Positions 1 through 64,000 of a stretch of 64,000 bases of DNA are shown here, piece by piece. How positions within the stretch are numbered: position 1 is the first letter of the stretch; each line of letters opens with the position of its first letter. The notes beneath the pieces are model-generated. The model was not told the origin of the DNA and did not search any database. It worked only from the letters and a program-made list of their open reading frames with translations. A program made the position numbers and the translations under genes. Source of the stretch: Spirochaetia bacterium (GTDB lineage Bacteria; Spirochaetota; Spirochaetia; DSM-16054; Sediminispirochaetaceae); the NCBI GenBank assembly GCA_034520965.1, contig JAXHMY010000007.1, forward strand, positions 32,001-96,000. Direction: 5' to 3'.

Positions 1-2
1 TG

Positions 3-551
3 AAAAGTCTCCGTAATGCTGCCATAAAGAACTTCCGGTTTGAGCTGCCTGTTATTCGTTCGGCTGCTAAATTCCCCTCCAACTCTCAATATGAAGAGGC
101 GCTGGGAGAGAATAAGCTCCTGCTGGATAGACTGCGTCGGGCAATTGAGATTGATGGGATCAAAAGACCACTCACCGCCAGCCCACGTCATACTGCAATT
201 GGTATTCCTGCGGTGGCAAATCCTGGTAAAGGCCAGTTCAACTCTCTGTGCAGGGTGGTGACGGTGGATTCCTATGAAGAAGGTAATGTACTCGAACAGT
301 TTGTACTTCAAATCGACAAGGGAATATATGAGAAGGGGTTTGATGAGATAAAGACCACCCTGAATGCCTTTGAGGGCAGAGCCGACATCACGGACAAGGA
401 TGAGAAGGGCAATCAGTATTATCATCCGAATGGCAAAGCCGATGAGCCGGTCTATAGAATTCGTTTCACCGGACCCTCTGAAGATGAGGATACCGATATA
501 AACGGTTTGAGAACCCTTATGAAGATTCTGCGGAAGTATTTTCCGAACTAG
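3..551 (+). CDS. Hypothetical protein, 5'-truncated by the window edge
   Basis: The frame of ORF 213..551 is open back to base 3 (KSLRNAAIKNFRFELPVIRS...); no recognised motif. Confidence 0.6.
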   Translation, partial: KSLRNAAIKNFRFELPVIRSAAKFPSNSQYEEALGENKLLLDRLRRAIEIDGIKRPLTASPRHTAIGIPAVANPGKGQFNSLCRVVTVDSYEEGNVLEQFVLQIDKGIYEKGFDEIKTTLNAFEGRADITDKDEKGNQYYHPNGKADEPVYRIRFTGPSEDEDTDINGLRTLMKILRKYFPN

Positions 552-557
552 ACGTTT

Positions 558-592
558 AGACTCTGTGCTGGTGCGTACCAGGGCAGAGTCTT
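558..592 (+). terminator. Putative intrinsic terminator hairpin
   Basis: agactctg..ctggt-gcgt-accag..cagagtct directly after the stop at 551. Confidence 0.5.
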
Positions 593-622
593 GTTGTATA
601 ACCATTCTGTTTTTTTCCCCAC

Positions 623-641
623 TGTGACAATAAACGGCACA
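623..641. promoter_or_regulatory. Putative WYL-regulator site upstream of dnaE
   Basis: TGTGAC-aataaac-GGCACA, 38 nt before the ATG; TACAGT (-10-like) at 652-657. Confidence 0.7.
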
Positions 642-679
642 CTGATGCTGCTACAGTAGAGGTCTATAGGAGAAAGACA

Positions 680-3076
680 ATGAACGAAAGCAAGAGCCAA
701 TTTTTCCACCTCCATGTCCATTCGGAATACTCCCTCTATGACAGCACTGTTCACCTGCATCGATATGTAGAAGAGGCCACGCACCGGGGATTAAAGCACC
801 TGGCTGTCACAGATAGTGGGAATATGTTCGCTGCGCTTGAGTTCTACAGGCTGTGCCAAGAGGCAGGAATCAATCCCATCATCGGATGTGAGTTTGTCCT
901 CTCCTCCGCCTCTGCTACCACTGACCGAGTAAGTGAGCGTGGGACCATCCTCCTGATTGCAGAGAATAACCAGGGCTACCATAACCTGATGCAGCTGAGC
1001 ACACATTATCATCTTGATAACGCAGAGCTCCTACTCACCGATACTCTGCTGCGGGAATATCATCACTGTCTTATAGCTCTCACCGCTGGGATGGAAGGAG
1101 AAGTATCATGGCAATTAATGCAAGGCAAGTATGAGCAGGCTGAAAATAGGGTGTTGGAGCTGCAGGAGATCTTCGACAAGGATTCACTGTTCTTGGAGCT
1201 CCAAGATAACGGAACAGAAGAGAGTAAGACAGTCAATGAGGGGCTTTCCGTTCTTTCAGCTCGCCTTGGTATTCCGTTGGTTGCTGCTAATCCGGTTCAC
1301 TACCTACATAGAGAAGAGGCGCAGGCCTGTCAGGTCCTCCAGAAAATCGGTTCTCTTTATCACAAGGGAATGAAGTACAACTCGGAAGGACAATCGGATC
1401 AGCAGTACCTTAAAAGTGAAGATGAGATGCATGCTCTCTTCTCTGAGTTTCCGGAGGCCATCGAGAATACGCTGCACATTGCCCAGAGGTGCAGAATAGG
1501 TCTTCCCATGAGTGCTCCTGAATTACCGATGTTGGATATCCCAAGTGAATACCCATCCTCCCATGAGTATCTCAGGGCTCTGGTGATGGAAGGTCTATCT
1601 GGTCGGTATAAACAGGTTTCGCAGGAGGCATATGAGAGAATAGAGAAGGAGCTTGCGGCGCTACAACAGGTTGGGTATACCGATTATCTCCTTATTGTTG
1701 CTGACTATATCGGTTTTGCCTGTAAGAGTGACATTCCAGTGGGACCTGGCAGGGGTGCTGCAGCTGGTTCTCTTGTCGCATATGCCCTGGGAATAACTGA
1801 CATTGATCCTCTGAAGTATGGGCTTCTCTCTGAACGGTTCCTCAACCCTGAACGGATTGCCAGCCCAGATATTGATACCGACTTCTGCTATGATCGGCGT
1901 TGGGAAGTGATGGATTATGTGAGGGATAAGTTTGGAGAAGATCGTACAGCCAATATCATCACCTTTGGAAGGTATAAAGCTCGGTTGGCTGTTCGTGATG
2001 TTGGCAGAGCAATGGGGCTTTCTTATTCTGAGATAGAATCTTTGGCCAGGAAGATTCCATTACAACCAAGTATGAACCTTAAAAGAGCTTTGGAAGATAA
2101 TGTCTATCTGCAAAGGGCAGCAGCTGAAAACCCGTTGAATGGAAAAGCTCTGATGATAGCACAGGTGTTGGAAGGCCTTCCTATTCAGGTTTCAACCCAT
2201 GCAGCTGGTATCGTCATTTCTCGGAAGGCAATTACATCTTACTCTCCCCTGTATAGGGACCGGCAGCACTATGCTGCATGCACCCAGTACACAAGTGACC
2301 GCCTAACCGAACTGGGGCTGGTAAGGTACGACTTTCTGGGCTTCAAGGTGCTGACCCTCCTACAACAGTGCCGAGATAAGATTCGGGAGAATAGATCAGG
2401 TTTTGAGCTTACTCACATTCCTGATGACGATAAGCTTACCTTCCAACTGCTGGGAGACGGCACTACCACGGGAGTTTTCCTCTGCGAGAGCTCCGGTATG
2501 AAGGGCATTCTCCAGAAGGACAAGCCTCAGAATATCGAAGAGCTTACCGCCCTCACTGCACTCTATCGGCCAGGGGCCATGGAGCTGATACCGAGGTATA
2601 TTGAAGCAAAGCAGTCCGGTAGACTTGCGCATTTAATTCCAGATCTTGAGACTATCCTGGCCTCAACCTATGGAATTCTCGTGTATCAAGAGCAGATTAT
2701 GGAAATAGCCCATGCTGTGGCAGGGTGGCCCTACGGAAAGGCTGATATTCTCAGGCGAACCTTGTCGAAGCCGAATGAGCAGCTCGGAGTATCGATGAAG
2801 AGAGGCTTCGTTAAAGATGCAATGGGGCTTGGTGTGTCTAAGGATTCTGCGGAAGGGATTTTTGAAATGCTAACTGAAGCTGGTACATATGCTGTACTCA
2901 AGGCTCATAGCATATCTTACTCGCTGTTGGCCTACCGGTCTGCATTCCTGAAGGCTCATTTCCCTCAAGAGTTCATGCAGAGCTTGTTGAAGGTTGAAGA
3001 GGATAATCCAGCCAAGTATGAAGATTACAGCAAGGAAGCTGCACGAATGGGGCTGTTAACTGATACGTTTTCGTAG
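680..3076 (+). CDS. dnaE: DNA polymerase III alpha (C-family), short form: PHP plus palm/thumb/fingers only
   Basis: HLHVHSEYS, GPGRGAAAGSLVAY, SERFLNPER, PDIDTDF, THAAGIVI, YDFLG, YQEQIM; ends at 798 aa just after KAHFPQEFM, with no HhH/clamp-binding, OB-fold or CTD. Confidence 0.92.
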   Translation: MNESKSQFFHLHVHSEYSLYDSTVHLHRYVEEATHRGLKHLAVTDSGNMFAALEFYRLCQEAGINPIIGCEFVLSSASATTDRVSERGTILLIAENNQGYHNLMQLSTHYHLDNAELLLTDTLLREYHHCLIALTAGMEGEVSWQLMQGKYEQAENRVLELQEIFDKDSLFLELQDNGTEESKTVNEGLSVLSARLGIPLVAANPVHYLHREEAQACQVLQKIGSLYHKGMKYNSEGQSDQQYLKSEDEMHALFSEFPEAIENTLHIAQRCRIGLPMSAPELPMLDIPSEYPSSHEYLRALVMEGLSGRYKQVSQEAYERIEKELAALQQVGYTDYLLIVADYIGFACKSDIPVGPGRGAAAGSLVAYALGITDIDPLKYGLLSERFLNPERIASPDIDTDFCYDRRWEVMDYVRDKFGEDRTANIITFGRYKARLAVRDVGRAMGLSYSEIESLARKIPLQPSMNLKRALEDNVYLQRAAAENPLNGKALMIAQVLEGLPIQVSTHAAGIVISRKAITSYSPLYRDRQHYAACTQYTSDRLTELGLVRYDFLGFKVLTLLQQCRDKIRENRSGFELTHIPDDDKLTFQLLGDGTTTGVFLCESSGMKGILQKDKPQNIEELTALTALYRPGAMELIPRYIEAKQSGRLAHLIPDLETILASTYGILVYQEQIMEIAHAVAGWPYGKADILRRTLSKPNEQLGVSMKRGFVKDAMGLGVSKDSAEGIFEMLTEAGTYAVLKAHSISYSLLAYRSAFLKAHFPQEFMQSLLKVEEDNPAKYEDYSKEAARMGLLTDTFS

Positions 3077-3084
3077 CAGAGGCA

Positions 3085-3801
3085 TTACTCCTCCGGAAGA
3101 GCATCGAAGAACTTGTAAATCAGCCAAGAGGGCTTTTTCTCACCGGTTACTTTGTCCACTGGTGCAGTAAGTGGATAATACCCGTCATTGAGGGCCCGTT
3201 GTACGGTGGTATAGTATCCAGAACGATCTCCCCATATCTGAACTTCTCCGTATTGAGGATCGGTGGAGATGATTGGCTGGGTAATTGTCGGTAAACCTTG
3301 GGAGACTGGTTCTCCTCCGAACATGAGGCTGTGGTCGCCTTTCTGGAAGAGTATAAAGAAGTTCAATTGGTATCTGTTTACAGCTCGCTTAAGATCATCC
3401 GGCATAGACCGCCATGCGTTTCTGTACCACCTGTTAAGTTGGAGCATGTAGATTTGAGGAACACTGATAGGAAGGAGTCTCCGATTACCAGGTTTGAATG
3501 GACGACCGAAAGCATCTTTGGGTGGCTCCTCCGGGGTGTAATCCGGGATCATGATGATAAGTTGTATCTGGTTATTAGCAGCACTGGCACCTACTCGATA
3601 ATCAAAAGCTGGTTCCATATTGCCGAGGCGTTCGGTTATAAACTCTTCGTCGAAGTGGGGTTTCAAGGTTTCTGGTAGCTGGTTAAAGACCTGCAAGGAC
3701 TTTCCGCTGGAAAGGTTGTAGGTGGTCTGGGCTTCCAGGCCTATGGATAAAACAAGGGTGAGAATTGCAGACAAGATAAGTGGTTTCAAATTGTTCTTCA
3801 T
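3085..3801 (-). CDS. Hypothetical exported protein
   Basis: 238 aa; signal peptide MKNNLKPLILSAILTLVLSIGLEA; RBS aaggag. Confidence 0.75.
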   Translation of the reverse strand: MKNNLKPLILSAILTLVLSIGLEAQTTYNLSSGKSLQVFNQLPETLKPHFDEEFITERLGNMEPAFDYRVGASAANNQIQLIIMIPDYTPEEPPKDAFGRPFKPGNRRLLPISVPQIYMLQLNRWYRNAWRSMPDDLKRAVNRYQLNFFILFQKGDHSLMFGGEPVSQGLPTITQPIISTDPQYGEVQIWGDRSGYYTTVQRALNDGYYPLTAPVDKVTGEKKPSWLIYKFFDALPEE

Positions 3802-3850
3802 GCAGAAGCTCCTTCGTCAGTTGGTTACAACCCTACTAATATCAGCTGTG

Positions 3851-3869
3851 TGTGCCGATTTTTGGCACA
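3851..3869. promoter_or_regulatory. Putative WYL-regulator site upstream of the exported protein gene
   Basis: Perfect TGTGCC-gattttt-GGCACA, 49 nt before the ATG at 3801. Confidence 0.7.
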
Positions 3870-3969
3870 GAGGGCTTTTCTTTTAAGTAGTAGGTTGAAC
3901 AATTTGAATAAAGAAATTAGACATTCTAATGAAACCAGAAAGGGGGGACGGAATAATATGAGCTTGTTT

Positions 3970-5454
3970 TTACAGCCCCTCTCGAAGATGCTGATACAGC
4001 CTAACCATCGCAAGAGTATCCAGACGACAGTACTCCTTAAGCCCCTGTGCCAGTTCTAGACGTTTGGACCGGTCTTCTTCTTTTATAAGCTGGTCCCATA
4101 CCACCTGGGCAGCTCCTCCGTTCTGCACATCAAGGTCCTTGTAGCTAAGTTCCGGTACCAGTACTGGCAGAATAGCTTTGATAGAGTTCGACCCTCCGAA
4201 TGCAGGATGGAAGTAGTAGTCTCTGAAGATCTTCATGAGGTCGAAGAACCTGTCCAGCATTCCTCTTAGCTGAGTTCGGTATTCTGGGGTAACAAAAGAA
4301 AGTTCTTTTATTACTCGCTTCTCGAAGCTGTCGTTGAAGGCAATGATGGTACCGTCTGGGCCAATATCTCGGCAGAGCTGTTCGGCCAATGGCCCTCTGG
4401 GGTCGGTATTATCTGTATGCAAATATTCGCTGTGGCTCAGCTCTCCATTCTCTTGCAGGATGTGCAGGCTGTATTGGAAGGCATACTGGTCATAGGGCCG
4501 TAATCCTGGAAGCCTTGGGACTGCGTCCATTTGGGTCTCGAAGTCAAGGAAATATAAGGGGTACTGGAGTGCGGCAAGCTCGTCTCTAATAGCCGGCCAT
4601 AGTATCTGTGCTTTGTTTTGATCGAAAAGTCCCACGTATCGTCTCTGGTTCTCTGAGAAGGGAAAGGTGTCCGGAATATCGTAGATTGAATAGATGTCCT
4701 GAGCAGTGAGCCTGTCGATCTTCTGTGCACTTATCCGGGGAATGGAGAAGATGGAAGGCTCCTTCACCTCCCTCCAGCAGTGGTCTTTGAATGGACATTC
4801 ATAGGGCTGCAGGCAGTGTTTTCCGATTTTAATATCCGGTGCTTGGGGTAACTGGAGGATTGAATGGAACTCTGCGACCTTCGGGTGTAATGCCTTCCAC
4901 ACTATCTCCGTCTCCTCGGTGATATCATCCAGTTCAAAGAGCTCCTGAAGGTCTGGGTATCGGCACTTACGGTTTAGATGCATCAGGTATACCCCTGAAA
5001 CTTCAAGGCCTGAACCTTCCACTACATAGCGCTGCACTGCACTGTCGGCTATATGGGTGTCGCTGGTCTTGGTGGTGGATTTAACCTCAATGACGTTCCA
5101 GGTTCCGTCGATTCGCTGCTGGAGAATGTCTACCCGTACGAAGATACCGTCGAAAAGGAAGGCTGGTTCAAAGAGGACCGGAGCTCCCTGCTGTAAAAGT
5201 TCTTGGGTGTGTTTTAGTGTTCTTTCCGGTTGCCGGAAGTCTCCGTCTACAAGTACCCCTTCGGGGTATTGCTCACAGGCAAGCTCTCCGACAGTATGCC
5301 CTGTATCGAAGATACGCTGCTGGGATGGAGTAGGAGGGCTTGCCAGGTCTCTATGGTATGTCTCTAAGTACAGACGTTTGCTGCACTGAAGGCCGTTGAT
5401 GAATCTGCTTTTGCTCAGTGAACTGTATTTTGTTTTTTCTTTACTCCCATTCAT
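3970..5454 (-). CDS. DUF2779-like protein: Cas4-like PD-(D/E)XK nuclease fused to an RNase H/DEDD-like exonuclease
   Basis: LSKSRF..QCSKRLYL, RVDIL..EVKS, CLQPYECPFKDHC (1+3 Cys), then YFLDFET, FNDSFE, EYCRLD. Confidence 0.85.
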   Translation of the reverse strand: MNGSKEKTKYSSLSKSRFINGLQCSKRLYLETYHRDLASPPTPSQQRIFDTGHTVGELACEQYPEGVLVDGDFRQPERTLKHTQELLQQGAPVLFEPAFLFDGIFVRVDILQQRIDGTWNVIEVKSTTKTSDTHIADSAVQRYVVEGSGLEVSGVYLMHLNRKCRYPDLQELFELDDITEETEIVWKALHPKVAEFHSILQLPQAPDIKIGKHCLQPYECPFKDHCWREVKEPSIFSIPRISAQKIDRLTAQDIYSIYDIPDTFPFSENQRRYVGLFDQNKAQILWPAIRDELAALQYPLYFLDFETQMDAVPRLPGLRPYDQYAFQYSLHILQENGELSHSEYLHTDNTDPRGPLAEQLCRDIGPDGTIIAFNDSFEKRVIKELSFVTPEYRTQLRGMLDRFFDLMKIFRDYYFHPAFGGSNSIKAILPVLVPELSYKDLDVQNGGAAQVVWDQLIKEEDRSKRLELAQGLKEYCRLDTLAMVRLYQHLREGL

Positions 5455-5472
5455 TATGCTAACTCCTCTGAT

Positions 5473-6507
5473 CTAACGGTTATACACCTTTGAAAGGGAG
5501 CTTATCAGCATCTTAAACTCTTCGATGAGCTCCGGTGGATTGGTTATTTTGGCTTGGTCCCCGAAGCTCAAAACCCAACGGAGCACATCAGCCTTGCCGG
5601 ATGTTTCCATAGTTAAGCTAAGCGAACCGTCCTGCTGTTCGGTAATTTCCTGGTTTTTCGCCCATGTTCTGCCGCGAACCCTCCGGGCGGCGGCCGAGGT
5701 AAACTGGATGGTGATCTCTACAGCGTCTCCAAGAGTAAGGTCAAAAGTAGTTTCAAGTAGTTCCTCCGGGTAGAAGTTATTCGGTTCATCAAAATGTTTA
5801 TTGAGTAAGCTAATTTCTTCTATTCTGTCGACTGCAAGGATGCGAATTACTTTTGGGCCGGGAAGTTGTGCAAAGAGGTATAAAGCGCCGTCGTGTTCAA
5901 AAAGCCGAAGCGGATCTATATTGTAGCTCTTAGTGCGGCCATGGGACAGGGCTGTGTAGGTGACTGTGCAGGAGATTCGTTCCACGATTGCCTTTAATAG
6001 ATTCTCAAAAATTACTTCGAAGTGCGAATAGTTTTTGGGGTGGTGAGAAGCGGAGACGAATATCGACTGAAGGCGATCGGTTTGGGCTGCTGAAAGGTAG
6101 TCGGCGGGTATTAGTAGACCGAGTTTCTGCCGTACCGAAGCGAGCAGACTCTCTACCGGTGTACCGGTAAATACTCGATCACGGGAGAGAAGAAAGTAGA
6201 GTGCCAGCTGTTCTCGCAATGTCAGTTTTACATCCGGCAGCCGCAGGTTCGGGAGGTTGTGTAGATAGCTCTCCTCCAGGTGCCAGCGTTTCTCCCTTTC
6301 TCCGGGAATCGTATTATCATAGACCGGAAATTGAAGCTGCTCCAACGTTTCGAAAAGACGATACACCGATCTTCTAGAAATACCCAGCTGTCTTTGCAGC
6401 TCTTTAACTGTTACCCCCTGTGGGTTTGAAAGAGCATCGATTGCCCTGAGAATTTTTATTAAATTTCTTCCATGCACATTGTCAGAATACTCTGTTTTCC
6501 GGTTCAT
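5473..6507 (-). CDS. WYL-domain transcriptional regulator (wHTH-WYL-WCX, PafBC/DriD-like)
   Basis: HTH VTVKELQRQLGISRRSVYR; IDPLRL..ALYLFA..LAVDRI; C-terminal LRWVLSFGDQAKITNP. Confidence 0.92.
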   Translation of the reverse strand: MNRKTEYSDNVHGRNLIKILRAIDALSNPQGVTVKELQRQLGISRRSVYRLFETLEQLQFPVYDNTIPGEREKRWHLEESYLHNLPNLRLPDVKLTLREQLALYFLLSRDRVFTGTPVESLLASVRQKLGLLIPADYLSAAQTDRLQSIFVSASHHPKNYSHFEVIFENLLKAIVERISCTVTYTALSHGRTKSYNIDPLRLFEHDGALYLFAQLPGPKVIRILAVDRIEEISLLNKHFDEPNNFYPEELLETTFDLTLGDAVEITIQFTSAAARRVRGRTWAKNQEITEQQDGSLSLTMETSGKADVLRWVLSFGDQAKITNPPELIEEFKMLISSLSKVYNR

Positions 6508-6543
6508 CGCAAGCTCGCAGTAGTATCATTACTACTCCACAAC

Positions 6544-6562
6544 TGTGCCGAAATCAGGCACA
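6544..6562. promoter_or_regulatory. Putative autoregulatory WYL site
   Basis: Perfect TGTGCC-gaaatca-GGCACA, 36 nt before the WYL ATG. Confidence 0.75.
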
Positions 6563-6573
6563 ATAAAAGACTT

Positions 6574-7455
6574 TTAAGTAACATTTTCCTTTGATGTGAG
6601 GGTCTTGAAGAAGTCTTCATCTTCAATCCGAGATATGGGACTGCTGTTCCATTGGTCTAAGTATTCGCCTAATATAGACAGCAGCTTTCTGTTTGTCTTG
6701 TTCTCAATTTTTTCAATTAAGTTCTTCGCCGTATTGAAACCCAGAACAGGCAAGGAGGAAGAAGCAGAATTACTAAAGAGTTTCTCTGTCACCGATTGCG
6801 GGGCGATTAGCAAAGGAGAGTAGTTAATATGGCTTAGGTCGGGGACAGTATCCTCTGACTTTAAAAACTTAGCCTTCTGAAATCTGTTGGTGTTGTTAAA
6901 AAAATCCTCGAACATATTGCCGAGGCGTTTGGTGAGGCCCATTGCACTGAAATTGTGGAGCAGATACAGGTACTTTCTCGGATTATTGCTTGCTAAAATC
7001 ATTTCGATGATTTCCGATACAATTCCGCCAAAATTCCCTCTTTCCTGCGGAATGCTGGTCTGCAGCTGCTCCATATACTCATTCTGGGTCTCTCGTGCGG
7101 AGCTTTCATCGGTCTTTAGCTCAACGAAGAGTACGTTCTCTATGCGCTTTAGCTCCTTATCGGGAATGAAGAGGGCGAAGTCCACGGCAATAGCCTGGTG
7201 ATGGTCGGTTTCCTTAAAAAAACGAAGGGGGAGAGGAAATTCAGGAATGATATGTGCCTTAGCCATGCACTCCGCTGAGATCTCCTTAGGCAAAGAACTG
7301 TTTCCATTCCTAACAAATTGTGCAAGTAAATCCGGAAGAATGAAGGAGAGAATTACATCAAAATGGCGTTCGAGCTGGAACTTCGGATAAAACCTCCACT
7401 TGTTTAATCTTGATAATAATGATTCGATTGTGAATTCCGGCTGTTCTTTATACAT
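6574..7455 (-). CDS. Putative PD-(D/E)XK (restriction-endonuclease-like) protein
   Basis: PKFQLERHFD..PEFPL..AVDFALF..FVELKTD; AT-rich. Confidence 0.6.
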   Translation of the reverse strand: MYKEQPEFTIESLLSRLNKWRFYPKFQLERHFDVILSFILPDLLAQFVRNGNSSLPKEISAECMAKAHIIPEFPLPLRFFKETDHHQAIAVDFALFIPDKELKRIENVLFVELKTDESSARETQNEYMEQLQTSIPQERGNFGGIVSEIIEMILASNNPRKYLYLLHNFSAMGLTKRLGNMFEDFFNNTNRFQKAKFLKSEDTVPDLSHINYSPLLIAPQSVTEKLFSNSASSSLPVLGFNTAKNLIEKIENKTNRKLLSILGEYLDQWNSSPISRIEDEDFFKTLTSKENVT

Positions 7456-7594
7456 GTTCTACCTCCCATATACTATTAATGATAAAGGTTGTTTTAGCTT
7501 TTTGAAATAATAAGGTCAAATTTAAAACTGAAAATTATTGTAGAAAGAAGCTGACGGTTTCTACTGCCCTTACTTCGTTCCGGTACGCATCGGT

Positions 7595-7823
7595 TCCGGA
7601 TCAAGTCCTGCCGGGTCCCAGCCACACAATAAAAAAGCGGCCTGTTTTGCAACAAACCGCTTTTTCATTTTGGGCCCACCCTACGTTTTCTCCTTCGGAG
7701 AAAGCCTCGGGCTTGCACTTTGCTGGCGCAAAGTGCTTGGCCAGGACTTTTTCAAGTCCTGGCGCTAACACCAAAAAAATAGCCGTCCGCAAGTAGCGAA
7801 CGGCTATTTTTTATGGGCCCACC
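7595..7823. repeat. tRNA-linked tandem hairpin units with duplicated tRNA 3'-end pieces
   Basis: tgggcccacc at 7671-7680 and 7814-7823; tcaagtcctg at 7601 and 7752; terminator-like hairpins at 7631-7665 and 7774-7812. Confidence 0.6.
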
Positions 7824-7887
7824 AGGACTTGAACCTGGGACGCCCTGATTATGAGTCAGGTGCTCTAACCAACTGAGCTATAGGCCC
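7814..7887 (-). tRNA. tRNA(CAT), probably Ile2 (lysidine-modified); Met not excluded
   Basis: GGGCCTATAGCTCAGTTGGTTAGAGCACCTGACTCATAATCAGGGCGTCCCAGGTTCAAGTCCTGGTGGGCCCA; CCA not encoded. Confidence 0.93.
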
Positions 7888-7988
7888 GATAGACTGCATA
7901 ATACCGAAAATGGGGCTTTTATGTCAATATCGGGGTTTCTGAGCTTAAGATATTTTGAGCAGATAGTTTGAGTCTATATTTGGCATGT

Positions 7989-8945
7989 TTATGATCCGAA
8001 GCGCCGGTCCAGTTCCGCCAGGAGCTCCTCCGGAAACAGCGCCAGCTCCGCCTCCTCCAAACGGTGGAGTAAATCCAGCCAGCCGGGATGTTCGCGGATA
8101 AGCTCTTCTAGCAGGTGGAAGGCTTCTTCACGATAGTTGGCCTGGAGAAGGGCGACGGCCTTCCAGTAACGCATTTCACGGTTTTCAGGTGCGGTTTTGA
8201 GTGCGCTGCGGTAATCGTTCATTGCCCCCTCGAAGTCGCCATTTCCTAATTTTGTGTCCCCTTCCTCTAAGCGCTTGTAACCGTCATGAAGGTTAAGCAG
8301 CCGCTCCAGCTCTTCAAGTGGTTCGGGGTGGTCGTCGACCCGTAGGTTTACACGGTATTCGTCGGCGATGTGTCCTTTAGAAGTAGTGCCGGCGGTAAGG
8401 ATGGCAGCGGACTGCTTGCCGCGGATATCTCCACCCAAAGATTCGGCGGCCTGCAGTGCATTTAACAGGCGGCGGGCTAAGGATGGACGGGCTTGAACTG
8501 CGCCAGTTTGAGTTTTGGTTTGAAATGCCGCAGCCATGGCCTCACATACCCCGGTGCGGGCCATCATATTGGCCTGGACGCTAAAGCCTTCGCCTACAAT
8601 ATGGCCGGCTTCTCGGATACATTTAGCTCCCGTATATGCAGCAACTCTCCCGTCGGCTGAGAGCACCGCCAGTTGGCGATAATCGCGTCCCTCATCTTTC
8701 CCTGTGAGCTGGTCGATCACTTCCTTTGGCTGTGTGCCCTTCTGTAGTAAATCCAGGCCGTCGGGGCCGTATTGACGATTTACAAGAGATTGGGTGGCGA
8801 CGGCGCCTACACCGGGAATGAGCCAGGGAACCGCGCTACCGACTGCAAAAAAATGAGATTGTACTCCAATTCCCATCTCTCCGGTTTGCTGATCAATGGC
8901 GACAATAGAATAGGTAGCGGCTAAATTTTTATATATACACTGCAT
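7989..8945 (-). CDS. DUF1028 / Ntn-hydrolase family protein with C-terminal TPR
   Basis: TYSIVAID, GVGAVATQ, GGDIRGKQSAA, LRVDDHPEPLEELERL; start chosen at the ATG after aggaga. Confidence 0.85.
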   Translation of the reverse strand: MQCIYKNLAATYSIVAIDQQTGEMGIGVQSHFFAVGSAVPWLIPGVGAVATQSLVNRQYGPDGLDLLQKGTQPKEVIDQLTGKDEGRDYRQLAVLSADGRVAAYTGAKCIREAGHIVGEGFSVQANMMARTGVCEAMAAAFQTKTQTGAVQARPSLARRLLNALQAAESLGGDIRGKQSAAILTAGTTSKGHIADEYRVNLRVDDHPEPLEELERLLNLHDGYKRLEEGDTKLGNGDFEGAMNDYRSALKTAPENREMRYWKAVALLQANYREEAFHLLEELIREHPGWLDLLHRLEEAELALFPEELLAELDRRFGS

Positions 8946-9072
8946 AGCGGTTCTCCTTGCCTGTATTGTAGCAGAAACACTTCGTTTTTTGAAACGCCAA
9001 GTTTTCTGATTCAAACCTCTGAATCAAACGAGATTAGTTGACGTCCGTCTTTCGGCTTCCTATGATTGAAGT

Positions 9073-9963
9073 ATGGAGTATAATGCTGAGTGTGTGGTTG
9101 ACAGTAAATCAGGTCTTGGGGAAGGGCCGGTGTGGAGTAGTACCCGGCAGTGCCTTTACTGGGTAGATATCGATGCGGGGCTGATCCACTCATATTCTCC
9201 CGCAAAAGATGCGAGGCGTACGTGGGATGTAGGAGTGAAGGTGGGGGCTGTGGTTCCGCGCTCGGAGGCAGCCGGCGGCGGTCTTGTTCTGGCTACGGAG
9301 AAGGGTTTTGTCGGTTTTGAGGAAGAGAGTGAACGTCTGGAGTATATCGTGGATCCGGAAGCGGATAATCCGGATACTCGCTTTAACGACGGAAAATGTG
9401 ATCCTGCGGGTCGTTTCTGGGCAGGCACCATGTCATATTCCCGAACACGAGGTGCGGCTAACCTGTGGTGTTTGGAGGTTGACTACAGCGTAACGAAGCG
9501 GGTTTCCGGTGTTACGGTGTCAAACGGTATCACTTGGAGCCTGGATGAGAAAACGATGTATTACATCGATTCCAATGAGTTCGCGGTAGTGGCCTTTGAA
9601 TACAACCGTGAAAACGGGGCTATCTCCAAACCGCAACCGGTGGTTTTAGTACCTCAGGAGCTGGGAAAACCGGACGGTATGTGTATTGATGCCGAGGGAA
9701 AGCTGTGGACCGCCCTGTTTCGCGGTGGGGCAGTTGCTCGTTGGGATCCCTCTGATGGAAGTTTAATTGAGCTTATTAAAATTCCGGCGGTGCATGTAAC
9801 CGCCTGTGCTTTTGGCGGAGAAGACCTCCAAACTCTGTATGTTACTACTGCCCGGGAGCCGGCTGACGAGCAGCAGCTGGCTGAGTACCCGCAGGCAGGT
9901 GGATTGTTTGCACTGGAATTGGGGGTGAAAGGATCCCCTTTCTTTGAGTTTGGGAGAGGGTGA
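9073..9963 (+). CDS. SMP-30/gluconolactonase family protein
   Basis: LGEGPVW, RFNDGKCDPAGRFWAGTM, SNGITWS, PDGMCIDAEG. Confidence 0.93.
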   Translation: MEYNAECVVDSKSGLGEGPVWSSTRQCLYWVDIDAGLIHSYSPAKDARRTWDVGVKVGAVVPRSEAAGGGLVLATEKGFVGFEEESERLEYIVDPEADNPDTRFNDGKCDPAGRFWAGTMSYSRTRGAANLWCLEVDYSVTKRVSGVTVSNGITWSLDEKTMYYIDSNEFAVVAFEYNRENGAISKPQPVVLVPQELGKPDGMCIDAEGKLWTALFRGGAVARWDPSDGSLIELIKIPAVHVTACAFGGEDLQTLYVTTAREPADEQQLAEYPQAGGLFALELGVKGSPFFEFGRG

Positions 9964-9977
9964 ATATAAAAAATATA

Positions 9978-10005
9978 GCCGACCCCAAAAGTCTTGGGGA
10001 TCGGC
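9978..10005. terminator. Hairpin between convergent genes
   Basis: gccgacccca-aaagtct-tggggatcggc. Confidence 0.55.
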
Positions 10006-10050
10006 CATGTATATTAACAAAAGCGGAGTTGCCTTATTTTTCTGGAGTTC

Positions 10051-10260
10051 CTAGGCCGCCGATTTTTCCGGAAAATCAGGAGTATTAGAGATTCGCTCCA
10101 TATTAAGAGCTTCCTGTCGTTTAGCTGCCAAAAATGTCCAGGTAATGCCTGCTGCCACAGTAAGAATTCCGGCCTGCATAAACGCCGGGGCTGTTGTCAT
10201 GCTGCCGCTTGAAATTAGTAAGGCCACCCCTACACCAGTTAAAGTAAATCCGTATTTCAT
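10051..10260 (-). CDS. Small membrane protein
   Basis: 69 aa, two hydrophobic segments, RBS ggaggc. Confidence 0.55.
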   Translation of the reverse strand: MKYGFTLTGVGVALLISSGSMTTAPAFMQAGILTVAAGITWTFLAAKRQEALNMERISNTPDFPEKSAA

Positions 10261-10507
10261 TGTATTGCCTCCACGATTATGATGTCTTTAATATACTAAA
10301 ATAGATTTTAAAATCAAGTGTTTTAGTAAAAATAACTAATAAAAGTTGAGTAAAACATAAAAAAATTATTAGAAAAATAATGAATACCCAAATAATGGTA
10401 GATTTTATTTATAATATTTTGATTTAAGGGCGGAGGGGTGATGAATAAAGTACCCTTTTTCTTATAAAATGATGAAAACAAGTTTAATGTGATTATAATC
10501 ATATAAA

Positions 10508-10557
10508 TTGACTAATATAGTAAAAAATAGTATATATTAGTTATCAATTAGTTGATA
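10508..10557 (+). promoter_or_regulatory. Sigma70-like promoter overlapped by inverted repeats
   Basis: TTGACT-17-TATATA; actaatata/tatattagt and tatcaa-ttag-ttgata. Confidence 0.45.
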
Positions 10558-10577
10558 CAGTAAGAGGTAAGAATAGT

Positions 10578-11975
10578 ATGTATGACATTATAGTAATTGG
10601 AATGGGACCGGCCGGCATGGCGGTATCAGCGATGGCTGTTAAGCTCGGTCTGAGCGTTTTGGGGATAGAAAAAAACAAAATTGGCGGAGAGTGTTTGAAT
10701 TGCGGATGTATCCCAAGCAAAGCGCTTTTGAAGGCCGGTGAGATGCGCAAGGTTATTGAAAACCTTGAACAATTTGGAATGCAAGCTGCCGAGAAACCGG
10801 AGGTAAATGACCCGCTGAGAATTGTCCGCGAAAAAGTGGACCTTATCAACGGGCCTAAGACGATGAAAACCTTCGACAAGGTGGAGTTGGTGCTTGATCA
10901 GGGCAATGCTGAGTTTGTGGATACCCGTACAGTACGGGTAGGGGAAAAAGAGTATCGGGGTAAGAAGATTTTTATTGCCACCGGTACTGAGCCGATGATT
11001 CCCCCCATCGAAGGGCTTGATCAAGTCGAAAAGCTAACGAATGTGAACCTCTTTGAGCAGAAGGAGATTCCCGAAAGCCTTATGATAATCGGCGGTGGAG
11101 CGATTGGTTCGGAAATGGCTCAGGCCTTTTCACGGCTCGGTTCCAAGGTTATCGTTGCCCACATGGACCCGCACCTGATTCCTGCCGGTGATAAGCAGGC
11201 CGGGGATTTGCTGCAGAAGATGTTCGAAGAAGAGAATATCGAAGTGTATAATCAGACAGCGATTACCAAGGTAGAACAGGTAGATGGCCAGATAGTAACT
11301 CACACCGATAAGGGGGTGTTTAAGACAAGCCGCATTCTGGTTGCAGCCGGGCGAAAACCGGTTTTCGATGGCCTGAAGCTCGAGAATGCCGGGGTAGAGT
11401 TTACAAAGCGGGGTATTACTGTTAATCAGAGACTGCAGACAAACCGTCGAAATATCTATGCTGTCGGCGACTGTAACGGCATCTCTCTCTTCTCCCATGC
11501 TGCAATGCATCAGGGAATGCTGGCACTGATGAATGCGCTGAATCCCACCCCCTTTAAGAAGTTTAAGCATAGTGACTTTATCGTTCCCTGGTCAGTCTTT
11601 ACCAAGCCGGAAATTGCCGAGGTTGGTATGTCTGAGGAGCAGGCCCGTGCGGCGGGTATCAAGTTTAAAGTGATACAGTCGGATTACGCCGATTACGGCC
11701 GCACAATTGCCGATGGTCAGCCGGAGGGGTTTGTAAAGGTTATAACGAACGAAAAAGGTAAAATTTTTGGAGCGACTGTCGTAGGAGAGACTGCCAGTGA
11801 GCTGATCCATGAATGGACCATGGCTATGCAGTATAAGCACTCCCTGTTCGATATTGTGATGATGCAGCACTCCTTCCCGACTATCTCGCTTATGAATAAG
11901 CGGGCAGCCGAAAACTGGATGATGGAAATGGCAGAGAAGCCTTGGCTGCAAAAGCTAGCAAAAATGTTCGTATAA
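10578..11975 (+). CDS. Pyridine nucleotide-disulfide oxidoreductase (Lpd/MerA-like)
   Basis: GMGPAG, GGECLNCGCIPSK, GGGAIG, YAVGDC. Confidence 0.9.
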   Translation: MYDIIVIGMGPAGMAVSAMAVKLGLSVLGIEKNKIGGECLNCGCIPSKALLKAGEMRKVIENLEQFGMQAAEKPEVNDPLRIVREKVDLINGPKTMKTFDKVELVLDQGNAEFVDTRTVRVGEKEYRGKKIFIATGTEPMIPPIEGLDQVEKLTNVNLFEQKEIPESLMIIGGGAIGSEMAQAFSRLGSKVIVAHMDPHLIPAGDKQAGDLLQKMFEEENIEVYNQTAITKVEQVDGQIVTHTDKGVFKTSRILVAAGRKPVFDGLKLENAGVEFTKRGITVNQRLQTNRRNIYAVGDCNGISLFSHAAMHQGMLALMNALNPTPFKKFKHSDFIVPWSVFTKPEIAEVGMSEEQARAAGIKFKVIQSDYADYGRTIADGQPEGFVKVITNEKGKIFGATVVGETASELIHEWTMAMQYKHSLFDIVMMQHSFPTISLMNKRAAENWMMEMAEKPWLQKLAKMFV

Positions 11976-12016
11976 GGAAAGTAGTGTGACAAAAAGGGGG
12001 AGGCAGCTATCTCTGC

Positions 12017-12349
12017 TTAGACATCATTACCCTCGACCGGATAGCCTGCCTCCATCCAGTCTTTTTTACCGCCTTCATAGTCATGCACATTGGTAAACCC
12101 GAAGGTCTCCAGCTTCTCTGCGGCTGCCGGACTGGCTTTGCATTTGGTGTCGGCACAATATACAACTATCTCATCGTTCTTGTTGAACCGCCCTGAGGCT
12201 TCTTTGGCAATACTGTTAAGAGGGATGTTGATTGCCCCTTTGATGTGAGCCTGATTAAAAGGTTTCGGCATCAACACCTCAACTAATTTTATATCTTCAT
12301 TGCTGTCTAACTTTTTTTTCAGGGTTTCCCTATCAATCTTGTGTGACAT
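12017..12349 (-). CDS. Rhodanese-like domain protein
   Basis: HIKGAINIP, VVYCAD, YEGGKKDW. Confidence 0.9.
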   Translation of the reverse strand: MSHKIDRETLKKKLDSNEDIKLVEVLMPKPFNQAHIKGAINIPLNSIAKEASGRFNKNDEIVVYCADTKCKASPAAAEKLETFGFTNVHDYEGGKKDWMEAGYPVEGNDV

Positions 12350-12426
12350 ACGCCTCTCCTTCGTAGTTTATATCTATAAACTATAAAACAGGAGTAGAAA
12401 AGTCAAAAATAACAGCCTCGTTTTAC

Positions 12427-13914
12427 CTATGGGCTGGGGGCAAAGGGCAGGACTGTTCGCAGATCATTATCGGTGAGGCGCAGACCGATGCCGAAAAAGT
12501 AGTCGCGTTTGCCGCTGTGCAGGGCGTTGTCCACACCGCCGGTGAGGTAGAGCCAGTTAAGTGGATTGTTCGCTTCCGGATCAAACATCGGATAGATAGT
12601 CCCGTAGCCGCGCAGGTAAGGGGCTTCCTCCTGACCGAATTCAAACATTTCGGTTGAGAGTGAAAGTTGTTTGACCGGTTGATAGTTCACCCCAAAGCCT
12701 GCGCTGCTTTCGATGATGCCCCCTCGAAGGGTAAGCGGACCGAAACTGCGGGCCATTTGGGCGGAAAGCTTCAATTCGTCGGTTCGTTCGGTTTCGGTGG
12801 TGGTGGTGTCATCAACAGTTCCGTTGGTGTTGTCCACAACAATAGTGCGGGTTTCGGTGGTTCGGCTCAAATGGTCGGGAGTGTTGACCACTCCGAAGCT
12901 GTAGTATTTCGGTTTTCCCTGGGGCAGAAGACGTACTTGCGCATGTGTTTTTGCCGTACTCTGAAGGGCCATGTACTCGGTTTTGACGCCAACTTGTACG
13001 TTCAGGCCCATCGCAGAGTTCACTAACTCATCAACATTTTGAGTTACACGGTTTACCCGGTCGTAGATCGATTCATCGTTTATAAACTTACCAAGATTGC
13101 CCTCACCTTGTTCAATTTTTCGGGTGACCTTATTCAGGTCTTCCAGTGAAGCATTTAAAGTCTCAACGCTTTCACTGATGGTGGCGATGGAGTTATTGAT
13201 ATCTTCATCTCGGTTCTCTAAAAGGATGTCCAGCCGTTCTGCAATGGAGGCGGTATGAGCTAATATGGTTGACAGCTGCTGCACGTCCTGGTTGCTGGAA
13301 GTATCCAGCCTCTCGGTTATACGAACTACATTTTCCATGGATCGCGAGAGCAGCACCAAGTTTTTCTCTACCAGACGGTTGGTGGTATCGACAGTATCCC
13401 GGGCTAAACTCAGCATTTCGTTTATGGTTTGATAGCCGTCTTCTCCCATGAATCTGTTCAACTCTTCCATGAACACACCCATCTCTTCTCCGACTTGTTC
13501 GGCAACTTCGAAGGTGCGGTCCATGGCGGTGGTACTGACGACGTTATATATAACCCCGCCAGATTCGATCCTTGGCTGCTGTGGAGTTCCCTGCTGAAGG
13601 GTTACCACCGCGTTGCCTAACATGGACTGCATAGTTTTCTTTACTACCGCATCTTGGTACACCGGTACTTCCGATGAGACTTCCATAAGTAGTTCAGCCT
13701 TCCCCTGCACGAGGTCGACCTCCCGTACCCGTCCGACTGCAACTCCGGAGACTAAGACCCGGGTGCCCGGCATCAAGCCGGCGGCGTTCTCGATCATCGC
13801 TCTTACCTGATAAGTATCCGGGGCGTCAATTGTATCGGCGGTTTGCATAATATACGCAACACTACCGGCACCGGTAATCAATACGAATAGGCCTATTTTT
13901 ACCAACCGTGTCAT
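12427..13914 (-). CDS. mlaD: MCE/MlaD family protein
   Basis: AAGLMPGTRVLVSGVAVGRV MCE domain, coiled coil, operon context. Confidence 0.85.
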   Translation of the reverse strand: MTRLVKIGLFVLITGAGSVAYIMQTADTIDAPDTYQVRAMIENAAGLMPGTRVLVSGVAVGRVREVDLVQGKAELLMEVSSEVPVYQDAVVKKTMQSMLGNAVVTLQQGTPQQPRIESGGVIYNVVSTTAMDRTFEVAEQVGEEMGVFMEELNRFMGEDGYQTINEMLSLARDTVDTTNRLVEKNLVLLSRSMENVVRITERLDTSSNQDVQQLSTILAHTASIAERLDILLENRDEDINNSIATISESVETLNASLEDLNKVTRKIEQGEGNLGKFINDESIYDRVNRVTQNVDELVNSAMGLNVQVGVKTEYMALQSTAKTHAQVRLLPQGKPKYYSFGVVNTPDHLSRTTETRTIVVDNTNGTVDDTTTTETERTDELKLSAQMARSFGPLTLRGGIIESSAGFGVNYQPVKQLSLSTEMFEFGQEEAPYLRGYGTIYPMFDPEANNPLNWLYLTGGVDNALHSGKRDYFFGIGLRLTDNDLRTVLPFAPSP

Positions 13915-14708
13915 AGTATCTCCATATCATCCATGGTTTTATGAGCTGCAGTGAAGGAGTTCTCCAGAAACTTTTGTAAAACCGGGTGAGCAACATTCGC
14001 AACATCTTCGGGAGTTCCTTCAACTTGAATTTTACCTTCATCTAAAAATGCGATTTTATCGGCTAACTGAAAGCTGCCCACAATATCATGCGTAATAATA
14101 ATACAAGTCATTCCAAGCTCCCGATTTACCCTCTGGATTAGATTATTTATACTCTCTTCAAGTACCGGATCGAGGCCGGTGGTAGGCTCGTCGAACAGCA
14201 AAACCTCCGGCTCACCGGCCAGGGATCGGGCTAATGCAACCCGTTTACGCATACCTCCGGAGAGCTCTTCCGGAAGTTTTTTCTCTATTCCAGGGAGGTG
14301 TACCCAGTCAAGTTTCTCCTTTACTATCCGCTTAATTGCTTCACGGTCGCGCATGTGCAGTACTTCTACCAGGGGAAATGCAATGTTTTCTTCCACCGTC
14401 ATGGAATCGAATAGGGCGGAGTCCTGAAAAAGGTAGCCCAGCCGCAGCCGGTACTTCCGCCGTTGTTTCTCCGGCAGCGGAACAATATTAGTTCCGTTAA
14501 TTTTTATCTTACCGGCATCGGGTTCCAGTATTCCTATGATATTTTTCATAAGTACGCTTTTTCCCGACCCGCTTTTACCCAATATCGCGGTAATGCGTTT
14601 GTATGGAAACGTAAGGCTCACCTCGTCAAGTACCAACAAAGAGCCGAACTTTTTAGAAAGCCCTTCCACCTCTATAACTGGATCATTAATGTGCACACTT
14701 TTCGGCAT
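13911..14708 (-). CDS. mlaF: MlaF-type ABC ATPase
   Basis: GKSGSGKS, LSGGMRKRVALAR, FDEPTTGLDP. Confidence 0.9.
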   Translation of the reverse strand: MPKSVHINDPVIEVEGLSKKFGSLLVLDEVSLTFPYKRITAILGKSGSGKSVLMKNIIGILEPDAGKIKINGTNIVPLPEKQRRKYRLRLGYLFQDSALFDSMTVEENIAFPLVEVLHMRDREAIKRIVKEKLDWVHLPGIEKKLPEELSGGMRKRVALARSLAGEPEVLLFDEPTTGLDPVLEESINNLIQRVNRELGMTCIIITHDIVGSFQLADKIAFLDEGKIQVEGTPEDVANVAHPVLQKFLENSFTAAHKTMDDMEIL

Positions 14709-15490
14709 TAAAAATGACTCCCAAACATAACCTTCAGTAAAATATCGGTCATTATAAAGTCAGCCACTAAAATGCTGACGGAGGCTGCCACTACCGATCT
14801 GGTGGTCGCGTCTCCGACTGCTTTTGAACCACCCTGCACATAATAACCGTAAAAACAGGAGATAAGGCCGACTATTAACCCCAGTACCGCCGATTTAATG
14901 ATACCGGAGTACACATCCTTCGGGTTTACCATACGGTAGAGCTCGAACAGAAAAGTAGTTTTATCTACCGATTTGTACCATACCGTAACCACATAACTGC
15001 CGGCGATACCTATTACATTTGCCATGGCGGTAAGCAAAGGAAATACAATAACCGCCGCCCATACTCTTGGTACTACCAGATATTGAATGGGGTGGACCGA
15101 CATGGTTTCCATTGCATCAATTTGTTCGCTGATGCGCATAGTTCCAATTTCAGCTGTGATTGCCGAGCCGTTCTTGGCTATCAACATCAACGCCGTCATT
15201 ACCGGAGCCAGCTCGCGGGCCATAGTAATTCCGACTGCAGATCCTGCTAAGGGTTCGGCTCGGAACATACCCAGTACATTTACCAGCTGCAGCGATATGA
15301 TCATACCGATGGCGAAACTGGACAACACGATAATAGGTATTGAGGCTACCCCCATCTTTTCGACATGGGCAGTTAGGATGCGAAACCGGTTGGGACGTTT
15401 GAAAGTCCATCTGAACACTTCCAGAGTGAAAACAACAAAAAGTCCCAGCCGCTCCAGTGCATATAGGATCTTTGATTGAAATTTATACAT
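14708..15490 (-). CDS. mlaE: MlaE-type permease
   Basis: RELAPVMTALM, AEIGTMRISEQIDAME, VGDATTRSVV. Confidence 0.92.
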   Translation of the reverse strand: MYKFQSKILYALERLGLFVVFTLEVFRWTFKRPNRFRILTAHVEKMGVASIPIIVLSSFAIGMIISLQLVNVLGMFRAEPLAGSAVGITMARELAPVMTALMLIAKNGSAITAEIGTMRISEQIDAMETMSVHPIQYLVVPRVWAAVIVFPLLTAMANVIGIAGSYVVTVWYKSVDKTTFLFELYRMVNPKDVYSGIIKSAVLGLIVGLISCFYGYYVQGGSKAVGDATTRSVVAASVSILVADFIMTDILLKVMFGSHF

Positions 15491-15624
15491 TTACTATTCG
15501 CTTCTTAGTAGATCTCATTTTATAGCACTGATTGAACTAACTACTTGAAATTGTGTAACTAGATGACGTCTTTTTTTATGTGTAGAAAGTCAATGTAAAC
15601 AGAGCATCATAAAAACTCGCCTAA

Positions 15625-15652
15625 TAAAAAAGCCGCCCCCGAAGGGGCGGCT
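15625..15652 (-). terminator. Intrinsic terminator after PFOR
   Basis: aaaaaagccgcccccgaaggggcggct. Confidence 0.75.
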
Positions 15653-15687
15653 GTAGTTGCTCTAGAGAAACTTTTGTAAAGCTTCGA

Positions 15688-19290
<3,603 letters not shown>

Positions 19291-19430
19291 TTAAGTTAAT
19301 TTATGAAAAATATTGTGATTATTATACCTTATTTATCGATATCCTACAAGGTGAGAAACGGTATATACCAAAGAGAGTCCTATTTATCTAATTTTAGCAG
19401 CTGTGGTTCAACAGGCTCATATTAAAAAAC

Positions 19431-21029
19431 TCATCTCGAAGAACGAGGACGGCAATACTGCAGGTGGTTGAATGACTGCAGCACTTTACGGTGAATTGGG
19501 TCCTCAGCTGCTGGGCTGCTCTGACCTTCGGTGTTTTCTTCGGTTTTGTCCCCGGCTTGCTCCTGGATCTGGTTCTCGTTAAAGGAAGCCAAAAGAGACT
19601 CAATAGCCTTGGTATGGGCCGGGGCTCCGAACTGCTTGATAATCTGGTCGCGGTTCTTTACCTGGGGGCCCCTTAACAGATTTTCCATGGTAGCCACTGT
19701 TTCGGCATTAATTTCACGCAGCTCCAGCACAAACTCTGGTGATTCCGCAGCCTGTCGAAGTACTTGATACTGCTGTTCTACCGAGAGAAAGGAGTAATCG
19801 ATAAGCCTCTCTGCCAATAACTGCTCTACCTCATAGCGAATTCGCTTGTGCTGATCATCCGGCAGTAGTCCGGCAACTGAATTGAGGATCTGGGAGTAGG
19901 TATCGCCCAGGGCGGCTCGGTCTCCGGTAGAAAGGGGAACCTGCAGCTGACTGTAAAAATAACTCGACTGAGGTAAAAAATAGTCCTTCAGCGCACCAAG
20001 GATGTCCAGGTCCCGGGCAACCAGCGGAGTTCCCCACAGCACACTGTTGATAAACAGGTAGCCGAACCCCTCTTGAATGGCGGTGGAAACTATCACATCG
20101 GCAGATCTGGTCAGCTCTTCAAAGCTGATGCCGATCTCATCCAGGTTGCGCCCGATGCCCCAGGCGCCGGAGATAAGCCGGTTCTGATAAGCACTTTCTA
20201 CCAAATTAGAATAGGCCCTTTCCTGCTGCGAGACTCCCGGCAGGGTCACCAATAGATTAGTAGGACTTTCAACAAGGTTTGTCAGCAGCCCAGCCTCCAA
20301 CACGTTTTTTCTGCGGATGCTTCGTACCGGGTACAGCAGAAGCTTTCCTTCAGGCTCCCAGCCGGGGGTATGTTCACCGGCCCAGGTTTCAATTTTCTGT
20401 TGTACCTGCCAGGAGTCAATGGATGCGGAGGGGTGCGGCTCAATCGGGTTGTTCAGCAAAAACAGCTGGTCCTCCGGTATGCCCGCATCTCTTAAAACAT
20501 TCCGGTCCCGACTGTTGATAACTATATAGCGTACATTAGGACTTACGGGATACATGGGCGATTCCAGGTTCTCGTAGAGGGCCTTCAAATTTGAAAACCT
20601 CCCGCTCTCCGGAAAATCGTGAATATGCAGGATTATCTGCTGTTGCGGCTGTTCCCGGGCAATTTGCAGCAGCGCCTCGGTAAACAGGGGGTTTTTCCCA
20701 ATATGGTAATTGTGAACCCACCAGATGCTGTCGCTAAAGTGCTCATTCAGCTTCTGTTTAATATCTTCAACCTTAGGAGGGGTGTCCTGTTCAACTAAAT
20801 AATCGATCTCGGGTATCGGCCGGCTGTGAACCTGGGCTTCAACCCCCTGCGATTTAAGTGCCTGTTCTATTTTATCGACTATATTGGTCCTCTGCGAATC
20901 CCGTCCGCAGACCAGGGTTATATCAAACTGATCAGGCTGCTGCTGCAGCAAAGCCTTTACCGATGAGGTGATGACTTGCGTAATTCCCCCGGTAAGCAGG
21001 TGATAATGGAAGATGGTTATTCTATACAT
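19431..21029 (-). CDS. GT-B (GT4-like) glycosyltransferase
   Basis: HYHLLTGGITQVI, HNYHIGKN, YPVRSIRRKN, EGFGYLF. Confidence 0.75.
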   Translation of the reverse strand: MYRITIFHYHLLTGGITQVITSSVKALLQQQPDQFDITLVCGRDSQRTNIVDKIEQALKSQGVEAQVHSRPIPEIDYLVEQDTPPKVEDIKQKLNEHFSDSIWWVHNYHIGKNPLFTEALLQIAREQPQQQIILHIHDFPESGRFSNLKALYENLESPMYPVSPNVRYIVINSRDRNVLRDAGIPEDQLFLLNNPIEPHPSASIDSWQVQQKIETWAGEHTPGWEPEGKLLLYPVRSIRRKNVLEAGLLTNLVESPTNLLVTLPGVSQQERAYSNLVESAYQNRLISGAWGIGRNLDEIGISFEELTRSADVIVSTAIQEGFGYLFINSVLWGTPLVARDLDILGALKDYFLPQSSYFYSQLQVPLSTGDRAALGDTYSQILNSVAGLLPDDQHKRIRYEVEQLLAERLIDYSFLSVEQQYQVLRQAAESPEFVLELREINAETVATMENLLRGPQVKNRDQIIKQFGAPAHTKAIESLLASFNENQIQEQAGDKTEENTEGQSSPAAEDPIHRKVLQSFNHLQYCRPRSSR

Positions 21030-21149
21030 ACTGCCATGATACTACAATTTGCGGATGGGAATCAATTTGCTTTGATTGCAATTTCTTTTGCAATTTATAG
21101 GGAGGAGTCCTATTATTTGTTCTATCACTTGTATTATACGGAGGATAGT

Positions 21150-21608
21150 ATGAATCAGCTTACAACGGGAGACACAGCTCCCGATTTTTCACTTTTGGAT
21201 CAAGGAGGGAACCGTATCAGCCTCTCAGATTACCGTGGGCAGAAGGTCCTCCTCTATTTTTACCCAAAGGCCGACACCCCCGGCTGCACCAAACAGGCCT
21301 GCAGCATAAGAGACTCATGGGCGGAGCTTAAAGAGAAGGGGGTTGTACCGATTGGTATTAGTGGGGATAAACCGGCGGCCCAGCAGAAATTTGATGCCAA
21401 ATACAGCCTCGGCTTTCCCCTCCTATCGGATGCAGACCACGAGGCGGCCGACGCCTATGGGGTCAGGGGAGAGAAAAAGATGTTCGGTAAAGCTGTAATG
21501 GGCACTGTGCGTTCCTCCTTCCTGATCGACGAAGAGGGCCGCATCGTACAGGCCTGGTACAAGGTCAAACCTGAGGAGACAGTGCCAAAAGCGCTGGCTG
21601 CTTTGTAA
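21150..21608 (+). CDS. bcp: Peroxiredoxin BCP
   Basis: YFYPKADTPGCTKQAC; RBS ggagg before ATG 21150. Confidence 0.93.
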   Translation: MNQLTTGDTAPDFSLLDQGGNRISLSDYRGQKVLLYFYPKADTPGCTKQACSIRDSWAELKEKGVVPIGISGDKPAAQQKFDAKYSLGFPLLSDADHEAADAYGVRGEKKMFGKAVMGTVRSSFLIDEEGRIVQAWYKVKPEETVPKALAAL

Positions 21609-21625
21609 GATAGCAAGCATGAAAA

Positions 21626-21648
21626 AACCCGGGCCTTTAGCCCGGGTT
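21626..21648. terminator. Hairpin between convergent genes
   Basis: aacccgggc-cttta-gcccgggtt. Confidence 0.65.
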
Positions 21649-21669
21649 GGTTGCTTCTGTAAAAATATA

Positions 21670-23029
21670 TTACGAGGGTATTGGAGCATATAATCCAAGC
21701 TCATCTCCTTCCGAACCAACCGGCCGGTAAGCTTTCCAGTCGGAGCCTTCTATATCCTTGAAACGTATTATCCTGTTGGGACTTTCAACCGGAAAACCAT
21801 CAATATATTCTGCATTATCATCAGTTAGGTAAATGTGTTCCGCGGTAGTGGCCAAAAAACGGGTGGGTCCGTAAAACTCTCCTAGCTGATCCGCAGTTTC
21901 ACCTGAGGTGAAATCAACAACCCTTCCAAAGGAATCAACGTATTGGAGTTCCTTGGTTAGTTTTATTATTACATTACCGGAAGAGCCTCCGATATTTGTA
22001 AGGTAGAGATGGTTGTTTTTGACCAGCAAGTCCATATTGAAAAGGCTTGATATAACATTTTGATCGTTGTAGGTTGCTATTACCCGGTTGCCGGCAGTTC
22101 TCTGAGGATCATACTTGAAAATGGTCGGCTGTGAAGACTGGTCTTGACCTGCAAAATACAGATACCCCTCATCATCTGCCGCTAGACCAAACAGGCTGAC
22201 ACTACTATCTCACTCTCCTGCCACAATTCAAATGTATCAGTACCGACCGCTATGTCTGATACATCTTGGGTCACGTGTATAAATTTTATAGCCGAACCCT
22301 CTCCAGGCTGACCGATATAGAGATAGTTGTTCGTACGGTCAAAAGCGATGGCTGAACCGGAAACTTCGGGGTCGTAATCTGGCGCTGATGATGTAATATC
22401 GTTGATCATAATAATTGGATAATACTCAGAATAAGGACCATAATAGGAAATCCAAATTCTTCCCTGATTGTCCAGAGCTGTATCGTAGGGATAATCAAGG
22501 CCAAGTTCTGTCGTATTCCACTGGTCGGAAGTTAAAGAGTTCACATCCTCAGACACATCAAGATTGCTTACCTGAACTATTGTTCCGGGAGATGTGACGT
22601 AGATCCGGGACAACTATCTTCGTATCCTTTGGCCCCATCGTGAAATCGAGTTCTGTTTCTTCTCCTTCTACAAGGTCCGCATAGCGGGTCATGCCCCAGC
22701 TGTACACATGGCTGGTAGCTGAGTCTTGGTTGGCAGCTTCTACCTCGAACTTCACATCATCTCCAGGCGGAAGGAAAAACTCTACGCTGCTGTCCGAGGG
22801 AGTGACGGTTACACTCTCGCTGATAATCTTGTCCGGTTACACGTATGTTTACTTCAGTTACGTCGCTCTGCAGGCCCATTACACTCAATTTTGGATTAAC
22901 TGAGCCCTCAGTCATATCCGTTGTAAATGAGCAGGCCCCGGCGAGAAGCAGCAATGACCCGAGCGTGCCGAACAACAGGGCTCGGGCTATTCTATTTTCC
23001 CTTATATATGGTTTTTTTGTTAAATTCAT
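21670..23029 (-). CDS. Probable lipoprotein, beta-propeller-like (frameshifted)
   Basis: Lipobox LLAGAC; continues through ORFs 22558-22755, 22182-22613 and 21670-22035. Confidence 0.55.
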
Positions 23030-23040
23030 AATTTTCCTCC

Positions 23041-23712
23041 TTATTCCCAGGCGAGGTTCAGAATTACTCGTGAATAGTCGCTTACTTGAGAGCCGCCGTC
23101 TTTTACAATCCCTCCGTCTCCCGATAAGCTGCTTATTACTTCAAATTGGCCGTTTAGCAGGGTCTGCTGGGAATTCGAGGGCGCTGAATATCCGTCGGTG
23201 CTGCTCTCTTGCCCCGCGCTTACCCCGCGGTTTTGTCCGACCCTGTTGCTTAATACGACGGTACCCTCGGTAACCCATAGGGTGAAACCGTCGAAAACAA
23301 AACTTGTTCCGCGCACAGCGGCCGTCGAGACTGGACTGCGGAGCTTAAAGTTGTTGCGCAGGCCTTTGGTGGACCGTACATTTGCTTCGACCTTTCCCAC
23401 CTCGAGAAACAGGTCGGTGTCTAGGCTGTCGCTGTTTTCTACAATCTGCTCCAGCTGCATTCGGGTTAGGGCTTTTACCTCAAGGGTACTCTCGCCTAGC
23501 TCGAGTACCGCCTTCGAGTTGAATCCGGTGGAAATATACGTGTTACGGGATATGTTCCCCCCGGAGGCGGCCCGCTGCCATTGGCCTCCCGGTTCTTTTA
23601 TTTCCACTTTGCCTTCGGTGCTTCGGACTACCGCATCAACGGCAAACAGCGGGATGGCTGCGGCAAAGAGCAGCAAAAAGGTAATACTTAATAAGGTTTT
23701 ATATGTTTTCAT
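23041..23712 (-). CDS. FecR-domain protein with signal peptide
   Basis: ISTGFNSKAVL, SPVSTAAVRGTSF, VTEGTV. Confidence 0.8.
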   Translation of the reverse strand: MKTYKTLLSITFLLLFAAAIPLFAVDAVVRSTEGKVEIKEPGGQWQRAASGGNISRNTYISTGFNSKAVLELGESTLEVKALTRMQLEQIVENSDSLDTDLFLEVGKVEANVRSTKGLRNNFKLRSPVSTAAVRGTSFVFDGFTLWVTEGTVVLSNRVGQNRGVSAGQESSTDGYSAPSNSQQTLLNGQFEVISSLSGDGGIVKDGGSQVSDYSRVILNLAWE

Positions 23713-23730
23713 TAGAATTTTCCTCCTAAA

Positions 23731-25035
23731 TTAATAGGTAAATGAAATATCCAAACGGCCGACCGCCTCTATTTCGGATCTGCTGTTTGCAAACGGGCTG
23801 TTGTTGGAGTAGTTATTGGGCATGAATACTCCCCCGCTAAGGGTAATACCTAAATCTGAAAAGGGGCGGTAGTTCAACCGCAGGTCTGCTTCGCTTCCTA
23901 AATACTGTTGGTCTGATGTAGTGCTGACTCCCGGTTCCGAGATTGCGCCGGTGGTGCTGCGGATAAAGCTCAAGGCACTTAGCTCGAGCTGCAGTTCTCC
24001 GGCATACACGGAGGAGAGGGGTTTTATCGAGTAAGAAAACTCTCCGACGCTTATGTTTCCCGGGCTGGGTGAAAAGGCAATGCCGAATTGTTCGCTATGG
24101 GACAGGGGAATAAAGTGGTTTGAATAGTCTGAACCGTTGTACCCGCCGTAATAGCTTCCCTGTTCCGGATCACCGGAAGAGTAGAACCCCGCCAGTTTGA
24201 ACCGGGAATAGTTAAGATCCTCCATATAATATGTGAATTCTCCTCCCGCCAAGTAGGCCAGGGTGCTGTACGCCCCGTGGCCGTAGTTGAGGAATCCGTA
24301 AAAACGGTGGTACAAGTCCCTGCTCATGGACCCTGCAATTCCGATTCCGAAATATTCGGTAAAAATACGATCCTCTGAGGTCAACAGATCGCTCTCCTGC
24401 TGTAAATCTTGTTGCGCAATAAAGCTTACATGTACATCCTGTTCCAGCAGCAGCTGCGGGAAGGCAATTGCAAAGCGCCCAATAGTTTTTGGGGGAGCCT
24501 TCTGATATCCGTGGTCAGGTGCACTTAGATGAACTCCTATATCGCTCTGGGTAACCAGTATCCGGGAGTTGGGAACAAAGGTAAGGCCGGTATAGCCGGC
24601 ACCTGCGGATATGGTTCCCCACGGGAGTTCAGCCTCTATTTCCCCTCCATCCAAATTGTGATCAAGCACATACTCTGTAAAGTCTGCAAAATTAAACCTT
24701 CCGAGTCGGTAGCTTATTCGTGAAGTGAGTGTTCCTGTGAATACAAACTGATTAATATCGGCGAAATAGGTACGGTCAAGGTTGAATTGGTATTTGGCCT
24801 CGGTTCTCAGAGAGGCGTTTTCGGAAAACCGGGTTTCGAACCATATACCGGCCTCAAGGTCCTGCTGATAATCGGTTTCACCGTCCCACTGCAGTTCGCT
24901 GGAGCTTTCTGCAAAACCGCCCCAATCAAAAAGTGTCTGGCCTGAAACAGGCTGGGGATTCATACCGATGAGTATAAGAAAGGCGGCGGCTATAAATAAG
25001 CTGGTATTTCTGTGTTTCCTGATAGTTTTACTCAT
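23731..25035 (-). CDS. Putative outer-membrane beta-barrel protein
   Basis: Signal peptide, amphipathic aromatic strands, LGSEADL, C-terminal DISFTY. Confidence 0.65.
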   Translation of the reverse strand: MSKTIRKHRNTSLFIAAAFLILIGMNPQPVSGQTLFDWGGFAESSSELQWDGETDYQQDLEAGIWFETRFSENASLRTEAKYQFNLDRTYFADINQFVFTGTLTSRISYRLGRFNFADFTEYVLDHNLDGGEIEAELPWGTISAGAGYTGLTFVPNSRILVTQSDIGVHLSAPDHGYQKAPPKTIGRFAIAFPQLLLEQDVHVSFIAQQDLQQESDLLTSEDRIFTEYFGIGIAGSMSRDLYHRFYGFLNYGHGAYSTLAYLAGGEFTYYMEDLNYSRFKLAGFYSSGDPEQGSYYGGYNGSDYSNHFIPLSHSEQFGIAFSPSPGNISVGEFSYSIKPLSSVYAGELQLELSALSFIRSTTGAISEPGVSTTSDQQYLGSEADLRLNYRPFSDLGITLSGGVFMPNNYSNNSPFANSRSEIEAVGRLDISFTY

Positions 25036-25499
25036 GCCGATTCCTCCTTCCATTCAAGGACTTCCCTCAGAATGTAAAGTACTTCGGACCCAGATAAGCT
25101 TCGTCCGGGTAGCGCGCTGCCGCGGATAAAACCGCGATAGTGTGTTTCCCGGGCTGCATAGCGGGGACCTGGAAATAGTTTGTACATAACCCCGCCGGGT
25201 ATTTCAAAGGCGTGCATTAACAGTTGAGAGTATTGACCCAGGGTAATCGGCGCATCAGTTGAAACATGCGGCAAGTGCCATCTTTTGGAGTCGAAGCCTT
25301 CGGCTGCTGTCTGAGGGGAAATCTCTTCCGGGAGCTCCCCGGCGGCGGTCTGCACCATATATAATGCAGATGCGAAAGAAGCCTCTTCCTGGGCAAGAAG
25401 CTGATCAATAACCTGGTTAGATTGTGCCGGAACGAGACTAAGAGAGATTCCAAGTAAAAAGAGTATACTTAAAATGATGGTACTATTTTTTCTTAACAT
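25032..25499 (-). CDS. Hypothetical exported protein (SLH-like segment)
   Basis: Signal peptide; APITLGQYSQLLM, PGPRYAARE. Confidence 0.6.
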   Translation of the reverse strand: MLRKNSTIILSILFLLGISLSLVPAQSNQVIDQLLAQEEASFASALYMVQTAAGELPEEISPQTAAEGFDSKRWHLPHVSTDAPITLGQYSQLLMHAFEIPGGVMYKLFPGPRYAARETHYRGFIRGSALPGRSLSGSEVLYILREVLEWKEESA

Positions 25500-25686
25500 G
25501 TAATCCTCCTTCTTATACATTACTAAAAATGTAATGTATAAGAAGGCAGATAACAACATCATCGCCCAAATTTTCAAAAAAATTCGGGCTGTGGCCGAAA
25601 TATGTTGGAAATTCCTCTTCTGGTAGAATTATGTCGGGATATGCATTAATATAAGACTATAAAATAAGCCCGGAGGGGACATACTA

Positions 25687-27421
25687 ATGACAAGTTCGAT
25701 AAACAACCTGATTCGTTTTATCTACGGTGATCAGCAAGGGGCTGATCTAGAAAAAAAAATCCATGCCCTGCTGATGAAAGCCGAGCACGATATTCAAGCA
25801 CCCACCCATCGCGGAAAGGGGGAGCTGCCCCTAGATAATACTGATGCCCTATTGATAACCTACGGCGACACTCTGTTACAGGAGGGCAAGCAGCCGCTTT
25901 CCAATTTACGGGATTTTGCCGATGCAAAACTGCGGGATATTTTCAGCGGTATTCATATTCTCCCCTTCTTTCCATACTCTTCCGACGACGGGTTTTCCAT
26001 TATCGATTACTATTCGGTCAACCCGCAGCTGGGAAGCTGGCAGGAGATTCGAGAGATAGGCAGCGTCTTCAAGCTGATGTCGGATTTAGTGTTGAACCAC
26101 TGCTCGGCACAGAACGAATGGTTCCAAAAGTTTCTGCACGATGACCCGCACTATAAAGAGTACTTTATTACCCAGGATAAGGATGCCGATTTATCGATGA
26201 TAGTCCGTCCCCGTACCCATCCCCTGTTAACACCCTTTGAAACCGACCACGGTACCGAATATGTATGGACCACCTTTAGCGCCGACCAGGTCGACCTCAA
26301 CTTTGCTAACCCTGAGGTGCTGTTAGAGATGATCAAGGTGATGCTGTTCCACATTAAGAACGGTATTCAAATTATCCGTCTGGATGCAATTGCCTATCTC
26401 TGGAAAGAGCTCGGACATCCGAGTATCCACCATGAAAAGACCCATGCCGCGGTAAAGCTGTTTCGGGCTATTCTCAATGTTGCGGCCCCCTGGGTGGTAG
26501 TAATTACCGAGACCAATGTACCCCATGCGGAAAATATCAGCTACTTTGGAAACTCTGATGATGAGGCGCACATGGTGTATCAGTTCAGTCTTCCGCCGCT
26601 GGTTCTGGATGCCTTCAGGCGTGAAGATACCCGGCATCTTCAGCAGTGGGCCTCGGAACTGCAGGATACTCTTGGCACGACTACTTTTTTCAATTTTCTG
26701 GCCTCCCACGACGGGATTGGACTGCTGCCTGCCAAGGGAATCCTCTCGGAAGAAGAGATTGAGGGGCTGGTAGAAAATACCCGTGAGCAGGGCGGGTTTA
26801 TCAATTATAAATCCACGCCGGAGGAGAGGTTCCCTCACGAGATGAATATCACCTACCTCGATGCCCTTGCCGGACCAAGATGTACCGGCCAGTGTGCGGG
26901 CACGCAAGTTCCTTGCCGGTCAGGCGGTGATGCTTACTCTGCGGGGAGTGCCGGGTATTTATATTCACAGTCTGCTTGGATCAGAGAATTATAGAGAAGG
27001 GGTGGAGCAGACCGGTGAGAACCGAAGCATTAACCGGGAAAAGCTCTCCTATTCCGAGGTAATGACCGAGCTTAATACTCCGGGAACCCTGCGGAACCGG
27101 ATATTTAGCGGTTTTCAGGATATGCTGAAGGCGCGCCGCCGGGAGCAGGCCTTTCACCCCGCCGGCCGGATGGAGATTCTGCCGACGGAGAAGGATGCGA
27201 TGTGTATCCTGCGCATCTCTCCGGATAACACGGAATACGTTTTGGCCTTTATTAGTGTGAATCCCGGGCTTACCACCGTTGAAATACCGATTAATCTGCT
27301 GCCCAAGCCCTTAAAGACAAACTACACCGAGCTTATACGGGGAAACTCCTTTACTGCCGCGCTCACCCGGAATTCCCTCCGGTTTCAACTGACCGGTTTT
27401 GGGGTCTATTGGTTAAAATAG
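25687..27421 (+). CDS. GH13_18 sugar phosphorylase, probably glucosylglycerate phosphorylase (frameshift near 26870)
   Basis: LITYGD, HILPFFPYSSDDGF, WTTFSADQVDLN, RLDAIAY, ITETNVPH, FLASHDGIG. Confidence 0.85.
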
Positions 27422-27422
27422 C

Positions 27423-28713
27423 CTACCTGTCGCGAAACTGCTTACTGCCCCAGATTGAAGTGGTGAGATGGCGAAGCTTTGTTTCGAGTACGCTGTAGGA
27501 GTAATATCGTAGTCCTAAATTGTAATTTGTCTCGGCCATCCGGGCCCGTTTTTCAGGATCTTTCAATACCTTCCGCGTGTATTCGACAGTACTGTTGCTG
27601 ATGAAGTTGTCCATCTCGATCACATCAAAGCCCTTCGGTTTGATGTCGTGGGAGTAAATAGAGTAATTGTTCACCAAAATCGGTTTGCGATGATAAATAC
27701 CTTCCAAAAAGGCGTTTCCAAAGCCCTCTACAATTGAGGGGTAGGTAATTAGATCGGCATGGGGATAGATGTCTCCGAGGGTATACACCTTGCGCCCGTC
27801 GGGGGTCTGTCCGCGGTGATCTGCAATAATATCATCAACAAAAAGCGCGTGAATGCCCAGCAACTCGGCGTATTCCTTTACGCGGGTCTGATATTCATAG
27901 CCCTCATCACCGGAGGCGTGGCTGATAACCAGGGTTGCCTTCATTTTTAGGCGGGCCACCAGTTCAATTGCATGTTCAATGCCTTTACGCTGAACAACCC
28001 GGGTTGGTTGGAGGATAAGCAGCTCGTCCTCGGCAATTCCCAAGGCCTGCCGTACATCGTTATTGTAGGGGTCCTTCCCGTCGGGCGGGTTTTCAAAGTC
28101 CATCACATTTGGAATCAGGGTAGAGGCAATACCGGTTCGCAGGGCAAGTTGATTCTGGGCAGAGCTGTTAATCACCACATGCTGAACCGACTTGAGGTGT
28201 GGAGGGTAGGCGGCATTGAAGTAATCCCACACACAGTTTGTAAGAAAGCGTTTCCTTTCCCAGAAGAAATCGTGGTGATGGGCAATAACCGGCATGCCGG
28301 TTTCTGCAATTACTTCGAGTAAGGGCCAAGCCCAGGGGCAGGTTGAGGGGGATGGTAAGGGTGTTCTGCGGAATAAGTAGATCGATGTCAAAGTGCTCAA
28401 TAAAATCATAAATTTTCTTTTTCAGAATTTCCCGGTAACGATGCAGACCGTCGGTCAGTTCCCGCGGCCGGTCTTGTAGATCAAAACTCATGTTGTACAG
28501 TTTGACAATTTCCGGGTGCTTAAAGTGGGCTTCATCAACAATCAGGGACACTTCAGGCGGGGTGTCGAGTTCTCCGGCCATATAGTAGCAGTTGTAGTTA
28601 TGGCGCTCAAAAACTTCGGCCCATTTCTTAGTTTCCAGGGAGACCCCGTCTGTCCCCGATATCCGAAAGGAGATAAAACCAACATTTTTCCCCGCTTTCT
28701 TTAACTTACTCAC
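27423..28713 (-). CDS. GT4 glycosyltransferase, mannosylglucosylglycerate-synthase-like (frameshifted)
   Basis: ISGTDGVSLETKKW, IPLNLPLG, HHHDFFWER, QPTRVVQRKGIE, EGFGNAFLE. Confidence 0.75.
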
Positions 28714-28833
28714 TTATTCACCTCGTTTCATTTGTGTCTTTATCTTTGATCATGCCTTTTATTATAGATTGCAATTGGCAGGGGTCAAGAACTCTCTGGA
28801 AGAAAGTACGCATATCCTTTAAACTCGGCAGAT

Positions 28834-29439
28834 ATGAAAGATCAACAGCTAATGTGGAATGAATCGAGACGCGAGACTCTACTCGAAAGCCCTATTTTCA
28901 GTGTTCGTTCGATTCACAGACACGCTTCGGATGGGCGGGAGGGAGATTTTATCTGCCTGGATGCTCCCGACTGGGTGACTGTGGTGCCCCTCTTATCCGG
29001 AGACCAGGGAAACGACCAGGGAAACGACCAGGGAGGCAAGCAGAGGCCGCAGTTTATCATGGTTGAGCAGTTTCGGCATGGAAGCGGAAAAGTGACCTTT
29101 GAATTTCCAGCGGGAACCATTGACCCAGGAGAGGATCCCCGGGGGGCTGCGGAACGGGAACTGCTGGAGGAGACGGGATATACGGCGGGTTCACTCATTC
29201 CGCTGGGCAATGTTTCACCGAATCCGGCCTTTATGAATAACCGGGTGCATGTGTTTTTAGCTTACGATTTGGTGTGGCATAAAGAACAGGAATTGGATGA
29301 AAATGAACAAATCCACACTCATCTGGAACCGGTTGAGAAGGTGAGTCGGCAGATGGGAACCGGCGCATACGATAACGGGGTCATGGTTATTGCTCTGCAG
29401 TTTTTTTCGAGATATAAGCGGATGGATCGGATACAATAA
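28834..29439 (+). CDS. NUDIX hydrolase (ADP-ribose pyrophosphatase-like)
   Basis: EFPAGTIDPGEDPRGAAERELLEETGY. Confidence 0.9.
   Translation: MKDQQLMWNESRRETLLESPIFSVRSIHRHASDGREGDFICLDAPDWVTVVPLLSGDQGNDQGNDQGGKQRPQFIMVEQFRHGSGKVTFEFPAGTIDPGEDPRGAAERELLEETGYTAGSLIPLGNVSPNPAFMNNRVHVFLAYDLVWHKEQELDENEQIHTHLEPVEKVSRQMGTGAYDNGVMVIALQFFSRYKRMDRIQ
29002..29034 (+). repeat. 12-bp in-frame tandem repeat, about 2.75 copies
   Basis: gaccagggaaac encoding DQGN-DQGN-DQG. Confidence 0.85.
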
Positions 29440-29455
29440 TGAAGGCAGAAAAAAT

Positions 29456-29497
29456 AGGCGCCGACCGGATTCGAACCGGTGAATAAAGGTTTTGCAA
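29456..29497 (-). pseudogene. tRNA-Cys(GCA) 3' half only
   Basis: Minus strand reads TGCAAAACCTTTATTCACCGGTTCGAATCCGGTCGGCGCCT; no matching D-arm or acceptor 5' strand. Confidence 0.7.
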
Positions 29498-29616
29498 GTT
29501 CGAAACCATCGGTCCGGGCTTGCACGCAGTTAACATTTGGGTACATGCCGATCGCTATCCGGGAGGGTGTGCTGCACGGTCCGAGAATGTAAACTTTATA
29601 AACAAAATTGATGCGA

Positions 29617-29656
29617 ATTCTCAATTTGGAAGTTTTTTGACTTCCAAATTGAGAAT
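29617..29656. repeat. 40-bp palindrome (family member)
   Basis: attctcaatttggaagt-N6-acttccaaattgagaat. Confidence 0.85.
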
Positions 29657-29671
29657 CGCTGCTTTAAAACA

Positions 29672-31022
29672 ATGAAGAAGTCGAAACGGCCGAAAATATT
29701 GTGTATACAGCCTCCCGTGTATGATTTTGCACTGTACGACCTCTTTTTTAAGCCCTATGGACTGCTGAGATTGGCAGGCTACTTGGAGCAGCAGGGGTAT
29801 CAAGTTGAGTTTATCAACGCCTTAGATTATCAAGAACCGTATACTCTTGCCGCGAAGGGGTTGCCGCGACGCAGGGCAAACGGTACGGGCAAGTTCCACC
29901 GGCAGCGTGCTCAACTGCCGCCGGGAATTCAAACTATTCCCCGTCAATACAGTCGGTATGGAGTGCTGCCGGAGGTCTTTGCGCAGCAGGTGGCCAAAAC
30001 ACAGCCGGATATGGTTTTGATTACTTCGCAAATGACCTATTGGTATCAAGGGCTGGCAGAGGCGGTTCGCGTGGTACGACAGGCTCATCCCTCCGTTCCG
30101 GTGGTGGTAGGCGGAATATATGCTACGCTTATGCCGCAGCACTGCCGTACTGTGACTGGAGCCGATGAGGTAGTCCTCGGTGAGGGCCTGTCTCAACTAC
30201 CGGGTCTGTTTGAAAAGTATAAACTGAATGCACCGAAGGCTTGGGACTGGACAACGGGGTGTCGTGCCGACTCTGTTCGGAGGCCGTGAAACCTGGGGAG
30301 ATGCCGGGCTTGTCAGGTTGAATGTCGGCTGTCCGTATCGCTGTACCTATTGCGCTTCAGCCATAATTGAACCACGATTTCTGCCGGGTGAGTACCGTCA
30401 GGTGTGGGAACAGATCCTTTACCTGCACCGGAAATTCGGTACAAAAAACTTTGCCTTTTATGATGATGCCCTGCTGGTGCACAAGGAAAAACTGCTGCTG
30501 CCCCTGCTGGAACTGATAATCCGCTCTGAACTTTCACTTCGCTTCTACACCCCTAACGCGGTACATATGCACTTTATCGACCGGGAAACGGCAAGACTTA
30601 TGCGAGCCGCCGGTTTCCAGGAGGTTCGCATAGGCTATGAATCGGCGGATGAACAGTTTCACCGCCGGCAGGATGGAAAATACACTCCCTGATGAAGTTG
30701 CCCGCGCAGTAAAGGCGCTGGCGAAGCGGCCGGGTTTCCAGAGGAATCCATTATTCTGTATGTTTTGGCAGGGCTTCCGCGGCAAAGTGCCTCCGAGGTA
30801 GAGGAGACCCTGCGGAAGGTAGAGCCCTTTGCTGTACGCGTTTCATTGGCCGAGTATTCGCCTGTGCCACAGACTGCCCTGTGGCAGGAGAGTGTAGCCG
30901 CTGCCCGTTTTCCGATTGCAGAAGAGCCCCTGTACCACAATAACTCCTTTTTCCCGATGGAATGGGAAGGGTTTACCCGCCGGCAGTTGGAAGCTCTGAA
31001 GCGAAAAACCTTGAATTGCTGA
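29672..31022 (+). CDS. B12-binding radical SAM protein (frameshifted)
   Basis: PYGLLRLA, VVVGGIYATL, GCPYRCTYC, FYDDALL, TPNAVH. Confidence 0.82.
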
Positions 31023-31087
31023 TGCTATGCGCTATAGTGTTTTTATGTTATTATCTATGCATAGTTTTCTGATATAGAGGGGTTTCC

Positions 31088-32613
31088 GTGTACATACCAA
31101 CCGATAGAGTCTTTATTCGAAATACGGCTTCCTGTCTGCTTTTTTTTGTGCTCTTATCCCCTTTGTGGGGGCAGAACAATGATCAGAGTTACCAAGCTCT
31201 GCGTCCTGATACCCAGATAAGTGCATCGGTTCCGCTTTCCAAAGAGGGAGGGGGCTACAAAACCTTTACCTTTGAAGTTGAACCGGATACCTTTGCAGTG
31301 CAGCTGTCTATTTCCGAGGCTCCCGCCGATCTTGATTTGTATATCAAGCATAATGAGGATATACAGAGCTATGAGTTTGTTGATGCATATAGTGATTCCC
31401 AAGACTATAACGAAGTGCTCTTTCTGTCTAGCCTTTCCGACCCTCCTTTGAAGGAAGGCAAGTACTATCTCGATGTTGTCTATCCTAACGAGAATCCTTT
31501 CCCTTTCATCAATGGAATCGCTTACGAGGAAATTCCCTTTAAAATCGAGCTTGAAACCATATCAGCCGACAGGCATACCCGCCTGGAACCGGGCACATCT
31601 GTTGCCGGAAGGCGACTTACTCCCCGAAGAGGGTATGGCAACTAGCTATCTGGATTTGGAGCCGCGGAAGGATTAAGCAACCTCCGGGTTGATTTATTTG
31701 ATACGAAAGCCGATCTTGATCTGCTGATAGGCTACGAACAGCCGGTATTGACCTATGAAAATGCCGATTATCTGCGAGATGGCCTGATTGGCCGTGAAAG
31801 TATTGTATTGGATGGGTCTGAGGATGAGCCGGAACTGCCCGCCGGAACTTACTACATTACGGTGTACGATGCGGTTTCAAATGCCCGGGCCGAAGAGTTC
31901 AGCCTGCAAGTAAGTTTCCAAAGCGAACCGCCGGAACAGCTGCTGGCAATTCCTCGTTTCCCTCGCAGCGATGATGAGCTTCGGCAAGCTTTCTTTTCAA
32001 CTGTAGAGGTTATCGGAGAAGCCGGCCGGGGTTCAGGTTGTCTGGTATCAAAGGGCGGTTTGTTATTGACAAATTGGCATGTGCTGCGTGGTTTTGATGG
32101 GGCTGTCTCGGAGGATATTTTTGTTGCAGTCTCCTTCTCGCAGCAGGTGCCGCCCAAGGAGTTGTTCAAGGCGGAGCTCATTGAATACGACGAGAAAACC
32201 GATCTTGCGCTGCCGCAGATCGAATCCGAGCTTGTATCGATCGGGCCCTGCCCAAGGACTATCGATTTTCCTTTTTCTCTTGCCGAAACCCAGCAGCTGC
32301 CGCGTCGGTGGAGCCGATGTCTTTTATCGGTTCTGCAAAGGCAGGCGGAGGCAGTGGTTCCAAGGTTTCAGTGTCGTTAACCCGCGGAATTGTAAGCGGT
32401 TTTGAACAGGGAGCTAATGGTTTACTTATTAAGACAGATGCGGTGCTTACTCCCGGAAATTCCGGTGGAGCAGCTATTAATGCCTATTACGAATTAGTTG
32501 GCCTGCCTACTTTTACTATGGGCGAAAAAAACTCGCCCATGGGTTTTATTCGACCCGTGAGCGAGATTCCAAGCAAATGGCGTGAACAAATTACTCGTCG
32601 TAGAAGCTTCTAA
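31088..32613 (+). CDS. Exported trypsin-like serine protease with PPC-like domains (frameshifted)
   Basis: ADLDLYI repeats, GSGCLV, TNWHV, DLA, PGNSGG. Confidence 0.75.
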
Positions 32614-33188
32614 TCTGCTCTTTTACCTCGTTCAGTGCATTCTGATACTGCTGTTCAAGCTGCTGCATATGGCGCTGCAGCAGTTGAGTATATTCAGGGT
32701 CCTGTTCAGGCTTTAGTTCGATTTCATAGCCGTACTGGCGGGTAAGGTTCTGCTGCTTCTGCTGCAGCTGTGGCTCATACTGCTGCTTAACCTGTTCCGT
32801 CAATTGTCCGCGATGCTGCAGATACTGAGTAAAAAATTGTGAAACCTGCTGTAGAACTGAAGAGAGTTGACTATCCTTTTCCGACTAACGTTTTTAAGCC
32901 CTTCTCTACATAGTTAAGACGTTCCTGAAAACTTTCATCCCGCGGCAAGCTAATGTGCGAGAGGAGTATTTCGACTGCCGAGCTTTCGACCGTATTCCGC
33001 TCGTCTCCCTTGTACTCCTTAATTGCTTTTTGCAGATTTTTTGGTTCCGGTGTATCTGAGTTCATATAGTCTGAAGCGATTTTCTGACCGGTCTTTTTCA
33101 GTTCATTCTTCCGTATAGCAGTTTTATCGCTTTTAATATCGGCGGTCCGCTCCATAGCAAGTTCCCAGGTTGATTTTATTTCACCCAT
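32591..33188 (-). CDS. Conserved hypothetical protein (frameshifted)
   Basis: MGEIKSTWELAMERT start; Q-rich helical C-terminus in ORF 32591-32803. Confidence 0.65.
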
Positions 33189-33335
33189 AGTATCTCCTCC
33201 TTCGTAGTTCCCTCAATTTGAATATAACGCTATCTGACGGTAGAGTTCAATAACCGTATTATACTTTACCCCGTATAAGAAATCTTCTATACTACAGTTG
33301 TAGAGTGTTGCATTTTTAGGGGAGGAACGCAGTAA

Positions 33336-34130
33336 ATGACCGAACATGGTCAAATTACTATTGATGGAAAGGAAATTGAGGCTGAAAAGGGAGCCAATTT
33401 GCTGGTTACGGCCCGTAAGAACGGTTTTGATATACCAAGCCTCTGCTTTCTGGAAAAACTTACTCCATCTGCTGCATGCCGAATGTGTATTGTAAAAATA
33501 GAGGGAAGGCGGGGTTTGGTAACCGCTTGTTCCACCCGGTAGAGGAAGGCCTGCAGGTTACAGCCTTTAACAAGATGAGTTGAGGATTGCGACGGACCGC
33601 TTTGGAGCTGCATTTAGCGGAACATGATTATGAGTGTTCGGTGTGTGACGCCAATGGCGAGTGTGAACTGCAGGACGTTGCATACCGTTACGATATAGGT
33701 GTCGAGAAAAACAGAAGTATACCCAGTTTACCCATGGGTAATCAGGAGGGAAGTATCCGGCTTGCCCAGTGGCGGGAAGCTCTCCGCCGGTTACTTGGAT
33801 CACGAAGCTGCGAAGTGTATTGGCTGTGGACGCTGTATCCAAGCCTGTGATGAGATTCAGGAAAAAGGGGTTTTGGGCTTTGTGCATCGCGGTTATCATA
33901 CCTTTGTATCTGCTGAATTCGGAGCATGGAAGAATTCAACCTGTGACGGCTGCAGGGTAAGGGTAATCACCCGCCGTGGGGATATTGAATCTTGCGCGGA
34001 AAAGAGCTGTGGTAGCTGCGGATGTATCCCGTTTCATTTTCATGAATCCCCGGCCAATCGTCTTACCAATGACGTACTGGATCCGGTGGCAAAGATTCCG
34101 GAGCTGAAGGTCACGTGTATGTCGGATTGA
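33336..34130 (+). pseudogene. Internally deleted formate dehydrogenase alpha-like gene
   Basis: 2Fe-2S/4Fe-4S N-terminus (IPSLC, ACRMC, KCIGCGRC) joined directly to the C-terminal tail (TRRG, PANRLT, DPVAKIPELKV). Confidence 0.72.
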
Positions 34131-34756
34131 AAAATAGGAGTAGCGGTGAAGGAAAAAAGGGACATCTACCCGCCGGGATACTTGCCGGAGGCCGGAGCAG
34201 GCGGCTTGGCCGGAACAAGGCCTTTCTAAACTGGCAGGGACGTTCTCTGATAGAGTGGTCGGTTATGCGGGCGAAGGGAATTACTTCGAATGTATATCTG
34301 CTGGGAAAGGATAGGGCTGCGTATCAGCACCTATCCTGTCCGGTGCTGCCTGATTTTTACAGCACCTCTTCTCCTCTAAGTGGAATATTGACAGTTGGTC
34401 CTTTTGTAAAGCAGTGGCTGCTGCTGTTGGCCTGCGATATTGTAGTGTTCTCCGACCGCCTGCTTCCCTATTTATGGGAGCAGCGTACAGCGGGCAAGGC
34501 GGTCGTAGTTCGGTCGAAGGAGGGCCTGCAGCCATTGCTCGGGTTTTATCCTGTTGAGCTTATGGGGTACTGGGAACGGGCCTATCAAAAGGGAAGGTAT
34601 AAACTGCAGCCGACACTGCAGAGGATGCCGCGGGTTGAGGTTTCCGAATCCGATCTTCCCCGCCCCCAGCAAGGAGGGGCTCCGTTTCTGAATATCAACC
34701 GAGCTGCGGATGTAGAACAGCTGCGGAGTCTCAGAATCGATATGTCGGTGAATTAG
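34115..34756 (+). CDS. mobA: Molybdenum cofactor guanylyltransferase
   Basis: ILAGGRSRRLGRNKA, LACD, QPLLGFY, FLNIN. Confidence 0.85.
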   Translation: MYVGLKNRSSGEGKKGHLPAGILAGGRSRRLGRNKAFLNWQGRSLIEWSVMRAKGITSNVYLLGKDRAAYQHLSCPVLPDFYSTSSPLSGILTVGPFVKQWLLLLACDIVVFSDRLLPYLWEQRTAGKAVVVRSKEGLQPLLGFYPVELMGYWERAYQKGRYKLQPTLQRMPRVEVSESDLPRPQQGGAPFLNINRAADVEQLRSLRIDMSVN

Positions 34757-34914
34757 GGGATTCGAAGAAGCTCCTCTGCGCGGACGCAACTTCACAGTCC
34801 TGCTTTACAGTTGTGTATACTGTCAAACCAACTTGAAAACTATGATAATTGGGTCTATTCTTTCATGGAATTAATTTTACATATTTATTGCTATTTAAAT
34901 AACTGGAGAGATAA

Positions 34915-36769
34915 ATGAGAAATCTTGCTTCAAAAATTGTCCTTATGACCGTCGGGGTCGCGCTGTTAATTGGTTTTGTAACCGGTTTTTTTATGTCAAC
35001 ACTGCTGCTGCAGCAAAGTCGCGAAGGCCTGCAGTTGTATGAGAAATCCCTACGGGAAGGATTTGATGCGATATCATAAAGTATGAAGTGCAGACTGTTC
35101 ACTCGATGCTTGCGACGATCAAGCAGATGGAGGATGAGAGGCGTTTCAAACAGGATGAGGCAAAGAAATTAGCCGCAGATATTACTCAGGAATGCGTTAT
35201 GGTGATGACGGTTATTTCTGGGTGGATACCAGCGAAGGCCGGAATGTGGTCCTGTTGGGCGGAGATTCGGAGGGGACTAACCGTATGGATCTTCAGGATG
35301 TAAACGGCAAATACCTGATACAGGAAATCATCGAGAAGGGAAAGCAGCCTGGAGGAGGCTTTACAGACTACTGGTTTCCAAAAGCGGGAGGAGACGAGGC
35401 CCTGCCGAAGCGCGGGTTTTCCCTCTATTTTGAACCCTTCGATTGGGTAGTTGGAACCGGAAACTACACCGACGATATTGATGCAATAGTAGCTGAACAA
35501 CAGGAAACATTCATTCAGCAGGCGAGAGCGTCTATCTCAAAAATGCTGGGCATATTAGGAGTAGTACTGGTTGCTGCACTTCTGTTTGCATATTTTTTCA
35601 GCCGCCGTATTGTAAAACCGGTGAAGAGGGCTAATGAGCTGCTGAGAGAAATTGCTGAAGGGGGTGGGGATTTAACGCGTGAACTGCAGGTAGCCGGCCG
35701 GGATGAGATTGCAGATTTAACCGCCAATTTTAACCGCTTTGTTGAAACCCTCCGTTCAATCGTCAATTCAGTGAAGGGCGAGGTAAATCAGGCCCATCAG
35801 CAACGGGATGCCATTGTGGCCGGGGCGACCGAAACTGCTTCCTCCGTAGAAGAGATTTCCGCCACAAGCAGTTCAATTTTCTCTCAGGTTGAAAGGCTGA
35901 ATTTGCAAGTATCGGATACCTCAAACTCTATGGAGAAAATAAGTTCAACCGTAAATAAACTTGAAAATCATATCAGCAATCAAGCCTCGGCGGTAGAGGA
36001 GTCGGCCGCATCAATTAATGAGATGGTGGCCTCAATTCAGAGTGTAGCTACTACCACCTCGGAAAAACGGGGGCGGATAGAAGATCTGCTGAAAATTACA
36101 AAAAATGGTCGGGAAGAGATTGCCCGCACCGAAAAGAAAGTGGATAACCTCAATGCGCGTGTCTCCGAGGTTATGAACATAGTGCAAATGATCAATGACA
36201 TTGCCGATCAGACCAATTTATTGGCGATGAACGCCTCAATAGAAGCGGCACATGCAGGAGAGTCGGGTCGCGGTTTTGCGGTAGTGGCTGGGGAAATCCG
36301 TAAGCTGGCTGAATCATCTTCAAGTAATGCAAACCAAATATCGGAAACCTTGGAGAGTACTGTCGACAGTATATCAGAATTAAAAACCTTTACTGAGAAC
36401 TCGGTACAAACCTACCAGGACATAGAAGTGAGGGCCAATGAAGCAACTGAAGCCTTTACCGAAGTTTCCGCTACTATGGAAGAGCTTTCTACCGGGGCTA
36501 CGGAGATCAATAATGCGGTTGAGTCTCTGCGTGAGATTACCGCTGAAGTGAAAAGTGGTTCCACTGAAATGACCAACGGTGCAGATTCGATCAGTGCTTC
36601 CACATCAAATGTTGAAGAGGTATCGCAGAATGTGTACCATGCAGTATCAGAGATCGATACCGGTATACAGGAGATCAATGGGGCGGTATCAGATTTGAAT
36701 GAAGCTATCCAGCTGATTTCTGAAACTATCGATGCAATCTCAAAGCAGGTAGAACAATTCGTAACCTAA
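34915..36769 (+). CDS. Methyl-accepting chemotaxis protein, Cache-HAMP-MA (5' frameshifts)
   Basis: [61 protein letters not shown]. Confidence 0.92.
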
Positions 36770-36797
36770 GCTGCTGCGTGAAGAAGGGAGCAAAAAT

Positions 36798-37990
36798 ATG
36801 AGCGAGCTGTTGTACTATGAATCTCCATATGAGACGAGCTTTACCGCTACTGTAACTTTAGTTGAACCGCAGAAAGGGGGGTGGGCGGTTCAGCTTAACC
36901 GCACCCTGTTTTACCCTGAAGGGGGCGGTCAGCCCTCGGATATCGGCTGGATCGATAACATTCCGGTTATCCGGGTAGAGAGAGCGCGATGATAAGGTAT
37001 GGCATTACCTGGAGGACAAACCTGGACATTCCGAAGTCCGGGGACTGATCAAATGGAGCCATCGCTTTGATTACATGCAGCAGCACACCGGACAGCATAT
37101 CCTCTCGGGAGTCATGTACCGGCGTTTCGGCTACAACACGGTTGCCATTCATCAAGGTGAAGACTTTACCACTATCGAGCTCGATATCGAGGATATCTCT
37201 AAAGAAGATATAGAAGAGATCGAAACTGCCGCAATGGAGCTGATTAACCGTAATTTACCGATGCGTACCCGCTGGGTGAAAGATTCGGATTTGGAAAAAT
37301 ATGATTTGCGGCGCCAACCGAAGGTAAGTGGAGATATACGGCTGGTGCAGCTTGATACCTACGATGCGGTGGCTTGTGGGGGGATCCATACAGTCACTAC
37401 GGGTGAGGTAAAACTGCTCAAACATATATCCACCGAAAAAATCCGCGGCAGAGTACGGCTTTACTGGAAAATAGGCGAACGGGCTATGCTTGATTATGAT
37501 TACAAAAATGAAACTGTGCTGACCCTGGTGGATTGGTTCTCTGCCCAGCCGCAGGAACTGCTCCCGCGGGTAGAGGCTTCCCTGCAGGAGCTGAATGAGC
37601 AAAGGAAGCGGGCCAATATCTTTGAGAGCCGGGTCGCTCGGTTGACTGCTCAACAGCTGTTAAGGGATGCCCATGGCGAGCCGGCGCTTATTACGGCTGA
37701 ATTTGAGGATGAAGGGAAAGATTTTCTTAAAAAACTGGTCCAAGAGCTGCCGGCTGACCTTCCCTGGGCTGCCTGTGTGATAAATCATCAGGGCGAGAGC
37801 TTTCAATGGCTGGTGGCCGTATCCGAACAGGTCGAATTTGATTTTAACAAACAGAAGAAAGAATTATTGGCCCTTATCGATGGAAAAAGGGGGCGGCAGG
37901 CCTCCTGTGTGGCAGGGGGTCGGCAGTCGCAAAGAGGGGATACCCGAGCTTATTTGAGCACTTTAGCGCTCAATGGCGGTGATAGGCTAG
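36798..37990 (+). CDS. AlaX-family alanyl-tRNA editing protein (frameshifted; end approximate)
   Basis: TLFYPEGGGQPSDIG, MQQHTGQHILS, ACGGIHT. Confidence 0.88.
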
Positions 37991-39024
37991 GTGCCGACCG
38001 GTTCCTGGCCGGTATACTGCAGATAGGCATCCTGGTCAATCGGATAATCCCAGCAGCCCTGACGGTGAAGTGAGTAGCCTCCGAAACCGGTTTTGAATCG
38101 ATACAGGCCACACATGGGGTGGGCGGGTTGTTCCGCCGGTGGAATACCAAACAGATCATAGGAAACACATTTTTTCTGCTGTGCCAGCCGTATAGCCTCC
38201 CACTGTAGACGGTAGGTAGGCATGAGGTTCCGTTGTTCACCTCGGGATGCGCCATACAAATAAGTGGCGGTGGTTCCGTGCAGGGCCAATATCATTCCGG
38301 CCAAGGGGGTGTGGTCTTTCTCTGCCATAAGCAGGTGTATTTCGGTATTGGGCAGGTCCTGCGTCTGCTCTACCTCCAACAGTTTCTCAAAATTTTGATA
38401 GGCGTGCAGGGAGATTCCGTTGCGCTGCGCCGTTTCAGTATACATTCGGTACCATTCGTGTAATCGGTTAAAATGAGCATCAGAGACTCTCACTCCCTTT
38501 CGCTCGGACAAACGGATGTTGTATCTGGTTTTCGAGCGCATCTCCCGCAGCAGCTGATCGCTGTCTTTAGAGATATCCAAGATGCGTGTATCCGGCGGTT
38601 GAACGTCGGTGGGAGATTTACGGAGGTTTTTCTGTCGGGTGCCGAAGTTCATACGCAGTTCGCGGATACGCTCAGAGGGCGAGGGTTCGTCCTGATAAGG
38701 TGATTTCCAGGGTAGATCGTACCTGATAAACAGACAGCCTGCAGGGAGAAAGCGGCGGAGCTGCTGCGAGAGTTCTTCCAGAAAAAGGCCGCGAAACTCC
38801 TCCGCTACTGAAAAGGTCGGCGCCCAGGGCACGTAGGCGTAAGAATAAGCGCTTGAGGGCTGCTGGATGAACACTAGGAGGGAATCGTGATGCCCCTGCC
38901 AGTGTATCTGGAAGGCAACCGGCTTCCAGCCCATTCGATTCTTTACCATGGCCCAAAAGCGTGATTGCATGAGATTGCGGCGGTTGTGCATATTTTCTAT
39001 TGAAATATGCTGTAGACGGAGCAT
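37987..39024 (-). CDS. FemAB/FemX-family peptidoglycan bridge aminoacyltransferase
   Basis: LMQSRFW, KTRYNIRLSERKGV, YLYGAS, YDLFGIP, GLYRFKTGFGG. Confidence 0.9.
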   Translation of the reverse strand: MLRLQHISIENMHNRRNLMQSRFWAMVKNRMGWKPVAFQIHWQGHHDSLLVFIQQPSSAYSYAYVPWAPTFSVAEEFRGLFLEELSQQLRRFLPAGCLFIRYDLPWKSPYQDEPSPSERIRELRMNFGTRQKNLRKSPTDVQPPDTRILDISKDSDQLLREMRSKTRYNIRLSERKGVRVSDAHFNRLHEWYRMYTETAQRNGISLHAYQNFEKLLEVEQTQDLPNTEIHLLMAEKDHTPLAGMILALHGTTATYLYGASRGEQRNLMPTYRLQWEAIRLAQQKKCVSYDLFGIPPAEQPAHPMCGLYRFKTGFGGYSLHRQGCWDYPIDQDAYLQYTGQEPVGT

Positions 39025-39026
39025 AC

Positions 39027-40067
39027 CTATCGCGACTCCTTTGGCTGGGACTCCTTGGCCCGGTCACGGTTAAGCAAAACCCACTCAAGAAACTGGTAAT
39101 TTACTTCCCAGGCGTGGGGGCCGTATCCACCGGCCATTAAATATGCAATTGGGATTGATCTCTCGGCTAAAAAGCTGTAGATGACTTCATCCCGTTCTTT
39201 CAGCTGTGCTAAGCTAAGTTGCAGTTCTGCGGTAGAGTCGAGGCCGTCAAGCTCGTAAGGATCTGCTCCAAATACCACCACAGCCAGGTCCGGCTTGGGA
39301 AGTGCCTGTTCCAGTGTGACCAGTCCTGAGTGCAATGCCGATGCATATTCCGGTTCCTGCCCCGATTTAATGGGGATATCTACGGTGCTTGGTATAAACG
39401 AGGGGTGCTCTTGGTCATCGTTATCAAAGCGAGGCAGGTCCATCGGCCAGCCCTCGGCCATGTGAATGCTCAAAGTGGCGATTGATTCATCATTTGCTGT
39501 GAGGGCTGCAGTACCATCACCCTTATGAGCATCGCCGTCAATGACCCAGGCGGTTTTAATGTCTCCCTGGGCCTGGAGTTTACGAATTGCTATCACGATA
39601 TCGTTAATTATGCAGAATCCATGTCCGAAATCGGCGTGGGCATGATGAAACCCGCCGCCGAAATAGAAACAGGATTCTTGCTGCAGCGCTGTGCGCATGC
39701 ATTGCAAACTGCCGGCGGTACGGGTGCACATTACCTTAAAAATATCAGTAAGGGGGCTCTTGGCCAAAGCCGGGTTAAAACGATGGTAGTTGCCATGTTC
39801 GTCTATCAGCTCATAGGCTTGCTGCAGTAAGCTTTCGAGTTGTTCCGAGTAGAGCTTCTGTACATAGGAGTTAGAATGTACCCGTGCAATATCTTCCCGA
39901 ACTATCTCCTCAGTTTGGCTAGTTGTAAGGAGTTCGGGTATAAGCGGACCTATTATTTTATGCCGCTGAAGAGCTTCGATGGTGGTAGTGGCCCGATTAT
40001 CAAGTACCGGAATCTGCATGCCGAAATGCTGCAGCCCCGGCAGGTTGGGGTAAAAAAGTAGTTGCAT
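39027..40067 (-). CDS. Histone deacetylase family protein
   Basis: GGGFHHA, GFCIIND, IDGDAHKGDGT, GADP, AGGYG. Confidence 0.9.
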   Translation of the reverse strand: MQLLFYPNLPGLQHFGMQIPVLDNRATTTIEALQRHKIIGPLIPELLTTSQTEEIVREDIARVHSNSYVQKLYSEQLESLLQQAYELIDEHGNYHRFNPALAKSPLTDIFKVMCTRTAGSLQCMRTALQQESCFYFGGGFHHAHADFGHGFCIINDIVIAIRKLQAQGDIKTAWVIDGDAHKGDGTAALTANDESIATLSIHMAEGWPMDLPRFDNDDQEHPSFIPSTVDIPIKSGQEPEYASALHSGLVTLEQALPKPDLAVVVFGADPYELDGLDSTAELQLSLAQLKERDEVIYSFLAERSIPIAYLMAGGYGPHAWEVNYQFLEWVLLNRDRAKESQPKESR

Positions 40068-40111
40068 GGCCTCTATTGTAAAAACTTTTTAGCAATCACT
40101 CAAGGCGAACA

Positions 40112-40243
40112 ATTCTAAATTTGGAAGTCGGAAAACTTCCAAATTTAGAATTTGTTTCATTTTCTTAGCAAAATTTCGTGTATCTGAAACGGTTATAGCC
40201 ATTCTAATTTTGAATATTGCATTGCATTATTCAAAATTAGAAT
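40112..40243. repeat. 132-bp palindrome doublet 1
   Basis: attctaaatttggaagt-N6-acttccaaatttagaat (40112-40151) and attctaattttgaata-N11-tattcaaaattagaat (40201-40243). Confidence 0.8.
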
Positions 40244-40340
40244 CGTTGTCAAGGCGCTTTTCTACTTGCCCAAGACAAAAATAAAGTTTATTATATATAT
40301 AATATACTATACTAAGGCTAACTAAAGCATTGGGGGGAAT

Positions 40341-40724
40341 ATGGGTTTTTTATATGTAATTGGAACATTGATTATTCTGTTTTTTGGATTTCAATATTTT
40401 ATGGTATTGAAAATGAAGTTGAAAAAGGGGAAGAATGCTCCCGAGCTTTCGGGAAAGCATGCCAAGGCCGTCAGCTCAGGAAAAAAAGCTATGTTCTATT
40501 TTTACAGTCAGAGTTGCGGGGCGTGTAAGGCTATGACTCCGATAATTGAAGGGTACGCCCGCAGTAACCCAAATTATTTCAAGGTTGATATCCAGAATGA
40601 CATGGACACTGCCCGCAAATTCGGAGTTATGGGAACCCCTTCGATGGTGATTATTGAAGGCGGGAAGATCCGGGAGTTCCTGGTAGGGCCGGTCTCTGAG
40701 GAGAGACTGCAGGCATTGCTGTGA
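40341..40724 (+). CDS. Membrane-anchored thioredoxin-family protein
   Basis: N-terminal TM, SCGACK, MGTPS. Confidence 0.85.
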   Translation: MGFLYVIGTLIILFFGFQYFMVLKMKLKKGKNAPELSGKHAKAVSSGKKAMFYFYSQSCGACKAMTPIIEGYARSNPNYFKVDIQNDMDTARKFGVMGTPSMVIIEGGKIREFLVGPVSEERLQALL

Positions 40725-40773
40725 AGCTGTAGATGCAGGGGGGCAAGCTGGCGAGGTCTAAGGCTGACCAACT

Positions 40774-41209
40774 TTAAGATGGAGCCTGTCCTCCTGGTTC
40801 GTTTTCTGAGCCTCTATCGTCTGTCTGTCCGCGTTGCATGCGGGCAATTATTTCAGGGAATTCGTACACCAGCATGCCGTTCTCATCCACTTCCATCCGT
40901 ACCCGCTGATTATCTACCATGAGATTGAATCAGTTCTTCCGCAGCCTGTACCTCCATCCCTGTTTCAATCACAATATCCGAGACCGTTATTTGCCCCTCC
41001 AGTTGATACGCAAGCTTATATATAGAGACCTGTTTTGATTCTTTACTGGGCTCACTGTCACGATATGTAGGTTCAAAGCTACTGTAGTAATCGTCAAGGT
41101 ACCAGCGTGACTGGTGGTGTTTTGATGGGGCAATAAAATGCCTGGCTATCATGTAGAGAATAAACACAGGAAATACAAAAAAGAAGGGGCCCCAAATAAA
41201 AAACATCAC
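40774..41209 (-). CDS. Hypothetical membrane protein with winged-helix-like tail (frameshifted)
   Basis: TM N-terminus; GQITVSDIVIETG continues in another frame to RMEVDENGMLVYEFPEI. Confidence 0.55.
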
Positions 41210-41288
41210 CTACTCCTACTCGTTTATCAGGCTACAGTATACAAGCAAAACTACTATTTGACTACTTTAGAGAGGGTACACCACAGGA

Positions 41289-41420
41289 ATTCTCATTTTG
41301 GAAGTCATAAGACTTCCAAAATGAGAATACCCAAAAAATCTTTAAGATAAACTACTTATCTTAAACAAAATGTAAGCATTCGCAATTTGAAAATTTTCCA
41401 AAAATTTTCAAATTGCGAAT
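41289..41420. repeat. 132-bp palindrome doublet 2
   Basis: attctcattttggaagtc-N4-gacttccaaaatgagaat (41289-41328) and attcgcaatttgaaaatttt-N3-aaaattttcaaattgcgaat (41378-41420). Confidence 0.8.
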
Positions 41421-41441
41421 TGCTGGGGTACACCATGGAGA

Positions 41442-41768
41442 TTGGCGATAAACTGTCTGCAGCGATTCGCTATTAGACGGTCTCGTATGCTGACGCTGCC
41501 GGTATCAAGCATTACACAGAATGGTTTTCGCTGGCTTGAAGGGGCCATTATGGGGGTATATCCTGACATCATCGTGGCACCATCAATTGTGCTGGTAACA
41601 ACCGATTCTCGCAACTTCAAAGAGTGCAGCGACAATATATACCGGTTTATTCCATTTGTTTTAGACCGATCGCTACTGGGGTCTATACATTCCACAAACG
41701 AGCGTGTTCCCCTGGATACACTTGCGAAAGCGGCCAAGGTATACGCCCGATTATTTGAGCATTTCTAA
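41442..41768 (+). pseudogene. C-terminal fragment of an M20 peptidase
   Basis: TTDSRNF, IYRFIP, IHSTNERV; N-terminal portion absent. Confidence 0.65.
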
Positions 41769-41797
41769 AAAATTACAAGCAACAAAGGGGCGGTACA

Positions 41798-41875
41798 TGA
41801 GTACACAACAGCAGCAAGCCGCGCGCAGCAGTCTGCAGATTGGGAAAAAGGCCTTTTTATCCGCTATTATCGCCT
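41798..41875 (+). pseudogene. Probable N-terminal stub of a YfcC-family transporter
   Basis: MSTQQQQAARSSLQIGKKAFLSAII, then a switch to AT-rich unrelated sequence. Confidence 0.4.
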
Positions 41876-42101
41876 CGGATTACTTTTCCTACCATTTGGT
41901 TTTTAGCTGTTATCTCATTATCCACTCAACAATAAGCACTTTATTGAAAGCTGCCTTAAGAATCGTAATTCCGTACGTATAACGTGGTAGAGCTATTTCT
42001 GTATCCGCAATGGGGCAGCCAGGGCACCAATCCCCGCGCCGCCGTCGTTATTATGAACGACGGGCGGGGTCTCGGATGCACCTAAAGGACGGGACCGGAA
42101 A

Positions 42102-44819
42102 TCAGGATGATTTTTCAACCTTGACCGCACACGCCTTGAACTCCGGTATCTTGGCCACCGGATCCAGGGCCGCAATGGTCAGGGCGTTGGCCGGGTGCTC
42201 CTTAAAGTGAAAGACAAGAAAGACCGTGCCGGGGGCTGTCTTGTCGCCGACCCGGGCAGGAACCGTAACTTCTCCCCGGCGGGATGAGACCTTTACCGGC
42301 TCTCCATCTGCCACTCCAAGCCTTGTCGCATCTTCGGGGTTAAGCTCCAGAACCCCGTGTGGTACCCTGTCGTCAAGGACAACGCTTTTCCGGGTCATGG
42401 TTCCGGTGTGCCAGTGCTCCAGCTGACGGCCCGTTGTCAGCACCAGGGGGTATGCGGTGTCGGCCTGTTCCCGGGGCGGGATATAGGCGGCGGTATGGAA
42501 CTTCCCCAGGCCCCGGGCAAAGGTGCCTTCATGCAGCCAGGGGGTTCCCGGGTGGTCTTCCGTGGGGCAGGGCCACTGGAGGCCAACCTTGTCTATCCGC
42601 TTGTAGGTGATTCCACCGTAGCTCGGGGTAAGGCTCTGGATCTCCTTCATGATCGCTTCCGTATTCCCGTAGGCCATCTCGTAACCCATTCGCAGGGAGA
42701 TTCGGCAGATAATCTCCCAGTCTTCCAGGGCTTCTCCCGGAGGTGTTACGGCCTTCCTGAGGCGCTGGACCCTTCGCTCGGTATTGGTGAATGTTCCTTC
42801 TTTCTCCGCGAAGCTGTAGGCAGGCAGCACTACATCGGCCAGTTCCGCCGTCTCGGTCATGAAGATGTCCTGCACCACGAGAAAGTCGGCCTTTTTAAGG
42901 CTCTCGAGAACGTGGTTTGTATCCGGGTCGCTCAGGGCGGGGTTTTCTCCCATCACATAGAGCCCCCGAACCTTTCCCGACTCCAGGCCGTTCATAATCT
43001 CCACCACCGTCAGTCCGGGTTTATTACTGAGCTTCGTGTTCCAGGCGGTTTCAAATTTCTTCTGCACCTTCGGATCGTCCACCTTCTGGTATCCGTTATA
43101 GACATTGGGAAGGGCACCCATATCGCAGGCCCCCTGAACGTTGTTCTGACCCCGCAGCGGATTGACACCGGCGTTCCTGCGCCCCACATTACCGGTCATC
43201 ATTGCCAGGTTGGCAAGGACAAGAACATTGTCCGTACCGCAGGCGTGCTGGGTAATACCCATGGAGTAGATGATGGCGGCGCTTTCGGCGGTCGCGTACA
43301 TCCGGGCCGCCTTGCGTATTGTTTCGGCCGGCACGGAGGTAATCTTCTCGGCAAGCTCCGGGGTTGCCCCTTCAATCTCGGGGAGAAGATCCTCAAATCC
43401 CTCGGTCCGGGAGGCAATAAAGTCCCGGTCCGCAAGATCCTCCTTAAGAATGACATGCATCATGGCATTTATCAGGGCAACATCGGATCCCGAGCGCTGC
43501 TGCATGTGAATATCCGCGGAACGGGCAATACTGATGCGCCGCGGGTCTGCTACGATCAGTTTACTCTTCCCTGACTGCACGGCCTGACGGATATTTATAC
43601 CTATTATGGGATGACACTCGGTTGTGTTGGAGCCGATGATAAAAATGAGGGGAGTGTCGGATAGTTCGGCTATGCTGTTGGTCATTGCTCCGCTTCCAAA
43701 GGCCTTAGCAAGCCCCGCTACGGTGGAAGAGTGGCAGAGCCGCGCACAGTGGTCGACGTTATTGGTACCTACCGCAGCCCGCACAAACTTCTGCATGACA
43801 AAATTGTCTTCGTTGGTCGTCCTGGCCGAAGAGAAGCCCGCAATGGCATCGGGGCCCGCTTCCTTTTTAATCTTTGACAGACGGGAGGCCACCAGATCCA
43901 GGGCCTCGTCCCATTCCGCTTCCCTGTACGCCCCGTCGCCCCGTTCTCCCGTACGGATAAGGGGCTTGGTGAGTCTGCGGGAATCTCCGACAAAGTCCAT
44001 GCCGAATCGTCCCTTTACACAGAGGTTTCCGTCGTTGGGAACTACCCCGACTTCGCTGGTTACCCTGACAATCTTCCCGGTTTTTTTGTGCACATTCAGA
44101 TCTATCTGACAGCCGACCCCGCAGTAACCGCAGGTAGTGCGGACCCTGTTCATATCCTTAAGCTTGCCGGCGAACTTTGCACTCCGTTCGTAGAGAGCCG
44201 AGGTGGGACAGGTGCTGATGCATTGACTGCAGGTTTCGCAGGTCGATTCCTTTAAGGGAACATCGAAGCCGGTGGTAACCAGCACCTGGCCCGAGCGGTT
44301 ACGAAGGGTAAGGGTTTCGATACCCTGCACTTCCGCGCAGATCGCTACGCAGCGCCCGCAGCGGATGCACTTTGTCGGATCATAGATAAGAGCCTTCTCT
44401 CCGCTGGTATAGTTCCTCGTTTTCACTCTGCTTTCAATATGGGGGATGCGGTTCTCCTGGACCTTGAAGTCGTAGGCATAATCCTGAAGGCGACACTCTC
44501 CATCGGTGTCACAGGTACCGCACTCAAAGCGGTGCTCGCTCAGGATAAGCTCCAGGGTGCGCTTTCTCTGACTATTCAGTTTCGGGGTATCGGTTGCAAC
44601 CCGCATATCCGGTTCCACAATTCTGGTACAGGAGGTCTGCATGCCCCTCTGCCCCTCTATCTCCACAAGGCAGAGCCTGCAGGCACCGATCGGTGCGCAG
44701 CGGGGATCGTAACAGAGGTTTGGAATATCGATACCCGCCTTCCGGGCCGCGTTGAGAAGGGTGGTTCCTTCTGCAACCGTAACCGCTTTATCATCTATAT
44801 AGCATGTGATCTGTTTCAT
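42102..44819 (-). CDS. fdhF: Formate dehydrogenase alpha subunit with N-terminal Fe-S domain; Cys at the active site
   Basis: CGYCGVGC, LCVKGRFG, NNVDHCARLCHSST (TGC, not TGA), PLRGQNNVQGACDMG, LTTGR. Confidence 0.93.
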   Translation of the reverse strand: MKQITCYIDDKAVTVAEGTTLLNAARKAGIDIPNLCYDPRCAPIGACRLCLVEIEGQRGMQTSCTRIVEPDMRVATDTPKLNSQRKRTLELILSEHRFECGTCDTDGECRLQDYAYDFKVQENRIPHIESRVKTRNYTSGEKALIYDPTKCIRCGRCVAICAEVQGIETLTLRNRSGQVLVTTGFDVPLKESTCETCSQCISTCPTSALYERSAKFAGKLKDMNRVRTTCGYCGVGCQIDLNVHKKTGKIVRVTSEVGVVPNDGNLCVKGRFGMDFVGDSRRLTKPLIRTGERGDGAYREAEWDEALDLVASRLSKIKKEAGPDAIAGFSSARTTNEDNFVMQKFVRAAVGTNNVDHCARLCHSSTVAGLAKAFGSGAMTNSIAELSDTPLIFIIGSNTTECHPIIGINIRQAVQSGKSKLIVADPRRISIARSADIHMQQRSGSDVALINAMMHVILKEDLADRDFIASRTEGFEDLLPEIEGATPELAEKITSVPAETIRKAARMYATAESAAIIYSMGITQHACGTDNVLVLANLAMMTGNVGRRNAGVNPLRGQNNVQGACDMGALPNVYNGYQKVDDPKVQKKFETAWNTKLSNKPGLTVVEIMNGLESGKVRGLYVMGENPALSDPDTNHVLESLKKADFLVVQDIFMTETAELADVVLPAYSFAEKEGTFTNTERRVQRLRKAVTPPGEALEDWEIICRISLRMGYEMAYGNTEAIMKEIQSLTPSYGGITYKRIDKVGLQWPCPTEDHPGTPWLHEGTFARGLGKFHTAAYIPPREQADTAYPLVLTTGRQLEHWHTGTMTRKSVVLDDRVPHGVLELNPEDATRLGVADGEPVKVSSRRGEVTVPARVGDKTAPGTVFLVFHFKEHPANALTIAALDPVAKIPEFKACAVKVEKSS

Positions 44820-44833
44820 ATATAATTTCCTCT

Positions 44834-46680
44834 TCAGGATATGGTAATTGCGTCGAAGGGACACACGTCGTAGCAGTTTCCGCAGGTTATACAGATTTCC
44901 TGGCTGATGACATGAGGTACTTTCCGCTCTCCGGAGATTGCATTCACCGGACACGCCTTTTTGCACAATCCGCAGGCCTTGCACTTCTCTTCGATAATGT
45001 CGTAGCGTATCAAACCCTTGCACACCTTTGCCGGACAGGTTTTCTGATGAATGTGCGCTTCGTACTCATCCCGGAAGAATCTCAAGGTGGTAAGCACCGG
45101 GTTCGGCGCCGTCTGTCCAAGTCCGCAGAGGGATCCTGTCTTCACCGTCTTTGCCAGCTCTTCCAGTCTGGATATGTCGGCGGCCTCCCCCTTTCCTTCG
45201 GTTATCCTGTTGAGGATATCCACCATCTGACGGGTTCCCACCCTGCAGGGAACGCATTTTCCGCAGGACTCCTCCTGGGTAAATTCCAGGAAGTAGCGGG
45301 CGACATCGACCATACAGGTGCTCTCGTCCATAACGATGAGCCCCCCGGAACCCATTATCGCCCCGATCTCCTTGACCGATTCGTAATCAATGGCGATATC
45401 AAGGTACTCTTCGGGTACACATCCTCCCGAAGGACCTCCCATCTGGGCGGCTTTGAATTTTTTGTCGCCGGGAATACCTCCGCCGATATCAAAGACGATC
45501 TTCCGCAGGGTGGTTCCCATGGGCACTTCCACCAGGCCGTTATTGTTCACCTTGCCGGCGAGGGCAAAGATCTTTGTTCCCTTGGATCCTTCGGTGCCGA
45601 TGGATGAGTACCACTGTGCTCCGTTCAGCAGGATGGCCGGGACATTGGCCAGGGTTTCAACGTTGTTGATGGTTGTGGGCTTGCCCTTATAGCCGCTTTT
45701 GGCGGGAAAGGGAGGCCGGGATCGCGGCATGCCCCGCTTACCTTCAAGGGAGGCGATAAGGGCAGTCTCCTCACCGCAGACAAAGGCTCCCGCACCTTTC
45801 CTTATTTCAATGGTAAAATCAAAGCCCGTGCCGAGAATGTTTTCACCGAGAAAGCCGGCTTCGGCCGCCTGTTCCAGGGCTTTGGTGCAGTTGCTTACCG
45901 CCAGAGGGTATTCGGCCCGGACGTAGATAATTCCACGGTTTGCCCCGATGGCATATCCGGCAATTGCCATCCCCTCAAGAATGACATGGGGGCTGCCCTC
46001 CAGGAGGCTGCGGTCCATGAATGCTCCCGGATCACCTTCGTCGGCATTGCAGATAAGATATTTTTCTCCTCCCTCTTCCCGGAGACAGAAGTCCCACTTC
46101 ATCCCCGTGGGAAAACCGGCTCCCCCTCTTCCCCGCAGGCCCGAATCCTTGATCTCCTTGACCACACCCTGGGGAGTCATGGTGGAGATGGCTTTGGCAA
46201 GGGCCGCGTAGCCGTCACGGGCAATATATTCTTCAATCCGGACGGGATCCATTTTTCCGTTGTGAAGGAACACGATCCGCTGCTGCCCCGCGTAAAAGGC
46301 AATCTCTTTTTCCAACGATACCTGCTTGTCCGTTGCAGGTTCCGAAAAAGAAGTTCCTCTACAATGCCGTCGCCGGCGACGGAGGTCTCGACAATTCCGG
46401 GAATATCTTCCAGCTTGACTGCGGGATAGAAGAGCCCCGGGGGAGAGATGACCACGATCGGTCCTTTCTCGCAAAACCCGTGGCAGCCGGTGGAGCGTAC
46501 GATTACCTTGCCGGAAAGGCCCAGGCGCTCAATCTCGTCGGTAAAGGCCTCGACCATACCATTTGAGCCGAAAGCCACACAGCCGGTTCCTCCGCAGATG
46601 TTAATCTCCTTGATCCCGCTCTTCTCTGCGCCCTTCAGCTTCTGCTGGTACGTCTCAAGTTCATCTATGCTCTTAATCAT
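44834..46680 (-). CDS. NuoF/HydB-like NADH- and FMN-binding subunit with ferredoxin domains (one frameshift near 46340)
   Basis: [56 protein letters not shown], two C-terminal CxxCxxCxxxCP. Confidence 0.92.
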
Positions 46681-47216
46681 TATTCATCACGCTCCGTTTT
46701 CAGGTTTTTGACCAGTTTACGTGCCTTATCAACATCCATCTTTCCGTGGAAGGTATCGTCCACGACACTTAAGGGTGCAAGAGCGCATGCTCCAAGACAG
46801 CTGACCGTTTCCAGGGTAAAAAGCATATCCTCCGAAGACCCGTCTTCCTTGAGCCCCGTTTCCTGCCTTACCGCATCAATAATCTTGGAAGCACCTTTTA
46901 CATGACATGCGGTTCCCCGGCAGCACTGAATGATGTGCTTTCCCCTGGGTTCGGTGTAAAACTGCGAATAGAAGGTGATAACACCGTGCATTCTGCTTGT
47001 AGGTATTCCCGTCTCCCTGCTTACCCATCCAAGGACCTGTTCGGGAAGGTAGCCATATCCTTCCTGAATCTGCTGAAGAAGGGGAATAAGCAGGTCTTCG
47101 GTCTTCTCTCCCCCTCCGGAAACTCCTGCTTCAGCCTCTTTCTTAAATTCCTGTACAATTTTTTTTGCTATTGCAAGATCCGCTTCCGGAACCTTGGTGT
47201 CGGATTTACTGCTCAT
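46680..47216 (-). CDS. NuoE/HydC-like 2Fe-2S subunit
   Basis: YGYLP, TFYSQF, CRGTACHVKG, CLGACALAP. Confidence 0.92.
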   Translation of the reverse strand: MSSKSDTKVPEADLAIAKKIVQEFKKEAEAGVSGGGEKTEDLLIPLLQQIQEGYGYLPEQVLGWVSRETGIPTSRMHGVITFYSQFYTEPRGKHIIQCCRGTACHVKGASKIIDAVRQETGLKEDGSSEDMLFTLETVSCLGACALAPLSVVDDTFHGKMDVDKARKLVKNLKTERDE

Positions 47217-47553
47217 GATGCCTCCTTTTGCAGTGTGAGAAACCGGTTATGAAATACATATAGTAATAATTGAATGGTAATTGGTTTCCACTTTATCGTC
47301 AATCTGCGGGCCCGCAATAGACCGCTAAAATGACAAAAACAGTCATTATTACAGAAACTCCGGGGTGTGCGTGAAAAGGATAATTTTGCAGATAACCATC
47401 AGTTCCGGCTCTTCGAACATCGGACTGTGTGCCGATTGACGGAAGGTCTATTTCACCTGCCCCATGGGTTTTTATTTCAGCATAATTTGTGTATGTAAGG
47501 GCCCGGTCCTATAATTAGTATAATAGTTTTGAAACTCCTTGAAGGTGACGACT

Positions 47554-47708
47554 ATGACCGGAAAGATACTTCTCGTCGAGAACGAAGCCCCCATTGCCTT
47601 GAATGAAGCCCGGATGCTCAAAAAATTCGGTTATGAGGTAGTTATCGCCTATACGGGTGAAGAAGCGTTGAACATAGCGGAGGAAGAGAGTGAGATATCG
47701 CTTATTCT
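47554..47708 (+). pseudogene. Truncated response-regulator receiver domain
   Basis: KILLVENEAPIAL..GEEAL..ISLIL, cut just before the expected phospho-acceptor Asp. Confidence 0.65.
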
Positions 47709-48157
47709 AATTTCGTGTATGCTATTGATAAACTCCCAGAAATGTTATCAGGAGACGCATTTAAAATTATTTGTTCAGCCCCATTTGCAACAATAAATTT
47801 GAATATTTTTATATTTTCTTTGTTAAATTTTACTGGTAATTCAATTGTTTTGTGTTTATCTAAAAATATCTTATCACCGCGTAATATATACTTTTTTGCG
47901 CCATATGCTGTTCTCGACTGATCATCTATTACCTTGTGTTTCGATCGGGTCCACTGAATATTTGATTTTTGTCTCTTTTATCTAATATATTACTTTCTCT
48001 ATCGAAAAAAATAAATATATTGTTTTCAAAAATTGCAAGCAAATCACAGAGTTCATCACCATCATTTTTAACAGGATTTGGATAACTCCATAATTTAAGA
48101 AATGTATTTTCTGCTAAGCTTGCTAATAGTTTCTCTGAATCTGTTAATCCTTTTGAT
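47709..48157 (-). pseudogene. Fragment of an AT-rich nuclease-like hypothetical gene
   Basis: KSKGLTDSEKLLASLAENTFLKLWSYPNP..ELCDLLAIFENNIFIF; continues with shifts to about 47710. Confidence 0.5.
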
Positions 48158-48340
48158 TTTGGCGACGGGTTTAGTAACATGATTTACCCCTCGAATCCGC
48201 TGTTGCTGATTGCCCTGGGATTTACCGTGGTGAGCTATCCAAAGTGGCTTAAATGGACTCTGCCTATTCAGGGCATGGTATTCGCTTTAACCTTGGTATT
48301 TTTGATGGTGGCGGTGAGCATCGGGTTTGGGCCGTTTTAG
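48158..48340 (+). pseudogene. C-terminal fragment of a YfcC-family transporter
   Basis: Open frame FGDGFSNMIYPSNPLLLIALGFTVVSYPKWLKW...GFGPF*. Confidence 0.7.
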
Positions 48341-48765
48341 GGGGCGCCGATGTGGAGATCTCCGTAAAAGTCTTCGACTATGCGCTGGTGCTCGAAGGCA
48401 AAGGGGAGGGAATGCATCTCTTCGCGGGTAAACCAGCGAAGGTCCTTAACCTCGGCCTCCTGCCGTTTGAGTGAACCTGTGGTATAGGCAATAAAGATAA
48501 GGGCCACCGCATGCCATTTCAGTTCGTCGTAATATTCGGTATAGAAATTAAAAAAATTGTAGTTTATTACCTGCAGGCCGGTTTCTTCATGCACTTCACG
48601 AACCATGGCCTTTTCTACCGGTTCGCCGTAATCTATATGCCCACCCGGGATGCACCAGCGCCCGGCAAAGGGCTCATTATTTCGCTGTTCCAGAAGCAGT
48701 CTGCCATTGCTTTCGATTAATGCCCCCACTGTAGCTTTTACACAATAATGCCGGCTTTCACTCAT
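48337..48765 (-). CDS. NUDIX hydrolase
   Basis: PGGHIDYGEPVEKAMVREVHEETGL. Confidence 0.9.
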   Translation of the reverse strand: MSESRHYCVKATVGALIESNGRLLLEQRNNEPFAGRWCIPGGHIDYGEPVEKAMVREVHEETGLQVINYNFFNFYTEYYDELKWHAVALIFIAYTTGSLKRQEAEVKDLRWFTREEMHSLPFAFEHQRIVEDFYGDLHIGAP

Positions 48766-50045
48766 GCAACTGGTCCTCTCTTTTTTGAAAAATTAAGATA
48801 TTCCTTTTCTTCTACAATCTCTTTTAAGTGCTGGACTGTGTTCCATACTTCAATGTAATTGGTATAAAGCGGTACCGGAGCCAATCTTATTACGTTTGGA
48901 TACCGAAAATCCGGCACAACTCCACGCTGTTTTAAGGCTTCATTTATCCTGAGCGCCTCCGGGTGCTCTACGGCTATATGACCGCCCCTGCGAGCAGCCT
49001 CCCGGGGTGTCCCAATAGAGTACCCGCTTTCCGCTTCCGGGACAAGGGCATCCATCAGGTACATAAGATATTCAGTGAGCTGTAGGGATTTAGTACGAAG
49101 TTTTTCAATTCCCGCAGCCTGGTACAATTTCAGAGAGCCCTCCAGGGGAGCGGCACTTAATAAATGGGGTGTTCCAATATGGAAAGCCCCCGCATCCGGA
49201 GCGGGCTCGAAGCTAAGTTTCATATCGAACTGGCGCTCCTTGTTGTACCCCCACCAGCCGGCCATAGCCGGTTCTGCCGGCAGGTGCCGTTGGTTCACAT
49301 ATAAGCCGGCGGTGCCGCCGGGGCCGTTATTCATGTACTTGTAATTGCACCAGAAGGCAAAATCAACCTCATCTTTGTCAAAAGAATGGGGGACCGCCCC
49401 GATGGAGTGGCTGCAATCGAAGCCGATGGTAATGCCGCGCTCATGGGCAGCCTTGGTCAACTGGTGGATGTCGAGCAGCTGTCCGCTGCGGTAGAGTACC
49501 GACGGAAAGAGTGCCAGTGCAACCCTCTCGTCCATTCCGGCGATGATATCCGCTTCACTAAGAAATCGGCCGTCGGCGCTTTTTACCAAGCGAAGCCGGG
49601 TTTCAGGGTCATGTCCCAGGGACTTGAGAATCGATTTGGCCGCATAGATATCCGAAGGGAAGTTAAGTTCATCCATAAGAATAATAGTGCGTGAGTCTTT
49701 AGGGGCGTAGAGACTGCGGACCAGAGCGTGTAAGTTTACAGTGGTCGAGGCAGTTACGGCCATCTCCGAAGGGGATGCGCCAACCAGGGGTGCCTCCATG
49801 GCGGCCAGTTTTTCACAATAGTTGTACCAAGGAACCTCGGGTTCAAGCCAGCCATTGATTCCCAGCCGCTTCCATTCGTCGATTAAACGGTACACACTTT
49901 CCTCTGCCTCTCGTGAGAGCAGGCCTAGGGAGTTTCCGTCCATATAAATCGTATTCGGCAGTTTATAGAAGTGGTCGCTAAAATGTTTTAAGGTATCCTG
50001 TTGATCGAGCTGTTCAGCACATTCACGGCTAATATCGTATTTCAT
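48762..50045 (-). CDS. kynU: Kynureninase
   Basis: YMDGNSLGL, NFPSDIYA, FDCSHSIG, WCNYKYMNNGPG, RLAPVPLY. Confidence 0.93.
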   Translation of the reverse strand: MKYDISRECAEQLDQQDTLKHFSDHFYKLPNTIYMDGNSLGLLSREAEESVYRLIDEWKRLGINGWLEPEVPWYNYCEKLAAMEAPLVGASPSEMAVTASTTVNLHALVRSLYAPKDSRTIILMDELNFPSDIYAAKSILKSLGHDPETRLRLVKSADGRFLSEADIIAGMDERVALALFPSVLYRSGQLLDIHQLTKAAHERGITIGFDCSHSIGAVPHSFDKDEVDFAFWCNYKYMNNGPGGTAGLYVNQRHLPAEPAMAGWWGYNKERQFDMKLSFEPAPDAGAFHIGTPHLLSAAPLEGSLKLYQAAGIEKLRTKSLQLTEYLMYLMDALVPEAESGYSIGTPREAARRGGHIAVEHPEALRINEALKQRGVVPDFRYPNVIRLAPVPLYTNYIEVWNTVQHLKEIVEEKEYLNFSKKRGPVA

Positions 50046-50098
50046 ATAGATTTGAGTATAGCATTATCAGGGATCCCGTCAACACCTGTCTTCAATAC

Positions 50099-50638
50099 CT
50101 ATTCTAACCCTTTTGGAGGGCCAAGTACTTCAGAAAGCACGATTGCCCGTTGCAGTTCGTTCAATTCTTGGAGCCTTGAAATGGCCGACGAGCTTGGAAG
50201 GGCGGCCCGCTTGGTCCGGGCCGCTGTGGGAGCTATTTCAGTTCTCTGAGAGAGAGCCGCGCCGGAGGTGTTTTTCATACCCTCGATAGGATTAAACTTT
50301 TCACCAAGCTGCTGTGTTGTGTGCTGCTCCGTTGCTCTTTTTGGTTTATGGGTTTGTTTATAAGCCTTATCCTCTTCAGGAGTCTTTCCTTCGCTGAAGG
50401 AGACCTCAGGTTCACTCTCTCGATCTTGTGCGCGCAGACGTTCAAGCTGTGAGAAGAGACCCCGCGAGCTCTTTTTACCGGAGGCCGTTTTACCCCTCAT
50501 TTCCCCCTCCTTTGGAGAGGAGGGGGCTTTACGGTCTTTTTTAGCCTGGGCAAAGGCCATGGCCATGGGAAAGATGATGAACATCAAAAATACAAGAAAG
50601 GTAAACACAGTTGCAATTGCATCGCCAACCTGAGTCAT
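50099..50638 (-). CDS. Hypothetical membrane protein (YqfB-like position)
   Basis: N-terminal TM; C-terminal LQRAIVLSEVLGPPKG. Confidence 0.75.
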   Translation of the reverse strand: MTQVGDAIATVFTFLVFLMFIIFPMAMAFAQAKKDRKAPSSPKEGEMRGKTASGKKSSRGLFSQLERLRAQDRESEPEVSFSEGKTPEEDKAYKQTHKPKRATEQHTTQQLGEKFNPIEGMKNTSGAALSQRTEIAPTAARTKRAALPSSSAISRLQELNELQRAIVLSEVLGPPKGLE

Positions 50639-50649
50639 TTTACCGCTCC

Positions 50650-51651
50650 TTACTGTTCCGGATTGTTGCCGCCTGGTTCTTCACCGCTGATGCTTTCCCT
50701 CATGCTGGTATCGGCCTGCACATTTTTCATCCGGTAGTAATCCATGATACCTAAGTTGCCCTTGCGGAATGCTTCCGAGATAGCTTTGGGTATTTCGGCC
50801 TCCTGCAGTACAACCTTAGCCCGGTTTTCCTGAACCTGAGCAACCATCTCTTGTTCGCGGGCTTGTGCTGCAGCCCGCCGCTGCTCTGCAACCGCTTGAA
50901 ACCGTCGTTTGTCGGCCTCCGCCTGATCGGCCTGCAGTTTAGCTCCGACATTTTCCCCTACATCGATATCTGCAATATCAATGGACAAAATTTCAAAGGC
51001 GGTCCCCGCATCTAGTCCTTTCTGAAGTACCGTGCGGGATATTTGGTCGGGATTCTCGAGTACATCCTTGTAACTCTCGGAGGAACCGATAGTGGTCACT
51101 ATTCCTTCGCCTACACGAGCAATAATAGTCTCTTCTTTTGCACCGCCGACGAGACGTTCAATATTAGCCCGTACAGTTACGCGGGCCTTCGCTCGCAACT
51201 GAATACCGTCTTTGGCGACCGCATCGATGGTGTTGCGGCCCATCTCCGGGTTGGGGCAGTCAATCACTTTTGGATTTACGCTTGTTTTAACCGCGTCTAA
51301 CACATCACGCCCGGCCAGATCGATCGCAGCTGCTTTTTGAAAGACAAGCGGGATACTGGCTTTATTGGCGGCGATTAGCGCTTTGGCCACTCGCAGCACA
51401 TCTCCACCGGCCAAGTAGTGGGTCTCAAGCAGATCACTGTCAATATCAATACCTGCTTTCGTCAGCATAATCCGGCTGTCGACAATTATCTTCAGCTTTA
51501 CCTTGCGAATCCACATCCCGACCAAACGGCCCATTGAAATATGGGCTCCGGAGAGCAGAGCCCGGAACCACAAACTAAAAAACTTAAAAAAGAAGGCGAT
51601 AAAAACCAGTAATACAATACCAATGAGCACATACAATACAATCATTGCCAT
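50650..51651 (-). CDS. floA: Flotillin-like protein FloA (YqfA)
   Basis: [40 protein letters not shown]. Confidence 0.93.
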
Positions 51652-52136
51652 TATGAGTCTCCTTTCCGCACCACGATGCGGTTTCCTTCAGTGTAGCGCA
51701 CCCTAATGGATACCCCTTGTTCTATAAACTCGCCGTCGGTAACGGCACTATAACGATTTCCGTTGATTATGACCGAGCCTGCCGGTCGTAGAGCGGTTTC
51801 TGTGGTGCCGGATGTGCCCTTCAATTCATGGTACTGGTGTTCAGTGTGGCTTGAATAACCGGACTCTGGGGACTGGTTCTTTGATAATATGAGTCGACGT
51901 CCCATGAAGGTTCGGGGAAAGTACTTAAAATAGAGAATAAAAATGCTCGGAATGGCGATAAAGGCGGCAATCATAAACAGAGATCCCGCTAAGTTTCCCT
52001 GGGTTTGAAAGGTACGCACGATGGAAGCAATAATGCTTCCTAAGCCGACCAATCCAATTATCCCGCCGGCGGGAACGAAAAGTTCGATAATCATAGCTGC
52101 GATTCCTAAAATCGCCAGAGCAATTATTGCTATCAT
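51651..52136 (-). CDS. Short NfeD-family protein
   Basis: [10 protein letters not shown] region; TALRPAG OB-fold; GNRIVV. Confidence 0.85.
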
Positions 52137-53635
52137 TGTCCAACTTCCTCCACGACAATCCGGTTTCCTCTAATGGCTACAACTGAAACCTTTGCATCGG
52201 CTTCGATCCAGCGTCCGTCCGTTACTACAGAATAGGTCTCGTCACCCACTGCAATTTTTCCAGCGGGCCGCAGGGTAGTGAGGACCGTACCTGTATCGCC
52301 GATCTGGAGGCCTGAGTACTGTGGGGCTTGGGGTGTGTGTGTATAAGATGTACCGCTCCCTTTTTCAGGGCTTGTTGTTTCTGGGTTTGGAGTGCTGCCG
52401 GGGCTGCTGAGGATCAACCTTTGAAAGAGGCGGATTCGTGGAAAAAACATCATTAGTATTCCCAATAGTACAAACGATGCAGCCAGGGTGCCGAATACTA
52501 ACAGCAGGTTCCTGGTGAATATTTCCATTTGCCATTGGGTGTCGGGGAGTATAAACTCCTGTCTGGAGAGGACCAGTCCGACAGTCATAAAAATTAATCC
52601 ACTAATGCCGGCTACGCCGAAGCCGGGGATGAGAAATACTTCAACTATCAACAAAATTACCCCGGCCAAAAAAAGCAGCAGCTCAATTGAACTGAGTGTT
52701 CCCATTAGACCGCTCGAAATAAACATCAGGGCAAAGGCGATAAGGGCTGCCGTTCCGGGAATCCCGAACCCGGGGCTTGATATTTCAAGGTACAGGGCTA
52801 AAAGGCCAATAGTTAACAGCAGACTGGTTACCGCCGCACTGGTGAGTAGGTGCACCACCTGGTCGGCAGAAGAGGGCTCAAAGCGCATGATATTGCTGAG
52901 TTCCAAGCGTTCCTGTAATGCATCTAAAGACTCGACGGTACCGCTGGATATTCCGTAGCGTTCCATTTCACCGGCGGTCAGGGTAAGCAGTTTCCCGGAA
53001 GAGCTCAAAGTTATTGCTGCCTCCTGCTCCTCCCCGTCGCCTTGTGAGTCGCCTTTGGAATTATTTGCAATAAACCGATAGCCTTGTTCTTCATCTTTTA
53101 TAGCCTGTAGTTCTATGTCCTGGTCGACCATGGCCAGGGCCACCTCTGGGGGGTAGCCGTTTTTCTCGGCAAGTGCGGCCATCTGGGTTCTCACCGCGCT
53201 GACGGTTTTTTCGCCGGCCGGCTGCATACCCTCTGATGTTTGGTACACGGGAGCCGCAGCGCCCACCGAAGTGCCGGGAGCCATGAAAATAGAGTTATTG
53301 GCAAAGCTTATGAGCGCACCGGCGGACCAGCTGACACCTACACTTTCCGGTTCCGCGGGGATATACGCTACTGTATGCAGTTCATTCAGTGAACCAATCA
53401 GGCTGGCAATCTGTAAGGCGGAGTCAACCCGACCTCCAAAGGTATTGATACTGAAAATAATGTGGGAAACTTCGGCCTCGCGAGCTTTGTCGATTGACCG
53501 TCGCAGGAATACTACCTGGAAGGGATCAATTTCTCCCTCTATCGGGATGAGTGCCGCATCATAATTTTCCTGCTGTGGCCATACAAGCGGGGTAATACAT
53601 AGTAAGGTCAGCAGCACTAGTAACGTACTTCTCAT
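52133..53635 (-). CDS. Long NfeD-family protein (ClpP-like domain, TM region, OB-fold)
   Basis: INTFGGRVDSA, SAGALI, GKLLTLT, PGFGIPG, TLRPAG. Confidence 0.9.
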   Translation of the reverse strand: MRSTLLVLLTLLCITPLVWPQQENYDAALIPIEGEIDPFQVVFLRRSIDKAREAEVSHIIFSINTFGGRVDSALQIASLIGSLNELHTVAYIPAEPESVGVSWSAGALISFANNSIFMAPGTSVGAAAPVYQTSEGMQPAGEKTVSAVRTQMAALAEKNGYPPEVALAMVDQDIELQAIKDEEQGYRFIANNSKGDSQGDGEEQEAAITLSSSGKLLTLTAGEMERYGISSGTVESLDALQERLELSNIMRFEPSSADQVVHLLTSAAVTSLLLTIGLLALYLEISSPGFGIPGTAALIAFALMFISSGLMGTLSSIELLLFLAGVILLIVEVFLIPGFGVAGISGLIFMTVGLVLSRQEFILPDTQWQMEIFTRNLLLVFGTLAASFVLLGILMMFFPRIRLFQRLILSSPGSTPNPETTSPEKGSGTSYTHTPQAPQYSGLQIGDTGTVLTTLRPAGKIAVGDETYSVVTDGRWIEADAKVSVVAIRGNRIVVEEVGQ

Positions 53636-53734
53636 AGCAGTATGCCCTCTCTGTAGTAAAGGGTGTATCTATTTATCCTGAATGTCAAACAAAACTTTTA
53701 CACAGGAAGCGCTAAAGAGAGTTTGTTTATTTTA

Positions 53735-55207
53735 TTATTGTCTGCTCTTCTTTATTTCGCCGGCCACGATTTCGGAAGAGATAAGGGTCATCGGAACACC
53801 TACCCCGGGATGTGTGTAATGGCCTGTATAGTAGAGCCCCTTGACCTTTTTACTGTGATGAGGCGGGCGGAATACTGCGGTTTGGAAAAGGGTATGGGCC
53901 ATGCTAAGTGCGGTTCCCTGATAGGCGTGATAATCTGCCTTGAAATCACGGTGACTAAAGATACGCTGCACATTTTGCTGTACCCGAAGGTCTTCTCCGG
54001 TAATTCTGGTAATATGGTCCAGCACGTGCTCGGCATACTCTTCACGTTTTTCATCAGAGTCGTCCAGCCCGGGGGCGACCGGAACCAGCACAAATACGTT
54101 TTCGCTTCCCTTCGGGGCGGCCTGGGGATCGGTTTTTGATATAACACTCACGTAAAAACATGGATCAAGGGGCCATTCGGGGGAATCAAAAATTGTTTTG
54201 AAGTGTCTTGTCCAATCTTCCTCAAAATACAGTGTATGGTGTTTGAAATTGGAGAGTTTTCTGTCTAAGCCAATGTACATAAGAAACATCGAGGGCGAGA
54301 GGGTCCGACTGCGCCAATAACGGGAACCAAAGGAACGGCTCGATGCATCCAGGAGCTCCATTTCTGCGTAGGGATAGTCTCCGGTATACACCACGGTGTC
54401 GGCTGTGAGATATTCATCGCCTAGCATTACCCCTTCTATTTGTCTGTTTTTGCTGCGGATGGACGTTACATCCGCGTTAGTTCTAATATCTACCCCCTGC
54501 TCACGAGCGAGAGAGGCAAAGCCCTTGGCTACGGCACCCAGCCCGCCCATTGGATAATGTACCCCTAAATCTATATCTACATGGGACATAATAGAATACA
54601 GGGCCGGCGCTTTCTGGGGGCTGGTACCTAGGAAAACCATTGCATACTCTAATAACTGCTTTGACCGGCGATCCTTAAAATACCGGCTTACAAAGTGATC
54701 CATTTGGTCCAGCACATTCAGCTTTAGTCCCTCTCTCATCATCTTCCCGTTGAAAAACTGAAAGATACTGCTGTATTCACGGTATAAAAACTGCTCCATT
54801 GCAACTTTATATTTATAGCGTGCCAGTTCCATATAGGTGTCGAGTTGCTCCCCTCCGCCGGGTTCAAAGTAGTCAAACACCCGCTTTGTATTCTGATAGT
54901 TTGGAGTGATGTCGGCGAACTCGCCGGGGTTAAAAAATACCCTGTAGTAGGGATCAAGTTCAGATAAGTGATAATAATCGGAAACCCTACGGTCAAAATG
55001 GCCAAAAAAACGCTCAAATACCTCCGGCATGAGGTACCATGATGGGCCCATATCAAAGGTGAATCCGCCGTGATTCCACAGTCGTGCCCTGCCGCCTATA
55101 GTTTCATTCTTTTCTAGTACGGTAACCTGCATTCCCTGCTTTGCAAGCAGCGCTGCAGTAGATAGTCCGGCAAAGCCGGCTCCAACAACTATAGCTGTCT
55201 TGGGCAT
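53735..55207 (-). CDS. crtI: Phytoene desaturase family (CrtI-like)
   Basis: VGAGFAGL, FTFDMGPSWYLMP, HTLFQTAVFRP, THPGVGVPM. Confidence 0.85.
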   Translation of the reverse strand: MPKTAIVVGAGFAGLSTAALLAKQGMQVTVLEKNETIGGRARLWNHGGFTFDMGPSWYLMPEVFERFFGHFDRRVSDYYHLSELDPYYRVFFNPGEFADITPNYQNTKRVFDYFEPGGGEQLDTYMELARYKYKVAMEQFLYREYSSIFQFFNGKMMREGLKLNVLDQMDHFVSRYFKDRRSKQLLEYAMVFLGTSPQKAPALYSIMSHVDIDLGVHYPMGGLGAVAKGFASLAREQGVDIRTNADVTSIRSKNRQIEGVMLGDEYLTADTVVYTGDYPYAEMELLDASSRSFGSRYWRSRTLSPSMFLMYIGLDRKLSNFKHHTLYFEEDWTRHFKTIFDSPEWPLDPCFYVSVISKTDPQAAPKGSENVFVLVPVAPGLDDSDEKREEYAEHVLDHITRITGEDLRVQQNVQRIFSHRDFKADYHAYQGTALSMAHTLFQTAVFRPPHHSKKVKGLYYTGHYTHPGVGVPMTLISSEIVAGEIKKSRQ

Positions 55208-55286
55208 CTCTTCACTCCTGTAATGATTGTGATAGACTCTCTGAGGCATATTATCTTACATAGGATGGGCAAATGCAAATGGTATT

Positions 55287-55315
55287 AAAAGGGCCATGGC
55301 TTTCACGGCCCTTTT
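55287..55315. terminator. Intrinsic terminator
   Basis: aaaagggcc...ggccctttt. Confidence 0.65.
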
Positions 55316-55332
55316 GAAAGGTTTACGTAAGT

Positions 55333-55779
55333 TTAGAAGTAGTAGCGTGCACCTAAGCCGCCGTTAAGCGCGCCGTCCGTTTCTGGGGCCAGTAAGACCA
55401 TCGGTACAATTTCAAAAAAGAGTTCTACCGGTGCATCCGGGATGGTAAAACTCAGTCCAAAGGGAATCCTTAACCCGATTTCCGGGTTATCCTTCAGTTC
55501 AATCATTCCTCCGATACCTGTGTATCCGGCCAGCGTCGGAATATCCGAGCCGAATATGCCGGGAAAGTGGTGCAGATAATCGGAATGCACGTAGAGTTTG
55601 TCGCTGATAAAAGACCAGGACACGGTGGCGTCTACTGCAATATTATTTGAAAGATACAGTTTTCCGGTAATACCCGAGGGTTCCCCCACCATGGCTCCAA
55701 GTCCAAAATTACCTTCGGCAGTTGCCATACCCCCTATAAAGAAAAAAATCAGTGCAACTGTGGTTACATATTTTCGCAT
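55333..55779 (-). CDS. Small outer-membrane beta-barrel-like protein
   Basis: Signal peptide; GLGAMVGEPSG, GLRIPFG, C-terminal GARYYF. Confidence 0.75.
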   Translation of the reverse strand: MRKYVTTVALIFFFIGGMATAEGNFGLGAMVGEPSGITGKLYLSNNIAVDATVSWSFISDKLYVHSDYLHHFPGIFGSDIPTLAGYTGIGGMIELKDNPEIGLRIPFGLSFTIPDAPVELFFEIVPMVLLAPETDGALNGGLGARYYF

Positions 55780-56014
55780 TGTTCAGCTCTCCTTTATTTT
55801 TCTATTTCTATGATAAGTATAAAGTACTTCGTTCGTCCAGTTTATTTGGTTTGAATATGTTACGGTAAAGGCTTAAAATGGATACTAATGGAAAGTAGTG
55901 TCATTCTCTTAAAAAAAAGTATGGGCTTGCACATGTCCCTTCCTGCCATAAGGCCGGGAAGTGGGCTCATCGGGTCGGCGTGTTCTGCAGAGAAACTAAC
56001 TATCTATTTTATCG

Positions 56015-57430
56015 GTGGTGGGAATGAGTATGGAAATGAGCGTTCACAGTGCTTATCTGAATAGCCTTTTTGAAAACAGCCCGGAAGCGATAGTGTTATT
56101 GGATGAGCACAATCGAGTGATTCAGGCTAACCCGGAATTTTATCGTTTGTTTGGTTATACTCAATCGGAGGTTGAGGGACGGCACATAGATATACTGGTG
56201 GCCGGAGAGGAAGAATATGCGGAGGCTGTCCATTTTTCTGAAGAAGCTGAAGCCGGGCGGCATCTGAATGCAGAGTCTATTCGTCATCGCAAGGATGGTC
56301 AGCCGGTGGAGGTTTCAATTTTAGGGGCACCCATCGAGATTGAGGGTAAGGTTGTTGGTATATTTGGTATCTATCGTGATATCTCCCATCGCAAGCGGGT
56401 AGAACGAAAGCTTGAACTGAGTGAACAGAAGCACCGTGAGCTGTTTGAAAATGCTCCGATAGGCATTTTTCAGTCCACCTCGGAGGGCCGCTTTATCACG
56501 GTAAATGACAGTATGGCAAGAATACTCGGTTTTGATGATACATCGTCCGTTATTGCTTATTACAAGGATTTGGCATCTACATTGTATTATCGACCTGAAA
56601 GAAGAGCTCAATTTCTCGATATCTTACTTGAGGATGGAGAAGTTAAGAACTTTGAGCTTGAAGCTTGCCGTAGTGACGGTGCTGTTATATGGGTAAGCTT
56701 AAACGCCCGGATCTCCTATTGGTACAGCAGCGACAGTTTTGTAATCGATGGTTTTATAAGTGATGTGACCGATCTGAAGCAGACAGAGCATAAACTCCAA
56801 ACCTCCCTGAGCGAGAAAAATGTGCTGCTGCAGGAAGTACACCATCGGGTTAAAAATAATATGCAGATTATCTCCAGTATGCTGAACCTAGAGGCTATGA
56901 ATCTTGAAGATAACCAGAATAAAGAACTGCTGTATGTGATGCAGAACCGAATTCAGGCGATGGCCTTGGTTCACGAGAAATTGTACGCTTCAGACCAAAT
57001 TGAAGTGGTAGATTTAGGGGAGTATACCCGTGAGCTGTGTACGCAGGTACTGGATGTGATCTCTAAAGAGTTAGCGCCTATAGTAGAGTTTAGGCTCGAA
57101 AACATACCATCGGGTATAGACTTCTCGGTGCCCTACGGGCTAATTGTGAACGAACTGGTGATGAATACATATAAGCACGCATTTGACGGTATCGCCTTTC
57201 CGAAGATTGTCGTCGAACTGCGGCGTAAGGCGGGACAATTACTGTTGAAAATTAGGGATAATGGAGTCGGTCTGCCTGATAACTTTGATATTGCTAAGAC
57301 TCCTACCCTGGGAATGAACCTGATTCACTCTCTTATTGTTCAGTTAGGCGGACAGTTTTCGGTTTTTAACCAGGACGGGACCGTCTGGGAGATACTGTTT
57401 CCACCAGGAGAGTGGGAGTTTGGATTATAG
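56015..57430 (+). CDS. PAS-PAS histidine kinase (HisKA_2 type)
   Basis: Two PAS domains, EVHHRVKNNMQ, NELVMN, DNGVG. Confidence 0.9.
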   Translation: MVGMSMEMSVHSAYLNSLFENSPEAIVLLDEHNRVIQANPEFYRLFGYTQSEVEGRHIDILVAGEEEYAEAVHFSEEAEAGRHLNAESIRHRKDGQPVEVSILGAPIEIEGKVVGIFGIYRDISHRKRVERKLELSEQKHRELFENAPIGIFQSTSEGRFITVNDSMARILGFDDTSSVIAYYKDLASTLYYRPERRAQFLDILLEDGEVKNFELEACRSDGAVIWVSLNARISYWYSSDSFVIDGFISDVTDLKQTEHKLQTSLSEKNVLLQEVHHRVKNNMQIISSMLNLEAMNLEDNQNKELLYVMQNRIQAMALVHEKLYASDQIEVVDLGEYTRELCTQVLDVISKELAPIVEFRLENIPSGIDFSVPYGLIVNELVMNTYKHAFDGIAFPKIVVELRRKAGQLLLKIRDNGVGLPDNFDIAKTPTLGMNLIHSLIVQLGGQFSVFNQDGTVWEILFPPGEWEFGL

Positions 57431-58135
57431 CGCGGAAGCAATAGTCGATTCCAGCTGCTTTCCTACTTGCCGCCGCTCTTCAGAGGAGAGCCCGGCTGTG
57501 GATACCGGCTCATGGATGAATACTTCAACCTTACCCGGGGTAATACGGTCGTGTTCTTCCCGCAGGGTGTAGGTATCTTTGATGGTGACGGGGACAATCG
57601 TGCTTTCGGAGCGGAAGGCGATTTTTAAGCTGCCGGTGTGGAAGCTTCCCATTTTGGAAGATCGGCTGCGGGTTCCTTCCGGAAAAATTACCATTGAATG
57701 CCCTTTTTTCAGACTTTCCACTCCCTGTTCAAGCTGTTTGACCGCTTTACGTGGGCTTTTACGATCGATAAACACACAATGCATTGCGCGCATCCAAGTG
57801 CTGACAATCGGGAATAGGGTAAGTTCTTTTTTAGCTATGAAGCCTATATTGCGGGGAATGACCGCCATAATGAGGGGGATATCATAGGCACTTTGATGGT
57901 TTGCCACAAAGCATAGGTTTCCCGTTTCCGGCAGTTTATCGATGCCGTGAACTATCACCTCCGCCGGAGTGATTCGAAGGATAAAACGGGCCCAACTGGT
58001 GGTAGCCCACAGGATAAACGAGTTTTCCAACTTTTTCAGCCGGAAAAGCTTCAATACATACAGCGGCAGAACCATTATCAGGCTCACCACCATGAAAAGC
58101 CAAAATTTTACGTAGAAGAAAAATGAATGCAGCAT
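57425..58135 (-). CDS. plsC: 1-acyl-sn-glycerol-3-phosphate acyltransferase
   Basis: NHQSAYD, FIAKKEL, FIDR, FPEGTRS. Confidence 0.92.
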   Translation of the reverse strand: MLHSFFFYVKFWLFMVVSLIMVLPLYVLKLFRLKKLENSFILWATTSWARFILRITPAEVIVHGIDKLPETGNLCFVANHQSAYDIPLIMAVIPRNIGFIAKKELTLFPIVSTWMRAMHCVFIDRKSPRKAVKQLEQGVESLKKGHSMVIFPEGTRSRSSKMGSFHTGSLKIAFRSESTIVPVTIKDTYTLREEHDRITPGKVEVFIHEPVSTAGLSSEERRQVGKQLESTIASAL

Positions 58136-58283
58136 GTGAGCATACTATACCGACTGTGAAAAAAAGGCAAATACCTTTATGCAAGTTTCAGGGTTGAGTT
58201 TCAGCTGGTTTAGCTCCGACAATTTACAAAGCTCACTTGCTATGTTGTTGTTTCGATACTATGATGTAATGAGGAGTTATCCA

Positions 58284-59852
58284 ATGAGAAATGAGCAGAT
58301 ATACCAAGAGCTCGTGCGGGCTGGGGCTTTGGTTGCGAATGAACATCGCAAAACTAATCAACTTTCAATCCTAGTCGATCAGACATTCGATATTTCTCAT
58401 TCTGATCTTTCCTGTCTTTATTTATACGAGGAGCGGGAGGGGCAGCGGCGGCTTACTTTAGAGGTGAAGCGGGGAGATTATGAGGTTCCAAGCCGGCTCT
58501 CTGCTGATGATGAGTTGTGGGAGTTTCTCGAGGAGTGTGAGGAGACCCTGATTCTATCCACCCGTAATGCTGCTTTCTTTCACACTGCGTTTTTGAACCC
58601 TTCCATGAACAGTGTCGTTGTTCTGCCTCTTTTTACCGCCACCACCCAGCTTGGATATCTCATTTTGAATGCCCTTGAGGAGGCTTTTTTCGGCAGCGAG
58701 GAGTTTTACTTTTTAGACTCTTTTGTTCGACTCTCCAGTGGAATGGTGCAGAGTGCGCAGCTGTACAGAGACCTCGAGCAGCAGTTTAAGGAGGTGGAGC
58801 AGCTGGAGCGCTATCAGGAGAATATTTTTGCTTCAATGACCGACCTGCTTATTACTACCGATTCAAAGGGGCAGATTCATTACTTTAACCCTGCGGCATT
58901 GGAACGCCTGGGCTTAAGGGAGGAGCTAGTGGGAAAGCCCTTCGAGAAGGTTTTTAATGCATCCCTGGGGAAAAAGGTACTAAAGGCAATTACAGAAGCG
59001 GATGCCCAGGGCGAGCCAAGGCTTGGCATTGAAGGAATAATGAAGAGAAAAGAAGATGAGGATATGGATTTTCGATTGAATATTTCTCCTCTCCGCGGGA
59101 AGCGTGGTAAAAAGGAGGGGCTTACCCTGCTTTTTACCGACCAAACCCACGAGCGGCAGCTGCAGAGTAAAATGGAGTCTGTTGTTGAGGAGCGACGGAT
59201 AGTGAAGGACATGTTTGCCCGTTACCTTTCCAGCGACATAGTCCAGACACTGGTAGACCGGCCCGATTTGGTAAAACCGGGGGGTGACAAAAAAATGGCT
59301 ACGATTCTATTTGCCGATATTCGCGGGTATACCTCGTTTTCAGAAACCAAAGAACCTGAATATATTATTGGTGTACTCAACGCCTATTTTAGCGAGGCGG
59401 TTGAGATAATAATTAAGTACAAGGGATATATAGACAAGTTTATCGGAGATTCGATAATGGCTGCATGGGGAGTTCCGATATTCTCAGAGGAAGATGATGC
59501 CCGGGCGGCTGTAGGATGTGCTGTCGAGCTGCAGAAGTTGGTCGAATCGAAGGATCGGAATTTTTTCACCGGGGATGCTTCAAAGTTAAGGGTGGGAATC
59601 GGAATGCATACCGGCCAGTTAATTGCAGGAAATTTAGGCAGCAGCCGCAGAATGGATTATTCGGTTATCGGTGACACAGTGAATGTTGCCGCCCGGCTTG
59701 AAGGGGTTGCCGGGCCGGGGCAGGTTATCATTACGCAGAAGACGAGAGATTTAATTGGAGATAAGTTCAAGGTGAAGGCCCTGGAGCCGGTACAGGTAAA
59801 GGGAAAAATCAAACCTATCAATATTTATAACGTATTAGAAAAGATTGAGTAG
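58284..59852 (+). CDS. GAF-PAS class III adenylate cyclase
   Basis: LFADIRGYT, DKFIGD, DYSVIGDTVNVAARLE. Confidence 0.9.
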   Translation: MRNEQIYQELVRAGALVANEHRKTNQLSILVDQTFDISHSDLSCLYLYEEREGQRRLTLEVKRGDYEVPSRLSADDELWEFLEECEETLILSTRNAAFFHTAFLNPSMNSVVVLPLFTATTQLGYLILNALEEAFFGSEEFYFLDSFVRLSSGMVQSAQLYRDLEQQFKEVEQLERYQENIFASMTDLLITTDSKGQIHYFNPAALERLGLREELVGKPFEKVFNASLGKKVLKAITEADAQGEPRLGIEGIMKRKEDEDMDFRLNISPLRGKRGKKEGLTLLFTDQTHERQLQSKMESVVEERRIVKDMFARYLSSDIVQTLVDRPDLVKPGGDKKMATILFADIRGYTSFSETKEPEYIIGVLNAYFSEAVEIIIKYKGYIDKFIGDSIMAAWGVPIFSEEDDARAAVGCAVELQKLVESKDRNFFTGDASKLRVGIGMHTGQLIAGNLGSSRRMDYSVIGDTVNVAARLEGVAGPGQVIITQKTRDLIGDKFKVKALEPVQVKGKIKPINIYNVLEKIE

Positions 59853-59870
59853 ACTGGAGTGGAGGTTAAG

Positions 59871-62468
59871 ATGACAGTAATACTAGAACAAATAAATAAA
59901 TTGCCGGATTACGCGGTGGGAGTCGCCTTGGTTGTAGCGGCAGTTTTGATAGGTTTTGTTATTTGGAAGGGGGTGAGCCGGTCACTGGCTATGCGACGGC
60001 TGCGACAGGTGGCGGAGGCTCCGGAGAAAGTCGAAGACCTGTTTACCCGGTATTATGGAGCCTCGGATTTAGTAAAAATGGCCCCCACCTTAGAACATGC
60101 TGCTACACGCCATCCGGGTGTAGATCTTATCAGACTAACCGGAGCCGACGAGGTATGGATTAAGCGGCTTGCCGAGCGACCGAACAAACGTTGGGCAGAG
60201 AGGGTTCTGGAATTTGCGCAGGAGAAAGGCTTATTCACGGTTTTTTTGTCTGCCCTAAGGCGGCCCAAATGTGCAGAAATATTTAAAAAATGGCTCAGCG
60301 GTCATGATGATTTGTTAGCCCTGCGTAAGGTTGCTCTATCGGGGAAAGGGGAGGATTTCGACGGGAAACAGGCCTGCGAAATGCTGAAGGATCGCCTCGA
60401 TCAGATTCGTGAAATGATGGGTGATCCCTTGTGGCCTTCCCGTTATATGGCTTTAAAGGTTTTGTTGTACGACGATGATGAGCGTTCTCGGCGGGCTTTA
60501 TGGGAGGCTTTTCATGATCCACACAGCCTGGTTCGGCGTTCAGTGGTAGAAGAGGTGAAGCCTGAAGATGAAGAGGGGAAGGAACAACTCTACACTCAGC
60601 TGCTGCGGTTGCTGACCGATGACTTTATATTTGAAGTTCGGGTAGCGGCTAAGCAGCGACTCACCAATGAATTCCCTGATCGAAAGCATATTCAGTTTGA
60701 AAAACTGACCAAGGTGCAGCAACTGCATGTGGTAGAACAACTCGATCCCACTTCTAATGAAGATCGTGATTTTGCCGTCTCGGTGCTGGAGGAAAAGGAT
60801 GATGAGTTATCATTGAGCGCAGCTAGGTTTCTCAATGATGCCGGAGTGTTGAAGCAGCTGTTCCTGAATGTCGATTTTTCAGATCGAACGGCCTTAGAAC
60901 GAAGCAGAGCTCTTCTGGAACGTGCTGCGGCGGTGAACCAAATAGAGTTTTTAGATGCGCTTCCCTCCGCGGAGTCACCAGCCAGCTGGTTGATTGCTGC
61001 CGGCTTGCTGTCAAAACAGGGTCCTGAAAAAATGGCGCAGACATTGGTAGAAAAGGCGGGAGGCCTGGATATTAGTACCGCCCCTGAGCAGCGCGAAGTG
61101 TTTGAAGCCGCCTTTGCCTGTGGCTGCCTTCGCGAAGGTGAGGGACCCGCTACGTATATAGCCGAGTTTTTACTTAAAAACCGCTATGATGCCTATAAAG
61201 CCTCTTTCATATTAACCCAGCTTAATGGAAGGCATGCGGGGGTGTATGTACCGATTTTATTGCAGCTGCTGAAGGATCCTAAATTTAAACAACTCGAAGA
61301 ACTTTATGCGGCCCTTATCCGGTTTGACAGTTCCTTCTATTTGGATGAGCTCTTAGATATTATCGCTGCAGATCGGGATGAATATGAACACCAGGTGAGG
61401 ATTGCCGCTTTCCAGGTAGTAGGGCGTTTGAAACTGCCCTACTGTCTGCAGACGATACTTGAACACCTGCCGATACTTCCTTTAGGACAGGCTCGGGAGT
61501 TTGCCCGCCATCTTGCAGATTACAGTGGCAACGAGTTTGTTATGCGTGCACAGGGCATTCTATCTGGAGAGGACGGTAAAGTAAGGGCGGCGCTAATCGC
61601 GGCATTACCGGAGACCGAGAATAAGGATTTTGTAAATCCGATAAGGGAGGCCCTTGGCGATGCAGATCCTTATGTACGGAGTGCTGCCACTTGGGCATTA
61701 TTGGAATACGGTGACAGTCGGTCAATTAAGCAGGTGCGAGAGCTGCTGCGTGACCCGGTGGAATCGGTCCGCATCGCGGTAGCCCGCGCACTAGGAGAAT
61801 ATGGCAACGAGACCACACTCACCTATTTTGAAGAATTGTGTAATGATGAAAACGAGGTAGAGGCGGTCAAGCTGGCGGCAATTAAGGGGCTGGCCTTTTC
61901 GAAGCAGGAGAAGGCGGTTGATATACTGGTTGGATATCTTAAAGCAGGTGTAAGTCCCCGGCTTGAAGAAGAGGTGTATTCCTCTTTGTCGCGTAAACTG
62001 TCGCAAAAAGAGTTGATGGCTTTAGTGTCGCACCTGAAAGATGCGGAACACGACATGCGGGAAAAGCTGGCACATGTGTTTACCCGGATGGGCTATGAAT
62101 CGGAAGCGATGTTGGTAGAGCTGCTGCGGGAGGATATAACCTCGCTGCGGCCATACATTACCAGCGTGCTGGAAGAGACCGGCTTTATTGACCACACAAT
62201 TCGAAAGTTGTCCCATCGTGACCCGCAGATTCGGCGGGATGCGGCGGAGCTGCTGTCATTAATCGGCACTGTGGCCGCTTTTAGAGGAATTGTACTGGCC
62301 GCGAGGGACCCGGACGAACAGGTGCGCGTGCTTGTTACAAAAGCTCTGGAACGACTCAACACAGAAGGTGGTAATGAAATACTGCAACAGCTTCGGGAAG
62401 ACCCAGAACCGAAAATCCGTAAATACACTTTATGGGCACTGGAGCGAATAAAGGTGAAGAACGACTAA
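59871..62468 (+). CDS. Membrane-anchored HEAT-repeat protein
   Basis: N-terminal TM; repeated D-P-x-VR-x-AA motifs. Confidence 0.85.
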   Translation: MTVILEQINKLPDYAVGVALVVAAVLIGFVIWKGVSRSLAMRRLRQVAEAPEKVEDLFTRYYGASDLVKMAPTLEHAATRHPGVDLIRLTGADEVWIKRLAERPNKRWAERVLEFAQEKGLFTVFLSALRRPKCAEIFKKWLSGHDDLLALRKVALSGKGEDFDGKQACEMLKDRLDQIREMMGDPLWPSRYMALKVLLYDDDERSRRALWEAFHDPHSLVRRSVVEEVKPEDEEGKEQLYTQLLRLLTDDFIFEVRVAAKQRLTNEFPDRKHIQFEKLTKVQQLHVVEQLDPTSNEDRDFAVSVLEEKDDELSLSAARFLNDAGVLKQLFLNVDFSDRTALERSRALLERAAAVNQIEFLDALPSAESPASWLIAAGLLSKQGPEKMAQTLVEKAGGLDISTAPEQREVFEAAFACGCLREGEGPATYIAEFLLKNRYDAYKASFILTQLNGRHAGVYVPILLQLLKDPKFKQLEELYAALIRFDSSFYLDELLDIIAADRDEYEHQVRIAAFQVVGRLKLPYCLQTILEHLPILPLGQAREFARHLADYSGNEFVMRAQGILSGEDGKVRAALIAALPETENKDFVNPIREALGDADPYVRSAATWALLEYGDSRSIKQVRELLRDPVESVRIAVARALGEYGNETTLTYFEELCNDENEVEAVKLAAIKGLAFSKQEKAVDILVGYLKAGVSPRLEEEVYSSLSRKLSQKELMALVSHLKDAEHDMREKLAHVFTRMGYESEAMLVELLREDITSLRPYITSVLEETGFIDHTIRKLSHRDPQIRRDAAELLSLIGTVAAFRGIVLAARDPDEQVRVLVTKALERLNTEGGNEILQQLREDPEPKIRKYTLWALERIKVKND

Positions 62469-62480
62469 GGCCGCCGCTGG

Positions 62481-63485
62481 TTAACACCCGCAGTTTTGCT
62501 GTACCATATCGTAGGGGTAGGGGGCCGGTATCGAACTGGCTGTATTTAATCGCTGCATCTGCTCTTGAGTAAGGGACCATTCGGCGGCGGATAGGTTGTC
62601 CCGTAGGTGTTCCAGCCTGCGGGCACCGATAATAGGGCTGGTGACTTCGCATTTGCGCAGCAGCCAGTTTAGCGACACTTGGGCCGGTGACCGGCCGGTT
62701 TCTTTGGCAATTTCAAGCAGGGTGTCGATAACCTGCCAGGTTGCTTCCGTATTGTAGTTTTGCCAGGATTCAAACCATCCCTCTTCTTCGGCCTGCTCTA
62801 CCCGGCTGTTTTTGGGCGGTGCCTGCATATCACGGGTGTAACGTCCCGAGAGCCACCCTCCGAGCAAGGGGCCCCACACCATAAAGCCCAGCCCTTCCCG
62901 GGCACAGAGGGGCAGCAGTTCCCACTCGCCTGAGCGAGTTAACAGATTGTACTTGGCCTGGAGCGAGACAAAGGGTGCCCACCCGTGGGCCGCGCTGATA
63001 TCCAGAGCCTTCTGCAGCACTGAAGGGGTAAAGTTACTGGCGCCTATGTAACGGACTTTACCGGTTTCGATAAGAGTATTCAGGCTTGCAAGGGTTTCTT
63101 CCAATGGGGTTGTTGGGTCCTGGCAATGGACCTGGTAGAGGTCGATATAATCGGTTTGCAGGCGCTTCAGGCTGGCCTCTACCTGCTGCATAATATGCGC
63201 CCGGCCCAGACCACTCTCATTAGGCCCATCTCCCATAGGAAAGCGTACCTTCGTGGCTACCACATAATCTTCACGACGCTTGCGCTTGAGCCATTTGCCT
63301 ACGATTTCTTCGGAGGTGCCGCGGGAATACACGTTTGCCGTATCAATAAAATTGCCCCCCGCCGCAGAGAACTCGTCCATCATGGTATAACTGGTCTGCT
63401 CATCGGTTTCGCGGCCGAAGGTCATGCTCCCCATACAGAGTTCGCTTACCTTTAATCCTGAATTGCCTAAACTTACGTATTTCAT
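62481..63485 (-). CDS. Aldo/keto reductase
   Basis: [28 protein letters not shown]. Confidence 0.93.
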
Positions 63486-63516
63486 ATATTTCTCCTAAGA
63501 ATAATATATTCTGTCG

Positions 63517-63934
63517 TTATATGAGCCCGGAGAGTTGCAGTCCCAAGAAGATAGTGAGTGCCATAGAGAGCAGGGTGATTCTTCCGAGCCAGTGATGAAC
63601 TATCCGCACCTGTTTCTTGTAGGTTGGTTTAACCTTACGACTGCGAATCGCAAAGCCTATGATTGGCGTTGCGATGACTAAAGCAAAGGTAAGTACGCCC
63701 ACAACAGCATGGAGTGAGGCAATATGTACTCCATGGGATAGAGAAACCATAATAACCGCAATTACCATGGCAGTCACAACAGCGCCGGCGCCAATGAGGT
63801 TCAATCGTTTATGGAGCGTGTACCACCAGCGCTTTTTTCTGATAGCGTGCTATGCTCATAGCAGCGAACATCAACACAAATGATAGTCCCATGAGTACCG
63901 CATGGATAGGCCACAAAACCGAATAAGTCGACAT
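63517..63934 (-). CDS. Membrane protein, cytochrome b561-like His pattern (frameshifted)
   Basis: HAVLM..WYTLHKRLN..LHAVVG..HHWLGR. Confidence 0.55.
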
Positions 63935-64000
63935 ACACACCTCCTATTGCAAAGTATTACATAACCGATGGAAGATTTCAAATTTCGAATCCCTGAATCT

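Follow-up and report, generated by a model that had tools for sequence, protein, structure and literature searches.

Four copies of a palindromic box, GTGNC-N7-GNCAC, in a genomic island of a Spirochaetia bacterium appear to bring four transcription units under the control of a WYL-domain protein encoded by one of them. The reading we prefer, at a probability of about 0.5, is that this protein would bind the four boxes as a DriD-like activator and, on sensing single-stranded DNA (ssDNA), would switch on a set of DNA-end-processing proteins. The core of the set would be a predicted two-headed exonuclease containing DUF2779, and its accessory a short DnaE, predicted to fill gaps distributively and without a sliding clamp. 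On whether the purpose is the repair or recombination of broken DNA, of host or element, rather than defence, we judge the odds to be even. This combination of genes under the box was not found described, and the job assigned to it here is a prediction.

The window analyzed is a stretch of 64,000 nucleotides (GCA_034520965.1, JAXHMY010000007.1:32001–96000) from a genome of 3.35 Mb. Three boxes had originally been placed in it, 36–49 nt upstream of three transcription units, and there they are: TGTGAC-AATAAAC-GGCACA, with one mismatch, at 623..641 on the plus strand, 38 nt from the start codon of dnaE (680, plus); TGTGCC-N7-GGCACA at 3851..3869 on the minus strand, 49 nt from that of an exported-protein gene (3801, minus); and TGTGCC-N7-GGCACA at 6544..6562 on the minus strand, 36 nt from that of the WYL–DUF2779 operon (6507, minus). 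These three palindromes are real, but a fourth box, a perfect copy, lies outside the window at C7:30201, 1.8 kb to its left, ahead of a fourth unit that belongs with the others to a larger island. Three palindrome matches were observed in the window against 0.28 expected, and none of 100 shuffles gave three or more. A scan of the genome, as the original prediction had suggested, found the motif to be rare: perfect copies number 3 against 0.098 expected from half-site counts, all of them within C7:30201–38562, and no perfect box with a spacer of 5, 6, 8 or 9 nt was seen in that scan. Scored with a matrix for which 28 sites ahead of WYL homologues were taken from other genomes, the boxes of the island take genome ranks 1 to 4 (22.7 bits for the exported-protein gene, 21.9 for dnaE, 21.5 for the box outside the window and 19.8 for the WYL–DUF2779 operon), and the next site scores 18.4. 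In the 300 nt upstream of the host recA, dinB-like, dnaE2, dnaE1, ssb and dnaB genes (the dnaB windows being approximate) no score exceeded 1.9 bits.

The box consensus is also found ahead of WYL homologues in Spirochaetota and Desulfobacterota. Among 10 orthologous loci of at least 51% identity, the box stands 35–36 nt ahead of the WYL start in eight, and in one it stands 36 nt ahead of a short dnaE that is itself directly upstream of the WYL gene. No box of at least 13 bits precedes the WYL gene of locus L201. In genome G643 an orthologue of the exported-protein gene is preceded by a box of its own at 49 nt, the very distance seen in the window, and in G443 a box precedes an integrase gene. 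Because it keeps a fixed spacing ahead of the homologues and also ahead of two target genes in independent copies, the box is very probably the binding site of the island WYL protein, a tie that the original prediction had drawn. Single exact-pattern matches mean little, since the pattern matched in 67 of the 401 genomes scanned and a reversed control also matched many; at least four such sites occurred only in G643, which has six, and in the source genome.

The surroundings of the box speak to the sign of regulation. In 35 hand-picked boxes, TA occurs at +10 past the box in 27 on the target side and in 4 on the far side, with a fixed gap of 9 nt between the box and this −10-like TA; the −10-like sequence of dnaE, TACAGT, lies one base farther than in most boxes. 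A generic σ70 scan did not pick the predicted box promoters. In DriD promoters the site takes the position of the −35 and keeps a constant distance to the −10 (PMC13004042, consulted in part), and the layout of the island boxes is likely of this activator type, unlike that of the repressor BrxR. The layout thus favors the earlier view of the WYL protein as an activator, and we consider it quite probable that it activates rather than represses.

The regulator itself (344 aa; 5473..6507, minus strand) is a wHTH-WYL-WCX protein in which a domain search recognized HTH, WYL and WCX, and its best solved relative is DriD (E 1.6e-18). The ssDNA residues Y168, Y192 and R204 of DriD are kept as Y184, Y210 and R222, whereas R176, R178 and R207 are changed to K193, Y195 and A225; R207A impairs DriD, and Ala is what the island protein has at that position. 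We lean toward ssDNA, or a similar nucleic acid, as the inducing signal. No WYL orthologue was found among the viral contigs searched.

In the 494-aa protein of the same operon (3970..5454, minus strand), a Cas4/lambda-exonuclease-like domain is fused to a DEDDy-like domain. The domain search returned DUF2779 (PF11074) and RNase_H_2, with Cas4 below the cut-off, and with that qualification bore out the domains previously assigned to the DnaE, DUF2779 and WYL proteins. D109, E123 and K125, with C24, C214, C220 and C226, mark the first domain and D304, E306, E378, Y475 and D479 the second, and both active sites are kept across 17 sequences. The predicted structure (pLDDT 92.7) matches Cas4, AdnA, Exo5 and lambda exonuclease at E < 1e-3 and, less strongly, RecE and TREX1. 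The architecture combines a PD-(D/E)XK/Cas4-like domain with a 3'-5' exonuclease domain of RNase H fold, and the protein, a predicted two-headed exonuclease, probably resects or trims DNA ends. A literature search found no account linking WYL with DUF2779 and, judging by titles and abstract openings, none on the regulation of DUF2779.

The product of dnaE (798 aa; 680..3076, plus strand) runs through PHP, palm, thumb and fingers and stops before HhH; the DnaE1 replicase architecture, PHP-Pol3-(HhH)2-OB-CTD, is therefore not the one it has. The domain search found PHP, Pol3 and finger and no HhH or OB match, and the protein has neither a clamp nor an OB nor a tau region. It keeps D397, D399, D551, R358, K741 and the steric-gate H743, while its PHP metal ligands are changed, FNKSH has become an ALKAH-type sequence, and of 206 columns that hardly vary among 21 replicative DnaE1s it has lost 50, F742, N743, R504, H505 and S362 among them. 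In a quick tree it falls inside spirochaete DnaE1; it is 44% identical to the host DnaE1 and 30% to the host DnaE2, a separate DnaE2-like gene product of 1012 aa. With five other short DnaEs (779–826 aa, 58–85% identity) it shares an end point and a clade with 100% support, in which D397, D399, R358, K741 and H743 are kept in all six members and D551 in five. By these comparisons the short DnaE is a conserved, DnaE1-derived form, and a separate short DnaE lineage adjoins WYL behind the same box. A split-intein DnaE is not supported: no intein family matched, and no separate gene for a DnaE C-terminal part exists in the genome. An alignment search of 400 other genomes of the class gave no clade member among the matches listed (best 957 versus 1606 bits, with 426 weaker rows beyond the listing), and viral contigs held only distant DnaEs, at 23–25%. 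A fusion of DnaE finger and DUF2779, seen once among the best 120 matches, was set aside as Rosetta-stone evidence. We slightly favor an active polymerase of low processivity. The catalytic aspartates kept in the window DnaE are missing from a second short lineage, and the proposal of a repair or mutagenic polymerase is weakened because L047, a short DnaE in the same box regulon, has lost all three; the third is lost in P0106 and P0092, and the fragment L037 is also dead.

The exported protein (238 aa; 3085..3801, minus strand) has a signal-peptide-like N-terminus, as read from its sequence, and belongs to a small family. It gave no Pfam or Atlas match and no Foldseek match at E ≤ 0.001, and its top VIA Z of 5.1 amounts to no clear fold match, which does not establish a new fold. 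Behind the fourth box follow, in order, a 144-aa membrane ORF, a 195-aa DnaB_C-only protein missing its N-terminal domain as well as the Arg-finger hairpin at the C-terminus, and a 401-aa nuclease-like PDDEXK_4 protein, whose gene starts at C7:31346 and reaches into the window with its 3' part (1..551, plus strand). The last of these has a weak PADLOC match to PDC-S26 (E 9e-9). That PD-(D/E)XK nucleases share the box with membrane and exported proteins is at odds with repair.

Across 43 homologous WYL loci, DUF2779 is the core partner, present in 16, and DnaE is accessory, present in 3; PDDEXK_4 (7), RadC (6), RecT (4), Gam (4), integrase (4) and SSB (2) also recur. Exonuclease, annealase and Gam stand all together in L028, L033 and L161, L033 having in addition a primase-helicase. 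RecT, Mu Gam, SSB and RadC are encoded at the loci of this regulator in the nearest relatives, and such a set, resembling lambda Red/RecET, is in keeping with the end-processing reading. Related contigs have IetA joined directly to DUF2779–WYL, without dnaE or the exported-protein gene. The module is thus not a fixed unit, and island variants without dnaE exist. The self-contained, three-part module of the original prediction is not supported as stated, given these counts and the unit outside the window; co-occurrence elsewhere is found, the box standing before a short dnaE and before the exported orthologue in other genomes, though DnaE is near only 3 of the 43 loci.

All four boxes lie inside one 19.8-kb island at a tRNA-Met gene (7814..7887, minus strand; CAT anticodon), the integration site and the only product of an Rfam scan. 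A 70-bp direct repeat, 100% identical, marks the boundary, its right copy (7764..7833) overlapping the tRNA 3' end and its left copy lying at C7:20032–20101. A 19.6-kb contig skip was not counted as excision, as its ends lie off the repeat. A 293-aa island passenger (6574..7455, minus strand) with a nuclease-like ELK motif is missing at this place in the relative L027, matched no family and has no box upstream (best 6.0 bits). The island also carries the defence genes IetAS and PDC-M30A/B, and ParA.

Defence by arrest or by decoys rivals the end-processing reading closely, though in itself it is unlikely: an ssDNA-sensing regulator would induce, against phages or plasmids, nucleases and truncated host machines (DnaE and DnaB_C here; DnaA, FtsZ and ClpP-like/AAA proteins in relatives) that act either as dominant negatives, poisoning replication or division, or as decoys for phage-encoded inhibitors. 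Parts that bind partners are indeed recurrently missing, as in DnaE (clamp, tau), DnaB (N-domain, Arg-finger hairpin), the DnaA-like L053, an ATPase domain only, and the FtsZ-like L059, 333 aa and apparently without a C-terminal tail, and the loss of catalytic residues from several short DnaEs points the same way. But the short DnaE clade of the window (clade I) retained its active-site residues along a stem of 1.38 changes per site, and ClpP-like proteins at relatives' loci retain Ser-His-Asp; therefore not every paralogue is crippled. The IetAS and PDC-M30 genes nearby, the weak PDC-S26 match and the PDDEXK_4 proteins of seven loci suggest defence, yet the genome scan found no box upstream of IetAS or PDC-M30, and, Cas4 apart, no defence-system model matched the DUF2779, DnaE or exported protein. 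Gam, SSB and RadC usually serve mobile elements, which we count against defence. In its favor, the WYL protein DdaA regulates defence systems (PMC12392091, consulted portion). Slightly less probable again, in our estimation, is the boldest form of this idea, an inducible conflict system of a new class. Its ssDNA-sensing activator would deploy a swappable set of essential host proteins in truncated form (DnaE stripped of clamp, OB and tau region, DnaB reduced to DnaB_C, DnaA to its ATPase domain, and FtsZ lacking its tail), which would halt replication and division or lure the proteins with which phages take over the cell; nucleases would meanwhile degrade DNA ends.

Rather improbable is a program of mobile-element establishment, in which incoming single-stranded element DNA would trigger WYL to induce Gam, RecT, SSB, RadC, end processing and a priming-independent polymerase, so as to convert, circularize or rescue the element. 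The integration at a tRNA with its 70-bp repeat, ParA, the absence of the module from all nine same-genus genomes, the integrase, RadC and SSB genes of the other loci, the primase-helicase of L033 and the G443 box all accord with it. Against it, contig C7 gave no integrase match and the ORFs scanned no match to relaxase or conjugation families; many loci, such as those of ClpP/AAA type, have no mobility genes in 10-kb flanks, and no orthologue appeared among viral contigs. A very unlikely alternative accepts the regulon but takes its short DnaE for a decaying passenger that came to lie behind a box by chance: DnaE is indeed scarce among the loci, and in one related contig a 112-bp skip removes the dnaE box, but dnaE then follows, at ~35 nt, the PDDEXK_4 gene that closes the fourth-box unit, 10 of the 18 strain differences listed for dnaE are synonymous, and both the end point common to the six short DnaEs and the second lineage beside WYL argue otherwise.

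For a WYL subfamily of Spirochaetota and Desulfobacterota, the end-processing reading proposes a precise arrangement of operator and promoter, through which the DUF2779 nuclease and an exported family whose fold is unknown would answer to a single inducing signal. The short DnaE is a natural, conserved form of C-family polymerase without HhH, clamp motif, OB and tau, parts described as near-universal in a 2014 survey (PMC3919608, portion consulted). If active, it would be a minimal DnaE; if inactive, truncated replisome paralogues would be inhibitors or decoys, a new defence principle. The consulted portion of the same survey, by Timinskas et al., reports additional, diverged copies (DnaEX) and cases in which OB/CTD is lost, terms PHP-Pol3-(HhH)2 nearly universal and shows no HhH-less form.

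Among known systems, the imuA-imuB-dnaE2 mutasome likewise places an additional C-family polymerase, one that is non-replicative and has altered PHP ligands, under a regulator of damage type. As originally predicted, the island is something else: imuA and imuB are absent from its ORFs, and the polymerase is DnaE1-derived, outside the DnaE2 clade and without HhH and OB. The source genome (86% complete) gave no match to LexA, and its single IMS-family gene is at C3:277721. Lambda Red and RecET consist of Exo, an annealase and Gam; the N-domain of DUF2779 resembles lambda exonuclease and RecE in fold, and relatives put RecT and Gam beside it, but the extra DEDDy domain and the WYL control set it apart, and RecT and Gam found no match in this genome, at that completeness. 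BrxR/CapW (PMC9122601) shares the domain set, the island location, an inverted-repeat operator and its own gene under that operator. Its repeat, however, is 11-5-11 and downstream of the −10, whereas the island box lies 9 nt upstream of the −10-like TA, and a repressor of this type is disfavored; nor does BREX or CBASS stand under the box in this island. WYL activators over palindromic boxes are already a known kind, represented by DriD of Caulobacter crescentus (PMC9186387, PMC13004042) and DdaA of Moraxellaceae (PMC12392091). DriD is likewise a wHTH-WYL-WCX protein, of homodimer type, with a box at its own gene, a site that replaces the −35 (as the island layout suggests for its own) and a palindrome, CGAC-N7-GTCG, with the same 7-nt spacer. 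Its targets include nucleases and a replication gene, where the island has DUF2779, an exported protein and shortened paralogues of DnaE and DnaB; unlike DriD sites, the island boxes are confined to the island, with none at the host recA or other repair genes. DdaA activates repair and defence genes from CGWCA-N5-TGWCG and replaces LexA. One WYL arginine has become Ala in both proteins, the first in DdaA and the second in the island protein; and DdaA is a core regulator acting genome-wide, whereas the island regulon is local and horizontally spread.

All three palindromes of the original prediction are present, at 623-641, 3851-3869 and 6544-6562, and they lie 38 nt before the start of dnaE (680..3076, +), 49 nt before that of the exported-protein gene (3085..3801, −) and 36 nt before that of the WYL regulator gene (5473..6507, −), which adjoins the DUF2779 gene (3970..5454, −). 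Only 0.28 matches were expected in the window, and three were reached by 0 of 100 shuffles. A scan of the 3.35-Mb host genome for TGTGCC-N7-GGCACA returned three perfect copies (0.098 expected) and three with one mismatch; all of the perfect copies and one of the others fall within 8.4 kb of the window's contig, C7. The proposed three-unit regulon therefore stands as to its three units but not as to their number, because a fourth box, at C7:30201 (1.8 kb left of the window), heads a unit made up of a membrane ORF (144 aa), a protein with DnaB_C only (195 aa) and a PDDEXK_4 protein (401 aa). With a matrix of 28 sites from other genomes, the four island sites took ranks 1-4 in the host genome, a more independent test in that host sites were absent from the training set. 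No box was found in the scored upstream regions of host recA, a dinB-like gene, dnaE1, dnaE2, ssb and dnaB. The contig carries a second WYL gene (C7:174649-174810), with no box in its approximate upstream window, and elsewhere in the host two RadC + SSB + DUF6573 clusters (C9:12023-13158 and C1:21461-22573), without a top-ranked box, resemble those in relatives' WYL loci.

The motif is also conserved in other genomes. Among ten loci with WYL orthologues of at least 51% identity, the box lies 35-36 nt before the WYL start in eight and before a dnaE-WYL pair in one (L047, where a short dnaE starts 36 nt after the box and leads directly into WYL). Locus L201 has no box of at least 13 bits before WYL. 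Among distant homologues (32-44%, many from Desulfobacterota) the box relaxes to GTGNC-N7-GNCAC. The matrix scored at least 10 bits in 31 of 41 upstream regions versus 0.4% of shuffles, a count that is partly circular because these regions are the training set and five seeds were found via the window consensus. An orthologue of the exported protein in genome G643 (57.5%) has its own box, likewise 49 nt upstream. Boxes elsewhere stand in front of DUF2779 genes and ClpP-like/AAA operons, of DnaA-only and DnaB_C-only genes, of genes for further exported proteins and of an integrase gene. The WYL regulator is almost certainly the protein that recognises the box.

Several database entries (P0012, P0013, P0016, P0018, P0021, P0025, P0026 and P0028) begin with extra N-terminal residues (CARYRHT, for example) that are nothing but translated box; their start calls are wrong. 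Integron integrase genes usually carry a LexA box. In genome G443 a perfect WYL box (22.2 bits; L166:6695-7946, on its contig C1) lies ~21 nt before an integrase gene whose SAM_4 and catalytic parts occupy two ORFs; the WYL gene of that genome is far away. Should the gene encode an integron integrase, the usual LexA box may be replaced there by the WYL box.

The gene content of the loci is far from fixed. Among 43 non-redundant homologous loci of at least 7 kb (out of 51 examined), and as lower bounds because many contigs are short, the predicted co-occurrence held for DUF2779 (16/43) but for DnaE in 3/43 only; the other genes were ClpP-like (12/43), large AAA (11/43), PDDEXK_4 (7/43), RadC (6/43), and RecT, Gam, integrase and DnaB-like (4/43 each). 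The core comprises WYL, the box and often DUF2779, the remaining genes being swappable. In L050, L053, L054, L057, L061, L063, L070, L072, L073 and L075 the box lies between WYL and a divergent ClpP-like + WHD-AAA operon, whose ClpP-like proteins keep their triad and which is headed in two loci by a DnaA-ATPase-only gene. In L059:8231-16368 there are boxes ahead of a lipoprotein-FtsZ-like operon, of a cluster that combines RtcB, an RF-1-domain (PrfH-like) protein and a phosphatase, and of a gene for a DnaB_C protein that lacks a normal N-domain. In L051:2121-9171 three near-identical boxes each stand before a gene for an exported protein or a lipoprotein (one has WG repeats), and LprI and DUF2779 come after. 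A 456-aa ORF at L001:16353-17723, joining a nucleotidyltransferase-like domain to an EamA transporter, may be two genes that a frameshift has joined.

The gene for the short DnaE (798 aa) is not broken. Its end at an EAxxMG point ahead of HhH is shared by five further full-length proteins (779-826 aa, 58-85% identity), and a quick tree unites these short DnaEs, with 100% support, in a clade whose long stem lies within spirochaete DnaE1. The host, which looks like a spirochaete judged by its DnaE relatives, has a 1140-aa DnaE1 and a 1012-aa DnaE2-like gene, and its genome holds no separate C-terminal DnaE gene. Reduced activity is reportedly retained by an 818-residue fragment of E. coli alpha. 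Equivalents of D401/D403, R362, K758 and H760 are kept in 6/6 clade members and D555 in 5/6, R362 and K758 having functional roles; changes affect the PHP ligands and the FN in FNKSH. H760 is described as the steric gate by one study (PMC8485763). In a second short lineage, which groups L047 (708 aa, dead, aspartates lost) with P0106, all or one of the aspartates are lost. The three DnaE-bearing loci among the 43 are L047, L065 and L075. Forms besides that of L047 are a dead fragment directly before WYL (L037, a 3.6-kb contig), a 957-aa DnaE without OB/CTD or box (L075), and a finger domain fused to DUF2779 in a single 768-aa protein (L065:125-2431), a singleton among the top 120 matches.

Across 17 sequences DUF2779 keeps two sites, a D-E-K site of Cas4 type with four cysteines and another of DEDDy type. 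Cas4, AdnA, Exo5 and lambda exonuclease match its model, as do RecE and TREX1 more weakly. In the reading that we favor, at a probability of roughly one half, the WYL regulator would act as DriD does, as an activator, and switch on a DNA-end-processing kit, in which the short DnaE would serve as a clamp-independent gap filler. LexA was not found in the host genome (86% completeness). The main rival, distinctly less probable, is defence by arrest or decoy via truncated host paralogues. In the 195-aa DnaB-like protein Walker B is retained, but the N-domain and C-terminal hairpin are missing. The exported protein gives a confident model (pLDDT 86.8) with no clear fold match in structure searches. 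An element-establishment programme seems unlikely. The four boxes lie inside a 19.8-kb island, bordered by a 70-bp identical direct repeat overlapping tRNA(CAT), that also carries IetAS, ParA and a PDC-M30A/B-like pair; contig C7 has no phage-integrase match, and the DUF2779 gene was found in 0/9 same-genus and 1/16 same-family genomes. That the short DnaE is a passenger we consider quite improbable. Microbial-mat contigs, from two studies besides the probable source, show variants of the island. In three runs they join from just past ietA to the DUF2779 end, lacking both dnaE and the exported gene, which does not support a self-contained module as had been supposed. In one run a 112-bp skip deletes the dnaE box and puts dnaE close behind the fourth-box unit. 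A second segment (C7:12666-20032), with an 801-aa ORF, a nucleotidyltransferase-like pair and an AbiEi-family gene and its neighbour, abuts the island; window 7619-7749 is matched by a 132-bp repeat located at C7:12666, which suggests tandem insertions at the same tRNA. The regulatory part is the firm result and is common to the end-processing, defence and element-establishment readings.

WYL activators with palindromic boxes are already known. This box, its island-limited regulon and the HhH-less DnaE were not found in the open-access main text searched. Both DUF2779 domains were predicted earlier, with no function given (PMC3985635, PMC13621843). PHP-Pol3-(HhH)2 is described as nearly universal by a 2014 survey, whose figure 3 and supplements may list rare forms (PMC3919608); the short DnaE differs in lacking HhH. 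Among 35 boxes hand-picked for having a gene downstream, with kin among them not independent, 27 have TA at +10/+11 from the box on the gene-ward side, as against 4 on the opposite side. Taken as −12/−11 of a −10 element, this TA would place the box at about −40 to −22. The BrxR repeat sits downstream of its −10 (PMC9122601), whereas here the box is upstream of the −10-like TA; DriD sites lie over the −35, with a constant spacing to the −10 (PMC13004042), as predicted here. DriD of Caulobacter crescentus is also the best solved relative of the WYL regulator. Of DriD's ssDNA residues (Y168, R176, R178, Y192, R204 and R207; PMC9186387), the regulator keeps Y168, Y192 and R204 and has Lys in place of R176, Tyr in place of R178 and a near-invariant Ala in place of R207, so the ligand may differ from DriD's. 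DdaA likewise has one of the two WYL arginines replaced (PMC12392091), but the first of them, while the regulator here loses the second.

Follow-up and report, generated by a model that had tools for sequence, protein, structure and literature searches.

The window analysed here, a 64,000-nucleotide stretch of a Spirochaetia bacterium contig, carries near its left end a gene for a paralogue of the replicative polymerase DnaE1, 798 amino acids (aa) long, that stops after the catalytic core. The gene lies in an 8.4-kb defence-like island with the following features.

C7:30201-30219, outside the window: palindrome of the upstream unit
C7:30271-30705, outside the window: 144-aa membrane protein of the upstream unit
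C7:30721-31314, outside the window: 197-aa DnaB C-terminal fragment of the upstream unit
1..551, + strand: 3' part of a gene for a 401-aa PD-(D/E)XK nuclease (PDDEXK_4; weak PADLOC PDC-S26 match)
558..591, + strand: hairpin 3' of the nuclease gene, a likely terminator
623..641, no strand: candidate WYL operator TGTGAC-N7-GGCACA, one mismatch, about 40 nt 5' of the dnaE start, putatively bound by the WYL protein
680..3076, + strand: core-only DnaE1 paralogue, 798 aa, with PHP, palm, thumb and fingers; PHP metal site degenerate, palm triad intact, S360A and K549R
3085..3801, - strand: 238-aa protein outside known families, its N terminus resembling a signal peptide, convergent with dnaE and preceded by its own palindrome
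3851..3869, no strand: exact palindrome TGTGCC-N7-GGCACA before the 238-aa gene
3970..5454, - strand: 494-aa DUF2779/Cas4-like/RNase H-like protein, immediately 3' of the WYL gene
5473..6507, - strand: 344-aa HTH-WYL-WCX regulator of DriD/PafBC-type architecture
6544..6562, no strand: exact palindrome TGTGCC-N7-GGCACA ahead of the WYL regulator's own gene
7814..7887, - strand: tRNA-Met(CAT), which likely marks the island's right border or its integration site

The nuclease gene is the last gene of the upstream unit, which extends beyond the window. Exact palindromes occur three times in the 3.35-Mb genome, all within the island, and the operator of dnaE is an imperfect, one-mismatch copy. In one related strain, 18 nt stand in place of both the hairpin and this operator, so that dnaE becomes part of the upstream operon. 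At six other spacer lengths the 3.35-Mb genome has no exact match, no intergenic site with at most one mismatch was found beyond the island in the host genome, and the island palindrome occurred in none of 16 family genomes. Sequence context suggests that the 344-aa WYL protein likely controls the island, and the palindrome ahead of its own gene points to likely autoregulation. The arrangement resembles the Caulobacter DriD regulon (and also PafBC, SiwR, BrxR and CapW), in which a wHTH-WYL-WCX protein is paired with a palindrome before its targets and its own gene; the palindrome bound by DriD, in its own promoter as well, has a 7-nt spacer (PMC10853764). Unlike those of DriD, however, the putative targets all sit in one island, cut-down copies of host replisome genes among them, the half-site differs, and no DNA-repair targets of the palindrome (intergenic, at most one mismatch) occur genome-wide.

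Genes of IetAS, AbiE and PDC-M30/M41 lie upstream. With PADLOC 2.0, only neighbours matched, and no system model matched the DnaE core, the DnaB fragment or the 144-aa protein. The repeat TAGACGTTT was considered as an integron-like element and rejected, since its 10 copies are scattered and most lie within genes. The palindrome at 623-641, the WYL and DnaB-fragment neighbours and two of the active-site changes given below (GRGA and the K553 change) were absent from the preliminary description of this DNA.

The 798-aa protein is encoded by a single open frame with a ribosome-binding site, in agreement with the uninterrupted frame described previously. Pfam matches comprise PHP (residues 10-176), DNA_pol3_alpha (296-554) and DNA_pol3_finger (558-714), with no match to HHH_6 or OB in the protein; (HhH)2, the clamp-binding motif, OB and CTD are all missing C-terminal to the core. 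L792 aligns with E. coli L809, which places the end near E. coli residue 815, at the point where full-length DnaEs run on into xxPPDIN, as had been noted. A convergent gene ends 8 bp beyond the frame, and the earlier observation that no remainder is present holds. In an AlphaFold model, whose active-site confidence is low (mean pLDDT 70, 11 sequences) and which was used for fold identity only, the predicted fold is complete up to the end of the fingers.

The catalytic aspartates reported earlier in PDIDTDF (D397 and D399) and YDFLG (D551) align with E. coli D401, D403 and D555, and the equivalents of R390, R396, R709/R710, K758, H760 and Y764 are intact. The GS motif reads GRGA, with Ala at the E. 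coli S364 equivalent, and the K553 equivalent is Arg; both positions are invariant in 169 of 169 full-length DnaEs. The replaced PHP ligands of the preliminary description (TDS and ANPVH) and its VLKAH motif are also present. The metal motif reads HHDSETGPH against an intact HHDHEH[C/H]DH, with four of nine metal-site positions changed, and that of the host DnaE1 is intact. The intact motif is the usual state of the DnaE1 PHP, some Proteobacteria excepted. The protein may retain weak residual activity; any such activity would be distributive and without proofreading.

The host genome is spirochaete-like and 86% complete, and it encodes three DnaEs, namely, a full DnaE1, a DnaE2-like protein that keeps the triad and shares 30% identity with the 798-aa protein, and the 798-aa core. 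A separate full-length dnaE, whose existence had been a matter for checking, is therefore present. In this 86% complete genome, HHH_6 matches are confined to the other two dnaE genes, hence no separate C-terminal half was found, and there is no intein half at the end of the 798-aa protein, as the preliminary description had already noted for an intein junction.

The 798-aa protein belongs to a clade of six clusters, all 779 to 826 aa, which bears out the suggestion that homologues might consistently end near 800 aa. Its five relatives (62 to 87% identical) share its end point. Among 40 listed strain variants, 24 were synonymous and 16 nonsynonymous (omega of about 0.21, P = 1e-6), all of the indels listed preserve the frame, and dS was saturated against a dN of 0.38. 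The gene is, by these sequence comparisons, kept intact under purifying selection, and the shared end point and this selection lead to rejection of a recent truncation or frameshift, one of the outcomes that had been named as refuting a minimal polymerase. In the phylogeny proposed earlier as a check, the clade is monophyletic with a long stem and lies beside Spirochaetia DnaE1 (SH-aLRT of 99 in a quick tree, in which the exact sister is unsure); the protein groups with DnaE1 and is, on this placement, descended from a spirochaete DnaE1. Within the clade, PHP and palm are equally conserved, which is not the case in replicases.

The protein shares the PHP-palm-thumb-fingers sequence and fold and the triad with DnaE1 (Pol III alpha; E. 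coli 2hnh/5fkv, Taq 2hpi/3e0d and M. tuberculosis 5lew), but it is an extra copy in an island, ends early and has an altered PHP metal site and GS motif. As in the ImuA-ImuB-DnaE2 mutasome, it is a nonessential extra DnaE with a degenerate PHP site and likely stress induction. However, every listed DnaE2 architecture has (HhH)2 and usually OB, both of which are missing here, and imu genes are absent from the neighbours of the 798-aa gene. DnaEX, as far as the available text of Timinskas et al. 2014 (PMC3919608) extends, is likewise a strongly diverged additional DnaE beside a normal replicase; there, all listed members keep (HhH)2, in contrast to the 798-aa protein, and the name serves as a catch-all, for which neither a regulator nor a partner is described.

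Core-only DnaEs were compared as a class of 18 sequences. A single origin was rejected (p-AU of 3e-5), and by sequence they arose repeatedly from host DnaE1; the common end point was reached in at least six origins, and the same module was built independently in G139, G407, G016 and L071. The protein search of 401 genomes scored two candidates per genome, which makes the number that it gave a lower bound. A DNA search of the 401 genomes gave short palm matches only, a clade-specific DNA pattern gave three matches over genome contigs, none inside dnaE, and a metagenome scan gave ordinary DnaEs, with no clade member among the 80 matches listed and L071 as by-catch. Of 10 follow-up genomes, only G139 carries a core-only copy. 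ESM Atlas clusters lacking HHH_6 were left out of the evidence as possible fragments, P0239, which is named partial, was set aside as a DnaE1 cut by a contig end, and loci L273-L275 lie outside the analysed set. A phage replicase was rejected as an identity, since no early-stop DnaE was found in 80 + 7 viral loci (a few of them cut by contig ends). The (HhH)2 module has been treated as part of the near-universal C-family core, the latest C-family survey discarded truncated sequences, and no published description of a core-only DnaE class was found.

The catalytic triad is intact in 12 of the 18 core-only DnaEs, including the 798-aa protein, and broken in 6, including its clade member P0005, compared with none of 169 replicases. 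A broken triad already occurs in core-only copies 67 to 68% identical to a host-lineage DnaE1. The equivalents of S364, R396 and K553 are each lost in seven to eight of the 18, and active-site columns deviate more often than other invariant columns (24% versus 15%, P = 0.016). PHP is the best-kept domain, and thumb and fingers are the most eroded. A WYL gene lies near five of eight core-only DnaE records, compared with none of 79 full-length loci, and a DnaB fragment without the N-terminal domain occurs in three of the eight. The WYL proteins of four compared loci are just 22 to 37% identical. No WYL gene was found in the examined stretch of G428, G450 or G496 and, for G496, none genome-wide. 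In G139, a reversed-pattern control of the palindrome search also gave three matches, and the g45 motif also has seven occurrences in a genome without a core-only dnaE.

Taken with its regulatory setting, these features indicate that the 798-aa DnaE is very probably a selected, WYL-linked, nonreplicative paralogue. What it is selected for is stated more tentatively. We lean toward a decoy function over a polymerase function: the protein would bind phage or toxin proteins that attack the host replisome. The WYL protein would sense single-stranded DNA, as DriD does, and switch on the four palindrome-bearing units. Without clamp and tau contacts, the DnaE core would fail to load at the fork, and its bulk production would be harmless to replication; the clamp motif, OB and tau contacts are located in the region that is missing (PMC4703070). 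The folded PHP-palm-fingers surface and the co-regulated DnaB motor-domain fragment would then soak up an inhibitor or hijacker of the real DnaE and DnaB. In a comparable case, additional DnaB neutralises the phage protein Ped1, although there full-length DnaB was overexpressed in Pseudomonas, and neither a natural decoy gene nor DnaE was involved (PMC13728149).

The decoy reading draws on the architecture and conserved end of the protein, selection, palindrome placement, linkage to WYL genes and DnaB fragments, repeated origin from host dnaE1 and recurrent catalytic-residue loss in the class. The setting, both regulatory and defence-island, and the partnership with a cut-down DnaB argue for a binding role over gap filling. 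A dominant-negative or DNA-binding role would explain the loss of catalytic residues just as well, and simple relaxation would explain it in part. Among characterised phage proteins, none is known to us to target the DnaE core. As a somewhat bolder possibility, bacteria may repeatedly recruit copies of their own dnaE and dnaB into WYL islands, trim the replisome contacts and let the active sites decay, which would yield inducible decoys and a general defence by host-target mimics, with the 798-aa gene as an early-stage, still nearly catalytic example. The core-only DnaEs are a selected C-family class without (HhH)2, made several times from host DnaE1 and tied to WYL and a cut-down DnaB. Decoys of this kind would be a defence strategy by mimicry of the host's own targets and would provide ready-made baits for phage or toxin proteins attacking Pol III and DnaB, whereas active enzymes would be natural minimal C-family polymerases.

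A replication brake is an unlikely alternative reading of the same module: on WYL activation, the DnaE core would sit on primer ends or titrate a PHP partner (e.g., DnaQ) and the DnaB fragment would poison helicase assembly, stalling host or phage DNA synthesis as a checkpoint or abortive infection. DriD-type regulons induce the cell-cycle inhibitor DidA (PMC10853764), the best-kept domain, PHP, binds the exonuclease in E. coli (PMC4703070), the host genome has one DEDDh-family candidate, and the dispensability of catalysis across the class and the joint occurrence of DnaE and DnaB fragments (three of eight records) also agree with a brake. However, a dominant-negative protein would work best with the clamp, tau and duplex contacts, which every lineage removed, and the DNA-holding thumb and fingers are the most eroded domains.

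The preliminary description favoured a distributive polymerase without proofreading, possibly error-prone or gap-filling; extended to damage bypass, such an enzyme would be WYL-induced and paired with the island nucleases. The intact residues and predicted fold of the 798-aa protein are compatible with such an enzyme, and Kim, Pritchard and McHenry reportedly found in 1997 that a piece of E. coli alpha about 818 residues long retains weak activity. In addition, nucleases adjoin core-only dnaE, or lie at most two genes away, in G000, G016, G139 and L071. The expected properties stand for an active protein, but polymerization as the selected function is unsupported and improbable: the triad is broken in a third of the class, P0005 included, the S364 and K553 equivalents are changed in the 798-aa protein itself, the host already owns a DnaE2-like gene with a triad, and the PHP-Pol3-stop architecture is absent among active-site-bearing polymerases of 945 genomes.

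The same nuclease neighbours, a PHP-only remnant kept in tandem in G139 and the even conservation of PHP and palm would also suit another binding task of PHP or palm (sensing of nucleotides, pyrophosphate or DNA ends) by which the nuclease would be triggered or scaffolded. This is very unlikely, as the nuclease differs from record to record, none adjoins in G407 and G428, and the residues being lost are metal and triphosphate ligands. Least probable, and largely refuted already, is a relic in slow decay within an island that accumulates genes, or one half of a split gene with its tail elsewhere: the long stem, the scattered active-site losses, a decayed core-only copy in G450 and the incomplete host genome could be read that way, but frames stay open across 58 to 87% identity with omega near 0.2 and saturated dS, at least six origins share an identical end point, and neither a free HHH_6 gene nor an intein was found.

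The active sites of the 18 core-only sequences grade from intact to dead, which makes either reading, decoy or polymerase, directly testable; P0004, P0006 and P0201 keep all nine scored core residues.

The dnaE gene at window 680-3076 (+) is a single open frame of 798 aa with PHP, DNA_pol3_alpha and DNA_pol3_finger domains and no Pfam match past residue 714. In the alignment with E. coli Pol III alpha, the catalytic triad D397/D399/D551 corresponds to D401/D403/D555 and L792 to L809, which places the end of the protein near E. coli residue 815. It has no counterpart of four parts described for the E. coli enzyme (PMC4703070): the residues that bind duplex DNA (831-886), the clamp motif (920-925), the OB domain and the tail that binds tau. 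The triad is kept, S360A and K549R are changed, and the PHP metal motif reads HHDSETGPH vs HHDHEH[C/H]DH. The protein is off consensus at 13 of 85 near-invariant columns, against a median of 0 for full-length DnaEs and 17 for the host DnaE2-like protein. An 818-residue fragment of E. coli Pol III alpha reportedly has weak activity. With a convergent gene ending 8 bp past the stop, every feature listed in the preliminary description (ORF, domains, aspartates, PHP changes and convergent gene) was present. The last 10-17 codons (window 3024-3076) vary among related strains, with the stop at about the same place.

The host genome (3.35 Mb, 86% complete) contains three DnaE genes, including the full-length copy expected elsewhere: a full DnaE1, a 1012-aa DnaE2-like protein and the core-only copy, which is 44% and 30% identical to the other two, respectively. 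HHH_6 matches in this genome are confined to the two other dnaE genes, and the nearest full-length matches to the 798-aa protein bear Spirochaetia names. Five other clusters, 62-87% identical to it, are all 779-826 aa long with the identical three domains, and a profile search recovered the same six clusters, so the anticipated clade ending near 800 aa exists; the match after it is 47% identical and full length. Its members end 29-37 residues past the KAx[YF] motif, whereas the host DnaE1 reaches PPDIN after 34. In a quick tree, the placement that had been proposed as a check, the clade is monophyletic (100) and branches next to Spirochaetia DnaE1 (99) on a stem 1.2 changes per site long. This clade is uncommon: of 40 relatives, G016 alone has a piece, and comparison with that piece gives a saturated dS and a dN of 0.38 (153 codons). 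In related-strain contigs from microbial-mat runs, the best-supported 40 of 577 variant places, each variant scored singly, comprised 24 synonymous and 16 non-synonymous changes vs 24% synonymous expected, which answers the proposed dN/dS check with an omega of about 0.21 (p 1e-6), and 8/8 indel rows keep the frame. The same-length relatives, the purifying-type variants and the frame-keeping indels rule out recent truncation of a full-length DnaE. The core-only DnaE is therefore real and under selection. Fitting none of the full DnaE1, DnaE2 and DnaEX architectures, it is, as a protein, a new variant of DnaE1.

The gene lies in an island on contig C7 of the host genome (G000).

Features of the island and its upstream neighbourhood
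C7:16192-27081 (L006; lies upstream of the window): defence cluster, low in GC, with IetA/IetS, AbiEi/AbiEii, a ParA-like ATPase and a PDC-M30/M41-type pair with DUF5131
5' side of dnaE, same strand: 144-aa membrane protein, DnaB C-terminal fragment (C7:30721-31314, 197 aa, degenerate Walker A region), PD-(D/E)XK nuclease
3' side of dnaE: 238-aa orphan (window 3085-3801), DUF2779 protein, HTH-WYL-WCX gene, tRNA-Met

Two related-strain contigs run through this region, one from the DnaB fragment across the nuclease to dnaE and the other from the nuclease to dnaE. Five clusters (172-197 aa, 58-96% identity) make up a separate small family to which the DnaB fragment belongs; the 238-aa protein, whose gene follows a palindrome, had no Pfam match and no counterpart in 20 relatives. 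The exact palindrome TGTGCC-N7-GGCACA occurs three times in the whole genome, always in the island and 37-52 nt before a start, once before the WYL gene; six other spacer lengths gave no exact match genome-wide. The dnaE start is preceded, at about 40 nt, by a copy with one mismatch, and the only two other such copies are intragenic. DriD, a WYL protein activated by ssDNA, is described as binding ATACGAC-N7-GTCGTAT, its own promoter included (PMC10853764); it shares the HTH-WYL-WCX architecture and a 7-nt-spacer palindrome before its own gene with the island protein, but the half-sites differ. Given the palindrome placement and this parallel, the island's WYL protein likely controls dnaE. Against this, it is dnaE that has the imperfect site, and in one strain 18 nt replace the dnaE palindrome and hairpin; dnaE there would fall under the upstream exact palindrome. 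Neither the motif nor a close WYL orthologue was found in 16 family genomes. A 122-bp MITE-like element (C7:29963-30084; copies 96-98% identical on C2, C3 and C9) directly precedes the palindrome of the DnaB-fragment unit. Two 60-nt stretches (C7:30134-30193 and C7:23915-23974), 78% alike with repeated TGAGTA words, are possibly sites of a second regulator.

Core-only DnaEs also occur outside this clade. Among the best 150 matches to 50%-identity representatives, seven proteins were 767-791 aa long; one, named partial, was dropped, and the other six end 10-22 residues past KAx[YF], five of these putative stops being taken from protein records. One representative, P0181, has five cluster mates of equal length. 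In genus g45, at least 4 of 61 genomes (G407, G428, G430 and G450) carry a core-only DnaE, with three more candidates outside the count; the G430 copy, cut by a contig end, was counted by tree position. Among 131 genomes of another phylum, one (G496) had such a gene.

Core-only dnaE loci in other genomes
G139: 793-aa DnaE, 426-aa remnant, AddAB-like pair, TA pair, WYL gene, DnaB fragment; TAGGAC-N7-GTCCTA sites
G407: NUDIX gene, 764-aa DnaE, WYL gene, DnaB without N-terminal domain; second DnaE (804 aa) 3.4 kb away
G016: DnaE end, nuclease, TA pair, WYL gene
L276:7976-10507 (G496:C77): core-only DnaE, triad intact, first PHP motif lost; phylum sample around an Opitutales record

The G139 remnant (L256:12020-13300, C214) combines PHP with a partial core that lacks the first palm segment; it and the 793-aa DnaE form a tandem, after which comes the AddAB-like pair; an extra diverged DnaB-like gene (C304:2337-3059, 439-aa frame) lies beside the normal dnaB. 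G407 (C46) has two arrays that face each other (L268 and L269). Both include a NUDIX gene, a gene with ankyrin repeats and a core-only DnaE; of the two DnaEs, one is old and dead and the second is young and nearly intact. The G450 copy is decayed, and the G496 neighbours are DUF262-like, PLD-like and macro-like genes.

The control set for WYL linkage listed 80 dnaE loci from metagenomes, 1.11 Mb in total and with many redundant entries; 46 of the loci span 12 kb or more. In a blind check, the sole WYL-bearing locus, L071, was also the sole one with an early-stopping DnaE; three genes there, dnaE, WYL and one other, are preceded by CTATC-N7-GATAG. Of the 8 core-only records with gene context, 5 (G000, G016, G139, G407 and L071) have a WYL gene no more than 8 kb away, vs 0 of 79 full-length loci (Fisher p 6e-7, computed at 5/7, before G496 was added); the genomes hold 1-5 WYL genes each, five in G139. 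None was found within 8 kb at G428, G450 or G496, nor anywhere in the G496 genome. DnaB copies without the N-terminal domain occur in 3 of the 8 records. All three exact TGACA-N5-TGTCA sites of G407 are at its DnaE array, and one precedes the 753-aa copy of G428; however, this g45 motif also occurs seven times in a genome without core-only dnaE, and a reversed-pattern control of the G139 motif also gave three matches.

Phylogenetic analysis revealed repeated origins. G139's copy and its own host's DnaE1 are sisters (99; 67% identical). The young copies of g45 cluster with the DnaE1 of that genus (100; about 70%), and P0220 and P0201 join other lineages of full-length DnaEs; the starred branches of the tree force at least six changes. 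A single clade of all 14 tested core-only DnaEs was rejected (p-AU 3e-5), which rules out a single origin, as was one clade of the window, G139 and young g45 copies (p-AU 5e-9; both quick tree, LG+G4). Core-only DnaEs are thus a wider, convergent class of repeated origin.

The active site is eroded across this class. In 18 core-only proteins, D397 is kept in 14, D399 in 16, D551 in 15, S360 in 10, R392 in 10 and K549 in 11, each being kept in 169/169 full-length DnaEs; 12 of the 18 have the complete triad. Even copies still 67-68% identical to a host-lineage DnaE1 (G139 and G430) show losses, as does P0005, a member of the window's clade. Active-site columns deviate in 24% vs 15% at other invariant columns (p 0.016; 10 lineages, columns not independent). 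By domain, deviation is 12% in PHP, the best kept, 15% in palm, 33% in thumb and 22% in fingers, and the PHP metal motif is intact in just 2 of 17. However, each of the nine scored core residues is conserved in P0004, P0006 and P0201, which argues against a wholly dead class. Selection keeps the folded N-terminal three-quarters, drops the clamp, tau and duplex ties, and tolerates loss of catalysis.

The best explanation, still a tentative one, is that the DnaE core and DnaB fragment are decoys for phage or toxin proteins aimed at the host replisome. The WYL protein would sense ssDNA and induce both, which would display the surface of the host target and be unable to enter the replisome. A titration precedent is reported for extra DnaB, which neutralises the phage protein Ped1 (PMC13728149). 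A replication brake is unlikely: the regulator and the dead sites are compatible with one, but it should have retained clamp and DNA contacts. The distributive polymerase of the preliminary description matches the triad of the window's copy but does not suit the class as a whole, and is similarly unlikely. As a system, the island resembles that of DriD, a WYL cassette carrying new cargo.

The core-only DnaE in a WYL island is apparently undescribed. Timinskas 2014 calls (HhH)2 nearly universal (PMC3919608), and its Table S2 (945 genomes) has no PHP-Pol3-stop form, the nearest being one DnaE3 with an unassigned tail. A 2026 survey dropped truncated sequences before its trees, and its supplements may list such forms (PMC12926913). 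Literature searches, with subscription journals mostly outside their coverage, returned no paper describing a module of this kind.

The genome may derive from a salt-pan metagenome, in which 92% of sampled words are present. Its only RNase_T/DEDDh match (C1:297369-297701, 144-aa frame) may be a DnaQ-like protein that partners PHP. A 456-aa ORF at C7:28353-29723 has an N-terminus resembling nucleotidyltransferases, joined to two EamA repeats.
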